Positions 1 through 64,000 of a DNA stretch of 64,000 bases are shown piece by piece. The stretch spans positions 186,001-250,000 of the forward strand of contig JBHGNT010000029.1 in the NCBI GenBank assembly GCA_043228905.1, given 5' to 3'. The stretch is from Azolla caroliniana (taxonomy: Eukaryota; Plantae; Polypodiophyta). The notes beneath the pieces were generated by a model. That model searched no databases. It was not told where the DNA came from and was given only the letters and a program-made list of their open reading frames with translations. The translations under genes and the position numbers were made by a program. Every line of letters starts with the position of its first letter. The stretch's first letter is position 1.

Positions 1-3000
1 CGTATAAACTTTTTAATTTGCTCAAGGGCTCTACTCAACTCCCTCCTCAAATTTGGTAATTTCTTCATGTCTCTCGACCTGAGTGTCAAAATCTTGATTT
101 TTTAATTCCATATCATAGCTAGCGTTGTTAGCTTCGATTCGCATGTTTGAACACAGGAATCCGATATCACACGAGCGAGCTATGAACAATGTAATTTACT
201 CATTCGCCCTACTCAACTCCCTCCTCACATTTGCTAATTTCGTCATGTCTCTCAACCTGAGTTTCACAATTTTGATTTTTTAATTCCATATCATAGCTAG
301 CGTTGTTAGCTTCGATTCGCATGTTTGATCAGAGAAATCCGATATCACACGAGCGAGGTATTAACATTTTAATTTACTCCAGGGCTCTACTCAACTCCCT
401 CCTCAAATATGCTAATTTCTACATGTCTCTCGACCTGAGTTTCCAGATCTGGATTTTTTCATTCCATATCATAGCTAGCATTATTAGCTCCGATTTGCAT
501 GTTTGAACAGAGAAATCCGATATCACACGAGCGAGGTATGAAGAATTTAAACTACTCATTCGCCCTACTCAACTCCCTCCTCAAATTTGGTAATTTCGTC
601 ATGTCTCTCGACCTGAGTTTCAAAATCTTGATTTTTTTATTCCATATCATAGCGAGCGTTGTTAGTTCCGATTCCCATGTTTGAACACAGAAATCCGATA
701 TCACACGAGCCAGCTATGAACAATTTAATTTGCTCAAGGACTCTACTCAACTCCCTCCTCAAATTTGCTAATTTCTTCATGTCTCTCGACCGGAGTTTCC
801 AGATCTTGATTTTTTAATTCCATATCATAGCTAGAGTTGTTATCTTCGATTTGCATGATTGAACAGAGAAATCCGATATCACACGAGCGAGGTATGAACA
901 ATTTAATTTACTCATTCGCCCTACTGAACTCCCTCCTAAAATTTGGTAATTTCGTCATGTCTCTCGACCTGAGTTGTAAAATCTTGATTTTTTAATTCCA
1001 TATCATAGCTAGCGTTGTTAGCTTCGATTTGCATGTTTGAACACAGGAATCCGATATCACACGAGCGAGCCATGAACAATGTAATTTACTCATTCGCCCT
1101 AGTCAACTCCCACCTCAAATTTCCTAATTTCGTCATGTCTCTCGACCTGAGTTTCACAATCTTGATTTTTTAATTCCATATCATAGCTAGCATTGTTAGC
1201 TTCGATTCACATGTTGGAACAGAGAAATCCGATATCACACGACCGAGGTATTAACAATTTAATTTACTCATTCGCCCTACTCAACAACCTCCTCAAATTT
1301 GGTAATTTCTTGATGTCTCTCGACCTGAGTTTCCAGATCTGGATTTTTTCATTCCATATCATAGCTAGCATTGTTAGCTCCGATTTGCATGTTTGAACAG
1401 AGAAATCCGATATCACACGAGCGAGGTATGAACAATTTAATCTACTCATTCGCCCTACTCAACTCCCTCCTCAAATTTGGTAATTTCGTCATGTCTCTCC
1501 ACCTAAGTTTCAAAATCTTGATTTTTTTATTCCATATCATAGCGAGCGTTGTTATTTCCGATTCCCATGTTTTAACACAGAAATCCGATATCACATGAGC
1601 CAGGTATGAACAATTTAATTTGCTCAACGACTCTACTCAACTCCCTCCTCAAATTTGCTAATTTCTTCATTTCTCTCGACCTGAGTTTCCAGATCTTGAT
1701 TTTCTAATTCCATATCATAGCTAGAGTTGTTAGCTTCGATTTGCATGTTTGAACAGAGAAATTCGATATCATATGAGCGAGGTATGAACAATTTAATTTA
1801 CTCATTCGCCCTACTCAACTCCCTCCTCAAATTTGGTAATTTCTTCATGTCTCGCGACCTGAATTTCAAAATTTAGATTTTTCAATTCCATATCATAGCT
1901 AGCGTTGTTAGCTTCGATTCGCATGTTTGAACACATGAAATATCACACGAGCGAGGTATGAACATTTTAATTTACTTCGGGGCTCTACTCAACTCCCTCC
2001 TCAAATATGCTAATTTCTTCATGTCTCTCGACCTGAGTTTCCAGATCTGGATTTTTTCATTGCATATCATAGCTAGCGTTGTTAGCTCCGATTGCCATGT
2101 TTGAACACAGAAATCCGATATCACACGAGCGAGGTATGAAGAATTTAATCTACTCATTCGCCCTACTCAACTCCCTCCTCAAATTTGGTAATTTCGTCAT
2201 GTCTCTCGACCTGAGTTTCAAAATCTTGATTTTTTTATTCCATATCATAGCGAGCGTTGTTAGTTCCGATTCCCATGTTTGAACACAGAAATCCGATATC
2301 ACACGAGCCAGCTATGAACAATTTAATTTGCTCAAGGACTCTACTCAACTCCCTCCTCAAATTTGCTAATTTCTTCATGTCTCTCGACCGGAGTTTCCAG
2401 ATCTTGATTTTTTAATTCCATATCATAGCTAGAGTTGTTATCTTCGATTTGCATGATTGAACAGAGAAATCCGATATCACACGAGCGAGGTATGAACAAT
2501 TTAATTTACTCATTCGCCCTACTGAACTCCCTCCTCAAATTTGGTAATTTCGTCATGTCTCGCGACGTGAATTACAAAATTTAGATTTTTCAATTCCATA
2601 TCATAGCTAGCGTTGTTAGCTTCGATTCGCATGTTTGAACACATGAATCCGATATCACACGAGCGAGGTATGAAAATTTTAATTTACTCCGGGGCTCTAC
2701 TCAACTCCCTCCTCAAATATGCTAATTTCTTCATGTCTCTCGACCTAAGTTTCAAAATCTGGATTTTTTAATTCCATATCATAGCTAGCGTTGTTAGCTT
2801 CGAATGGCATGTTTGAACACAAAAATCATATATCACACGAGCGAGGTATGAACATTTTAATTTGCTCAAGGGCTCTACTCAACTCCCTCCTCAAATTTGC
2901 TAATTTCTTCATGTCTCTCGACCTGAGTTTCAAAATCTTGATTTTTTAATTCCATATCATAGCTCGCGTTGTTAGCTTCGATTTGCATGTTTGAACACAG

Positions 3001-6000
3001 GAATCCGATATCACACGAGCGAGGTATGAACATTTTAATTTGCTCAAGGACTCTACTCAAGTCCCTCCTCAAATTTGCTAATTTCTTCATGTCTCTCGAC
3101 CTGAGTTTCGAGATCTGGATTTTTTAATTCCATATCATCGCTAGCGTTGTTAGCTCCGATTCCCATGTTTGAACACAGAAATCCGATATCACACGAGCCA
3201 AGTATGAATATTTTAATTTGCTCAAGGACTCTACTCAACTTCCTCCTCAAATTTGGTAATTTGGTCATGTCCCTCGACCTGAGTTTCAAAATCTTGATTT
3301 TTTAATTCCATATCATAGATAGCGTTGTTAGTTCCGATTCCCATGTTTGAACACAGAAATCCGATATCACACGAGCCACGTATAAACTTTTTAATTTGCT
3401 CAAGGGCTCTACTCAACTCCCTCCTCAAATTTGGTAATTTCTTCATGTCTCTCGACCTGAGTGTCAAAATCTTGATTTTTTAATTCCATATCATAGCTAG
3501 CGTTGTTAGCTTCGATTCGCATGTTTGAACACAGGAATCCGATATCACACGAGCGAGCTATGAACAATGTAATTTACTCATTCGCCCTACTCAACTCCCT
3601 CCTCACATTTGCTAATTTCGTCATGTCTCTCAACCTGAGTTTCACAATTTTGATTTTTTAATTCCATATCATAGCTAGCGTTGTTAGCTTCGATTCGCAT
3701 GTTTGATCAGAGAAATCCGATATCACACGAGCGAGGTATTAACATTTTAATTTACTCCAGGGCTCTACTCAACTCCCTCCTCAAATATGCTAATTTCTAC
3801 ATGTCTCTCGACCTGAGTTTCCAGATCTGGATTTTTTCATTCCATATCATAGCTAGCATTATTAGCTCCGATTTGCATGTTTGAACAGAGAAATCCGATA
3901 TCACACGAGCGAGGTATGAAGAATTTAAACTACTCATTCGCCCTACTCAACTCCCTCCTCAAATTTGGTAATTTCGTCATGTCTCTCGACCTGAGTTTCA
4001 AAATCTTGATTTTTTTATTCCATATCATAGCGAGCGTTGTTAGTTCCGATTCCCATGTTTGAACACAGAAATCCGATATCACACGAGCCAGCTATGAACA
4101 ATTTAATTTGCTCAAGGACTCTACTCAACTCCCTCCTCAAATTTGCTAATTTCTTCATGTCTCTCGACCGGAGTTTCCAGATCTTGATTTTTTAATTCCA
4201 TATCATAGCTAGAGTTGTTATCTTCGATTTGCATGATTGAACAGAGAAATCCGATATCACACGAGCGAGGTATGAACAATTTAATTTACTCATTCGCCCT
4301 ACTGAACTCCCTCCTAAAATTTGGTAATTTCGTCATGTCTCTCGACCTGAGTTGTAAAATCTTGATTTTTTAATTCCATATCATAGCTAGCGTTGTTAGC
4401 TTCGATTTGCATGTTTGAACACAGGAATCCGATATCACACGAGCGAGCCATGAACAATGTAATTTACTCATTCGCCCTACTCAACTCCCACCTCAAATTT
4501 CCTAATTTCGTCATGTCTCTCGACCTGAGTTTCACAATCTTGATTTTTTAATTCCATATCATAGCTAGCATTGTTAGCTTCGATTCACATGTTGGAACAG
4601 AGAAATCCGATATCACACGACCGAGGTATTAACAATTTAATTTACTCATTCGCCCTACTCAACAACCTCCTCAAATTTGGTAATTTCTTGATGTCTCTCG
4701 ACCTGAGTTTCCAGATCTGGATTTTTTCATTCCATATCATAGCTAGCATTGTTAGCTCCGATTTGCATGTTTGAACAGAGAAATCCGATATCACACGAGC
4801 GAGGTATGAACAATTTAATCTACTCATTCGCCCTACTCAACTCCCTCCTCAAATTTGGTAATTTCGTCATGTCTCTCCACCTAAGTTTCAAAATCTTGAT
4901 TTTTTTATTCCATATCATAGCGAGCGTTGTTATTTCCGATTCCCATGTTTTAACACAGAAATCCGATATCACATGAGCCAGGTATGAACAATTTAATTTG
5001 CTCAACGACTCTACTCAACTCCCTCCTCAAATTTGCTAATTTCTTCATTTCTCTCGACCTGAGTTTCCAGATCTTGATTTTCTAATTCCATATCATAGCT
5101 AGAGTTGTTAGCTTCGATTTGCATGTTTGAACAGAGAAATTCGATATCATATGAGCGAGGTATGAACAATTTAATTTACTCATTCGCCCTACTCAACTCC
5201 CTCCTCAAATTTGGTAATTTCTTCATGTCTCGCGACCTGAATTTCAAAATTTAGATTTTTCAATTCCATATCATAGCTAGCGTTGTTAGCTTCGATTCGC
5301 ATGTTTGAACACATGAAATATCACACGAGCGAGGTATGAACATTTTAATTTACTTCGGGGCTCTACTCAACTCCCTCCTCAAATATGCTAATTTCTTCAT
5401 GTCTCTCGACCTGAGTTTCCAGATCTGGATTTTTTCATTGCATATCATAGCTAGCGTTGTTAGCTCCGATTGCCATGTTTGAACACAGAAATCCGATATC
5501 ACACGAGCGAGGTATGAAGAATTTAATCTACTCATTCGCCCTACTCAACTCCCTCCTCAAATTTGGTAATTTCGTCATGTCTCTCGACCTGAGTTTCAAA
5601 ATCTTGATTTTTTTATTCCATATCATAGCGAGCGTTGTTAGTTCCGATTCCCATGTTTGAACACAGAAATCCGATATCACACGAGCCAGCTATGAACAAT
5701 TTAATTTGCTCAAGGACTCTACTCAACTCCCTCCTCAAATTTGCTAATTTCTTCATGTCTCTCGACCGGAGTTTCCAGATCTTGATTTTTTAATTCCATA
5801 TCATAGCTAGAGTTGTTATCTTCGATTTGCATGATTGAACAGAGAAATCCGATATCACACGAGCGAGGTATGAACAATTTAATTTACTCATTCGCCCTAC
5901 TGAACTCCCTCCTCAAATTTGGTAATTTCGTCATGTCTCGCGACGTGAATTACAAAATTTAGATTTTTCAATTCCATATCATAGCTAGCGTTGTTAGCTT

Positions 6001-6124
6001 CGATTCGCATGTTTGAACACATGAATCCGATATCACACGAGCGAGGTATGAAAATTTTAATTTACTCCGGGGCTCTACTCAACTCCCTCCTCAAATATGC
6101 TAATTTCTTCATGTCTCTCGACCT
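1..6124. repeat. Higher-order duplication, period 3378 bp (19 monomers minus 4 bp)
   Basis: 1-2746 recurs almost identically at 3379-6124 (ORF pairs 303/3681, 1193/4571, 2079/5457). Both copies share a 4-bp TCCG deletion (~1939 and ~5317). Confidence 0.9.
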
Positions 6125-9100
6125 GAGTTTCCAGATCTTTATTTTTTCATTCCATATCATAGCTAGCGTTGTTAGCTCCGATTGCCATGTTTGAACACAG
6201 AAATCCGATATTACACGAGCGAGGTATTAACATTTTAATTTACTCCAGGGCTCTACTCAACTCCCTCCTCAAATATGCTAATTTCTTCATGTCTCTCGAC
6301 CTGAGTTTCCAGATCTGGATTTTTTCATTCCATATCATAGCTATCAACTTTAGCTTCAATTTGCATGTTTGAACACAGAAATCCGATATCACACGAGCGA
6401 GGTATGAAGAATTTAATCTACTCATTCGCCCTACTCAACTCCCTCCTCAAATTTGGTAATTTCGTCATGTCTCTCGACCTGAGTTTCAAAATCTTGATTT
6501 TTTTATTCCATATCATAGCGAGCGTTGTTAGTTCCGATTCCCATGTTTGAACACAGAAATCCGATATCACACGAGCCAGCTATGAACAATTTAATTTGCT
6601 CAAGGACTCTACTCAACTCCCTCCTCAAATTTGCTAATTTCTTCATGTCTCTCGACCTGAGTTTCCAGATCTTGATTTTTTAATTCCATATCATAGCTAG
6701 AGTTGTTAGCTTCGATTTCAATGTTTGAACAGAGAGATCCGATATCACACGAGCGAGGTATGAACAATTTAATTTACTCATTCGCCCTACTGAACTCCCT
6801 CCTAAAATTTGGTAATTTCGTCATGTCTCTCGACCTGAGTTTTAAAATCTTGATTTTTTAATTCCATATCATAGCTAGCGTTGTTAGCTTCGATTCGCAT
6901 GTTTGAACACATGAATCCGATATCACACGAGCGAGGTATGAACATTGTAATTTACTTATTCGCCCTACTCGAATCCCACCTCAAATTTCCTAATTTCGTC
7001 ATGTCTCTCGACCTGAGTTTCACAATCTTGATTTTTTAATTCCATATCATAGCTAGCATTGTTAGCTTCGATTCACATGTTGGAACAGAGAAATCCGATA
7101 TCACACGACCGAGGTATTAACAATTTAATTTACTCATTCGCCCTACTCAACAACCTCCTCAAATTGGGTAATTTCTTCATGTCTCTCGACCTGAGTTTCC
7201 AGATCTGGATTTTTTCATTCCATATCATAGCTAGCATTGTTAGCTCCGATTTGCATGTTTGAACAGAGAAATCCGATATCACACGAGCGAGGTATGAACA
7301 ATTTAATCTACTCATTCGCCCTACTCAACTCTCTCCTCAAATTTGGTAATTTCGTCATGTCTCTCCACCTAAGTTTCAAAATCTTGATTTTTTTATTCCA
7401 TATCATAGCGAGCGTTGTTATTTCCGATTCCCATGTTTTAACACAGAAATCCGATATCACATGAGCCAGGTATGAACAATTTAATTTGCTCAACGACTCT
7501 ACTCAACTCCCTCCTCAAATTTGCTAATTTCTTCATTTCTCTCGACCTGAGTTTCCAGATCTTGATTTTCTAATTCCATATCATAGCTAGAGTTGTTAGC
7601 TTCGATTTGCATGTTTGAACAGAGAAATTCGATATCATACGAGCGAGGTATGAACAATTTAATTTACTCATTCGCCCTACTCAACTCCCTCCTCAAATTT
7701 GGTAATTTCTTCATGTCTCGCGACCTGAATTTCAAAATTTAGATTTTTCAATTCCATATCATAGCTAGCGTTGTTAGCTTCGATTCGCATGTTTGAACAC
7801 ATGAATCCGATATCACACGAGCGAGGTATGAACATTTTAATTTACTTCGGGGCTCTACTCAACTCCCTCCTCAAATATGCTAATTTCTTCATGTCTCTCG
7901 ACCTGAGTTTCGAGATCTGGATTTTTTCATTCCATATCATAGCTAGCGTTGTTAGCTCCGATTGCCATGTTTGAACACAGAAATCCGATATCACACGAGC
8001 GAGGTATGAAGAATTTAATCTACTCATTCGCCCTACTCAACTCCCTCCTCAAATTTGGTAATTTTGTCATGTCTCTCGACCTGAGTTTCAAAATCTTGAT
8101 TTTTTTATTCCATATCATAGCGAGCGTTGTTAGTTCCGATTCCCATGTTTGAACACAGAAATCCGATATCACACGAGCCAGCTATGAACAATTTAATTTG
8201 CTCAAGGACTCTACTCAACTCCCTCCTCAAATTTGCTAATTTCTTCATGTCTCTCGACCTGAGTTTCCAGATCTTGATTTTTTAATTCCATATCATAGCT
8301 AGAGTTGTTAGCTTCGATTTCAATGTTTGAACAGAGAGATCCGATATCACACGAGCGAGGTATGAACAATTTAATTTACTCATTCGCCCTACTGAACTCC
8401 CTCCTAAAATTTGGTAATTTCGTCATGTCTCGCGACGTGAATTACAAAATTTAGATTTTTCAATTCCATATCATAGCTAGCGTTGTTAGCTTCGATTCGC
8501 ATGTTTGAACACAGGAATCCGATATCACACGAGCGAGGTATGAACATTTTAATTTACTCCGGGGCTCTACTCAACTCCCTCCTCAAATATGCTAATTTCT
8601 TCATGTCTCTCGACCTGAGTTTCCAGATCTGGATTTTTTCATTCCATATCATAGCTAGCATTATTAGCTCCGATTTGCATGTTTGAACAGAGAAATCCGA
8701 TATCACACGAGCGAGGTATGAAGAATTTAATCTACTCATTCGCCCTACTCAACTCCCTCCTCAAATTTGGTAATTTCGTCATGTCTCTCGACCTGAGTTT
8801 CAAAATCTTGATTTTTTTATTCCATATCATAGCGAGCGTTGTTAGTTCCGATTCCCATGTTTGAACACAGAAATCCGATATCACACGAGCCAGGTATGAA
8901 CAATTTAATTTGTTCAAGGACTCTACTCAACTCCCTCCTCAAATTTGCTAATTTCTTCATGTCTCTCGACCTGAGTTTCCAGATCTTGATTTTTTAATTC
9001 CATATCATAGCTAGAGTTGTTAGCTTCGATTTGCATGTTTGAACAGAGAAATCCGATATCACACGAGCGAGGTATGAACAATTTAATTTACTTATTCGCC

Positions 9101-12100
9101 CTACTCAACTCCCTCCTCAAATTTGGTAATTTCTTCATGTCTCGCGACCTGAATTTCAAAATTTAGATTTTTCAATTCCGTGTCATAGCTAGCGTTGTTA
9201 GCTTCGATTCGCATGTTTGAACACAAGAATCCGATATCACACGAGCGAGGTATGAACATTTTAATTTACTCCAGGGCTCTACTCAACTCCCTCCTCAAAT
9301 ATGCTAATTTCTTCATGTCTCTCGAACTGAGTTTCTAGATCTGGATTTTTTCATTCCATATCATAGCTATCATTGTTAGCTTCGATTTGCATGTTTGAAC
9401 ACAGAAATCCGATATCAGACGAGCGAGGTATGAACAATTTAATCTACTCATTCGCCCTACTCAACTCCCTCCTCAAATTTGGTAATTTCGTCATGTCTCT
9501 CGACCTGAGTTTAAAAATCTTGATTTTTTTATTCCATATCATAGCTAGCGTTGTTAGCTTCGATTCGCATGTTTGAACAGAGAAATCCGATATCATACAA
9601 GCGAGGTATTAACATTTTAATTTACTCAAGGGCTCTACTCAACTCCCTCCGCAAATTTGCTAATTTCTTCATGTCTCTCGACTTGAGTTTCCAGATCTGG
9701 ATTTTTTCATTCCATATCATAGCTAGCGTTGTTAGCTCCGATTGGCATGTTTGAACACAGAAATCCGATATCACACGAGCGAGGTATTAACATTTTAATT
9801 TACTCCAGGGATCTACTCAACTCCCTCCTCAAATATGCTAATTTCTTCATGTCTCTCGACCTGAGTTTCCAGATCTTGATTTTTTAATTCCATATCATAG
9901 CTAGAGTTGTTAGCTTCGATTTGCATGTTTGAACAGAGAAATCCGATATCACACGAGCGAGGTATGAACAATTTAATTTACTTATTCGCCCTACTCAACT
10001 CCCTCCTCAAATTTAGTAATTTCTTCATGTCTCGCGACCTGAATTTCAAAATTTAGATTTTTCAATTCCATGTCATCGCTAGCGTTGTTAGCTTCGATTC
10101 GCATGTTTGAACACAGGAATCCGATATCACACGAGCGAGGTATGAACATTTTAATTTACTCCAGGGCTCTACTCAACTCCCTCCTCAAATATGCTAATTT
10201 CTTCATGTCTCTCGACCTGAGTTTCCAGATCTGGATTTTTTCATTCCATATCATAGCTAGCATTATTAGCTCCGATTTGCATGTTTGAACAGAGAAATCC
10301 GATATCACACGAGCGAGGTATGAAGAATTTAATCTACTCATTCGCCCTACTCAACTCCCTCCTCAAATTTGGTAATTTCGTCATGTCTCTCGACCTGAGT
10401 TTCAAAATCTTGATTTTTTTATTCCATATCATAGCGAGCGTTGTTAGTTCCGATTCCCATGTTTGAACACAGAAATCCGATATCACACGAGCCAGCTATG
10501 AACAATTTAATTTGCTCAAGGACTCTACTCAACTCCCTCCTCAAATTTGCTAATTTCTTCATGTCTCTCGACCTGAGTTTCCAGATCTTGATTTTTTAAT
10601 TCCATATCGTAGCTAGAGTTGTTAGCTTCGATTTCAATGTTTGAACAGAGAAATCCGATATCACACGAGCGAGGTATGAAGAATTTAATCTAGTCATTCG
10701 CCCTACTGAACTCCCTCCTAAAACTTGGTAATTTCGTCATGTCTCTCGACCTGAGTTTTAAAATCTTGATTTTTTAATTCCATATCATAGCTAGCGTTGT
10801 TAGCTTCGATTTGCATGTTTGAACACAGGAATCCGATATCACACGAGCGAGCTATGAACAATGTAATTTACTCATTCGCCCTACTCAACTCCCTCCTCAA
10901 ATTTGCTAATTTCGTCATGTCTATCGACCTGAGTTTCACAATCTTGATTTTTCAATTCCATATCATAGCTAGCGTTGTTAGCTTCGATTCGCATGTTTGA
11001 ACACATGAATCCGATATCACACGAGCGAGGTATGAACATTTTAATTTACTCCGGGGCTCTACTCAACTCCCTCCTCAAATATTCTAATTTCTTCATGTCT
11101 CTCGACCTGAGTTTCCAGATCTGGATTTTTTCATTCCATATCATAGCTAGCATTGTTAGCTCCGATTTGCATGTTTGAACAGAGAAATCCGATATCACAC
11201 GAGCGAGGTATGAAGAATTTAATCTAGTCATTCGCCCTACTCAACTCCCTCCTCCAATTTGGTAATTTCGTCATGTCTCTCGACCTGAGTTTCAAAATCT
11301 TGATTTTTTTATTCCATATTATAGCGAGCGTTGTTAGTTCCGATTCCCATGTTTGAACACAGAAATCCGATATCACACGAGCCAGGTATGAACAATTTAA
11401 TTTGTTCAAGGACTCTACTCAACTCCCTCCTCAAATTTGCTAATTTCTTCATGTCTCTCGACCTGAGTTTCCAGATCTTGATTTTTTAATTCCATATCAT
11501 AGCTAGAGTTGTTAGCTTCGATTTGCATGTTTGAACAGAGAAATCCGATATCACACGAGCGAGGTATGAACAATTTAATTTACTTATTCGCCCTACTCAA
11601 CTCCCTCCTCAAATTTAGTAATTTCTTCATGTCTCGCGACCTGAATTTCAAAATTTAGATTTTTCAATTCCATGTCATAGCTAGCGTTGTTAGCTTCGAT
11701 TCGCATGTTTGAACACAGGAATCCGATATCACACGAGCGAGGTATGAACATTTTAATTTACTCCAGGGCTCTACTCAACTCCCTCCTCAAATATGCTAAT
11801 TTCTTCATGTCTCTCGACCTGAGTTTCCAGATCTGGATTTTTTCATTCCATATCATAGCTAGCATTATTAGCTCCGATTTGCATGTTTGAACAGAGAAAT
11901 CCGATATCACACGAGCGAGGTATGAAGAATTTAATCTACTCATTCGCCCTACTCAACTCCCTCTTCAAATTTGGTAATTTCGTCATGTCTCTCGACCTGA
12001 GTTTCAAAATCTTGATTTTTTTATTCCATATCATAGCGAGCGTTGTTAGTTCCGATTCCCATGTTTGAACACAGAAATCCGATATCACACGAGCCAGCTA

Positions 12101-15100
12101 TGAACAATTTAATTTGCTCAAGGACTCTACTCAACTCCCTCCTCAAATTTGCTAATTTCTTCATGTCTCTCGACCTGAGTTTCCAGATCTTGATTTTTTA
12201 ATTCCATATCATAGCTAGAGTTGTTAGCTTCGATTTGCATGTTTGAACAGAGAGATCCGATATCACACGAGCGAGGTATGAACAATTTAATTTACTCATT
12301 CGCCCTACTGAACTCCCTCCTAAAATTTGGTAATTTCGTCATGTCTCGCGACGTGAATTACAAAATTTAGATTTTTCAATTCCATATCATAGCTAGCGTT
12401 GTTAGCTTCGATTCGCATGTTTGAACACATTAATCCGATATCACACGAGCGAGGTATGAACATTTTAATTTACTCCGGGGCTCTACTCAACTCCCTCCTC
12501 AAATATGCTAATTTCTTCATGTCTCTCGACCTGAGTTTCCAGATCTGGATTTTTTCATTCCATATCATAGCTAGCGTTGTTAGCTCCGATTGCCATGTTT
12601 GAACACAGAAATCCGATATCACACGAGCGAGGTATTAACATTTTAATTTACTCCAGGGCTCTACTCAACTCCCTCCTCAAATATGCTAATTTCTTCATGT
12701 CTCTCGACCTGAGTTTCCAGATCTGGATTTTTTCATTCCATATCATAGCTAGCATTGTTAGCTCCGATTTGCATGTTTGAACAGAGAAATCCGATATCAC
12801 ACGAGCGAGGTATGAAGAATTTAATCTACTCATTCGCCCTACTCAACTCCCTCCTCAAATTTGGTAATTTCGTCATGTCTCTCGACCTGAGTTTCAAAAT
12901 CTTGATTTTTTTATTCCATATCATAGCGAGCGTTGTTAGTTCCGATTCCCATGTTTGAACACAGAAATCAGATATCACACGAGCCAGGTATGAACAATTT
13001 AATTTACTCCAGGGCTCTACTCAACTCCCTCCTCAAATATGCTAATTTCTTCATGTCTCTCGACCTGAGTTTCCAGATCTGGATTTTTTCATTCCATATC
13101 ATAGCTATCATTGTTAGCTCCGATTTGCATGTTTGAACAGAGAAATCCGATATCACACGAGCGAGGTATGAAGAATTTAATCTACTCATTCGCCCTACTC
13201 AACTCCCTCCTCAAATTTGGTAATTTCTTCATGTCTTTCGACCTGAATTTCAAAATTTAGATTTTTTAATTCCATATCATTGCTAGCGTTGTTAGCTTCG
13301 ATTCGCATGTTTGAACAGAGAAATCCGATATCATACAAGCGAGGTATTAACATTTTAATTTACTCAAGGGCTCTACTCAACTCCCTCCTCAAATTTGCTA
13401 ATTTCTTCATGTCTCTCGACCTGAGTTTCCAGATCTGGATTTTTTCATTCCATATCATAGCTAGCGTTGTTAGCTCCGATTGCCTTGTTTGAACACAGAA
13501 ATCCGATATCACACGAGCGAGGTATGAACAATTTAATCTACTCATTCGCCCTACTCAACTCCCTCCTCAAATTTTGTAATTTCGTCATGTCTCTCGACCT
13601 GAGTTTCAAAATCTTGATTTTTTAATTCCATATCATAGCTAGCGTTCTTAGCTTCGATTCGCATGTTTGAACACAGGAATCCGATATCACACGAGCGAGC
13701 TATGAACAATTTAATTTACTCATTCGCCCTACTCAACTCCCTCCTCAAATTTGCTAATTTCGTCATGTCTCTCGACCTGAGTTTCACAATTTTTGATTTT
13801 TTCATTCCATATCATAGCTAGCGTAGTTCATTCCATATCATAGCTAGCGTTGTTAGCTTCGAATGGCATGTTTGAACTCAAAAATCATATATCACACGAG
13901 CGAGGTATGAACATTTTAATTTGCTCAAGGGCTCTACTCAACTCCCTCCTCAAATTTGGTAATTTCTTCATGTCTCTCGACCTAAGTTTCAAAATCTGGA
14001 TTTTTTAATTCCATATCATAGCTAGCGTTGTTAGCTTCGAATGGCATGTTTGAACACAAAAATCATATATCACACGAGCGAGGTATGAACATTTTAATTT
14101 GCTCAAGGGCTCTACTCAACTCCCTCCTCAAATTTGCTAATTTCTTCATGTCTCTCGACCTGAGTTTCAAAATCTTGATTTTTTAATTCCATATCATAGC
14201 TCGCGTTGTTAGCTTCGATTTGCATGTTTGAACATAGGAATCCGATATCACACGAGCGAGGTATGAACATTTTAATTTGCTCAAGGACTCTACTCAAGTC
14301 CCTCCTCAAATTTGCTAATTTCTTCATGTCTCTCGACCTGAGTTTCGAGATCTGGATTTTCTAATTCCATATCATCGCTAGCGTTGTTAGCTCCGATTCC
14401 CATGTTTGAACACAGAAATCCGATATCACACGAGCCAAGTATGAATATTTTAATTTGCTCAAGGACTCTACTCAACTTCCTCCTCAAATTTGGTAATTTG
14501 GTCATGTCCCTCGACCTGAGTTTCAAAATCTTGATTTTTTAATTCCATATCATAGATAGCGTTGTTAGTTCCGATTCCCATGTTTGAACACAGAAATCCG
14601 ATATCACACGAGCCACGTATAAACTTTTTAATTTGCTCAAGGGCTCTACTCAACTCCCTCCTCAAATTTGGTAATTTCTTCATGTCTCTCGACCTGAGTG
14701 TCAAAATCTTGATTTTTTAATTCCATATCATAGCTAGCGTTGTTAGCTTCGATTCGCATGTTTGAACACAGGAATCCGATATCACACGAGCGAGCTATGA
14801 ACAATGTAATTTACTCATTCGCCCTACTCAACTCCCTCCTCACATTTGCTAATTTCGTCATGTCTCTCGACCTGAGTTTCACAATTTTGATTTTTTAATT
14901 CCATATCATAGCTAGCGTTGTTAGCTTCGATTCGCATGTTTGATCAGAGAAATCCGATATCACACGAGCGAGGTATTAGCATTTTAATTTACTCCAGGGC
15001 TCTATTCAACTCCCTCCTCAAATATGCTAATTTCTACATGTCTCTCGACCTGAGTTTCTAGATCTGGATTTTTTCATTCCATATCATAGCTAGCATTATT

Positions 15101-18100
15101 AGCTCCGATTTGCATGTTTGAACAGAGAAATCCGATATCACACGAGCGAGGTATGAAGAATTTAAACTACTCATTCGCCCTACTCAACTCCCTCCTCAAA
15201 TTTGGTAATTTCGTCATGTCTCTCGACCTGAGTTTCAAAATCTTGATTTTTTTATTCCATATCATAGCTAGCGTTGTTAGTTCCGATTCCCATGTTTGAA
15301 CACAGAAATCCGATATCACACGAGCCAGCTATGAACAATTTAATTTGCTCAAGGACTCTACTCAACTCCCTCCTCAAATTTGCTAATTTCTTCATGTCTC
15401 TCGACCGGAGTTTCCAGATCTTGATTTTTTAATTCCATATCATAGCTAGAGTTGTTATCTTCGATTTGCATGTTTGAACAGAGAAATCCGATATCACACG
15501 AGCGAGGTATGAACAATTTAATTTACTCATTCGCCCTACTGAACTCCCTCCTAAAATTTGGTAATTTCGTCATGTCTCTCGACCTGAGTTTTAAAATCTT
15601 GATTTTTTAATTCCATATCATAGCTAGCGTTGTTAGCTTCGATTTGCATGTTTGAACATAGGAATCCGATATCACACGAGCGAGCTATGAACAATGTAAT
15701 TTACTCATTCGCCCTACTCAACTCCCACCTCAAATTTCCTAATTTCGTCATGTCTCTCGACCTGAGTTTCACAATCTTGATTTTTTAATTCCATATCATA
15801 GCTAGCATTGTTAGCTTCGATTCACATGTTGGAACAGAGAAATCCGATATCACACGACCGAGGTATTAACAATTTAATTTACTCATTCGCCCTACTCAAC
15901 AACCTCCTCAAATTTGCTAATTTCTTCATGTCTCTCGACCTGAGTTTCCAGATCTGGATTTTTTCATTCCATATCATAGCTAGCATTGTTAGCTCCGATT
16001 TGCATGTTTGAACAGAGAAATCCGATATCACACGAGCGAGGTATGAACAATTTAATCTACTCATTCGCCCTACTCAACTCCCTCCTCAAATTTGGTAATT
16101 TCGTCATGTCTCTCCACCTAAGTTTCAAAATCTTGATTTTTTTATTCCATATCATAGCGAGCGTTGTTATTTCCGATTCCCATGTTTTAACACAGAAATC
16201 CGATATCACACGAGCCAGGTATGAACAATTTAATTTGCTCAACGACTCTACTCAACTCCCTCCTCAAATTTGCTAATTTCTTCATTTCTCTCGACCTGAG
16301 TTTCCAGATCTTGATTTTCTAATTCCATATCATAGCTAGAGTTGTTAGCTTCGATTTGCATGTTTGAACAGAGAAATCCGATATCACACGAGCGAGGTAT
16401 GAACAATTTAATTTACTTATTCGCCCTACTCAACTCCCTCCTCAAATTTGGTAATTTCTTCATGTCTCGCGACCTGAATTTCAAAATTTAGATTTTTCAA
16501 TTCCGTGTCATAGCTAGCGTTGTTAGCTTCGATTCGCATGTTTGAACACAGGAATCTGATATCACACGAGCGAGGTATGAACATTTTAATTTACTCCAGG
16601 GCTATACTCAACTCCCTCCTCAAATATGCTAATTTCTTCATGTCTCTCGAACTGAGTTTCTAGATCTGGATTTTTTCATTCCATATCATAGCTATCATTG
16701 TTAGCTTCGATTTGCATGTTTGAACACAGAAATCCGATATCACACGAGCGAGGTATGAACAATTTAATCTACTCATTCGCCCTACTCAACTCCCTCCTCA
16801 AATTTGGTAATTTCGTCATGTCTCTCGACCTGAGTTTAAAAATCTTGATTTTTTTATTCCATATCATAGCTAGCGTTGTTAGTTCCGATTCCCATGTTTG
16901 AACACAGAAATCCGATATCACACGAGCCAGGTATGAACAATTTAATTTGCTCAAGGACTCTACTCAACTCCCTCCTCAAATTTGCTAATTTCTTCATGTC
17001 TCTCGACCTGAGTTTCCAGATCTTGATTTTTTAATTCCATATCATAGCTAGAGTTGTTAGCTTCGATTTCAATGTTTGAACAGAGAAATCCGATATCACA
17101 CGAGCGAGGTATGAACAATTTAATTTACTCATTCGCCCTACTCAACTCCCTCCTCAAATTTGCTAATTTCTTCATGTCTCTCGACCTGAGTTTCCAGATC
17201 TGGATTTTTTCATTCCATATCATAGCTAGCGTTGTTAGCTTCGATTCGCATGTTTGAACAGAGAAATCCGATATCATACAAGCGAGGTATTAAAATTTTA
17301 ATTTACTCAAGGGCTCTACTCAACTCCCTCCTCAAATTTGCTAATTTCTTCATGTCTCTCGACTTGAGTTTCTAGATCTAGATTTTTTCATTCCATATCA
17401 TAGCTAGCGTTGTTAGCTCCGATTGCCATGTTTGAACACAGAAATCCGATATCACACGAGCGAGGTATTAACATTTTAATTTACTCCAGGGCTCTACTCA
17501 ACTCCCTCCTCAAATATGCTAATTTCTTCATGTCTCTCGACCTGAGTTTCCAGATCTTGATTTTTTAATTCCATATCATAGCTAGAGTTGTTAGCTTCGA
17601 TTTGCATGTTTGAACAGAGAAATCCGATATCACACGAGCGAGGTATGAACAATTTAATTTACTTATTCGCCCTACTCAACTCCCTCCTCAAATTTGGTAA
17701 TTTCTTCATGTCTCGCGACCTGAATTTCAAAATTTAGATTTTTCAATTCCATGTCATAGCTAGCGTTGTTAGCTTCAATTCGCATGTTTGAACACAGGAA
17801 TCCGATATCACACGAGCGAGGTATGAACATTTTAATTTACTCCAGGGCTCTACTCAACTCCCTCCTGAAATATGCTAATTTCTTCATGTCTCTCGACCTG
17901 AGTTTCCAGATCTGGATTTTTTCATTCCATATCATAGCCAGCATTGTTAGCTCCGATTTGCATGTTTGAACAGAGAAATCCGATATCACACGAGCGAGGT
18001 ATGAAGAATTTAATCTACTCATTCGCCCTACTCAACTCCCTCCTCAAATTTGGTAATTTCGTCATGTCTCTCGACCTGAGTTTCAAAATCTTGATTTTTT

Positions 18101-21100
18101 TATTCCATATCATAGCGAGCGTTGTTAGTTCCGATTCCCATGTTTGAACACAGAAATCCGATATCACACGAGCCAGCTATGAACAATTTAATTTGCTCAA
18201 GGACTCTACTCAACTCCCTCCTCAAATTTGCTAATTTCTTCATGTCTCTCGACCTCAGTTTCCAGATCTTGATTTTTTAATTCCATCTCATAGCTAGAGT
18301 TGTTAGCTTCGATTTCAATGTTTGAACAGAGAAATCCGATATCACACGAGCGAGGTATGAACAATTTAATTTACTCATTCGCCCTACTCAACTCCCTCCT
18401 CAAATTTGGTAATTTCTTCATGTCTCTCGACCTGAGTTTCAAAATCTTGATTTTTTTATTCCATATCATAGCGAGCGTTGTTAGTTCTGATTCCCATGTT
18501 TGAACACAGAAATCCAATATCACACGAGCCAGGTATGAACAATTTAATTTGCTCAAGGACTCTACTCAACTCCCTCCTCAAATTTGCTAATTTCTTCATG
18601 TCTCTCGACCTGAGTTTCCAGATCTTGATTTTTTAATTCCATATCATAGCTAGAGTTGTTAGCTTCGATTTTCATGTTTGAACAGAGAAATCCGATATCA
18701 CACGAGCGAGGTATGAACAATTTAATTTACTCATTCGCCCTACTCAACTCCCTCCTCAAATTTGGTAATTTCTTCATGTCTCGCGACCTGAATTTCAAAA
18801 TTTAGATTTTTCAACTCCATATCATAGCTAGCGTTGTTAGCTTCGATTCACATGTTTGAACACAGGAATCCGATATCACACGAGCGAGGTATGAACATTT
18901 TAATTTACTCCAGGGCTCTACTCAACTCCCTCCTCAAATATGCTAATTTCTTCATGTCTCTCGACGTGAGTTTCCAGATCTGGATTTTTTCATTCCATAT
19001 CATAGCTAGCGTTGTTAGCTCCGATTGCCATGTTTGAACACAGAAATCCGATATCACACGAGCGAGGTATTAACATTTTAATTTACTCCAGGGCTCTACT
19101 CAACTCCCTCCTCAAATATGCTAATTTCTTCATGTCTCTCGACCTGAGTTTCCAAATTTAGATTTTTTAATTCCATATCATTGCTAGCGTTGTTAGCTTC
19201 GATTCGCATGTTTGAACAGAGAAATCCGATATCATACAAGCGAGGTATTAACATTTTAATTTACTCAAGGGCCCTACTCAACTCCCTCCTCAAATTTGCT
19301 AATTTCTTTATGTCTCTCGACCTGAGTTTCCAGATCTGGATTTTTCCATTCCATATCATAGCTAGCGTTGTTAGCTCCGATTGCCATGTTTGAACACAGA
19401 AATCCGATATCACACGAGCGAGGTATGAAGAATTTAATCTACTCATTCGCCCTACTCAACTCCCTCTTCAAATTTGGTAATTTTGTCATGTCTCTCGACC
19501 TGAGTTTCAAAATCTTGATTTTTTTATTCCATATCATAGCGAGCGTTGTTAGTTCCGATTCCCATGTTTGAACACAGAAATCCGATATCACACGAGCCAG
19601 CTATGAACAATTTAATTTGCTCAAGGACTCTACTCAACTCCCTCCTCAAATTTGCTAATTTCTTCATGTCTCTCGACCTGAGTTTCCAGATCTTGATTTT
19701 TTAATTCCATATCATAGCTAGAGTTGTTAGCTTCGATTTGCATGTTTGAACAGAGAGATCCGATATCACACGAGCGAGGTATGAACAATTTAATTTACTC
19801 ATTCGCCCTACTGAACTCCCTCCTAAAATTTGGTAATTTCGTCATGTCTCGCGACGTGAATTACAAAATTTAGATTTTTCAATTCCATATCATAGCTAGC
19901 GTTGTTAGCTTCGATTCGCATGTTTGAACACATGAATCCGATATCACACGAGCGAGGTATGAACATTTTAATTTACTCCGGGGCTCTACTCAACTCCCTC
20001 CTCAAATATGCTAATTTCTTCATGTCTCTCGACGTGAGTTTCCAGATCTGGATTTTTTCATTCCATATCATAGCTAGCGTTGTTAGCTCCGATTGCCATG
20101 TTTGAACACAGAAATCCGATATCACACGAGCGAGGTATTATCATTTTAATTTACTCCAGGGCTCTACTCAACTCCCTCCTCAAATATGCTAATTTCTTCA
20201 TGTCTCTCGACCTGAGTTTCCAGATCTGGATTTTTTCATTCCATATCATAGCTAGCATTGTTAGCTCCGATTTGCATGTTTGAACAGAGAAATCCGATAT
20301 CACACGAGCGAGGTATGAAGAATTTAATCTACTCATTCGCCCTACTCAACTCCCTCCTCAAATTTGGTAATTTTGTCATGTCTCTCGACCTGAGTTTCAA
20401 AATCTTGATTTTTTTATTCCATATCATAGCGAGCGTTGTTAGTTCCGATTCCCATGTTTGAACACAGAAATCAGATATCACACGAGCCAGGTATGAACAA
20501 TTTAATTTACTCCAGGGCTCTACTCAACTCCCTCCTCAAATATGCTAATTTCTTCATGTCTCTCGACCTGAGTTTCCAGATCTGGATTTTTTCATTCCAT
20601 ATCATAGCTATCATTGTTAGCTCCGATTTGCATGTTTGAACAGAGAAATCCGATATCACACGAGCGAGGTATGAAGAATTTAATCTACTCATTCGCCCTA
20701 CTCAACTCCCTCCTCAAATTTGGTAATTTCGTCATGTCTCTCGACCTTAGTTTCAAAATCTTGATTTTTTTATTCCATGCTAGCGTTGTTAGTTCCGATT
20801 CCCATGTTTGAACACAGAAATCCGATATCACACGAGCCAGGTATGAACAATTTAATTTGCTCAAGGACTCTACTCAACTCCCTCCTCAAATTTGCTAATT
20901 TCTTCATGTCTCTCGACCTGAGTTTCCAGATCTTGATTTTTTAATTCCATATCATAGCTAGAGTTGTTAGCTTCGATTTCAATGTTTGAACAGAGAAATC
21001 CGATATCACACGAGCGAGGTATGAACAATTTAATTTACTCATTCGCCCTACTCAACTCCCTCCTCAAATTTGCTAATTTCTTCATGTCTCTCGACCTGAG

Positions 21101-22743
21101 TTTCCAGATCTGGATTTTTTCATTCCATATCATAGCTAGCGTTGTTAGCTTCGATTGGCATGTTTGAACAGAGAAATCCGATATCATACAAGCGAGGTAT
21201 TAAAATTTTAATTTACTCAAGGGCTCTACTCAACTCCCTCCTCAAATTTGCTAATTTCTTCATGTCTCTCGACTTGAGTTTCTAGATCTAGATTTTTTCA
21301 TTCCATATCATAGCTAGCGTTGTTAGCTCCGATTGCCATGTTTGAACACAGAAATCCGATATCACACGAGCGAGGTATTAACATTTTAATTTACTCCAGG
21401 GCTCTACTCAACTCCCTCCTCAAATATGCTAATTTCTTCATGTCTCTCGACCTGAGTTTCCAGATCTTGATTTTTTAATTCCATATCATAGCTAGAGTTG
21501 TTAGCTTCGATTTGCATGTTTGAACAGAGAAATCCGATATCACACGAGCGAGGTATGAACAATTTAATTTACTTATTCGCCCTACTCAACTCCCTCCTCA
21601 AATTTGGTAATTTCTTCATGTCTCGCGACCTGAATTTCAAAATTTAGATTTTTCAATTCCATATCATAGCTAGCGTTGTTAGCTTCGATTCGCATGTTTG
21701 AACACATGAATCCGATATCACACGAGCGAGGTATTAACATTTTAATTTACTCAAGGGCTCTACTCAACTCCCTCCTCAAATTTGCTAATTTCTTCATGTC
21801 TCTCGACCTGAGTTTCCAGATCTGGATTTTTTCATTCCATATCATAGCTAGCGTTGTTAGCTCCGATTGCCATGTTTGAACACAGAAATCCGATATTACA
21901 CGAGCGAGGTATGAACATTTTAATTTACTCCAGGGCTCTACTCAACTCCCTCCTCAAATATGCTAATTTCTTCATGTCTCTCGACCTGAGTTTCCAGATC
22001 TGGATTTTTTCATTCCATATCATAGCTATCAATTTTAGCTTCGATTTGCATGTTTGAACACAGAAATCCGATATCACACGAGCGAGGTATGAACAATTTA
22101 ATCTACTCATTCGCCCTACTCAACTCCCTCCTCAAATTTGGTAATTTCGTCATGTCTCTCGACCTGAGTTTCAATATCTTAATTTTTTTATTCCATATCA
22201 TAGCTAGCATTGTTAGTTCCGATTCCCATGTTTGAACACAGAAATCTGATATCACACGAGCCAGGTATGAACAATTTAATTTGCTCAAGGACTCTACTCA
22301 ACTCCCTCCTCAAATTTTCTAATTTCTTCATGTCTCTTGACCTGAGTTTTCAGATCTTGATTTTTTAATTCCATATCGTAGCTAGAGTTGTTAGCTTCGA
22401 TTTGCATGTTTGAACAGAGAAATCCGATATCACACGAGCGAGGTATGAAGAATTTAATCTAGTCATTCGCCCTACTCAACTCCCTCCTCAAATTTGGTAA
22501 TTTCGTCATGTCTCTCAACCTGAGTTTCAAAATCTTGATTTTTTTATTCCATATCATAGCTAGCGTTGTTAGTTCCGATTCCCATGTTTGAACACAGAAA
22601 TCCGATATCACACGAGCGAGGTATAAACAATTTAATTTGCTCAAGGACTCTACTCAACTCCCTCCTCAAATTTGCTAATTTCTTCATGTCTCTCGACCTG
22701 AGTTTCCAGATCTGAATTTTTTCATTCCATATCATAGCTAGCG

Positions 22744-25700
22744 TTGTTAGCTCCGATTGCCATGTTTGAACACAGAAATCCGATATCACACGAGCGAGGT
22801 ATTAACATTTTAATTTACTCCAGGGCTCTACTCAACTCCCTCCTCAAATATGCTAATTTCTTCATGTCTCTCGACCTGAGTTTCCAGATCTGGATTTTTT
22901 CATTCCATATCATAGCCAGCATTGTTAGCTTCGATTTGCATGTTTGAACAGAGAAATCCGATATCACACGAGCGAGGTATGAAGAATTTAATCTACTCAT
23001 TCGCCCTACTCAACTCCCTCCTCAAATTTGGTAATTTCGTCATGTCTCTCGACCTGAGTTTCAAAATCTTGATTTTTTTATTCCATATCATAGCGAGCGT
23101 TGTTAGTTCCGATTCCCATGTTTGAACACAGAAATCCGATATCACACGAGCCAGCTATGAACAATTTAATTTGCTCAAGGACTCTACTCAACTCCCTCCT
23201 CAAATTTGCTAATTTCTTCATGTCTCTCGACCTCAGTTTCCAGATCTTGATTTTTTAATTCCATATCGTAGCTAGAGTTGTTAGCTTCGATTTGCATGTT
23301 TGAACAGAGAAATCCGATATCACACGAGCGAGGTATGAAGAATTTAATCTAGTCATTCGCCCTACTCAACTCCCTCCTCAAATTTGGTAATTTCTTCATG
23401 TCTCTCGACCTGAGTTTCAAAATCTTGATTTTTTTATTCCATATCATAGCGAGCGTTGTTAGTTCTGATTCCCATGTTTGAACACAGAAATCCAATATCA
23501 CACGAGCCAGGTATGAACAATTTAATTTGCTCAAGGACTCTACTCAACTCCCTCCTCAAATTTGCTAATTTCTTCATGTCTCTCGACCTGAGTTTCCAGA
23601 TCTTGATTTTTTAATTCCATATCATAGCTAGAGTTGTTAGCTTCGATTTTCATGTTTGAACAGAGAAATCCGATATCACACGAGCGAGGTATGAACAATT
23701 TAATTTACTCATTCGCCCTACTCAACTCCCTCCTCAAATTTGGTAATTTCTTCATGTCTCGCGACCTGAATTTCAAAATTTAGATTTTTCAACTCCATAT
23801 CATAGCTAGCGTTGTTAGCTTCGATTCACATGTTTGAACACAGGAATCCGATATCACACGAGCGAGGTATGAACATTTTAATTTACTCCAGGGCTCTACT
23901 CAACTCCCTCCTCAAATATGCTAATTTCTTCATGTCTCTCGACCTGAGTTTCCAGATCTGGATTTTTTCATTCCATATCATAGCCAGCATTGTTAGCTTC
24001 GATTTGCATGTTTGAACAGAGAAATCCGATATCACACGAGCGAGGTATGAAGAATTTAATCTACTCATTCGCCCTACTCAACTCCCTCCTCAAATTTGGT
24101 AATTTCGTCATGTCTCTCGACCTGAGTTTCAAAATCTTGATTTTTTTATTCCATATCATAGCGAGCGTTGTTAGTTCCGATTCCCATGTTTGAACACAGA
24201 AATCCGATATCACACGAGCCAGCTATGAACAATTTAATTTGCTCAAGGACTCTACTCAACTCCCTCCTCAAATTTGCTAATTTCTTCATGTCTCTCGACC
24301 TCAGTTTCCAGATCTTGATTTTTTAATTCCATATCGTAGCTAGAGTTGTTAGCTTCGATTTGCATGTTTGAACAGAGAAATCCGATATCACACGAGCGAG
24401 GTATGAAGAATTTAATCTAGTCATTCGCCCTACTCAACTCCCTCCTCAAATTTGGTAATTTCTTCATGTCTCTCGACCTGAGTTTCAAAATCTTGATTTT
24501 TTTATTCCATATCATAGCAAGCGTTGTTAGTTCTGATTCCCATGTTTGAACACAGAAATCCAATATCACACGAGCCAGGTATGAACAATTTAATTTGCTC
24601 AAGGACTCTACTCAACTCCCTCCTCAAATTTGCTAATTTCTTCATGTCTCTCGACCTGAGTTTCCAGATCTTGATTTTTTAATTCCATATCATAGCTAGA
24701 GTTGTTAGCTTCGATTTTCATGTTTGAACAGAGAAATCCGATATCACACGAGCGAGGTATGAACAATTTAATTTACTCATTCGCCCTACTCAACTCCCTC
24801 CTCAAATTTGGTAATTTCTTCATGTCTCGCGACCTGAATTTCAAAATTTAGATTTTTCAACTCCATATCATAGCTAGCGTTGTTAGCTTCGATTCACATG
24901 TTTGAACACAGGAATCCGATATCACACGAGCGAGGTATGAACATTTTAATTTACTCCAGGGCTCTACTCAACTCCCTCCTCAAATATGCTAATTTCTTCA
25001 TGTCTCTCGACCTGAGTTTCCAGATCTGGATTTTTTCATTCCATATCATAGCTAGCATTGTTAGCTCCGATTTGCATGTTTGAACACAGAAATCCGATAT
25101 CACACGAGCGAGGTATGAACAATTTAATCTACTCATTCGCCCTACTCAACTCCCTCCTCAAATTTGGTAATTTCGTCATGTCTCTCCACCTGAGTTTCGA
25201 AATCTTGATTTTTTTATTCCATATCATAGCGAGCGTTGTTAGTTCCGATTCCCATGTTTGAACACAGAAATCCAATATCACACGAGCCAACTATGAACAA
25301 TTTAATTTGCTCAAGGACTCTACTCAACTCCCTCCTCAAATTTGCTAATTTCTTCATGTCTCTCGACCTGAGTTTCCAGATCTAGATTTTTTAATTCCAT
25401 ATCATAGCTAGAGTTGTTAGCTTCGATTTGCATGTTTGAACAGAGAAATTCGATATCACACGAGCGAGGTATGAACAATTTAATTTACTCATTCGCCCTA
25501 CTCAACTCCCTCAAATTTGGTAATTTCTTCATGTCTCGCGACCTGAATTTCAAAATTTAGATTTTTCAATTCCATATCATAGCTAGCGTTGTTAGCTTGG
25601 ATTCGCATGTTTGAACACATGAATCCGATATCACACGAGCGAGGTATGAACATTTTAATTTACTCCGGGCCTCTACTCAACTCCCTCCTCAAATATGCTA

Positions 25701-28150
25701 ATTTCTTCATGTCTCTCGAGCTGAGTTTCCAGATCTGGATTTTTTCATTCCATATCATAGCTAGCGTTGTTAGCTCTGATTCCCATGTTTGAACACAAAA
25801 ATCCGATATCACACGAGCGAGGTATGAACAATTTAATTTGCTCAAGGACTCTACTCAACTCCCTCCTCAAATTTTCTAATTTCTTCATGTCTCTTGACCT
25901 GAGTTTCCAGATCTTGATTTTTTAATTCCATATCATAGCTAGAGTTGTTAGCTTCGATTTGCATGTTTGAACAGAGAAATCCGATATCACACGAGCGAGG
26001 TATGAACAATTTAATTTACTCATTCGCCCTACTCAACTCCCTCCTAAAATTTGGTAATTTCTTCATGTCTCTCGACCTGAATTTCAAAATTTAGATTTTT
26101 TAATTCCATATCATAGCTAGCGTTGTTAGCTTCGATTCGCATGTTTGAACAGAGAAATCCGATATCACACAAGCGAGGTATGAAGAATTTAATCTAGTCA
26201 TTCGCCCTACTCAACTCCCTCCTCAAATTTGGTAATTTCGTCATGTCTCTCGACCTGAGTTTCAAAATCTCGATTTTTTTATTCCATATCATAGCGAGCG
26301 TTGTTAGTTCCGATTCCCATGTTTGAACACAGAAATCCGATATCACACGAGCCAGCTATGAACAATTTAATTTGCTCAAGGACTCTACTCAACTCCCTCC
26401 TCAAATTTGCTAATTTCTTCATGTCTCTCGACCTCAGTTTCCAGATCTTGATTTTTTAATTCCATATCGTAGCTAGAGTTGTTAGCTTCGATTTGCATGT
26501 TTGAACAGAGAAATCCGATATCACACGAGCGAGGTATGAAGAATTTAATCTAGTCATTCGCCCTACTCAACTCCCTCCTCAAATTTGGTAATTTCTTCAT
26601 GTCTCTCGACCTGAGTTTCAAAATCTTGATTTTTTTATTCCATATCATAGCGAGCATTGTTAGCTTCGATTCACATGTTTGAACACAGGAATCCGATATC
26701 ACACGAGCGAGGTATGAACATTTTAATTTACTCCAGGGCTCTACTCAACTCCCTCCTCAAATATGCTAATTTCTTCATGTCTCTCGACCTGAGTTTCCAG
26801 ATCTGGATTTTTTCATTCCATATCATAGCTAGCATTGTTAGCTCCGATTTGCATGTTTGAACACAGAAATCCGATATCACACGAGCGAGGTATGAACAAT
26901 TTAATCTACTCATTCGCCCTACTCAACTCCCTCCTCAAATTTGGTAATTTCGTCATGTCTCTCCACCTGAGTTTCGAAATCTTGATTTTTTTATTCCATA
27001 TCATAGCGAGCGTTGTTAGTTCCGATTCCCATGTTTGAACACAGAAATCCAATATCACACGAGCCAACTATGAACAATTTAATTTGCTCAAGGACTCTAC
27101 TCAACTCCCTCCTCAAATTTGCTAATTTCTTCATGTCTCTCGACCTGAGTTTCCAGATCTAGATTTTTTAATTCCATATCATAGCTAGAGTTGTTAGCTT
27201 CGATTTGCATGTTTGAACAGAGAAATTCGATATCACACGAGCGAGGTATGAACAATTTAATTTACTCATTCGCCCTACTCAACTCCCTCAAATTTGGTAA
27301 TTTCTTCATGTCTCGCGACCTGAATTTCAAAATTTAGATTTTTCAATTCCATATCATAGCTAGCGTTGTTAGCTTGGATTCGCATGTTTGAACACATGAA
27401 TCCGATATCACACGAGCGAGGTATGAACATTTTAATTTACTCCGGGCCTCTACTCAACTCCCTCCTCAAATATGCTAATTTCTTCATGTCTCTCGAGCTG
27501 AGTTTCCAGATCTGGATTTTTTCATTCCATATCATAGCTAGCATTGTTAGCTCCGATTTGCATGTTTGAACAGAGAAATCCGATATCACACGAGCGAGGT
27601 ATGAACAATTTAATTTGCTCAAGGACTCTACTCAACTCCCTCCTCAAATTTTCTAATTTCTTCATGTCTCTTGACCTGAGTTTCCAGATCTTGATTTTTT
27701 AATTCCATATCATAGCTAGAGTTGTTAGCTTCGATTTGCATGTTTGAACAGAGAAATCCGATATCACACGAGCGAGGTATGAACAATTTAATTTACTCAT
27801 TCGCCCTACTCAACTCCCTCCTAAAATTTGGTAATTTCTTCATGTCTCTCGACCTGAATTTCAAAATTTAGATTTTTTAATTCCATATCATAGCTAGCGT
27901 TGTTAGCTTCGATTCGCATGTTTGAACAGAGAAATCCGATATCACACAAGCGAGGTATGAAGAATTTAATCTAGTCATTCGCCCTACTCAACTCCCTCCT
28001 CAAATTTGGTAATTTCGTCATGTCTCTCGACCTGAGTTTCAAAATCTTGATTTTTTTATTACATATCATAGCTAGCGTTGTTAGTTCCGATTCCCATGTT
28101 TGAACACAGAAATCCAATATCACACGAGCCAGGTATGAACAATTTAATTT
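22744..28150. repeat. Adjacent 6-mer (1068 bp) and 10-mer (1777 bp) higher-order duplications
   Basis: Identical ORF pairs 22922/23990 and 23349/24417 (offset 1068), and 24880/26657 and 25058/26835 (offset 1777). A 3-bp deletion is shared at ~25510 and ~27287. Confidence 0.85.
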
Positions 28151-31100
28151 GCTCAAGGACTCTACTCAACTCCCTCCTCAAATTTGCTAATTTCTTCATG
28201 TCTCTCGACCTGAGTTTCCAGATCTTGATTTTTTAATTCCATATCATAGCTAGCATTGTTAGCTTCGATTTGCATGTTTGAACAGAGAAATCCGATATCA
28301 CACGAGCGAGGTATGAACAATTTAATTTACTCATTCGCCCTACTCAACTCCCTCCTAAAATTTGGTAATTTCTTCATGTCTCTCGACCTGAATTTCAAAA
28401 TTTAGATTTTTTAATTCCATATCATAGCTAGCGTTGTTAGCTTCGATTCGCATGTTTGAACAGAGAAATCCGATATCACACAAGCGAGGTATTAACATTA
28501 TAATTTACTCAAGGGCTCTACTCAACTCCCTCCTCGAATTTGCTAATTTCTTCATGTCTCTCGACCTGAGTTTCCAGATCTAGATTTTTTAATTCCATAT
28601 CATAGCTAGCGTTGTTAGCTTCGATTCGCATGTTTGAACAGAGAAATCCGATATCACACGAGCGAGGTATTAACATTTTAATTTACTCCAGGGCTCTACT
28701 CAACTCCCTCCTCAAATATGCTAATTTCTTCATGTCTCTCGACCTAAGTTTCAAGATCTGGATTTTTTCATTCCATAGCATAGCTAGCGTTGTTAGCTCC
28801 GATTCTCATGTTTGAACACAGAAATCCGATATCACACGAGCGAGGTATGAACAATTTAATCTACTCATTCGCCCTACTCAACTCCCTCCTCAAATTTGGT
28901 AATTTCGTCATGTCTCTCGACCTGAGGTTTAAAATCTTGATTTTTTATTTCCATATCATAGCTAGCGTCCTTAGCTTCGATTCGCATGTTTGAACACAGG
29001 AATCCGATATCACACGACCGAGCTATGAACAATTTAATTTGCTCAAGGACTCTACTCAACTCCCTCCTCAAATTTGCTAATTTCGTCATGTCTCTCAACC
29101 TGAGTTTCACAATTTAGATTTTTTCATTCCATATCATAGCTAGCGTTGTTCGCTCCGATTCACAAGTTCGAACACAGAAATCCGATATTACACGAGCGAG
29201 GTATGAACATTTTAATTTGCTCAAGGGCTCTACTCAACTCCCTCCTAAAATTTGGTAATTTCTTCATGTCTCTCGACCTAAGTTTCAAAATCTTGATTTT
29301 TTAATTCCATATCATAGCTAGCGTTGTTAGCTTCGAATGGCATGTTTGAACACAAAAATCATATATCACACGAGTGAGGTATGAACATTTTAATTTGCTC
29401 AAGGGCTCTACTCAACTCCCTCCTCAAATTTGCTAATTTCTTCATGTCTCTCGACCTGAGTTTCAAAATCTTGATTTTTTAATTCCATATCATAGCTAGC
29501 GTTGTTAACTTCGAATGGCATGTTTGAACACAAAAACCCGATATCACACGAGCGAGGTATGAACAATTTAATTTACTCATTCGCCCTACTCAACTCCCTC
29601 CTAAAATTTGGTAATTTCTTCATGTCTCTCGACCTGAGTTTCGAGATCTGGATTTTTTAATTCCATATCATAGCTAGAGTTTGAACAGAGAAATCGGATA
29701 TCACACAAGCGAGGTATTAACATTTTAATTTACTCAAGGGCTCTACTCAACTCCCTCCTCAAATTTGCTAATTTCGTCATGTCTCTCGACCTGAGTTTCA
29801 AAATCTTAATTTTTTAATTCCATATCATAGCTAGCGTTGTTAGTTCCGATTCCCATGTTTGAACACAGAAAGCCGATATCACACGAGCCAGGTATGAACA
29901 ATTTAATTTGCTCAAGGACTCTACTCAACTCCCTCCTCATATTTGCTAATTTCTTCATGTCTCTCGACCTGAGTTTCTAGATCTTGATTTTTTAATTCCA
30001 TATCATAGCTAGAGTTGTTAGCTTCGATTTGCATTTTGAACAGAGAAATCCGATATCACACGAGCGAGGTATGAACAATTTAATTTACTCATACGCCCTA
30101 CTCAACTCCCTCCTCAAATTTGGTAATTTCTTCATGTCTCTCGACCTGAATTTCAAAATTTAGATTTTTTAATTCCATATCATAGCTAGCGTTGTTAGCT
30201 TCGATTCGCATGTTTGAACAGAGAAATCCGATATCACGCAAGCGAGGTATTAACATTTTAATTTACTCATGGGCTCTACTCAACTCCCTCCTCAATTTTG
30301 CTAATTTCTTCATGTCTCTTGACCTTAGTTTCCAGATCTCGATTTTTTAATTCCATATCGTAGCTACAGTTGTTAGCTTCGATTTGCATGTTTGAACAGA
30401 GAAATCCGATATCACACGAGCGAGGTATGAACAATTTAATTTACTCATTCGCCCTACTCAACTCCCTCCTCAAATTTGGTAACTTCTTCATGTCTCTCGA
30501 CCTGAATTTCAAAATTTAGATTTTGTAATTCCATATCATAGCTAGCGTTGTTAGCTTCGATTCGCATGTTTGAACAGAGAAATCCGATATCACACAAGCG
30601 AGGTATTAACATTTTAATTTACTCAAGGGCTCTACTCAACTCCCTCCTCAAATTTGCTAATTTCTTCATGTCTCTCGACCTGAGTTTCCAGATCTAGATT
30701 TTTTCATTCCATATCATAGCTAGCGTTGTTAGCTCCGATTCCCATGTTTGAACACAGAAATCCGATATCACACGAGCCACGTATAAACATTTTAATTTCC
30801 TCAAGCGCTCTACTCAACTCCCTACTCAAATTTGGTAATATCTTCATGTCTTTCGACCTGAGTTTCAAAATCTTGATTTTTTAATTCCATATCCTAGCTA
30901 GCGTTGTTAGCTTCGAATGGCATGTTTGAACACAAAAATTCGATATCACAAGAGCGAGGTATGAACAATTTAATTTACTCATTCGCCCTACTCAACTCCC
31001 TCCTCAAATTTGGTAATTTCGTCATGTCTCTCGACCTGAGTTTTAAAATCTGAGATTTTTAATTCCATATCATAGCTAGCGTTGTTAGCTTCGATTTGCA

Positions 31101-34100
31101 TGTTTGAACAGAGAAATCCGATATCACACGAGCAAGGTATGAACAATTTAATTTACTCATTCGCCCTACTCAACTCCCTCCTAAAATTTGGTAATTTCTT
31201 CATGTCTCTTGACCTGAATTTCAAAATTTAGATTTTTTAATTCCATATCATAGCTAGCGTTGTTAGCTTCGATTCGCATGTTTGAACAGAAACATTCGAT
31301 ATCACACGAGCGAGCTATGAACAATTTAATTTACTCATTCGCCCTACTCAACTCCCTCCTCAAATTTGCTAATTTCGTCATGTCTCTCCACCTGAGTTTC
31401 ACAATCTTGATTTCTTAATTCCATATCATAGCTAGCGTTGTTAGCTTCGATTCGCATGTTTGAACAAAGAAATCCGATATCACACAAGCGAGGTATTAAC
31501 ATTTTAATTTACTCAAGGGCTCTACTCAACTCCCTCCTCAAATATGCTAATTTTTTCATGTCTCTCGACCTGAGTTTCCAGATCTGGATTTTCTCATTCC
31601 ATATCATAGCTAGCGTTGTTAGCTCTGATTCCCATGTTTGAACACAAAAATCCGATATCACACGAGCGAGGTATGAACAATTTACTTTACTCATTCGCCC
31701 TCCTCAACTCCCTCCTAAAATTTGGTAATTTCTTCATGTCTCTCGACCTGAGTTTCGAGATCTAGATTTTTTAATTCCATATCATAGCTAGAGTTGTTAG
31801 CTTCGATTTGCATGTTTGAACAGAGAAATCCGATATCACACGAGCGCGGTATGAAGAATTTAATCTACTCATTCGCCCTACTCAACTCCCTCCTAAAATT
31901 TGGTAATTTCTTCATGTCTCTCGACCTGAGTTTCGAGATCTGGATTTTTTAATTCCATATCATAGCTAGAGTTGTTAGCTTCGATTTGCATGTTTGAACA
32001 GAGAAATCTGATATCACACGAGCGCGGTATGAAGAATTTAATCTACTCATTCGCCCTACTCAACTCCCTCCTCAAATTTGGTAATTTCGTCATGTCTCTC
32101 GACCTGAGTTTCAAAATCTTAATTTTTTTATTCCATATCATAGCTAGCGTTGTTAGTTCCGATTCCCTTGTTTATACACAGAAATCCGATATCACACGAG
32201 CCAGGTATGAACAATTTAATTTGCTCAAGGACTCTACTCAACTCCCTCCTCAAATTTGCTAATTTCCTCATGTCTCTCGACCTGAGTTTCCAGATCTGGA
32301 TTTTTTCATTCCATATCATAGCTATCATTGTTAGCTCCGATTTGCATGTTTGAACAGAGAAATCCGATATCACACGAGCGAGGTATGAAGAATTTAATCT
32401 ACTCATTCGCCCTACTCAACTCCCTCCTCAAATTTGGTAATTTCGTCATGTCTCTCGACCTGAGTTTCGAGATCTGGATTTTTTAATTCCATATCATCGC
32501 TAGCATTGTTAGCTCCGATTCCCATGTTTGAACACAGAAATCCGATATCACACGAGCCAGGTATAAACATTTTAATTTACTCATTCGCCCTACTCAACTC
32601 CCTCCTCAAATTTGGTAATTTCTACATGTCTCTGGACCTGAATTTCAAAATTTAGATTTTTTAATTCCATATCATAGCTAGCGTTGTTAGCTTCGATTCG
32701 CATGTTTGAACAGAGAAATCCGATATCACACGACCGAGGTATGAATATTTTAATTTGCTCAAGGAATCTACTCAACTCCCTCCTCAAATTTGCTAATTTC
32801 TTCATGTCTCTCGACCTGAGTTTCAAAATCTTGATTTTTTAATTCTATATCATAGCTAGCGTTGTTAACTTCGATTTGCATGTTTGAACACAGGAATCCG
32901 ATATCACACGAGCGAGGTATGAACATTTTAATTTGCTCAAGGAATCTACTCAACTCCCTCCTCAAATTTGCTAATTTCTTCATGTCTCTCGACCTGAGTT
33001 TCAAAATCTTGATTTTTTAATTCTATATCATAGCTAGCGTTGTTAACTTCGATTTGCATGTTTGAACACAGGAATCCGATATCACACGAGCGAGGTATGA
33101 ACATTTTAATTTGCTCAAGGACTCTACTCAACTCCCTCCTCAAATTTGCTAATTTCTTCATGTCTCGCGACCTGAGTTTCGAGATCTGGATTTTTTAATT
33201 CCATATCATCGCTAGCATTGTTAGCTTCGATTCGCATGTTTGAACACAGGAATCTGATATCACACGAGCGAGGTATGAAGAATTTAATCTACTCATTCGC
33301 CCTACTCAACTCCCTCCTCAAATTTGGTAATTTCGTCATGTCTCTCGACCTGAGTTTCGAGATCTGGATTTTTTAATTCCATATTATAGCTAGAGTTGTT
33401 AGCTTCGATTTGCATGTTTGAACACAGGAATCCGATATCACACGAGCGAGGTATGAACAATTTAATTTACTCATTCGCCCTACTCAACTCCCTCCTCAAA
33501 TTTGGTAATTTCTTCATGTCTGTCGACCTGAATTTCAAAATTTAGATTTTTTAATTCCATATCATAGGTAGCGTTGTTAGCTTCGATTCGCATGTTTGAA
33601 CAGAGAAATCCGATATCACACAAGCGAGGTATTAACATTTTAATTTACTTAAGGGCTCTACTCAACTCCCTCCTCAAATTTGCTAGTTTCTTCATGTCTC
33701 TCGACCTGAGTTTCAAAATCTGGATTTTTTCATTCCATATCATAGCTAGCGTTGTTAGCTTCGAATGGCATGTTTGAACAGAGAAATCCGATATCACACG
33801 AGCGAGGTATGAACAATTTAATTTACTCATTCGCCCTACTCAACTCACTCCTCAAATTTGGTAATTTCTACATGTCTCTCGACCTGAATTTCAAAATTTA
33901 GATTTTTTAATTCCATATCATAGCTAGCGTTGTTAGCTTCGATTCGCATGTTTGAACAGAGAAATCCGGTATCACACGACCGAGGTATGAACAATTTAAT
34001 TTACTCATTCGCCCTACTCAACTCCCTCCTCAAATTTGGTAATTTCTTCATGTCTCTCGAACTGAGTTTCCAGATCTGGATTTTTTCATTCCCTATCATA

Positions 34101-37100
34101 GCTAGCGTTGTTAGCTCCGATTCCCATGTTTGAAAACAGAAATCCGATATTACACGAGCGAGGTATGAACATTTTAATTTGCTCAAGCGCTCTACTCAAC
34201 TCCCTCCTCAAATTTGGTAATTTCTTCATGTCTCTCGACCTGAGTTTCGAAATCTTGATTTTTTAATTTCATATAATAGCTAACGTTGTTAGCTTCGATT
34301 CGCATGTTTGAACACAGGAATCCGATGTCACACGAGCGAGGTATGAAGAATTTAATCTACTCATTCGCCCTACTCAACTCCCTCCTCAAATTTGCTAATT
34401 TCGTCATGTCTCTCGACCTGAGTTTCGAGATCTGGATTTTCTAATTCCATATCATAGCTAGAGTTGTTAGCTTCGATTTGCATGTTTGAACACAGGAATC
34501 CGATATCACACGAGCGAGGTATGAACAATTTAATTTACTCATTCGCCCTACTCAACTCCCTCCTCAAATTTGGTAATTTCTTCATGTCTCTCGACCTGAA
34601 TTTCAAAATTTAGATTTTTTAATTCCATATCATAGGTAGCGTTGTTAGCTTAGATTCGCATGTTTGAACAGAGAAATCCGATATCACACAAGCGAGGTAT
34701 TAACATTTTAATTTACTTAAGGGCTCTACTCAACTCCCTCCTCAAATTTGCTAATTTCTTCATGTCTCTCGACCTGAGTTTAAAAATCTGGATTTTTTCA
34801 TTCCATATCATAGCTAGCGTTGTTAGCTTCGAATGGCATGTTTGAACAGAGAAATCCGATATCACACGAGCGAGGTATGAACAATTTAATTTACTCATTC
34901 GCCCTACTCAACTCCCTCCTCAAATTTGGTAATTTCTACATGTCTCTCGACCTGAATTTCAAAATTTAGATTTGTTAATTCCATATCATAGCTAGCGTTG
35001 TTAGCTTCGTTTCGCATGTTTGAACAGAGAAATCCGATATCACACGACCGAGGTATGAACAATTTAATTTACTCATTCGCCCTACTCAACTCCCTCCTCA
35101 AATTTGGTAATTTCTTCATCTCTCTCGAACTGAGTTTCCAGATCTGGATTTTTTCATTCCCTATCATAGCTAGCGTTGTTAGCTCCGATTCCCATGTTTG
35201 AACACAGAAATCCGATCTTACACGAGCGAGGTATGAACATTTTAATTTGCTCAAGCGCTCTACTCAACTCCCTCCTCAAATTTGGTAATTTCTTCATGTC
35301 TCTCGACCTGAGTTTCGAAATCTTGATTTTTTAATTTCATATCATAGCTAGCGTTGTTAGCTTCGATTCGCATGTTTGAACACATGAATCCGATATCACA
35401 CGAGCGAGGTATGAAGAATTTAATCTACTCATTCGCGCTACTCAAAAACTTGATTTTTTAATTCCATATCATAGGTTGCGTTGTTAGATTCGAATGGCAT
35501 GTTTGGACACAGGAATCCGATATCACACGTGCGAGGTATGAACAATTTAATTTACTCATTCGCCCTAGTCAACTCCCTCCTAAATTTGGTAATTTCATCA
35601 TATCTCTCGACCTGAGTTTCAAAATCTTGATTTTTTCATTCCATATAATAGCTAGCGTTGTTAGCTCCGATTCCCATGTTTGAACACAGAAATCCGATAT
35701 TACAGGAGCGAGGTATGAACAATTTAATTTACTCATTCGCCCTACTCAACTCCCTCCTCAAATTTGGTAATTTCTTCATGTCTCATGACCTGAATTTCAA
35801 AATTTAGATTTTTTAATTACATATCATAGCTAGCGTTGTTAGCTTCGATTCGCATGTTTGAACAGAGAAATCCGATATCACACAAGCGAGGTATTAACAT
35901 TTTAATTTACTCAAGGGCTCTACTCAACTCCCTCCTCAAATTTGCTAATTTCTTCATGTCTCTCGACTTGAGTTTCCGAATCTGGATTTTTTCATTCCAT
36001 ATCATAGCTCGCGTTGTTAGCTCCGATTTACATGTTTGAACACAGAAATCCGATATTACACGAGCCAGGTATGAACATTTTAATTTGCTCAAGGGCTCTA
36101 CTCAACTCCCTCCTCAAATTTGGTAATTTCTTTATGTGTCTCGACCTGAGTTTCACAATCTTGATATTTTAATACCATATCATAGCTAGCGTTGTTAGCT
36201 TCGATTCGCATGTTTGAACAGAGAAATCCGATATCACACGAGCGAGGTATTAACATTTTAATTTACTCAAGGGCTCTACTCAACTCCCTCCTCAAATTTG
36301 CTAATTTCTTCATGTCTCTCGACCTGAGTTTCCAGATCTGGATTTTTTTATTCCATATCATAGCTAGCGTTGTTAGCTTTGAATGGCATGTTTGAACACA
36401 GGAATCCGATATCACACGAGCGAGGTATTAACATTTTAATTTACTCCAGGGCTCTACTCAACTCGCTCCTCAAATATGCTAATTTCTTCATGTCTCTCCA
36501 CCTGAGGTTGCAGATCTGGATTTTTTTATTCCATATCATAGCTAGCATTGTTACCTCCGATTTGCATGTTTGAACAGAGAAATCCGATATCACACGAGCG
36601 AGGTATGAAGAATTTAATCTACTCATTCGCCCTACTCAACTCCCTCCTCAAATTTGGTAATTTCGTCATGTCTCTCGACCTGAGTTTGCAGATCTGGATT
36701 TTTTCATTCCATATCATAGCTAGCGTTGTTAGCTCCGATTTGCATGTTTGAACACAGAAATCTGATATTACACGAGCCAGGTATGAACATTTTAATTTGC
36801 TCAACGGCTCTACTCAACTCCCTCCTCAAATTTGGTAATTTCTTCATGTCTCTCGACCTGAGTTTCAAAAACTTGATTTTTTAATTCCATATCATAGGTA
36901 GCGTTGTTAGATTCAAATGGCCTGTTTGGACACAGGAATCCGATATCACACGAGCGAGGTATGAACAATTTAATTTACTCATTCGCCCTACTCAACTCCC
37001 TCCTCAAATTTGGTAATTTCTTCATGTCTCACGAACTGAATTTCAAAATTTAGATTTTTTAATTCCATATCATAGCTAGCGTTGTTAGCTTCGATTCGCA

Positions 37101-40100
37101 TGTTTGAACAGAGAAATCCGATATCACACAAGCGAGGTATTAACATTTTAATTTACTCAAGGGCTCTACTCAACTCCCTCCTCAAATTTGCTAATTCCTT
37201 CATGTCTCTCGACCTAAGTTTCCAGATCTGGATTTTTTCATTGCATATCATAGCTAGCGTTGTTAGCGCCGATTTGCATGTTTGAACACAGAAATCCGAT
37301 ATTACACGAGCCAGGTATGAACATTTTAATTTCCTCAAGGGCTCTACTCAACTCCCTCCTCAATTTTGGTAATTTCTTCATGTCTCTCGACCTGAATTTC
37401 AAAATCTTAATTTTTTAATTCCATATCATAGCTAGCGTTGTTAGCTTCGAATGGCATGTTTGAACACAAAAATCCGATATCACACGAGCAAGGTATGAGC
37501 AATTTAATTTACTCATTCGCCCTACTCAACTCCCTTCTCAAATTTGGTAATTTCTTCATGTCTCTCGACCTGAATTTCAAAATTTAGATTTTTTAATTCC
37601 AGATCATAGCTAGCGTTGTTAGCTTGGATTCGCATGTTTGAACAGAGAATTCCGATATCACACAAGCGAGGTATTAACATTTTAATTTACTCAAGGGCTC
37701 TACTCAACTCGCTCCTCAAATTTGCTAATTTCTTCATGTCTCTCGACCTGAGTTTCCAGATCTGGATTTTTTCATTCCATATCATAGCTAGCATTGTTAG
37801 CTCCGATTCCCATGTTTAAACACAGAAATCCGATATTACACGAGCGAGGTATTAACATTTTAATTTACTCAAGGGCTCTACTCAACTCCCTCCTGAAATT
37901 TGCTAATTTCTTCATGTCTCTCGACCTAAGTTTCCAGATCTGGATTTTTTCATTCCATATCATAGCTAGCGTTGTTAGCTCCAATTCCCATGTTTGAACA
38001 CAGAAATCCGATATTACACGAGCCAGGTATGAACATTTTAATTTGCTCAAGGGCTCTACTCAACTCCCTCCCAAAATTTGGTAATTTCTACATGTCTCTC
38101 GACCTGAGTTTCAAAATCTTAATTTTTTCATTCCATATCATAGGTAGCGTTGTTAGATTCGAATGGCATGTTTGGACACAGGAATCCGATATCACACGAG
38201 CGAGGTATGAACAATTTAATTTACTCATTCGCCCTAGTCAACTCCCTCCTAAATTTGGTAATTTCATCATGTCTCTCGACCTGAGTTTCAAAATCTTGAT
38301 TTTTTCATTCCATATAATAGCTAGCGTTGTTAGCTCCGATTCCCATGTTTGAACACAGAAATCCGATATTACACGAGCGAGGTATGAACAATTTAATTTA
38401 CTGATACGCCCTACTCAACTCCCTCCTCAAATTTGGTAATTTCTTCATGTCTCACGAACTGAATTTCAAAATTTAGATTTTTTAATTCCATATCATAGCT
38501 AGCGTTGTTAGCTTCCATTCGCATGTTTGAACAGAGAAATCCGATATCACACAAGCGAGGTATTAACATTTTAATTTACTCAAGGGCTCTACTCAACTCC
38601 CTCCTCAAATTTGCTAATTTCTTCATGTCTCTCGACCTGAGATTCAAGATCTGGATTTTTTCATTCCATATCATAGCTAGCGTTGTTAGCGCCGATTTGC
38701 ATGTTTGAACACAGAAATCCGATATTACACGAGCCAGGTATGAACATTTTAATTTCCTCAAGGGCTCTACTCAACTCCCTCCTCAATTTTGGTAATTTCT
38801 TCATGTCTCTCGACCTGAGTTTCAAAATCTTAATTTTTTAATTCCATATCATAGCTAGCGTTGTTAGCTTCGAATGGCATGTTTGAACACAAAAATCCGA
38901 TATCACACGAGCGAGGGATGAGCAATTTAATTTACTCATTCGCCCTACTCAACTCCCTTCTCAAATTTGGTAATTTCTTCATGTCTCTCGACCTCAGTTT
39001 CCAGATCTAGATTTTTTCATTCCATATCATAGCTAGCGTTGTTAGCTCCGATTCCCATGTTTGAACACAGAAATCCGATATCACACGAGCCACGTATAAA
39101 CATTTTAATTTGCTCAAGCGCTCTACTCAACTCCCTCCTCAAATTTGGTAATATCTTCATGTCTTTCGACCTGAGTTTCAAAATCTTGATTTTTTAATTC
39201 CATATCCTAGCTAGCGTTGTTAGCTTCGAATGGCATGTTTGACCACAAAAATCCGATATCACACGAGCGAGGTATGAACAATTTAATTTACTCATTCGCC
39301 ATACTCAACTCCATCCTCAAATTTGGTAATTTCGTCATGTCTCTCGACCTGAGTTTTAAAATCTGAGTTTTTTAATTCCATATCATAGCTAGCGTTGTTA
39401 GCTTCGATTTGCATGTTTGAACAGAGAAATCCGATATCACACGAGCAAGGTATGAACAATTTAATTTACTCATTCGCCCTACTCAACTCCCTCCTCAAAT
39501 TTGGTTATTTCTTCATGTCTCTCGACCTGAATTTCAAAATTTAGATTTTGTAATTCCATATCATAGCTAGCGTTGTTAGCTTCGATTCGCATGTTTGAAC
39601 AGAGAAATCCGATATCACACAAGCGAGGTATTAACATTTTAATTTACTCAAGGGCTCTACTCAACTCCCTCCTCAAATTTGCTAATTTCTTCATGTCTCT
39701 CGACCTGAGTTTCTAGATCTAGATTTTTTCATTCCATATCATAGCTAGCGTTGTTAGCTCCGATTCCCATGTTTGAACACAGAAATCCGATATCACACGA
39801 GCCACGTATAAACATTTTAATTTGCTCAAGCGCTCTACTCAACTCCCTGCTCAAATTTGGTAATATCTTCATGTCTTTCGACGTGAGTTTCAAAATCTTG
39901 ATTTTTTAATTCCATATCCTAGCTAGCGTTGTTAGCTTCGAATGGCATGTTTGAACACAAAAATCCGATATCACACGAGCGAGGTATGAACAATTTAATC
40001 TACTCATTCGCCCTACTCAACTCCCTCCTCAAATTTGGTAATTTCGTCATGTCTCTCGACCTTAGTTTCAAAATCTTGATTTTTTTATTCCATATCATAG

Positions 40101-41099
40101 CTAGCGTTGTTAGTTCCGATTCCCATGTTTGAACACAGGAATCCGATATCACACGAGCGAGGTATGAACATTTTAATTTGCTCAAGGACTCTACTCAACT
40201 CCCTCCTCAAATTTGCTAATTTCTTCATGTCTCGCGACCTGAGTTTCGAGATCTGGATTTTTTAATTCCATATCCTAGCTAGCGTTGTTAGCTTCGAATG
40301 GCATGTTTGAACACAAAAATCCGATATCACACGAGCGAGGTATGAACAATTTAATTTACTCATTCTCCCTACTCAACTCCCTCCTCAAATTTGGTAATTT
40401 CGTCATGTCTCTCGACCTGAGTTTTAAAATCTGAGATTTTTAATTCCATATCATAGCTAGCTTGTTAGCTTCGATTTGCATGTTTGAACACAGAAATCCG
40501 ATATCACACGAGCAAGGTATGAACAATTTAATTTACTCATTCGCCCTACTCAACTCCCTCCTCAAATTTGGTTATTTCTTCATGTCTCTCGACCTGAATT
40601 TCAAAATTTGGATTTTTAATTCCATATCATAGCTAGCGTTGTTAGCTTCGATTCGCATGTTTGAACAGAAACATCCGATATCACACGAGCGAGCTATGAA
40701 CAATTTAATTTACTGATTCGCCCTACTCAACTCCCTCCTCAAATTTGCTAATTTCGTCATGTCTCTCCACCTGAGTTTCACAATCTTGATTTCTTAATTC
40801 CATATCATAGCTAGCGTTGTTAGCTTCGATTCGCATGTTTGAACAGAGAAATCCGATATCACACAAGCGAGGTATTAACATTTTAATTTGCTCAAGGGCT
40901 CTACTCAACTCGCTCCTCAAATATGCTAATTTCTTCATGTCTCTCGACCTGAGTTTCCAGATCTGGATTTTTTCATTCCATATCATAGCTAGCATTGTTA
41001 GCTCTGATTCCCATGTTTGAACACAAAAATCCGATATCACACGAGCGAGGTATGAACAATTTAATTTACTCATTCGCCCTACTCAACTCCCTCCTAAAA

Positions 41100-44000
41100 T
41101 TTGGTAATTTCTTCATGTCTCTCGACCTGAGTTTCGAGATCTGGATTTTTTAATTCCATATCATAGCTAGAGTTGTTTGCTTCGATTTGCATGTTTGAAC
41201 AGAGAAATCCGATATCACACGAGCGAGGTATGAACAATTTAATTTACTGATTCGCCCTACTCAACTCCCTCCTCAAATTTGGTAATTTCTTCATGTCTCT
41301 CGACCTGAATTTCAAAATTTAGATTTTTTAATTCCATATCATAGCTAACATTGTTAGCTTCGATTTGCATGTTTGAATAGAGAAATCCGATATCACACGA
41401 GCGAGGTATTAACATTTTAATTTACTCAAGGGCTCTACTCAACACCCTCCTCAAATTTGCTAATTTCTTCATGTCTCTCGACCTGAATTTCCAGATATGG
41501 ATTATTTCATTCCATATCATAGCTAGCGTTGTTTGCTCCGATTCCCATGTTTGAACACAGAAATCCGATAATACACGAGCGAGGTATGAACATTTTAATT
41601 TGCTCAAGGGCTCTACTCAACTCCCTCCTCAAATTTGCTAATTTCTTCATGTCTCTCGACCTGAGTTTCAAAATCTTGATTTCTTAATTCCATATCATAG
41701 CTAGCGTTTTTAGCTTCGATTCGCATGTTTGAACACAAGAATCCGATATCACACGAGCGAGCTATGAACAATTTAATTTACTCATTCGCCCTACTCAACT
41801 CCCTCCTCAAATTTGCTAATTTCGTCATGTCTCTCGACCTGAGTTTCACAATCTTGATTTTTTAGTTCCATATTATAGCTAGCGTTGTTAGCTTCGATTC
41901 GCAAGTTTGAACACAGGAATGCGATATCACACGACCGAGGTATGAACAATTTAATCTACTCATTCGCCCTACTCAACTCCCTCCTCAAATTTGGTAATTT
42001 CTTCATGTCTCTCGACCTGAGTTTTAAAATCTTGATTTTTTTATTCCATATCATAGCTAGCGTTGTTAGTTCCGATTCCCATGTTTGAACAGAAAAATCC
42101 GATATCACACGAGCGAGGTATGAACAATTTAATTTACTCATTCGCCCTACTCAACTCCCTCCTAAAATTTGGTAATTTCTTCATGTCTCTCGACCTTAGT
42201 TTCGAGATCTCGATTTTTTAATTCCATATCATAGCTAGCGTTGTTAGCTTCGATTCGCATGTTTGAACACAGGAATCCGATATCACACGAGCGAGCTATA
42301 AACAATTTAATTTACTCATTCGCCCTACTCAACTCCCTCCTCAAATTTGGTAATTTCTTCATGTCTCTCCACCTGAGTTTCACAATCTTGATTTTTGAAT
42401 TCCATATCCTAGCTAGCGTTGTTAGCTTCGAATGGCATGTTTGAACACAAAAATCCGATATTACACGAGCCAGGTATGAACATTTTAATTTGCTCAAGGG
42501 CTCTACTCAACTCCCTCCTCAAATTTGCTAATTTCTTTATGTCTTTCGACCTGAGTTTCCAGATCTGGATTTTTTCATTCCATATCATAGCTAGCGTTGT
42601 TAGCTCCGATTCCCATGTTTGAACACAGAAATCCGATATTACACGAGCTAGGTATGAACATTTTAATTTTCTCAAGGGCTCTACTCAACTCCCTCCTCAA
42701 ATTTGGTAATTTCTTCATGTCTCTCGACCTGAGTTTCAAAATCTTGATTTTTTAATTCCATATCATAGCTAGCGTTGTTAGCTCCGATTCCCATGTTTGA
42801 ACACAAAAATCCGATATTACACGAGCCAGGTATGAACATTTTAATTTGCTCAAGAGCTCTACTCAACTCCCTCCTAAAATTTGGTAATTTCTTCATGTCG
42901 ATCGACCTGAGTTTCAAAATCTTGATTTTTTAATTCCATATCCTAGCTAGCGTTGTTAGCTTCGATTTGCATGTTTGAACACAGGAATCCGATATCACAC
43001 GAGCGAAGTATGAACATTTTAATTTGCTCAAGGACTCTACTCAACTCCCTCCTCAAATTTGCTAATTTCTTCATGTCTCTCGACCTGAGTTTCGAGATCT
43101 GGATTTTTTAATTCCATATCATAGCTAGAGTTGTTAGCTTCGATTTGCTTGTTTGAACAGAGAAATCCGATATCACACGAGCGAGGTATGAACAATTTAA
43201 TTTACTCATTCGCCCTACTCAACTCCCTCCTCAAATTTGGTAATTTCTTCATGTCTCTCGACCTGAATTTCAAAATTTAGATTTTTTAATTCCATGTCAT
43301 AGCTAACATTGTTAGCTTCGATTTGCATGTTTGAATAGAGAAATCCGATATCACACGAGCGAGGTATTAACATTTTAATTTACTCAAGGGCTCTACTCAA
43401 CTCCCTCCTCAAATTTGCTAATTTCTTCATGTCTCTCGACCTGAATTTCCAGATATGGATTATTTCATTCCATATCATAGCTAGCGTTGTTTGCTCCGAT
43501 TCCCATGTTTGAACACAGAAATCCGATATTACACGAGCGAGGTATGAACATTTTAATTTGCTCAAGGGCTCTACTCAACTCCCTCCTCAAATTTGCTAAT
43601 TTCTTCATGTCTCTCGACCTGAGTTTCAAAATCTTGATTTCTTAATTCAATATCATAGCTAGCGTTTTTAGCTTCGATTCGCATGTTTGAACACAAGAAT
43701 CCGATATCACACGAGCGAGCTATGAACAATTTAATTTACTCATTCGCCCTACTCAACTCCCTCCTCAAATTTGCTAATTTCGTCATGTCTCTCGACCTGA
43801 GTTTCACAATCTTGATTTTTTAGTTCCATATTATAGCTAGCGTCGTTAGCTTCGATTCGCAAGTTTGAACACAAGAATCCGATATCACACGAGCGAGGTA
43901 TGAACAATTTAATCTACTCATTCGCCTTACTCAACTCCCTCCTCAAATTTGGTAATTTCTTCATGTCTCTCGACCTGAGTTTTAAAATCTTGATTTTTTT

Positions 44001-47000
44001 ATTCCATATCATAGCTAGCGTTGTTAGTTCCGATTCCCATGTTTGAACAGAAAAATCCGATATCACACGAGCGAGGTATGAACAATTTAATTTACTCATT
44101 CGCCCTACTCAACTCCCTCCTAAAATTTGGTAATTTCTTCATGTCTCTCGACCTTAGTTTCGAGATCTCGATTTTTTAATTCCATATCATAGCTAGCGTT
44201 GTTAGCTTCGATTCGCATGTTTGAACACAGGAATCCGATATCACACGAGCGAGCTATAAACAATTTAATTTACTCATTCGCCCTACTCAACTCCCTCCTC
44301 AAATTTGGTAATTTCTTCATGTCTCTCCACCTGAGTTTCACAATCTTGATTTTTTAATTCCATATCCCAGCTAGCGTTGTTAGCTTCGAATGGCATGTTT
44401 GAACACAAAAATCCGATATTACACGAGCTAGGTCTGAACATTTTAATTTGCTCAAGGGCTCTACTCAACTCCCTCCTCAAATTTGGTAATTTCTTCATGT
44501 CTCTCGACCTGAGTTTCGAAATCTTGATTTTTTAATTCCATATCCTAGCTAGCGTTGTTAGCTTCGAATGGCATGTTTGACCACAAAAATCCGATATCAC
44601 ACGAGCGAGGTATGAACAATTTAATTTACTCATTCGCCATACTCAACTCCATCCTCAAATTTGGTAATTTCGTCATGTCTCTCGACCTGAGTTTTAAAAT
44701 CTGAGTTTTTTAATTCCATATCATAGCTAGCGTTGTTAGCTTCGATTTGCATGTTTGAACAGAGAAATCCGATATCACACGAGCAAGGTATGAACAATTT
44801 AATTTACTCATTCGCCCTACTCAACTCCCTCCTCAAATTTGGTTATTTCTTCATGTCTCTCGACCTGAATTTCAAAATTTAGATTTTGTAATTCCATATC
44901 ATAGCTAGCGTTGTTAGCTTCGATTCGCATGTTTGAACAGAGAAATCCGATATCACACAAGCGAGGTATTAACATTTTAATTTACTCAAGGGCTCTACTC
45001 AACTCCCTCCTCAAATTTGCTAATTTCTTCATGTCTCTCGACCTGAGTTTCGAGATCTGGATTTTTTAATTCCATATCATAGCTAGAGTTGTTAGCTTCG
45101 ATTTGCTTGTTTGAACAGAGAAATCCGATATCACACGAGCGAGGTATGAACAATTTAATTTACTCATTCGCCCTACTCAACTCCCTCCTCAAATTTGGTA
45201 ATTTCTTCATGTCTCTCGACCTGAATTTCAAAATTTAGATTTTTTAATTCCATGTCATAGCTAACATTGTTAGCTTCGATTTGCATGTTTGAATAGAGAA
45301 ATCCGATATCACACGAGCGAGGTATTAACATTTTAATTTACTCAAGGGCTCTACTCAACTCCCTCCTCAAATTTGCTAATTTCTTCATGTCTCTCGACCT
45401 GAATTTCCAGATATGGATTATTTCATTCCATATCATAGCTAGCGTTGTTTGCTCCGATTCCCATGTTTGAACACAGAAATCCGATATTACACGAGCGAGG
45501 TATGAACATTTTAATTTGCTCAAGGGCTCTACTCAACTCCCTCCTCAAATTTGCTAATTTCTTCATGTCTCTCGACCTGAGTTTCAAAATCTTGATTTCT
45601 TAATTCAATATCATAGCTAGCGTTTTTAGCTTCGATTCGCATGTTTGAACACAAGAATCCGATATCACACGAGCGAGCTATGAACAATTTAATTTACTCA
45701 TTCGCCCTACTCAACTCCCTCCTCAAATTTGCTAATTTCGTCATGTCTCTCGACCTGAGTTTCACAATCTTGATTTTTTAGTTCCATATTATAGCTAGCG
45801 TTGTTAGCTTCGATTCGCAAGTTTGAACACAAGAATCCGATATCACACGAGCGAGGTATGAACAATTTAATCTACTCATTCGCCTTACTCAACTCCCTCC
45901 TCAAATTTGGTAATTTCTTCATGTCTCTCGACCTGAGTTTTAAAATCTTGATTTTTTTATTCCATATCATAGCTAGCGTTGTTAGTTCCGATTCCCATGT
46001 TTGAACAGAAAAATCCGATATCACACGAGCGAGGTATGAACAATTTAATTTACTCATTCGCCCTACTCAACTCCCTCCTAAAATTTGGTAATTTCTTCAT
46101 GTCTCTCGACCTTAGTTTCGAGATCTCGATTTTTTAATTCCATATCATAGCTAGCGTTGTTAGCTTCGATTCGCATGTTTGAACACAGGAATCCGATATC
46201 ACACGAGCGAGCTATAAACAATTTAATTTACTCATTCGCCCTACTCAACTCCCTCCTCAAATTTGGTAATTTCTTCATGTCTCTCCACCTGAGTTTCACA
46301 ATCTTGATTTTTTAATTCCATATCCCAGCTAGCGTTGTTAGCTTCGAATGGCATGTTTGAACACAAAAATCCGATATTACACGAGCTAGGTCTGAACATT
46401 TTAATTTGCTCAAGGGCTCTACTCAACTCCCTCCTCAAATTTGGTAATTTCTTCATGTCTCTCGACCTGAGTTTCGAAATCTTGATTTTTTAATTCCATA
46501 TCCTAGCTAGCGTTGTTAGCTTCGAATGGCATGTTTGACCACAAAAATCCGATATCACACGAGCGAGGTATGAACAATTTAATTTACTCATTCGCCATAC
46601 TCAACTCCATCCTCAAATTTGGTAATTTCGTCATGTCTCTCGACCTGAGTTTTAAAATCTGAGTTTTTTAATTCCATATCATAGCTAGCGTTGTTAGCTT
46701 CGATTTGCATGTTTGAACAGAGAAATCCGATATCACACGAGCAAGGTATGAACAATTTAATTTACTCATTCGCCCTACTCAACTCCCTCCTCAAATTTGG
46801 TTATTTCTTCATGTCTCTCGACCTGAATTTCAAAATTTAGATTTTGTAATTCCATATCATAGCTAGCGTTGTTAGCTTCGATTCGCATGTTTGAACAGAG
46901 AAATCCGATATCACACAAGCGAGGTATTAACATTTTAATTTACTCAAGGGCTCTACTCAACTCCCTCCTCAAATTTGCTAATTTCTTCATGTCTCTCGAC

Positions 47001-50000
47001 CTGAGTTTCTAGATCTAGATTTTTTCATTCCATATCATAGCTAGCGTTGTTAGCTCCGATTCCCATGTTTGAACACAGAAATCCGATATCACACGAGCCA
47101 CGTATAAACATTTTAATTTGCTCAAGCGCTCTACTCAACTCCCTACTCAAATTTGGTAATATCTTCATGTCTTTCGACGTGAGTTTCAAAATCTTGATTT
47201 TTTAATTCCATATCCTAGCTAGCGTTGTTAGCTTCGAATGGCATGTTTGAACACAAAAATCCGATATCACACGAGCGAGGTATGAACAATTTAATTTACT
47301 CATTCGCCCTACTCAACTCCCTCCTCAAATTTGGTAATTTCGTCATGTCTCTCAACCTGAGTTTTAAAATCTGAGATTTTTAATTCCATATCATAGCTAG
47401 CGTTGTTAGCTTCGATTTGCATGTTTGAACACAGAAATCCGATATCACACGAGCGAGGTATGAACAATTTAATTTACTCATTCGCCCTACTCAACTCCCT
47501 CCTCAAATTTGGTAATTTCTTCATGTCTCTCGACCTGAATTGCAAAATTTAGATTTTGTAATTCCATATCATAGCTAGCGTTGTTAGCTTCGATTCGCAT
47601 GTTTGAACAGAGAAATCCGATATCACACAAGCGAGGTATTAACATTTTAATTTACTCAAGGGCTCTACTCAACTCCCTCCTCAAATTTGCTAATTTCTTC
47701 ATGTCTCTCGACCTGAATTTCCAGATATGGATTATTTCATTCCATATCATAGCTAGCGTTGTTTGCTCCGATTCCCATGTTTGAACACAGAAATCCGATA
47801 TTACACGAGCGAGGTATGAACATTTTAATTTGCTCAAGGACTCTACTCAACTCCCTCCTCAAATTTGCTAATTTCTTCATGTCTCGAGACCTGAGTTTCG
47901 AGATCTGGATTTTTTAATTCCATATCCTAGCTAGCGTTGTTAGCTTCGAATGGCATGTTGTTACTCATTCGCCATACTCAACTCCATCCTCAAATTTGGT
48001 AATTTCGTCATGTCTCTCGACCTGAGTTTTAAAATCTGAGTTTTTTAATTCCATATCATAGCTAGCGTTGTTAGCTTCGATTTGCATGTTTGAACAGAGA
48101 AATCCGATATCACACGAGCAAGGTATGAACAATTTAATTTACTCATTCGCCCTACTCAACTCCCTCCTCAAATTTGGTTATTTCTTCATGTCTCTCGACC
48201 TGAATTTCAAAATTTAGATTTTGTAATTCCATATCATAGCTAGCGTTGTTAGCTTCGATTCGCATGTTTGAACAGAGAAATCCGATATCACACAAGCGAG
48301 GTATTAACATTTTAATTTACTCAAGGGCTCTACTCAACTCCCTCCTCAAATTTGCTAATTTCTTCATGTCTCTCGACCTGAGTTTCGAGATCTGGATTTT
48401 TTAATTCCATATCATAGCTAGAGTTGTTAGCTTCGATTTGCTTGTTTGAACAGAGAAATCCGATATCACACGAGCGAGGTATGAACAATTTAATTTACTC
48501 ATTCGCCCTACTCAACTCCCTCCTCAAATTTGGTAATTTCTTCATGTCTCTCGACCTGAATTTCAAAATTTAGATTTTTTAATTCCATATCATAGCTAAC
48601 ATTGTTAGCTTCGATTTGCATGTTTGAATAGAGAAATCCGATATCACACGAGCGAGGTATTAACAGTTTAATTTACTCAAGGGCTCTACTCAACTCCCTC
48701 CTCAAATTTGCTAATTTCTTCATGTCTCTCGACCTGAATTTCCAGATATGGATTATTTCATTCCATATCATAGCTAGCGTTGTTTGCTCCGATTCCCATG
48801 TTTGAACACAGAAATCCGATATTACACGAGCGAGGTATGAACATTTTAATTTGCTCAAGGGCTCTACTCAACTCCCTCCTCAAATTTGCTAATTTCTTCA
48901 TGTCTCTCGACCTGAGTTTCAAAATCTTGATTTCTTAATTCAATATCATAGCTAGCGTTTTTAGCTTCGATTCGCATGTTTGAACACAAGAATCCGATAT
49001 CACACGAGCGAGCTATGAACAATTTAATTTACTCATTCGCCCTACTCAACTCCCTCCTCAAATTTGCTAATTTCGTCATGTCTCTCGACCTGAGTTTCAC
49101 AATCTTGATTTTTTAGTTCCATATTATAGCTAGCGTTGTTAGCTTCGATTCGCAAGTTTGAACACAAGAATCCGATATCACACGAGCGAGGTATGAACAA
49201 TTTAATTTACTCATTCGCCCTACTCAACTCCCTCCTCAAATTTGGTAATTTCTTCATGTCTCTCGACCTGAGTTTTAAAATCTTGATTTTTTTATTCCAT
49301 ATCATAGCTAGCGTTGTTAGTTCCGATTCCCATGTTTGAACAGAAAAATCCGATATCACACGAGCGAGGTATGAACAATTTAATTTACTCATTCGCCCTA
49401 CTCAACTCCCTCCTAAAATTTGGTAATTTCTTCATGTCTCTCGACCTTAGTTTCGAGATCTCGATTTTTTAATTCCATATCATAGCTAGCGTTGTTAGCT
49501 TCGATTCGCATGTTTGAACACAGGAATCCGATATCACACGAGCGAGCTATAAACAATTTAATTTACTCATTCGCCCTACTCAACTCCCTCCTCAAATTTG
49601 GTAATTTCTTCATGTCTCTCCACCTGAGTTTCACAATCTTGATTTTTTAATTCCATATCCCAGCTAGCGTTGTTAGCTTCGAATGGCATGTTTGAACACA
49701 AAAATCCGATATTACACGAGCTAGGTCTGAACATTTTAATTTGCTCAAGGGCTCTACTCAACTCCCTCCTCAAATTTGGTAATTTCTTCATGTCTCTCGA
49801 CCTGAGTTTCGAAATCTTGATTTTTTAATTCCATATCCTAGCTAGCGTTGTTAGCTTCGAATGGCATGTTTGACCACAAAAATCCGATATCACACGAGCG
49901 AGGTATGAACAATTTAATTTACTCATTCGCCATACTCAACTCCATCCTCAAATTTGGTAATTTCGTCATGTCTCTCGACCTGAGTTTTAAAATCTGAGTT

Positions 50001-53000
50001 TTTTAATTCCATATCATAGCTAGCGTTGTTAGCTTCGATTTGCATGTTTGAACAGAGAAATCCGATATCACACGAGCAAGGTATGAACAATTTAATTTAC
50101 TCATTCGCCCTACTCAACTCCCTCCTCAAATTTGGTTATTTCTTCATGTCTCTCGACCTGAATTTCAAAATTTAGATTTTGTAATTCCATATCATAGCTA
50201 GCGTTGTTAGCTTCGATTCGCATGTTTGAACAGAGAAATCCGATATCACACAAGCGAGGTATTAACATTTTAATTTACTCAAGGGCTCTACTCAACTCCC
50301 TCCTCAAATTTGCTAATTTCTTCATGTCTCTCGACCTGAGTTTCGAGATCTGGATTTTTTAATTCCATATCATAGCTAGAGTTGTTAGCTTCGATTTGCT
50401 TGTTTGAACAGAGAAATCCGATATCACACGAGCGAGGTATGAACAATTTAATTTACTCATTCGCCCTACTCAACTCCCTCCTCAAATTTGGTAATTTCTT
50501 CATGTCTCTCGACCTGAATTTCAAAATTTAGATTTTTTAATTCCATATCATAGCTAACATTGTTAGCTTCGATTTGCATGTTTGAATAGAGAAATCCGAT
50601 ATCACACGAGCGAGGTATTAACAGTTTAATTTACTCAAGGGCTCTACTCAACTCCCTCCTCAAATTTGCTAATTTCTTCATGTCTCTCGACCTGAATTTC
50701 CAGATATGGATTATTTCATTCCATATCATAGCTAGCGTTGTTTGCTCCGATTCCCATGTTTGAACACAGAAATCCGATATTACACGAGCGAGGTATGAAC
50801 ATTTTAATTTGCTCAAGGGCTCTACTCAACTCCCTCCTCAAATTTGCTAATTTCTTCATGTCTCTCGACCTGAGTTTCAAAATCTTGATTTCTTAATTCA
50901 ATATCATAGCTAGCGTTTTTAGCTTCGATTCGCATGTTTGAACACAAGAATCCGATATCACACGAGCGAGCTATGAACAATTTAATTTACTCATTCGCCC
51001 TACTCAACTCCCTCCTCAAATTTGCTAATTTCTTCATGTCTCTCCACCTGAGTTTCACAATCTTGATTTTTTAATTCCATATCCCAGCTAGCGTTGTTAG
51101 CTTCGAATGGCATGTTTGAACACAAAAATCCGATATTACACGAGCTAGGTCTGAACATTTTAATTTGCTCAAGGGCTCTACTCAACTCCCTCCTCAAATT
51201 TGGTAATTTCTTCATGTCTCTCGACCTGAGTTTCGAAATCTTGATTTTTTAATTCCATATCCTAGCTAGCGTTGTTAGCTTCGAATGGCATGTTTGACCA
51301 CAAAAATCCGATATCACACGAGCGAGGTATGAACAATTTAATTTACTCATTCGCCATACTCAACTCCATCCTCAAATTTGGTAATTTCGTCATGTCTCTC
51401 GACCTGAGTTTTAAAATCTGAGTTTTTTAATTCCATATCATAGCTAGCGTTGTTAGCTTCGATTTGCATGTTTGAACAGAGAAATCCGATATCACACGAG
51501 CAAGGTATGAACAATTTAATTTACTCATTCGCCCTACTCAACTCCCTCCTCAAATTTGGTTATTTCTTCATGTCTCTCGACCTGAATTTCAAAATTTAGA
51601 TTTTGTAATTCCATATCATAGCTAGCGTTGTTAGCTTCGATTCGCATGTTTGAACAGAGAAATCCGATATCACACAAGCGAGGTATTAACATTTTAATTT
51701 ACTCAAGGGCTCTACTCAACTCCCTCCTCAAATTTGCTAATTTCTTCATGTCTCTCGACCTGAGTTTCGAGATCTGGATTTTTTAATTCCATATCATAGC
51801 TAGAGTTGTTAGCTTCGATTTGCTTGTTTGAACAGAGAAATCCGATATCACACGAGCGAGGTATGAACAATTTAATTTACTCATTCGCCCTACTCAACTC
51901 CCTCCTCAAATTTGGTAATTTCTTCATGTCTCTCGACCTGAATTTCAAAATTTAGATTTTTTAATTCCATATCATAGCTAACATTGTTAGCTTCGATTTG
52001 CATGTTTGAATAGAGAAATCCGATATCACACGAGCGAGGTATTAACAGTTTAATTTACTCAAGGGCTCTACTCAACTCCCTCCTCAAATTTGCTAATTTC
52101 TTCATGTCTCTCGACCTGAATTTCCAGATATGGATTATTTCATTCCATATCATAGCTAGCGTTGTTTGCTCCGATTCCCATGTTTGAACACAGAAATCCG
52201 ATATTACACGAGCGAGGTATGAACATTTTAATTTGCTCAAGGGCTCTACTCAACTCCCTCCTCAAATTTGCTAATTTCTTCATGTCTCTCGACCTGAGTT
52301 TCAAAATCTTGATTTCTTAATTCAATATCATAGCTAGCGTTTTTAGCTTCGATTCGCATGTTTGAACACAAGAATCCGATATCACACGAGCGAGCTATGA
52401 ACAATTTAATTTACTCATTCGCCCTACTCAACTCCCTCCTCAAATTTGCTAATTTCGTCATGTCTCTCGACCTGAGTTTCACAATCTTGATTTTTTAGTT
52501 CCATATTATAGCTAGCGTTGTTAGCTTCGATTCGCAAGTTTGAACACAAGAATCCGATATCACACGAGCGAGGTATGAACAATTTAATTTACTCATTCGC
52601 CCTACTCAACTCCCTCCTCAAATTTGGTAATTTCTTCATGTCTCTCGACCTGAGTTTTAAAATCTTGATTTTTTTATTCCATATCATAGCTAGCGTTGTT
52701 AGTTCCGATTCCCATGTTTGAACAGAAAAATCCGATATCACACGAGCGAGGTATGAACAATTTAATTTACTCATTCGCCCTACTCAACTCCCTCCTAAAA
52801 TTTGGTAATTTCTTCATGTCTCTCGACCTTAGTTTCGAGATCTCGATTTTTTAATTCCATATCATAGCTAGCGTTGTTAGCTTCGATTCGCATGTTTGAA
52901 CACAGGAATCCGATATCACACGAGCGAGCTATAAACAATTTAATTTACTCATTCGCCCTACTCAACTCCCTCCTCAAATTTGGTAATTTCTTCATGTCTC

Positions 53001-53700
53001 TCCACCTGAGTTTCACAATCTTGATTTTTTAATTCCATATCCCAGCTAGCGTTGTTAGCTTCGAATGGCATGTTTGAACACAAAAATCCGATATTACACG
53101 AGCTAGGTCTGAACATTTTAATTTGCTCAAGGGCTCTACTCAACTCCCTCCTCAAATTTGGTAATTTCTTCATGTCTCTCGACCTGAGTTTCGAAATCTT
53201 GATTTTTTAATTCCATATCCTAGCTAGCGTTGTTAGCTTCGAATGGCATGTTTGACCACAAAAATCCGATATCACACGAGCGAGGTATGAACAATTTAAT
53301 TTACTCATTCGCCATACTCAACTCCATCCTCAAATTTGGTAATTTCGTCATGTCTCTCGACCTGAGTTTTAAAATCTGAGTTTTTTAATTCCATATCATA
53401 GCTAGCGTTGTTAGCTTCGATTTGCATGTTTGAACAGAGAAATCAGATATCACACGAGCAAGGTATGAACAATTTAATTTACTCATTCGCCCTACTCAAC
53501 TCCCTCCTCAAATTTGGTTATTTCTTCATGTCTCTCGACCTGAATTTCAAAATTTAGATTTTGTAATTCCATATCATAGCTAGCGTTGTTAGCTTCGATT
53601 CGCATGTTTGAACAGAGAAATCCGATATCACACAAGCGAGGTATTAACATTTTAATTTACTCAAGGGCTCTACTCAACTCCCTCCTCAAATTTGCTAATT
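41100..53700. repeat. 11-mer (1958 bp) higher-order repeat domain with 8-mer, 13-mer and truncated variants
   Basis: The diagnostic monomer (...CCAGATATGGATTATTTC...GTTTGCTCC) gives ORFs at 41422, 43380, 45338, 47652, 48673, 50631 and 52055. Spacings are 1958, 1958, 2314, 1021, 1958 and 1424. Confidence 0.88.
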
Positions 53701-54694
53701 TCTTCATGTCTCTCGACCTGAGTTTCTAGATCTAGATTTTTTCATTCCATATCATAGCTAGCGTTGTTAGCTCCGATTCCCATGTTTGAACACAGAAATC
53801 CGATATCACACGAGCCACGTATAAACATTTTAATTTGCTCAAGCGCTCTACTCAACTCCCTACTCAAATTTGGTAATATCTTCATGTCTTTCGACGTGAG
53901 TTTCAAAATCTTGATTTTTTAATTCCATATCCTAGCTAGCGTTGTTAGCTTCGAATGGCATGTTTGAACACAAAAATCCGATATCACACGAGCGAGGTAT
54001 GAACAATTTAATTTACTCATTCGCCCTACTCAACTCCCTCCTCAAATTTGGTAATTTCGTCATGTCTCTCAACCTGAGTTTTAAAATCTGAGATTTTTAA
54101 TTCCATATCATAGGTAGCGTTGTTAGCTTCGATTTGCATGTTTGAACAGAGAAATCCGATATCACACGAGCGAGGTATGAACAATTTAATTTACTCATTC
54201 GCCCTACTCAACTCCCTCCTCAAATTTGGTAATTTCTTCATGTCTCTCGACCTGAATTGCAAAATTTAGATTTTGTAATTCCATATCATAGCTAGCGTTG
54301 TTAGCTTCGATTCGCATGTTTGAACAGAGAAATCCGATATCACACAAGGGAGGTATTAACATTTTAATTTACTCAAGGGCTCTACTCAACTCCCTCCTCA
54401 AATTTGCTAATTTCTTCATGTCTCTCGACCTGAGTTTCCAGATCTAGATTTTTTCATTCCATATCATAGCTAGCGTTGTTAGCTTCGATTTGCATGTTTG
54501 AACACAGGAATCCGATATCACATGAGCGAGGTATGAACATTTTAATTTGCTCAAGGACTCTACTCAACTCCCTCCTCAAATTTGCTAATTTCTTCATGTC
54601 TCGCGACCTGAGTTTCGAGATCTGGATTTTTTAATTCCATATCCTAGCTAGCGTTGTTAGCTTCGAATGGCATGTTTGAACACAAAAATCCGAT

Positions 54695-54935
54695 TATGCC
54701 TTTATTGCGGTGGACCAGGGCATATCGCGATAAACTGTCCCCATAGACCAAGAAGGCAGGTAAACCAAGTCGTTGTTAGTTCTGACTATACTAAACCCGA
54801 GTCTATTTCAGTAGAAATCTCTGAAATAGTCCTAATAGTACTAATAGTCATAATAGTCCTAATAGTACTAATAGTCCGAATCTCGCAAACAAATTTGATG
54901 TCCTTAGCCAATTAGAAGAAGAGTTAAACGACTAA
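54695..54935 (+). pseudogene. gag: gag C-terminal remnant (zinc knuckle plus Asn/Ser-rich tail)
   Basis: CLYCGGPGHIAINC (C-X2-C-X4-H-X4-C) at 54697-54738. Adding one A at 54824-54826 continues the frame as ENSPNSTNSHNSPNSTNSPNLANKFDVLSQLEEELND*, with TAA at 54933-54935. Confidence 0.85.
54825..54881 (+). repeat. 9-bp tandem repeat AATAGT(CCT/ACT/CAT/CCG) x6 in the gag tail
   Basis: aatagtcct aatagtact aatagtcat aatagtcct aatagtact aatagtccg aat. Confidence 0.9.
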
Positions 54936-56428
54936 GTCCAGCCAAAATAGGAGCCGTTTGGTTGGACAGCCCTAGATCTGTGCAGCCCATTAGTGGTTCC
55001 ATTCCCTCTAAGCAAGTTAGTGATGTGTTCGTAGCCCAAGTAGCAGTTATTACTAAAAGTACCCCTCCAGTACATACCTTAGCCCTTCTAGATTCCGGAG
55101 CTAATTCTTGCTTCATGGATAGGAATTTTGCCCGAGCTCATCAGATATCTCTCAGAAAGCTCCCATGTCCAGCCTCAGTAGTAGTCATTGATGGTCGTCC
55201 CATTGCTTCTGGTAATATCATAGAAGAGTCGGAACCCGTTAATATTGTCCTAGATAACTTAACATGTGTAGTATCATTTAATATTATTAGTATTCCAGAA
55301 CATCCCATAGTTTTAGGATTACCATGGTTCGAGTTACATAACCCAGACATAGATTGGAGGACAAGGGAAATCCGGTTGCGACAAACCCAAGGATCTACCC
55401 AGAAGGTTGCAACCATTTCGCTACGTCAGTTGCGTGAGGAAGGGCGCAAGGAGGAAATGTTTCTCTTCGCAATATCAGTACAACCCTCCAGCACCACCAA
55501 AGAGGAGTCCACCGTTCAACTTCCCGAGAAGTATCGTCAGTATGCTGATGTGTTCGATAAAGTACAAGCCAACACACTTCCTCATCATCGGCCGTACGAT
55601 TGCGCCATCGACTTACAACCGGGAAAAGAGCCGCCATGGGGGCCGATCTACAATTTGTCACCAACCGAGCTAGAAGTCCTTCGAGCCTATATAGAGGAGA
55701 ATTTGGAGAACGGTTTCATTCGGCATTCGAAATCTCCAGCCGGCGCACCCATTTTCTTCGTCAAGAAAAAAGATGGCTCGCTTCGACTCGTTGTAGATTA
55801 CCGTGGCTTGAATAAGGTCACAGTAAGAAATAGGTATGCTCTTCCCCTTATCTCAAGTCTTTTAGAACGGATCAACGGTGCCAGGTTCTTCACGAAGATC
55901 GACTTACGAGGAGCCTATAACCTCGTACGGATCCGACCAGGAGATGAATGGAAGACCGCGTTTCGCACCAGATATGGGCACTTCGAGTATACGGTCATGC
56001 CGTTCGGACTCACTAATGCGCCGGCAGTCTTCCAGCACATGGCGAATGATATATTTCGAGATCTCTTGGATGATTTTTTGATCATCTATTTGGATGATCT
56101 ACTGGTTTATTCAAAGACCCAAGAAGAACATGATTCTCATGTACTATTAGTACTAAAACGACTTCGAGAACATGGTCTGTATGCAAAGTTAGAGAAATGT
56201 AGTTTCGGGTGCAACCAAGTGGAATTTCTCGGCTATGTCATCTCCTCAGAAGGCATATCTATGGACCCAGCCAAGGTCAAAACGGTGATAGAATGGCACA
56301 CTCCGCGTTCGGTGCGGGATGTGCAATGCTTCCTAGGCTTTGCAAATTTTTACCGGAAGTTCATACAAAATTACTCAAAAATTGTGCTGCCTCTCACACA
56401 GCTCACGAGGAAGGGACAATCATTCATT
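54908..56428 (+). CDS. pol: pol, 5' part: aspartic protease and reverse transcriptase
   Basis: Frame open from 54908 (track ORF 54962-56494). LLDSGA protease motif with Asp at 55091; RT motifs KKKDGSLRLVVDYRGLN, KIDLRGAY, MPFGLTNAPAVFQ and YLDD (56087-56098). Homology switches frame at ~56428. Confidence 0.93.
54923..54975 (+). promoter_or_regulatory. Putative -1 programmed ribosomal frameshift signal (gag to pol)
   Basis: Heptamer G TTA AAC (54923-54929), 6-nt spacer, then an 11-bp stem GTCCAGCCAAA (54936-54946) / TTTGGTTGGAC (54957-54967) with one G-U pair. The pol frame is -1 relative to the restored gag tail. Confidence 0.75.
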
Positions 56429-58518
56429 GGTCTAAAGAGACGGACATGGCTTTCGAGAGTCTTAAGAAGGCGTTTACATCAGCTCCAATTTTAGGTCATG
56501 TGGATCCGGAAAAACCATTCATTATCGAAGCTGACGCATCGGATTTCGCATTGGGGAGCATTCTGTCACAACAGGGTAACGACGAGAAGCTACATCCTGT
56601 GGCTTTCCACTCCCGTAAGTTTGACGCCGCCGAAATCAACTACGAAATTCATGATAAAGAGCTATTAGCAATAGTTGATTCTTTTATGCAATGGAGGCAT
56701 TTCCTGGAGGGATCTCCTCATCAGGTCACTGTATTCAGTGACCACAAGAACCTTGCCTACTTTCAAGATGCTCGTGTACTGAATCGACGTCAAGCTCGGT
56801 GGGCCCACTTCCTCACACGCTTCGACTTCAAAATTACATATCGTCCGGGGAAGCACCAAGGGAAGGCAGATGCATTATCACGGCGTTCGTATCTAACACC
56901 ACGTCCCGGTGAGCCAGCTTTCGATAACCAGAAGCAAGTAATCTTGGGTCCAGCACGACTGCAAGCAGCACAGGTCTTTGACATGCCCGTGGATTCCGAC
57001 ATTACCAATACTATACGTGAGGACTTGAAGACTGACGCTTTCGCCCAAGCTATACTAGCACAAATTGACCCCTCTCGAGCATCATGTTCACAATCACAAT
57101 CACCAGGTACGGATTATCGGCAATTCAAATACTGTGATGGATTACTCTTCTTTAAAGAACTTTTGTATGTTCCTAATGGTTCTTGCCGCCTTCGAGTAGT
57201 ACAAAACTGCCATGACACATATACAGCAGGACATTTTGGTAGTACTAAAACATTAGATTTAGTACAACGATCATTCTGGTGGCCCCATATGCGACAATTT
57301 ATCGAAGATTTTGTTCGGACTTGCGATACATGCTGCAGAGCGAAAATGCCAAGACATCATCCATATGGTTTATTAGAACCATTACCAATTCCAAGCAAGC
57401 CATGGCAATCCATTGCTCTTGACTTCATTACAGATCTTCCAGTCTCTAAGGGATTCAGTGCGATTCTCACAGTGGTGGATCGATATACGAAGATGGCTCA
57501 TTTCTTACCATGTACTAAAGAAATATCTAGTGAAGACACCGCCGAAATTGTCATGCGGGAAGTATGTCGGCATCATGGACTCCCTGATAATATCATCAGC
57601 GATCGTGGACCCCAGTTTGTGTCAAAATTCTGGAAGCACCTTTTTAAAATGCTGAAGGTCACTTGTAACCTCTCCTCCGGCTACCACCCACAAACCGACG
57701 GTCAAGCCGAACGAACAAATCAAACACTGGAGCAGTATCTGCGGTGCTTTCTCAACTATCATCAGAATGACTGGGCAGATATTCTTCAGTTTGCCGAATT
57801 TGCCTATAATAACGCTATCCACGCATCGACTAAAGTCACGCCATTCTACGCTTATACGGGATATCATCCCCGGTGGTGTGTCCTTGAAACCCCAGAAGTG
57901 TCCACAAATCCTTGCGCGGAGGATCGTTTGGAGCGATTACGCAAGATACAAGCGGATTTATCTACTCAACTCCAGCAAGCTCAACAATCACACAAGGACT
58001 ACGCAGATCGTCATCGACTTCCATCCAGTTTTAACATTGGAGATCGGGTGTGGCTGCTACGACGACACATCAAGACTACTCGCCCATGTGAGAAGTTGGA
58101 TTATCGGCGATTAGGTCCTTTCCGTATTATCGGGAAGATTAATGATGTCGCTTTTCGTCTCGAGCTACCTCCGCAACTTCGGATACATCCGGTGTTTCAT
58201 AGTTCTCTCCTCGAACCCTATCACGAGAGCACTATCCCAGGACGTACTATACAACCACCACCTCCTATCGAGCTCGAAGATGGACCTGAGTATGAGGTCG
58301 CTGCCATCCTCGATTCCAAGATTGTTCGCAACAAGCTCTACTATCTAGTCGATTGGCTAGGATATAGTCCCAGCGAGCGTACTTGGGAACCGATCGAGAA
58401 TGTGACCAATGCTCGTGCTCTTCTAGAAGACTTCCATCGACGATATCCCGAGAAACCGGGTCCTCAATCCAAAACGACTCGTGGAACTCGTCGTTTTAAA
58501 GGGGGGATAGTGTCATAA
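56428..58518 (+). CDS. pol: pol, 3' part: RT connection, RNase H, integrase and chromodomain
   Basis: Track ORF 56209-58518, real from WSKETD. RNase H EADASDFALG and DKELLAIV...SDHKNL; integrase HHCC (57211-57333) and D(57421)-D(57601)-35-E(57709); GPF motif RLGPFRI. The stop codon lies 8 nt inside the LTR. Confidence 0.93.
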   Translation, partial: WSKETDMAFESLKKAFTSAPILGHVDPEKPFIIEADASDFALGSILSQQGNDEKLHPVAFHSRKFDAAEINYEIHDKELLAIVDSFMQWRHFLEGSPHQVTVFSDHKNLAYFQDARVLNRRQARWAHFLTRFDFKITYRPGKHQGKADALSRRSYLTPRPGEPAFDNQKQVILGPARLQAAQVFDMPVDSDITNTIREDLKTDAFAQAILAQIDPSRASCSQSQSPGTDYRQFKYCDGLLFFKELLYVPNGSCRLRVVQNCHDTYTAGHFGSTKTLDLVQRSFWWPHMRQFIEDFVRTCDTCCRAKMPRHHPYGLLEPLPIPSKPWQSIALDFITDLPVSKGFSAILTVVDRYTKMAHFLPCTKEISSEDTAEIVMREVCRHHGLPDNIISDRGPQFVSKFWKHLFKMLKVTCNLSSGYHPQTDGQAERTNQTLEQYLRCFLNYHQNDWADILQFAEFAYNNAIHASTKVTPFYAYTGYHPRWCVLETPEVSTNPCAEDRLERLRKIQADLSTQLQQAQQSHKDYADRHRLPSSFNIGDRVWLLRRHIKTTRPCEKLDYRRLGPFRIIGKINDVAFRLELPPQLRIHPVFHSSLLEPYHESTIPGRTIQPPPPIELEDGPEYEVAAILDSKIVRNKLYYLVDWLGYSPSERTWEPIENVTNARALLEDFHRRYPEKPGPQSKTTRGTRRFKGGIVS
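58291..58449 (+). other. Integrase C-terminal chromodomain (classical group I, aromatic cage retained)
   Basis: YEVAAILDSKIVRNKLYYLVDWLGYSPSERTWEPIENV matches the HP1-like pattern Y-x-V-x-x-I...YLVxWxGY...TWEP. Confidence 0.92.
58498..58510 (+). promoter_or_regulatory. Polypurine tract (plus-strand primer)
   Basis: AAAGGGGGGATAG directly abuts the TG at the LTR start. Confidence 0.9.
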
Positions 58519-58581
58519 CTAGACTCGAACCCATAACCTTTTGTTACACGGGTCGAGACTTTACCATTAGGTTATGAATTG
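58511..58581 (-). promoter_or_regulatory. tRNA-like unit / putative Pol III type-2 internal promoter (A-box plus B-box), antisense in LTR U3
   Basis: The minus strand reads CAATTCA TA ACCT AATGGTA AAGT C TCGAC CCGTGTA ACAAA AGGTT ATGGG TTCGAGT CTAGT TATGACA. A-box-like TAACCTAATGG (58574-58564) and B-box GGTTCGAGTC (58531-58522) sit at canonical tRNA spacing. The stems are degenerate, so it is not a functional tRNA. Confidence 0.6.
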
Positions 58582-58632
58582 TAATTTGAAGGATATTATT
58601 TTCATTTAGGTTTTATTGGGGAATTGATGTAT

Positions 58633-58682
58633 ATTCCAGATTTCTCTGGAACATGCTAGAAACTTCAGGAGTATTCCTGAAG
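58633..58682. promoter_or_regulatory. Putative heat-shock element array (10 alternating nTTCn/nGAAn pentamers)
   Basis: TTCcaGATttCTCtgGAAcaTGCtaGAAacTTCagGAGtaTTCctGAA: strict 5-bp phase, with 6 perfect and 4 single-mismatch triplets. Confidence 0.65.
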
Positions 58683-58686
58683 ACAC

Positions 58687-58694
58687 TATAAAAG
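58687..58694 (+). promoter_or_regulatory. LTR TATA box
   Basis: TATAAAAG within U3 of the LTR. Confidence 0.7.
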
Positions 58695-58800
58695 GAGGCG
58701 CAAGGCATTAGTTCGAACCAAATCGGTTCAACGCCAGTCTTAAGCCTTCTAACTACTGTTGTATATCTTCCTTCATATAATACATATATCATTCGCATCA

Positions 58801-58804
<4 letters not shown>

Positions 58805-58850
<46 letters not shown>
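58805..58850. repeat. (TC)23 microsatellite in the LTR
   Basis: Perfect TC dinucleotide run. Confidence 0.97.
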
Positions 58851-58854
<4 letters not shown>

Positions 58855-58888
58855 ACTCATTGCTTCTCTCAAAGTTCGACACCTCTCA

Positions 58889-58970
58889 TAGTACTAATCC
58901 TTCTCTGTCTTAGTACTATTCCCCAACAATAGTACTAATCCTTCTTTTAGTACTAATTCCTTCTCTGCCT
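58889..58970 (+). repeat. Four ~20-bp degenerate repeats with palindromic TAGTACTA core in LTR U5
   Basis: TAGTACTA at 58889, 58911, 58930 and 58948, three of them followed by AT(T)CCTTCT. Confidence 0.85.
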
Positions 58971-58987
58971 TAATAGAGTTCCTGACA

Positions 58988-61900
58988 CTCAACTCCCTTC
59001 TGAAATTTGGTAATTTCTTCATGTCTCTCGAACTGAATTTCAAAATTTAGATTTTTTAATTCCAGATCATAGCTAGCGTTGTTAGCTTGGATTCGCATGT
59101 TTGAACACAAAAATCCGATATCACACGAGCGAGGTATGAACAATTTAATTTACTCATTCGCCCTACTCAACTCCCTCCTCAAATTTGGTAATTTCGTCAT
59201 GTCTCTCGACCTGAGTTTTAAAATCTGAGATTTTTAATTCGATATCATAGCTAGCGTTGTTAGCTTCGATTTGCATGTTTGAACAGAGAAATCCGATATC
59301 ACACGAGCGAGGTATGAACAATTTAATTTACTCATTCGCCCTACTCAACTCCCTCCTCAAATTTGGTAATTTCTTCATGTCTCTCGACCTGAATTGCAAA
59401 ATTTAGATTTTGTAATTCCATATCATAGCTAGCGTTGTTAGCTTCGATTCGCATGTTTGAACAGAGAAATCCGATATCACACAAGCGAGGTATTAACATT
59501 TTAATTTACTCAAGGGCTCTACTCAACTCCCTCCTCAAATTTGCTAATTTCTTCATGTCTCTCGACCTGAGTTTCCAGATCTGGATTTTTTCATTCCATA
59601 TCATAGCTAGCGTTGTTAGCTCTGATTCCCATGTTTGAACACAGAAATCCGATATTACACGAGCCAGGTATGAACATTTTAATTTGCTCAAGGGCTCTAC
59701 TCAACTCCCTCCTCAAATTTGGTAATTTCTTCATGTCTCTCGACGTGAGTTTCAAAATCTTGATTTTTTAATTCCATATCATAGCTAGCGTTGTTAGCTT
59801 CGAATGGCATGTTTCAACACAAAAATCCGATATCACACGAGCGAGGTATGAACAATTTAATTTACTCATTCGCCCTACTCAACTCCCTCCTAAAATTTGG
59901 TAATTTCTTCATGTCTCTCGACCTGAGTTTCGAGATCTGGATTTTTTAATTCCATATCATAGCTAGAGTTGTTTGCTTCGATTTGCATGTTTGAACAGAG
60001 AAATCCGATATCACACGAGCGAGGTATGAACAATTTAATCTACTCATTCGCCCTACTCAACTCCCTCCTCAAATTTGGTAATTTCTTCATGTCTCTCGAC
60101 CTGAGTTTTAAAATCTTGATTTTTTTATTCCATATCATAGCTAGCGTTGTTAGTTCCGATTCCCATGTTTGAACAGAAAAATCCGATATCACACGAGCGA
60201 GGTATCAACAATTTAATTTACTCATTCGCCCTACTCAACTCCCTCCTAAAATTTGGTAATTTCTTCATGTCTCTCGACCTTAGTTTCGAGATCTCGATTT
60301 TTTAATTCTATATCATAGCTAGCGTTGTTAGCTTCGATTCGCATGTTTGAACACAGGAATCCGATATCACACGAGCGAGCTATAAACAATTTAATTTACT
60401 CATTCGCCCTACTCAACTCCCTCCTCAAATTTGGTAATTTCTTCATGTCTCTCCACCTGAATTTCACAATCTTGATTTTTTAATTCCATATCCCAGCTAG
60501 CATTGTTAGCTTCGAATGGCATGTTTGAACACAAAAATCCGATATTACACGAGCTAGGTCTAAACATTTTAATTTGCTCAAGGGCTCTACTCAACTCCCT
60601 CCTCAAATTTGGTAATTTCTTCATGTCTCTCGACCTGAGTTTCAAAATCTTGATTTTTTAATTCCATATCATAGCTAGCGTTGTTAGCTCCGATTCCCAT
60701 GTTTGAACACAAAAATCCGATATTACACGAGCCAGGTATGAACATTTTAATTTGCTCAAGAGCTCTACTCAACTCCCTCCTAAAATTTGGTAATTTCTTC
60801 ATGTCTCTCGACCTGAGTTTCAAAATCTTGATTTTTTAATTCCATATCCTAGCTAGCGTTGTTAGCTTCGATTTGCATGTTTGAACACAGGAATCCGATA
60901 TCACACGAGCGAAGTATGAACATTTTAATTTGCTCAAGGACTCTACTCAACTCCCTCCTCAAATTTGCTAATGTCTTCATGTCTCTCGACCTGAGTTTCG
61001 AGATCTGGATTTTTTAATTCCATATCATAGCTAGAGTTGTTAGCTTCGATTTGCATGTTTGAACAGAGAAATCCGATATCACACGAGCGAGGTATGAACA
61101 ATTTAATTTACTCATTCGCCCTACTCAACTCCCTCCTCAAATTTGGTAATTTCTTCATGTCTCTCCACCTGAATTTCACAATCTTGATTTTTTAATTCCA
61201 TATCCCAGCTAGCGTTGTTAGCTTCGAATGGCATGTTTGAACACAAAAATCCGATATTACACGAGCTAGGTCTAAACATTTTAATTTGCTCAAGGGCTCT
61301 ACTCAACTCCCTCCTCAAATTTGGTAATTTCTTCATGTCTCTCGACCTGAATTTCAAAATTTAGATTTTTTAAATCCATATCATAGCTAGCGTTGTTAGC
61401 TTCGATTCGCATGTTTGAACAGAGAAATCCGATATCACACAGGCGAGGTATTAACATTTTAATTTACTCAAGGGCTCTACTCAACTCCCTCCTCAAATTT
61501 GCTAATTTCTTCATGTCTCTCGACCTGAGTTTCCAGATCTAGATTTTTTCATTCCATATCATAGCTAGCGTTGTTAGCTCCGATTCCCATGTTTGAACAC
61601 AGAAATCCGATATCACACGAGCCACGTATAAACATTTTAATTTGCTCAAGCGCTCTACTCAACTCCCTCCTCAAATTTGGTAATATCTTCATGTCTTTCG
61701 ACCTGAGTTTCAAAATCTTGATTTTTTAATTCCATATCCTAGCTAGCGTTGTTAGCTTCGAATGGCATGCTTGACCACAAAAATCCGATATCACACGAGC
61801 GAGGTATGAACAATTTAATTTACTCATTCGCCATACTCAACTCCATCCTCAAATTTGGTAATTTCGTCATGTCTCCCGACCTGAGTTTTAAAATCTGAGT

Positions 61901-64000
61901 TTTTTAATTCCATATCATAGCTAGCGTTGTTAGCTTCGATTTGCATGTTTGAACAGAGAAATTCGATATCACACGAGCAAGGTATGAACAATTTAATTTA
62001 CTCATTCGCCCTACTCAACTCCCTCCTCAAATTTGGTTATTTCTTCATGTCTCTCGACCTGAATTTCAAAATTTAGATTTTTTAATTCCATATCATAGCT
62101 AGCGTTGTTAGCTTCGATTCGCATGTTTGAACAGAGAAATCCGATATCACACGAGCGAGCTATGAACAATTTAATTTACTCATTCGCCCTACTCAACTCC
62201 CTCCTCAAAGTTGCTAATTTCGTCATGTCTCTCCACCTGAGTTTCACAATCTTGATTTCTTAATTCCATATCATAGCTAGCGTTGTTAGCTTCGATTCGC
62301 ATGTTTGAACACAGAAATCCGATATCACACGAGCCAGGTATGAACATTTTAATTTGCTCAAGGGCTCTACTCAACTCCCTCCTAAAATTTGGTAATTTCT
62401 TCATGTCTCTCGACCTGAGTTTCAAAATCTTGATTTTTTACTTCCATATCATAGCTAGCGTTGTTAGCTTCAAATGGCATGTTTGAACACAAAAATCCGA
62501 TATCACACGAGCGAGGTATGAACAATTTAATTTACTCATTCGCCCTACTCAACTCCCTCCTAAAATTTGGTAATTTCTTCATGTCTCTCGACCTGAGTTT
62601 CGAGATCTAGATTTTTTAATTCCATATCATAGCTAGAGTTGTTAGCTTCGATTTGCATGTTTGAACAGAGAAATCCGATATCACACGAGTGCGGTATGAA
62701 GAATTTAATCTACTCATTCACCCTACTCAACCCCCTCCTCAAATTTGCTAATTTCTTCATGTCTCTCGACCTGAGTTTCCAGATCTGGATTTTGTCATTC
62801 CATATCATAGCTAGCGTTGTTAGCTCCGATTTGCATGTTTGAACACAGAAATCCGATATTACACGAGCTAGGTATGAACATTTTAATTTGCTCAAGGGCT
62901 CTACTCAACTCCCTCCTCAAATTTGGTAATTTCTTCATGTCTGTCGACCTGAGTTTCAAAATCTTGATTTTTTAATTCCATATCATAGCTAGCGTTGTTA
63001 GCTTTGAATGGCATGTTTGAACACAAAAATCCGATATCACACGAGCGAGGTATGAACAATTTAATTTACTCATTCGCCCTACTCAACTCCCTCCTAAAAT
63101 TTGGTAATTTCGTCATGTCGCTCGACCTGAGTTTCGAGATCTGGATTTTTTAATTCCATATCATAGCTAGAGTTGTTAGCTTCGATTTGCATGTTTGAAC
63201 AGAGAAATCCGATATCACACGAGCGAGGTATGAACAATTTAATTTACTCATTCGCCCTACTCAACTCCCTCCTCAAATTTGGTAATTTCTACATGTCTCT
63301 TGACCTGAATTTCAAAATTTAGATTTTGTAATTCCATATCATAGCTAGCGTTGTTAGCTTCGATTCGCATGTTTGAACAGAGAAATCCGATATCACACAA
63401 GCGAGGTATTAACATTTTAATTTACTCAAGGGCTCTACTCAACTCCCTCCTCAAATTTGCTAATTTCTTCATGTCTCTCGACCTGAGTTTCCAGATCTAG
63501 ATTTTTTCATTCCATATCATAGCTAGCGTTGTTAGCTCCGATTCCCATGTTTGAACACAGAAATCCGATATCACACGAGCCACGTATAAACATTTTAATT
63601 TGCTCAAGCGCTCTACTCAACTCCCTACTCAAATTTGGTAATATCTTCATGTCTTTCGACGGGAGTTTCAAAATCTTGATTTTTTAATTCCATATCCTAG
63701 GTAGCGTTGTTAGCTTCGAATGGCATGCTTGACCACAAAAATCCGATATCACACGAGCGAGGTATGAACAATTTAATTTACTCATTCGCCATACTCAACT
63801 CCATCCTCAAATTTGGTAATTTCGTCATGTCTCCCGACCTGAGTTTTAAAATCTGAGTTTTTTAATTCCATATCATAGCTAGCGTTGTTAGCTTCGATTT
63901 GCATGTTTGAACAGAGAAATTCGATATCACACGAGCAAGGTATGAACAATTTAATTTACTCATTCGCCCTACTCAACTCCCTCCTCAAATTTGGTTATTT
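58988..64000. repeat. 178-bp tandem satellite array, right arm, about 28 monomers
   Basis: Same monomer and orientation as the left arm. An 11-mer spacing recurs (private variant CATGCTTGACC at ~61770 and ~63728, offset 1958), and a 4-mer repeat gives ORFs at 60409 and 61121. Confidence 0.98.

What the first reader, a model, noticed from the sequence alone, without database searches (positions are those of the whole stretch)
58511..58581. Antisense tRNA-derived Pol III promoter forming the end of a chromovirus LTR
Seen: on the minus strand the first 71 bp of the LTR follow tRNA numbering. They show T8-A9, A14, G18-G19, a variable loop AGGTT (canonical AGGTC) and GGTTCGAGTC at 52-61, and position 72 falls on the terminal LTR base. 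The promoter boxes and spacing are kept while the cloverleaf pairing is largely lost. Known: A/B boxes bind TFIIIC, tDNA/B-boxes act as heterochromatin barriers at fission-yeast centromeres, and Cassandra TRIMs carry 5S-derived Pol III promoters in their LTRs. Inference: the element captured a tRNA. It may use it as an insulator shielding the Pol II promoter inside satellite chromatin, or as an outward promoter. From this 3' LTR it would give an ~110-nt RNA antisense to the PPT and integrase end (first T4 at 58474-58471); from a 5' LTR it would read into flanking satellite. Two more GTTCRANNC matches lie at 58711 and 58874. I cannot verify that this is undescribed.
Basis: partly seen in the sequence, partly recalled or inferred. 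Interest (0 to 1): 0.82.

Follow-up and report, generated by a model that had tools for sequence, protein, structure and literature searches.

The report
Outward tRNA promoter in retrotransposon LTRs
A branch of plant jumping genes keeps the two signal boxes of a tRNA-gene promoter, pointing outward, at the outer edge of its terminal repeat while the tRNA fold and most neighbouring sequence have decayed, so the boxes likely bind the host's RNA polymerase III factors and may shield the element's own promoter from silencing.

Summary
The first 71 bp of this 477-bp LTR, read on the minus strand, carry an A box, a variable-loop motif and a B box at tRNA spacing. A matrix built from 28 E. coli tRNAs gives 20.5 bits, the best site in the window (next 5.4) and above all 3000 LTR shuffles. 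Rfam and ARAGORN find no tRNA. Five related families (57-73% integrase identity) repeat the motif clearly, two weakly, on the same strand, at the same end, with G19-G53 spacing of 34-36. All lie in one well-supported clade. Cloverleaf pairing is at chance level (60 of 149 pairs). Not conserved: position 72 at the LTR edge, and the T4 terminator, so a ~110-nt antisense RNA is not a lineage trait. The match at 58711 is the self-priming R hairpin, not a B box. Best reading: a selected, outward-facing type-2 Pol III promoter that likely works through bound TFIIIC/TFIIIB as a chromatin barrier or anchor. Binding and function are untested; RNA data were inconclusive. Closest known: Helenus TRIMs (non-autonomous, sense orientation).

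The parts
58564..58574 (-). A box (tRNA 8-19: T8, R9, Y11, A14, G18, G19; T20 at 58563)
   Evidence: R9, Y11, A14, G18, G19 in 7 of 7 families with a GG at spacing (8 examined), T8 in 5 of 7
58535..58539 (-). variable-loop motif AGGTT (tRNA 44-48; AGGTC in four sister families)
58522..58531 (-). B box GGTTCGAGTC (tRNA 52-61)
   Evidence: 17.9 bits alone
58511..58581 (-). decayed tRNA-like segment; folds as one hairpin (z -3.3), not a cloverleaf, and only in this family
58582..58626 (-). AT-rich 45 nt upstream of tRNA position 1; predicted TFIIIB/TBP site (inferred)
   Evidence: A+T 0.76 here, 0.76-0.87 in 6 of 7 box LTRs, 0.67 in the degenerate L005; 0.36-0.67 at a similar offset in LTRs without boxes
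58511..58987 (+). 3' LTR, 477 bp, TGTCA...TGACA, followed directly by satellite
58498..58510 (+). polypurine tract
58687..58692 (+). TATA box of the predicted Pol II promoter, back to back with the Pol III boxes
   Evidence: a TATA 40-43 nt before the R motif in all 12 LTRs examined
58711..58737 (+). R-start hairpin and conserved R motif, the predicted self-primer region (explains the match at 58711)
   Evidence: the sequence after U5 is complementary to it over 9-12 nt in L002, L004, L005, L007, L035
58471..58474 (-). first T4 downstream of the boxes; next T4 only at 57649; position not conserved in relatives
54695..58518 (+). 5'-truncated gag-pol: zinc knuckle, protease, RT, RNase H, integrase, SH3, chromodomain; pol is broken by a frameshift near 56430
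58987..64000 (+). 178-bp satellite array (also 12-54694)

Best explanation
The outer 70 bp of this chromovirus LTR hold conserved tRNA-type A and B boxes on the antisense strand, which likely bind TFIIIC and TFIIIB and likely act as a chromatin barrier or nucleosome-free anchor between flanking host DNA and the element's Pol II promoter. Shown: the boxes, their strand, place and spacing are kept across families whose U3 has otherwise diverged; the fold, the distance to the LTR edge and the terminator are not kept. Inferred, step by step: (1) an ancestor of this clade took up a tRNA gene or tRNA-SINE head into U3 in reverse orientation; (2) selection kept what TFIIIC reads (boxes, spacing) and an AT-rich upstream stretch for TFIIIB, and let go of everything an RNA product would need; (3) in a 5' LTR or solo LTR the complex would sit at the border with host DNA, about 105-180 bp from the TATA box and pointing away from it, so Pol III would not collide with Pol II; (4) because the integrase chromodomain likely steers insertions to heterochromatin (this copy lies in satellite), such a complex would slow the spread of silencing into the promoter. 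Any outward RNA would be a by-product of variable length.
For: Matrix score 20.5 bits, 0 of 3000 shuffles. Same motif on the minus strand within 100 nt of the LTR start in L001/L002 (18.9), L003 (13.8), L004 (24.8), L006 (17.7), L035 (12.3), weakly L005 (5.1); each beat all 300 shuffles; 8 of 35 scored LTR starts, the other 27 scoring -22.0 to 5.5. The 4 best of 25 hits >=12 bits in 878,642 scanned bases are these LTR starts. Anchored on the B core alone, AGGTC matches 5/5 in 4 and 4/5 in 2 of 8 families and GGT lies at spacing 34-35 in 7 of 8 (chance 0.02-0.12 each); E. coli class I tRNAs have 33-35. Boxes occur only inside one 99/97 clade (8 of its 12 rows, 0 of 19 outside). U3 between the boxes and the TATA box is no more alike than shuffles in 17 of 21 family pairs. 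Canonical stems pair in 60 of 149 positions, chance 0.38-0.44. AT-rich upstream stretch fits plant tRNA genes (PMC7544208, passages). A/B boxes bind TFIIIC, which places TFIIIB upstream; insulator activity of tRNA genes is cited there (PMC11346459, passages).
Against: No binding, chromatin or transcription data. Four rows of the same clade (L007, L009, L011, L045) lack the boxes, so they are dispensable, and L005 and L013 are degenerate. The A box is weak against the E. coli matrix (-2.6 to 5.7 bits) and G10 is mostly lost. Plant tRNA genes in heterochromatin are themselves methylated and silenced (PMC7544208, passages), and methylation impairs TFIIIC binding (PMC11346459, passage); this B box contains a CpG. 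A kept A box and AT-rich upstream stretch point to full initiation, which fits an RNA-making role as well; TFIIIC-only sites need no A box (recalled). The variable loop 44-48 is kept although it lies outside the classical B box, which this model does not fully explain. The matrix is bacterial; no host tRNA set was available.
Confidence: 0.45

Rival explanations
1. The boxes are a working Pol III promoter whose RNA matters: from the 3' LTR it makes RNA antisense to the PPT, chromodomain and integrase end that dampens the element (self-limiting copy number or small-RNA source).
For: A box, spacing and AT-rich upstream stretch are all kept. In this copy a read-through of the single T4 would run to 57649, about 930 nt. 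In 2 of 3 poly(A) runs of a related organism, first mates on + outnumber those on - over 58297-58501, while the LTR bins are mostly -. Foamy viruses make Pol III RNAs from A/B boxes in their LTR (PMC3993851, passages).
Against: No conserved terminator: first T4 inside the LTR in L003 and L004 (the RNA would never reach the coding region), outside in the window, L006 and L013, none within 250 nt in L001, L005, L035. No conserved fold. The RNA signal is 2-4 reads deep, reversed in the third run, from another organism, with unknown strand protocol (28, 29 and 35 reads laid of about 12 million records each).
Confidence: 0.22
2. Selection acts on the sense genomic RNA, whose U3 start pairs with the T-arm and D-arm of a host tRNA, as in the bipartite primer site of Ty3.
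For: The orientation is that of a tRNA complement. In Ty3 the T-psi-C and D arms of tRNA-iMet pair with U3 (PMC5371799, passage). It would explain conservation of 44-48. A tRNA-like antisense stretch in HIV-1 U3-R is recalled, not retrieved.
Against: Relatives self-prime: the sequence after U5 is complementary to R over 9-12 nt in 5 of 12 LTRs examined (the other 7 gave no such site) and does not start with TGG; Tcn1 elements are reported as self-priming (PMC6317226, passages). Positions 49-52, between the two conserved blocks, vary freely (pairwise identity 0.25-0.46), which contiguous pairing with one tRNA would not allow. Pairing does not need tRNA-gene spacing or an AT-rich upstream stretch.
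Confidence: 0.1
3. The boxes serve as a landing pad or decoy for other elements that target Pol III genes.
For: Ty3-type targeting of TFIIIB sites is established (recalled).
Against: Not tested here: no genome is held. It would more likely be a consequence of the promoter than the reason it is kept.
Confidence: 0.08
4. A neutral relic of an old tRNA or SINE insertion, or a chance match helped by a family-specific hairpin.
For: No Rfam or ARAGORN match; the 71 nt fold as a hairpin in which the B box is one arm (z -3.3); 4 of 12 clade members lack the boxes; chance hits of 12-16.5 bits occur in coding DNA (19 of 25 hits).
Against: Neutral decay would not spare the same invariant positions and a 34-36 spacing in families at 57-73% protein identity while the spacer and most of U3 are randomised. 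The hairpin is absent from the other 7 families (z -0.3 to 1.1).
Confidence: 0.06

Closest known systems
Helenus TRIMs (TRIMp3; Kojima 2024, PMC10886601; read: abstract, introduction, methods, results, discussion = parts 1-4 of 6, and two supplement passages)
   Same: tRNA-derived sequence in an LTR, conservation centred on boxes A and B, mostly no functional tRNA; Pol III activity likewise inferred from conservation.
   Different: Helenus is non-autonomous (311-1263 bp) and tRNA-primed, and in the four LTRs visible in the supplement passages the tRNA-like part reads in the sense direction, where it can drive the element's own RNA. Here the element is a gag-pol chromovirus with a Pol II TATA box, self-priming relatives, and antisense boxes that cannot make genomic RNA. 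The paper notes that 'not a few' Repbase LTRs resemble part of a tRNA but analyses only TRIMs.
Cassandra and Ajax TRIMs (as described in PMC10886601)
   Same: Pol III promoter from a small-RNA gene inside an LTR.
   Different: 5S-derived, non-autonomous; Cassandra's promoter makes the element's own RNA.
Foamy-virus LTR Pol III miRNA cassettes (PMC3993851, passages)
   Same: A/B-box Pol III promoters inside the LTR of an autonomous retroelement that uses Pol II for its genome.
   Different: There the RNA hairpin and terminator are the product; here neither fold nor terminator is conserved, and the boxes keep tRNA spacing and the variable loop.
Ty3 bipartite primer site (PMC5371799, passages)
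   Same: Sequence in U3 complementary to tRNA T and D arms.
   Different: Ty3 is tRNA-primed; relatives of this element are predicted to self-prime, and only promoter-type invariants are kept.
Tcn1 chromoviruses of non-seed plants (PMC2864245, PMC6317226; passages)
   Same: Gypsy domain order with C-terminal chromodomain, no tRNA primer site, predicted self-priming, LTR of about 450 bp.
   Different: Neither paper contains the term 'polymerase III', and PMC6317226 has no 'tRNA-like'; no LTR boxes are described in the passages seen.
tDNA / TFIIIC chromatin barriers (cited in PMC11346459; fission-yeast details recalled)
   Same: Box-bound TFIIIC at a border with heterochromatin.
   Different: Those are host tRNA genes or B-box arrays with measured activity; here the site travels in a retrotransposon and activity is untested.

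Membership tests
Type-2 (tRNA-type) Pol III promoter | B box (G53 T54 T55 C56 R57 A58 N N C61) | tested here: met
   58531-58522
Type-2 (tRNA-type) Pol III promoter | A box upstream at tRNA spacing | tested here: met
   T8, R9, Y11, A14, G18, G19 present, G10 absent in this copy; G19-G53 = 34; consensus letters recalled and as given in PMC10886601
Type-2 (tRNA-type) Pol III promoter | AT-rich/TATA-like and CAA upstream elements of plant tRNA genes | tested here: inconclusive
   A+T 0.76-0.87 in 6 of 7; a CAA lies at -7 to -5 here but is not general
Type-2 (tRNA-type) Pol III promoter | TFIIIC/TFIIIB/Pol III occupancy and transcription | not testable with these tools
   only poly(A) runs of a relative were available
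tRNA gene | cloverleaf pairing and covariance-model match | tested here: not met
Helenus / TRIMp3 | tRNA-derived sequence in the LTR with conserved boxes | tested here: met
Helenus / TRIMp3 | non-autonomous, short, no protein coding | tested here: not met
   gag-pol domains over 3.8 kb
Helenus / TRIMp3 | promoter oriented to transcribe the element | tested here: not met
   antisense here (plus-strand best -16.5); sense in the Helenus LTRs seen
Ty3/gypsy chromovirus | PR-RT-RH-IN order with C-terminal chromodomain | tested here: met
Tcn1 clade | self-priming site instead of a tRNA primer site | tested here: met
   in relatives L002, L004, L005, L007, L035; this copy lacks its 5' end
Tcn1 clade | chromodomain with aromatic cage | tested here: met
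   Y...W..Y present; cage positions recalled
Tcn1 clade | phylogenetic placement with named Tcn1 references | not tested
   the tree holds no named reference

The most novel reading that the evidence does not exclude
A clade of autonomous, heterochromatin-seeking plant chromoviruses carries its own tDNA-derived insulator: an outward-facing Pol III promoter at the LTR edge that holds its Pol II promoter open inside satellite chromatin, and that every solo LTR leaves behind as a mobile barrier.
Probability: 0.35. Interest if true: 0.82.

Novelty: new variant of a known kind. Interest (0 to 1): 0.62.

Why it matters
How elements that insert into silent chromatin stay transcribable is an open question. 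A conserved TFIIIC site at the LTR edge gives a direct, one-base-testable answer, and the clade holds natural pairs with and without the boxes. The family is very abundant in several related organisms (2097-3201 contigs laid per run), so it could also seed many Pol III sites across the host genome. tRNA-derived boxes in LTRs are known from non-autonomous TRIMs; an antisense copy kept across families of an autonomous element was not found in my 10 searches, which cover open-access full text only; Repbase reports and subscription papers were not searched.

Tried and rejected
ARAGORN on the window (0 genes) and on 79 loci (0); Rfam at E<=10 (no tRNA); these E-values are multiplied by 4227 families, so they are strict for a decayed tRNA. 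No own genome is held; metagenome records could not be searched with RF00005. No covariance model of my own was built. Viral contigs gave no relative. No RNA holder was listed; three poly(A) runs of a related organism gave 28, 29 and 35 reads, too few and the wrong library type for short Pol III RNA; X17 is probably DNA. Within-family variation: of the 40 variant rows shown (84 not shown), 8 fall in 58511-58581 and none on the 21 positions T8, A9, A14, G18-T20, 44-48, 52-61; by my arithmetic (50/71)^8 is about 0.06, weak support only. Rejected: the family hairpin as the conserved feature; position 72 at the LTR edge; fixed terminator; extra B boxes at 58711 and 58874. An origin by read-through of a tRNA primer at a U5-U3 circle joint fits the orientation but is weakened because relatives self-prime and the distance to the edge varies; left open. 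The recalled paper on a tRNA-like stretch in HIV-1 U3-R could not be found or read. Of 79 loci only 34 gave an LTR start by my PPT+TG rule (35 starts); L013 was added by eye and scores under 12 bits; L002, L025, L072 (near-copies), L031 (short) and L037 were left out of the tree. Supplements of PMC6317226 and PMC2864245 were not opened and may list LTR features that bear on novelty.
Full report
Setting. The window is a 178-bp satellite array interrupted at 54695-58987 by one Ty3/gypsy element. It has a zinc knuckle, protease, RT, RNase H, integrase, SH3 and a C-terminal chromodomain. It is cut off at the 5' end inside gag, and pol is broken by a frameshift near 56430. Only the 3' LTR is present: 58511-58987, TGTCA...TGACA, after a polypurine tract at 58498-58510. 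No host genome is held.

The observation. ARAGORN and Rfam see no tRNA. To test the boxes without the fold I built a matrix from an independent set: 29 distinct E. coli tRNA genes, 28 distinct box sets, scoring positions 8-15, 18-19, 44-48 and 52-61 with G19-G53 spacing free between 31 and 38. The site scores 20.5 bits. It is the best site on either strand of the window (next 5.4). Of 3000 dinucleotide shuffles of the LTR, both strands scanned, none reach it; without the variable loop none reach 17.8; the B box alone is reached by 1. Real E. coli class I tRNAs score 13.4-39.0.

Conservation across families. An alignment of 15 integrase-chromodomain proteins fetched 79 loci from metagenome contigs. 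My PPT+TG rule found 35 LTR starts in 34 of them; 34 were long enough to score, plus the window. Eight of these 35 beat all 300 shuffles on the minus strand: the window (20.5), L001 and L002 (one family, 18.9), L003 (13.8), L004 (24.8), L006 (17.7), L035 (12.3) and, weakly, L005 (5.1). Spacing was 34-36 in all (E. coli class I: 33-35). The other 27 scored -22.0 to 5.5; three had p between 0.02 and 0.05, and plus-strand scores reached 12.3 in L024/L025 and 11.0 in L032. In a blind scan of all 79 loci (878,642 bases, both strands) 25 sites reached 12 bits; the top four and two more are these LTR starts, and the other 19 (12.1-16.5 bits) lie elsewhere. L013 shows a B core and a GGT at spacing 34 by eye but scores under 12.

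What is kept and what is lost. Anchored on the B core alone, the variable loop matches AGGTC at 5/5 in 4 and 4/5 in 2 of 8 families, and GGT sits at spacing 34-35 in 7 of 8. In those 7, R9, Y11, A14, G18 and G19 are present in all and T8 in 5. The 22 columns between D loop and variable loop, and positions 49-52, have pairwise identity mostly 0.14-0.54, against 0.54-1.0 at 44-48 and 53-61 (53-58 were the anchor). U3 between the boxes and the TATA box aligns no better than shuffles in 17 of 21 pairs; blastn of the window LTR hits four loci of three families (L001/L002, L003, L004) at E<0.02, and only at the R motif. Canonical stem pairs form in 60 of 149 positions, at the chance rate of 0.38-0.44. 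The hairpin that the window's 71 nt form (z -3.3) is not seen in the other seven (z -0.3 to 1.1). The 45 nt upstream of position 1 are 76-87% A+T in 6 of 7 box LTRs and 67% in L005; the next 100 nt are 46-70%; LTRs without boxes have 36-67% at a similar offset. Plant tRNA genes have such AT-rich upstream stretches (PMC7544208, passages).

Tree. In a 31-row integrase-chromodomain tree the boxes fall only in one clade of 12 rows (99/97): 8 with boxes (L005 and L013 weak), 4 without (L007, L009, L011, L045); none of 19 outside rows has them. The label needs 2 changes against 7.2 for shuffles. Two gains or one gain with two losses both fit; the shared place, strand and AGGTC favour one gain (inference). 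Kin share labels, so this shows clustering, not function.

Within the family. Contigs of four DNA runs laid at 80% likeness show a high-copy family. Of the 40 variant rows shown (84 not shown), 8 lie in the 71 bp. None touches T8, A9, A14, G18-T20, 44-48 or 52-61; one keeps Y11 and one turns A10 into the consensus G. Loose ends show a sister subfamily with 5 more bases before the B box, the B core intact and an A box closer to the consensus. This is weak support on its own.

Position 61 lies 6-49 nt from the LTR edge, so position 72 on the edge is not a lineage trait. The first T4 is inside the LTR in two families, outside in three and absent within 250 nt in three, so no common antisense RNA is predicted. 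The match at 58711 has no A box and is one arm of the R-start hairpin; in L002, L004, L005, L007 and L035 the sequence after U5 is complementary to this region over 9-12 nt (5 of 12 LTRs examined), the self-priming layout reported for Tcn1 (PMC6317226, passages). The match at 58874 scores -17.3.

Expression. No RNA holder was listed. Three poly(A) runs of a related organism gave 28, 29 and 35 reads. LTR bins are mostly first-mate minus; over 58297-58501 two runs lean the other way and one does not, at 2-4 reads. I draw nothing from this.

Mechanism. What survives is what a DNA-binding factor reads: box letters, spacing, an AT-rich upstream stretch. What an RNA product would need (fold, end, length) does not survive. 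A and B boxes bind TFIIIC, which places TFIIIB upstream (PMC11346459, passages). So I infer an outward-facing type-2 promoter, back to back with the Pol II TATA box 105-177 bp inside. My estimate is 0.9 that the boxes are tRNA-derived and selected, 0.75 that they bind TFIIIC, and 0.45 that the main use is a barrier or anchor for the Pol II promoter. Against it: four clade members do without, plant tRNA genes in heterochromatin are silenced by methylation, and the kept A box fits real transcription too.

Relation to what is known. Helenus TRIMs carry tRNA-derived boxes in their LTRs (PMC10886601, parts 1-4 of 6 read), but they are non-autonomous and, in the four LTRs seen in the supplement passages, sense-oriented. 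That paper says 'not a few' Repbase LTRs resemble part of a tRNA without analysing autonomous ones, so some prior notice is possible. Foamy viruses have working A/B-box cassettes in their LTR (PMC3993851, passages). This element is not a Helenus (two defining features fail) but its boxes would work like a TRIMp3 promoter turned outward. Ten searches of the open-access library found no description of an antisense tRNA-type promoter conserved across an autonomous chromovirus clade; for most listed papers I saw only the listing and the start of the abstract.

Verdict. Real, selected, and probably undescribed in this form; function inferred. New variant of a known kind, interest 0.62.

Noticed in passing
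window 1940-2239 and 5318-5617; 553-852, 2151-2450, 3931-4230: The 178-bp satellite has a higher-order repeat: blocks 3378 bp apart (19 monomers, one of 174 bp) are 99-100% identical, while neighbouring monomers are about 88-90% alike.
   Followed up: no
window 58711-58737; L002, L004, L005, L006, L007, L035 LTRs: A hairpin at the predicted R start followed by a conserved AAC(A/G)CCAG-type motif 40-43 nt after the TATA box; the sequence after U5 is complementary to the hairpin's 3' arm in five loci and changes with it. A clear self-priming signature for a group whose priming one paper left open (PMC2864245).
   Followed up: partly
window 54694/54695 and 58987/58988: The element starts inside the gag zinc knuckle, and the satellite resumes on the right at a different phase from where it stops on the left: the 5' part of the element and some satellite were likely deleted together. 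No target-site duplication can be read.
   Followed up: no
window 54825-54881 and 58889-58960: A 9-bp repeat (AATAGTCCT/AATAGTACT) lies at the gag-pol junction, and similar TAGTACTAAT units recur four times in U5.
   Followed up: no
L007, L009, L011, L045: Clade members without boxes; in L009, L011 and L045 the start of U3 is filled with short tandem repeats instead. Natural controls for a test of function.
   Followed up: partly
L001:3041 onward: The LTR is followed directly by sequence that looks like Copia reverse transcriptase by eye (recalled motif), suggesting nesting in another element.
   Followed up: no
L028, L029, L031, L034, L039, L079 (minus strand, integrase end): One family scores 14.7-16.4 bits on the tRNA-box matrix inside the coding region just before the chromodomain; likely chance in GC-rich coding DNA of near-copies, not examined.
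   Followed up: no

What the first reader, a model, noticed from the sequence alone, without database searches (positions are those of the whole stretch)
58624..58694. Ten-unit phased heat-shock-element array abutting the LTR TATA box
Seen: alternating TTC/GAA triplets every 5 bp from 58634 to 58681, possibly extending to TTG at 58624 and GTA at 58629, ending 5 bp before TATAAAAG. The same sequence forms two dyads (TTCCAGA/TCTGGAA and CTTCAGGA/TCCTGAAG). Known: HSF trimers bind inverted nGAAn repeats, and the best-characterised heat-activated plant LTR element (ONSEN) is Ty1/Copia. Inference: a heat-inducible Gypsy chromovirus. This orphan 3' LTR could also drive stress-induced transcription into the downstream satellite, analogous to HSF1-driven satellite III RNA.
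Basis: partly seen in the sequence, partly recalled or inferred. Interest (0 to 1): 0.72.

Follow-up and report, generated by a model that had tools for sequence, protein, structure and literature searches.

The report
Fern retrotransposon family carrying heat-shock switches
This is a real, family-wide cluster of predicted heat-shock-factor binding sites in the promoter of an abundant jumping gene of a seed-free plant (likely a fern), which would let the family switch on with the host's heat response, but this particular broken copy carries a weakened version and nothing here shows it transcribing the neighbouring satellite DNA.

Summary
In detail: ten pentamers in exact 5-bp phase (six perfect, four with one mismatch) end 5 bp before TATAAAAG; no shuffle of 5,000 comes near, and it outscores 24 host small-HSP promoters. 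It lies in U3 of the 477-bp 3' LTR of a 5'-truncated, self-priming (Tcn1-like) Ty3/Gypsy chromovirus. The host is likely a fern. A covarying self-priming duplex puts the transcription start 33 nt after this TATA. The four-unit core is perfect in 70 of 81 family LTRs (70-100% alike), and phase and spacing are kept. The family's core 18-mer makes up 3,807 of the genome's 5,872 perfect four-unit sites, and sister LTR families often carry such elements. This copy is among the minority whose core is broken by a private substitution. Best reading: an ONSEN-like, HSF-driven LTR promoter, inferred and untested. No heat RNA or binding data were available. Read-through into the satellite is unsupported: a single insertion, likely methylated, with no family preference for the satellite. 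HSE-bearing LTRs are known (Copia ONSEN, flatworm Ty3/Gypsy, putatively fungal TCN3/TCN12); a plant chromovirus case at this scale was not found in print.

The parts
58634..58681 (+). Ten-unit phased nGAAn/nTTCn array (predicted heat-shock element) in U3
   Evidence: phase kept at 45 nt in 74 of 81 LTRs
58649..58666 (+). Four-unit core; perfect (4P type) in most family LTRs, broken at its second unit by a private substitution in this copy
   Evidence: 70 of 81 perfect; this copy's variant occurs 2 times genome-wide against 3,807 for the family core
58619..58631 (+). Up to three further degenerate in-phase units upstream
58687..58694 (+). TATA box (TATAAAAG)
   Evidence: 33 nt to the self-priming start in 80 of 81 LTRs
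58720..58731 (+). Inferred transcription start and 12-nt self-primer, complementary to the site just inside the 5' LTR of full-length copies
   Evidence: compensatory C-G versus T-A pair between subfamilies
58511..58987 (+). 3' LTR, 477 bp, TGTCA...TGACA, with a (TC)n tract at 58805-58858
58497..58510 (+). Polypurine tract
   Evidence: sequence; PPT-LTR junction occurs 1,058 times in the genome, control 0
54908..58518 (+). pol (PR-RT-RH-IN-chromodomain), split by one frameshift near 56,400 in this copy
54690..54935 (+). 3' end of gag (CCHC knuckle read by eye); the 5' truncation joins satellite to gag through a short microhomology ending in CCGAT
58988..64000 (.). 178-bp satellite array resuming directly after the LTR (also 12-54694)
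   Evidence: LTR-satellite junction unique in the genome

Best explanation
The array is a conserved cluster of predicted heat-shock-factor sites in the U3 promoter of a high-copy, self-priming Ty3/Gypsy chromovirus, and it likely lets host HSF trimers switch on the family's transcription under heat or related proteotoxic stress, as ONSEN does in Arabidopsis. Shown: the array, its place 20 nt (core) and 5 nt (last unit) upstream of the TATA, its conservation in phase across diverged subfamilies, and about ten HSF DNA-binding-domain loci in the host. Inferred: two or three HSF trimers bind cooperatively on the 4P core and flanking units; Pol II starts about 33 nt after TATA; the first 12 nt of the RNA fold onto the internal primer site to start reverse transcription. 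The array likely grew by 10-bp duplications and is kept by selection on transposing lineages. The copy in this window is a 5'-truncated, frameshifted remnant whose core is weakened (gap-type at best) and is probably methylated, so it is a passive witness of the family trait rather than a special stress promoter for the satellite.
For: Score 17 against a shuffle maximum of 8; 24 host small-HSP upstream regions score 3-13 with the same grammar; a host HSP70-like gene promoter shows a 6-unit element (HSP70 identity read by eye from an EKVVGIDLGTTN-type stretch, recalled motif). In 81 LTRs chosen by the PPT, not by the HSE (pairwise identity 0.70-1.00, median 0.85), the core units are GAA 79, TTC 76, GAA 80 and TTC 76 of 81; a perfect 3-unit element is in 75 and a perfect 4-unit in 70. 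Core triplet sites with a change on an inner tree branch: 1 of 12, against 78 of 187 in the rest of U3/R (Fisher p = 0.018). Within the first eight units, 1 of 21 motif sites changed against 6 of 18 spacer or tolerated sites (p = 0.027; this split was chosen after seeing the data). Self-priming covariation fixes the start site. Genome-wide there are 5,872 perfect 4-unit sites against 54 for the reversed control; 3,807 are this family's core. In runs under three organism labels, the listed differences skip 58622-58673 except this copy's private site (19 rows not shown). HSF domains are present. Precedent: 4P elements are the strongest class and correlate with heat response (PMC5059998, passages); HSEs are necessary in flatworm Ty3 LTRs (PMC12801592, passages).
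Against: No binding or heat-expression data exist for this host. Over all ten units the motif-versus-spacer contrast is weak (4 of 27 against 8 of 21 sites), and the 5' part of the array is conserved in spacers too, so another factor could share the constraint. Two HSE-bearing flatworm Copia families were not induced. The array holds four CHG sites, unlike ONSEN, and CHG and CG sites mutate 3.7 and 2.6 times as often as A/T sites on terminal branches (5.9 and 4.2 against 1.6 changes per site), which points to methylation and possible silencing. The abundant moss Gypsy family RLG1 (recalled as Tcn1-type, not checked) is reported as repressed by heat, though its table values depend on the control chosen.
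Confidence: 0.68

Rival explanations
1. HSF binds the array, but the outcome is not simple heat induction: class B (repressor) HSFs or developmental and other-stress HSF activity set the pattern, or CHG methylation keeps the LTRs silent in heat except in particular cells.
For: CHG/CG deamination signature in family LTRs; about ten HSF loci of unknown class; HSE presence was not sufficient in two flatworm families; moss RLG1 reported repressed by heat.
Against: The 4P core and HSP-like grammar are typical of heat-induced promoters. Young copies have identical 5' and 3' LTRs (0 mismatches in 285 nt in 12 of 15 full-length copies), so the family has escaped silencing recently.
Confidence: 0.17
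2. One reading: this orphan 3' LTR works as a heat-induced promoter that reads through into the 178-bp satellite, like HSF1-driven satellite III RNA (recalled) or Athila2-driven cen180 transcripts.
For: The LTR points into the array, TATA and start site are intact, and a gap-type element (4 perfect of 5 units, 58659-58681) remains. LTR read-out into satellites is documented in Arabidopsis met1/ddm1/hda6 mutants (PMC1317654, passages).
Against: The junction is unique; 0 of 165 other family or sister loci touch the satellite; the satellite has no HSE of its own (score 3); this copy's core is broken. In Arabidopsis such read-out appeared only when silencing was lost. About 270 nt of R/U5, which normally ends transcripts (established LTR biology), lie between start and satellite.
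Confidence: 0.1
3. The array is a by-product of short palindromic duplications, or the site of an unrelated palindrome-binding factor, and its HSE match is incidental.
For: The array is built of overlapping dyads; sister families show runs of 10-bp repeats; spacer letters in the 5' part are also conserved.
Against: Changes fall mostly on spacers and already-mismatched letters while the GAA/TTC core and phase are kept. Families with unalignable LTRs converge on the same 4-unit motif upstream of TATA.
Confidence: 0.08

Closest known systems
ONSEN/COPIA78, TERESTRA, COPIA37, ROMANIAT5 (Brassicaceae Ty1/Copia; PMC3907296 and PMC5059998, passages) and rice Go-on (Copia; bioRxiv 10.1101/317479, passages)
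   Same: 4P-type nGAAn element in the LTR, likely built by duplication, conserved across related lineages.
   Different: This is Ty3/Gypsy with a chromodomain and self-priming, in a seed-free plant. It has 10-11 units rather than 4-6, thousands of LTR copies rather than about 8 elements, and CHG sites inside the array (ONSEN's LTR has none). HSF binding and heat induction are shown for ONSEN and not here.
Macrostomum lignano Ty3/Mdg4 families Mag, CsRN1, Gmr1 (PMC12801592, passages)
   Same: Ty3/Gypsy LTRs with canonical HSEs upstream of the start; several families in one genome.
   Different: Animal clades, 4-20 copies per family, experimentally validated; here a plant chromovirus with about 3,800 core sites, untested.
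Cryptococcus TCN3 and TCN12 (PMC12810828 and PMC9942834, passages)
   Same: Fungal LTR elements mobilised at 37 C with putative HSEs in the LTR; TCN3 is Ty3/Gypsy.
   Different: The TCN12 HSE is an imperfect step type and Hsf1 action is untested; the array here is far stronger.
Tcn1 clade of chromoviruses (REXdb, PMC6317226; Novikova 2010, PMC2864245; passages)
   Same: PR-RT-RH-IN-CHD order, aromatic-cage chromodomain, self-priming instead of a tRNA site, separate gag and pol frames, 5-bp target duplications, affinity to fungal Tf1/sushi elements.
   Different: Those papers report plant Tcn1 from mosses and Selaginella, not ferns, and the passages read mention no HSE. The LTR differs by eye from Physcomitrium RLG1 (first 400 letters of its supplement transcript).
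Athila2/106B LTR read-out into Arabidopsis cen180 (PMC1317654, passages)
   Same: An LTR embedded in a 178-bp satellite that could drive co-transcripts.
   Different: Seen only in silencing mutants and not HSF-linked; here no transcript is shown.

Membership tests
Canonical heat-shock element (3P/4P HRE) | At least three (4P: four) contiguous inverted nGAAn units in 5-bp phase | tested here: met
   Family: perfect 3-unit in 75 of 81 and 4-unit in 70 of 81 LTRs.
Canonical heat-shock element (3P/4P HRE) | The same strict pattern in this window's copy | tested here: not met
   This copy is one of 6 of 81 without a perfect 3-unit run; it keeps a gap-type element and all ten key G/C letters.
Canonical heat-shock element (3P/4P HRE) | Promoter-proximal position upstream of the working TATA | tested here: met
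   Last core unit starts 23 nt before TATA in 79 of 81; TATA 33 nt before the self-priming start in 80 of 81.
ONSEN-like heat-activated LTR retrotransposon | HSF binds the LTR | not testable with these tools
   No binding data; host HSF domains present.
ONSEN-like heat-activated LTR retrotransposon | Transcript and extrachromosomal DNA rise on heat | not testable with these tools
   No run with a known heat treatment was available.
ONSEN/COPIA78 family itself | Ty1/Copia domain order; LTR free of CG and CHG | tested here: not met
   Ty3/Gypsy order; four CHG sites in the array.
Ty3/Gypsy chromovirus | PR-RT-RH-IN order with a C-terminal chromodomain | tested here: met
   Pfam RVT_1, RT_RNaseH, rve, SH3_Tf2-1, Chromo E = 1.3e-14.
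Tcn1 clade | Self-priming instead of a tRNA primer site | tested here: met
   12-nt complement of the R start lies 2 nt inside the 5' LTR in 9 of 10 young copies (one has a mismatch). Compensatory pair: 3 copies T-A, 3 copies C-G, 1 of 7 not matched.
Tcn1 clade | Chromodomain with aromatic cage | tested here: met
   Y, W and Y cage positions read by eye in the translation.
Tcn1 clade | Phylogenetic placement with named Tcn1 references | tested here: inconclusive
   In a 27-row RH-IN tree it groups (99/95) with a Cunninghamella element and five unnamed elements, inside a fungal and vertebrate set (100/97) apart from seed-plant and algal rows. No named Tcn1, Galahad or Mordred sequence was available.
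Physcomitrium RLG1 | Same LTR sequence | tested here: not met
   By-eye comparison with the first 400 letters of the published RLG1 transcript.
Satellite-targeting (CRM-like) centromeric retrotransposon | Family enriched in satellite arrays | tested here: not met
   0 of 165 loci outside the window's contig carry the satellite; they come from C1-C9 only, mostly C1-C2, and a few loci overlap.

The most novel reading that the evidence does not exclude
HSF control is a clade-wide trait of self-priming Tcn1-type chromoviruses, shared with or convergent on fungal TCN3/TCN12. In this fern these elements have seeded most of the genome's high-affinity HSF sites (one family alone about 65% of perfect four-unit sites), enough to put neighbouring genes under heat control or to titrate HSF away from host heat-shock genes.
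Probability: 0.25. Interest if true: 0.72.

Novelty: new member of a known kind. Interest (0 to 1): 0.47.

Why it matters
If confirmed, it would be the first HSF-wired Ty3/Gypsy chromovirus in plants that my searches could find, since the validated plant cases are Copia. It is a large, recently active family, so heat waves could be a driver of genome growth in this fern. Thousands of strong HSF sites on one repeat family make it directly testable whether transposons rewire or dilute a plant's heat-shock response. Natural strong and weak LTR variants, including this copy, already exist as controls.

Tried and rejected
(1) Moss host or RLG1 identity: first assumed, then rejected. The RLG1 LTR differs, and the nearest named relatives of a host small-HSP exon are ferns (Ceratopteris 85%, Adiantum 76-81%). 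(2) Expression: no RNA holder listed. Three poly(A) runs under a related organism label, with unknown treatment, laid 90, 71 and 8 reads from about 12 million each, none 99% alike and on both strands. These say nothing on heat. (3) Best-hit LTR search gave only the youngest subfamily (33 of 33 identical in U3/R), useless for conservation, so a PPT-based sample replaced it. In one search, 10 of 90 loci were dropped as truncated, interrupted or short-aligning; all 90 come from C1-C2. (4) My recollection that rice Go-on is Gypsy was wrong: it is Copia. (5) The longer-protein search gave no named close relative (best 55%, unnamed). (6) Earlier findings by sequence and by words: none. By place: unrelated elements only. 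(7) No AATAAA signal in the LTR; the termination site is not determined. (8) Literature searches for a plant chromovirus or Tcn1 element with an HSE, or heat-activated fern retrotransposons, found none. The library lacks most subscription papers, bioRxiv supplements were not seen, and most hits were seen as listings only.

Full report
Observation. From 58634, pentamers in one 5-bp phase read TTC GAT CTC GAA TGC GAA TTC GAG TTC GAA, six perfect and four with one mismatch. All keep the critical G of GAA or C of TTC. The last ends at 58681, five bases before TATAAAAG. With a simple home-made score (2 per perfect unit, 1 per one-mismatch unit keeping G/C) the array scores 17; 5,000 dinucleotide shuffles of the 294-nt U3/R reach at most 8, the pol region 5 and the satellite 3. 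It is not chance.

Anatomy. The array lies in the 477-bp 3' LTR (58511-58987, TGTCA...TGACA) after a polypurine tract, at the end of a 4.3-kb insert in a 178-bp satellite array. The insert encodes PR-RT-RH-IN-chromodomain, so it is a Ty3/Gypsy chromovirus, with one frameshift near 56,400. The 5' LTR and most of gag are gone; satellite and gag are joined through a short microhomology. The copy is about 99% identical to ten young full-length copies of 5.74-5.80 kb with 5-bp target duplications. Twelve of 15 full-length copies have identical 5' and 3' U3/R regions, and 3 of 6 examined keep uninterrupted gag and pol frames. The family is young and large: 1,922 candidate matches and 1,058 PPT-LTR junctions.

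The TATA is the promoter TATA. Full-length copies have no tRNA-like site by eye. Instead, 12 nt just inside the 5' LTR are complementary to LTR positions 58720-58731. Between subfamilies this duplex covaries: three copies have a C-G pair, three a T-A pair, and one of seven was not matched. Self-priming uses the transcript's first nucleotides (established for Tf1/sushi; predicted for plant Tcn1 in PMC6317226, passages). The start is therefore near 58720, 33 nt after the TATA, a spacing kept in 80 of 81 LTRs. A tree places RH-IN with fungal and unnamed elements apart from seed-plant chromoviruses, but held no named Tcn1 reference. The host is likely a fern: the nearest named relatives of a host small-HSP exon are Ceratopteris and Adiantum. 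The small 523-Mb assembly suggests a heterosporous water fern (inference); I did not pursue the source further.

Conservation. To avoid choosing copies by the motif, I took 90 of the first 100 listed PPT-LTR junctions (C1-C2), dropped 10 truncated or interrupted ones, and aligned 80 with the window. At 70-100% identity, the four core units are GAA 79, TTC 76, GAA 80 and TTC 76 of 81. A perfect four-unit element is in 70 and a three-unit in 75. The ten-unit span is 45 nt in 74, while the 5' part of U3 varies in length. Only 1 of 12 core motif sites changes on an inner branch, against 78 of 187 elsewhere (p = 0.018). In the first eight units, motif sites change less than spacers (1 of 21 against 6 of 18, p = 0.027, split chosen after the fact). 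Over all ten units the contrast is weak (4 of 27 against 8 of 21). The two units next to the TATA are the most variable, so the 'abutting' part is not the selected part; the core ends 20 nt upstream. In runs under three organism labels the listed differences also spare 58622-58673 (19 rows not shown).

This copy is atypical. All 33 best-matching LTRs differ from it at the second core unit, where they are perfect. Its variant occurs twice in the genome, the other in a distant subfamily. It retains a gap-type element.

Positive controls and scale. Upstream regions of 24 host HSP20 matches score 3-13 with the same TTCTAGAA-type grammar, and the host has about ten HSF-domain loci. Perfect four-unit sites number 5,872 genome-wide against 54 for the reversed control. 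This family's core 18-mer accounts for 3,807, or 65% (family origin checked for five loci, inferred for the rest). Other LTR families carry such elements too. In 30 LTRs picked by a PPT variant, 18 have a perfect three-unit element, in five of eight clusters; excluding three from this family it is 16 of 27. One cluster of three has none. A score of 7 or more was reached by 18 of 30 LTRs and 1 of 30 upstream controls. This sample is partly circular, since the PPT variant came from LTRs first found by the motif.

Mechanism. Most likely (0.68), host HSF trimers bind the core and flanking units under heat or related stress and drive full-length RNA, which self-primes. This works like ONSEN (HSFA2 binding shown, PMC3907296; 4P class strongest, PMC5059998) without being a member of that Copia family. 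Binding and induction are inferred, not shown. Against: the array holds four CHG sites, and CHG/CG sites show elevated mutation, so the LTRs are probably methylated. HSEs were not sufficient in two flatworm families, and moss RLG1 is reported as heat-repressed (table values depend on the control). The RNA runs available were of a related organism with unknown treatment and decide nothing.

Satellite read-through. Possible in principle (Athila2 into cen180 in silencing mutants, PMC1317654) but unsupported here. The junction is unique, none of 165 other loci touches the satellite, the satellite has no HSE, and this copy has the weakened core. I put it at about 0.1.

Novelty. HSE-bearing LTRs are known in plant Copia and flatworm Ty3/Gypsy, and putatively in Cryptococcus TCN3 and TCN12. 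HSE-bearing Helitrons in C. elegans are mentioned. Bamboo Ty3/Gypsy PHRE1/2 were studied under heat with other transcription factors implicated (PMC8656106, passages), and a review lists heat-induced Gypsy elements in Cryptomeria (PMC9780303, passages). I found no report of an HSE in a plant chromovirus or in fern retroelements. Plant Tcn1 was described from mosses and Selaginella only. For all papers I read passages only, plus two parts of the main text and supplementary tables 1-2 of PMC7466625; PMC8282616 and PMC6786969 (passages) added nothing on this point. Verdict: a real and likely functional heat-shock promoter of a known kind, in a new host lineage and clade and at unusual scale. Interest 0.47.

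Noticed in passing
window 58720-58731; L031-L040, L171-L174: Self-priming duplex with a compensatory base-pair change between subfamilies: direct comparative support for Tf1-type self-priming in a plant chromovirus, and a possible range extension of Tcn1-like elements to ferns.
   Followed up: partly
L163, L166/L169, L162/L164, L167, L184-L204: Several sister LTR families with LTRs that do not align with this one beyond short stretches (integrase region roughly 46-69% identical where present) also carry perfect 3-4 unit HSEs upstream of TATA; one family (L176, L178, L201) instead has CATGCA-type repeats.
   Followed up: partly
window 54684-54694: The 5' truncation fuses satellite to gag through a short microhomology and removes about 46 bp of a satellite unit along with the 5' LTR.
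   Followed up: yes
window 12-54694 and 58988-64000; L041-L044: 178-bp satellite array of more than 90 kb on a 375-kb contig, with local length variants (205, 157, 127, 131 bp); candidate centromeric repeat, untested.
   Followed up: no
L044:5270-10000 with L043:1-3114; L041:4933-5688: Other inserts in the same array: an element of about 7.8 kb with an internal repeat, and a 750-bp TG...CA solo-LTR-like piece, neither matching this family.
   Followed up: no
G000:C9:17.88-18.26 Mb (L138-L157): Tandem cluster of 16 small heat-shock-protein gene matches; the one examined (L144) appears split by an intron.
   Followed up: no
window 54825-54881 and 58890-58955: A 9-bp AATAGTCCT/AGTACTAAT-type repeat in the gag tail resembles, on the opposite strand, the AGTACTA repeats in U5; 11 bases here differ in length from young full-length copies.
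   Followed up: no
L047-L049 (G000:C1:3.017 Mb): Three tandem 354-bp repeats of the chromodomain-PPT-LTR start junction.
   Followed up: no
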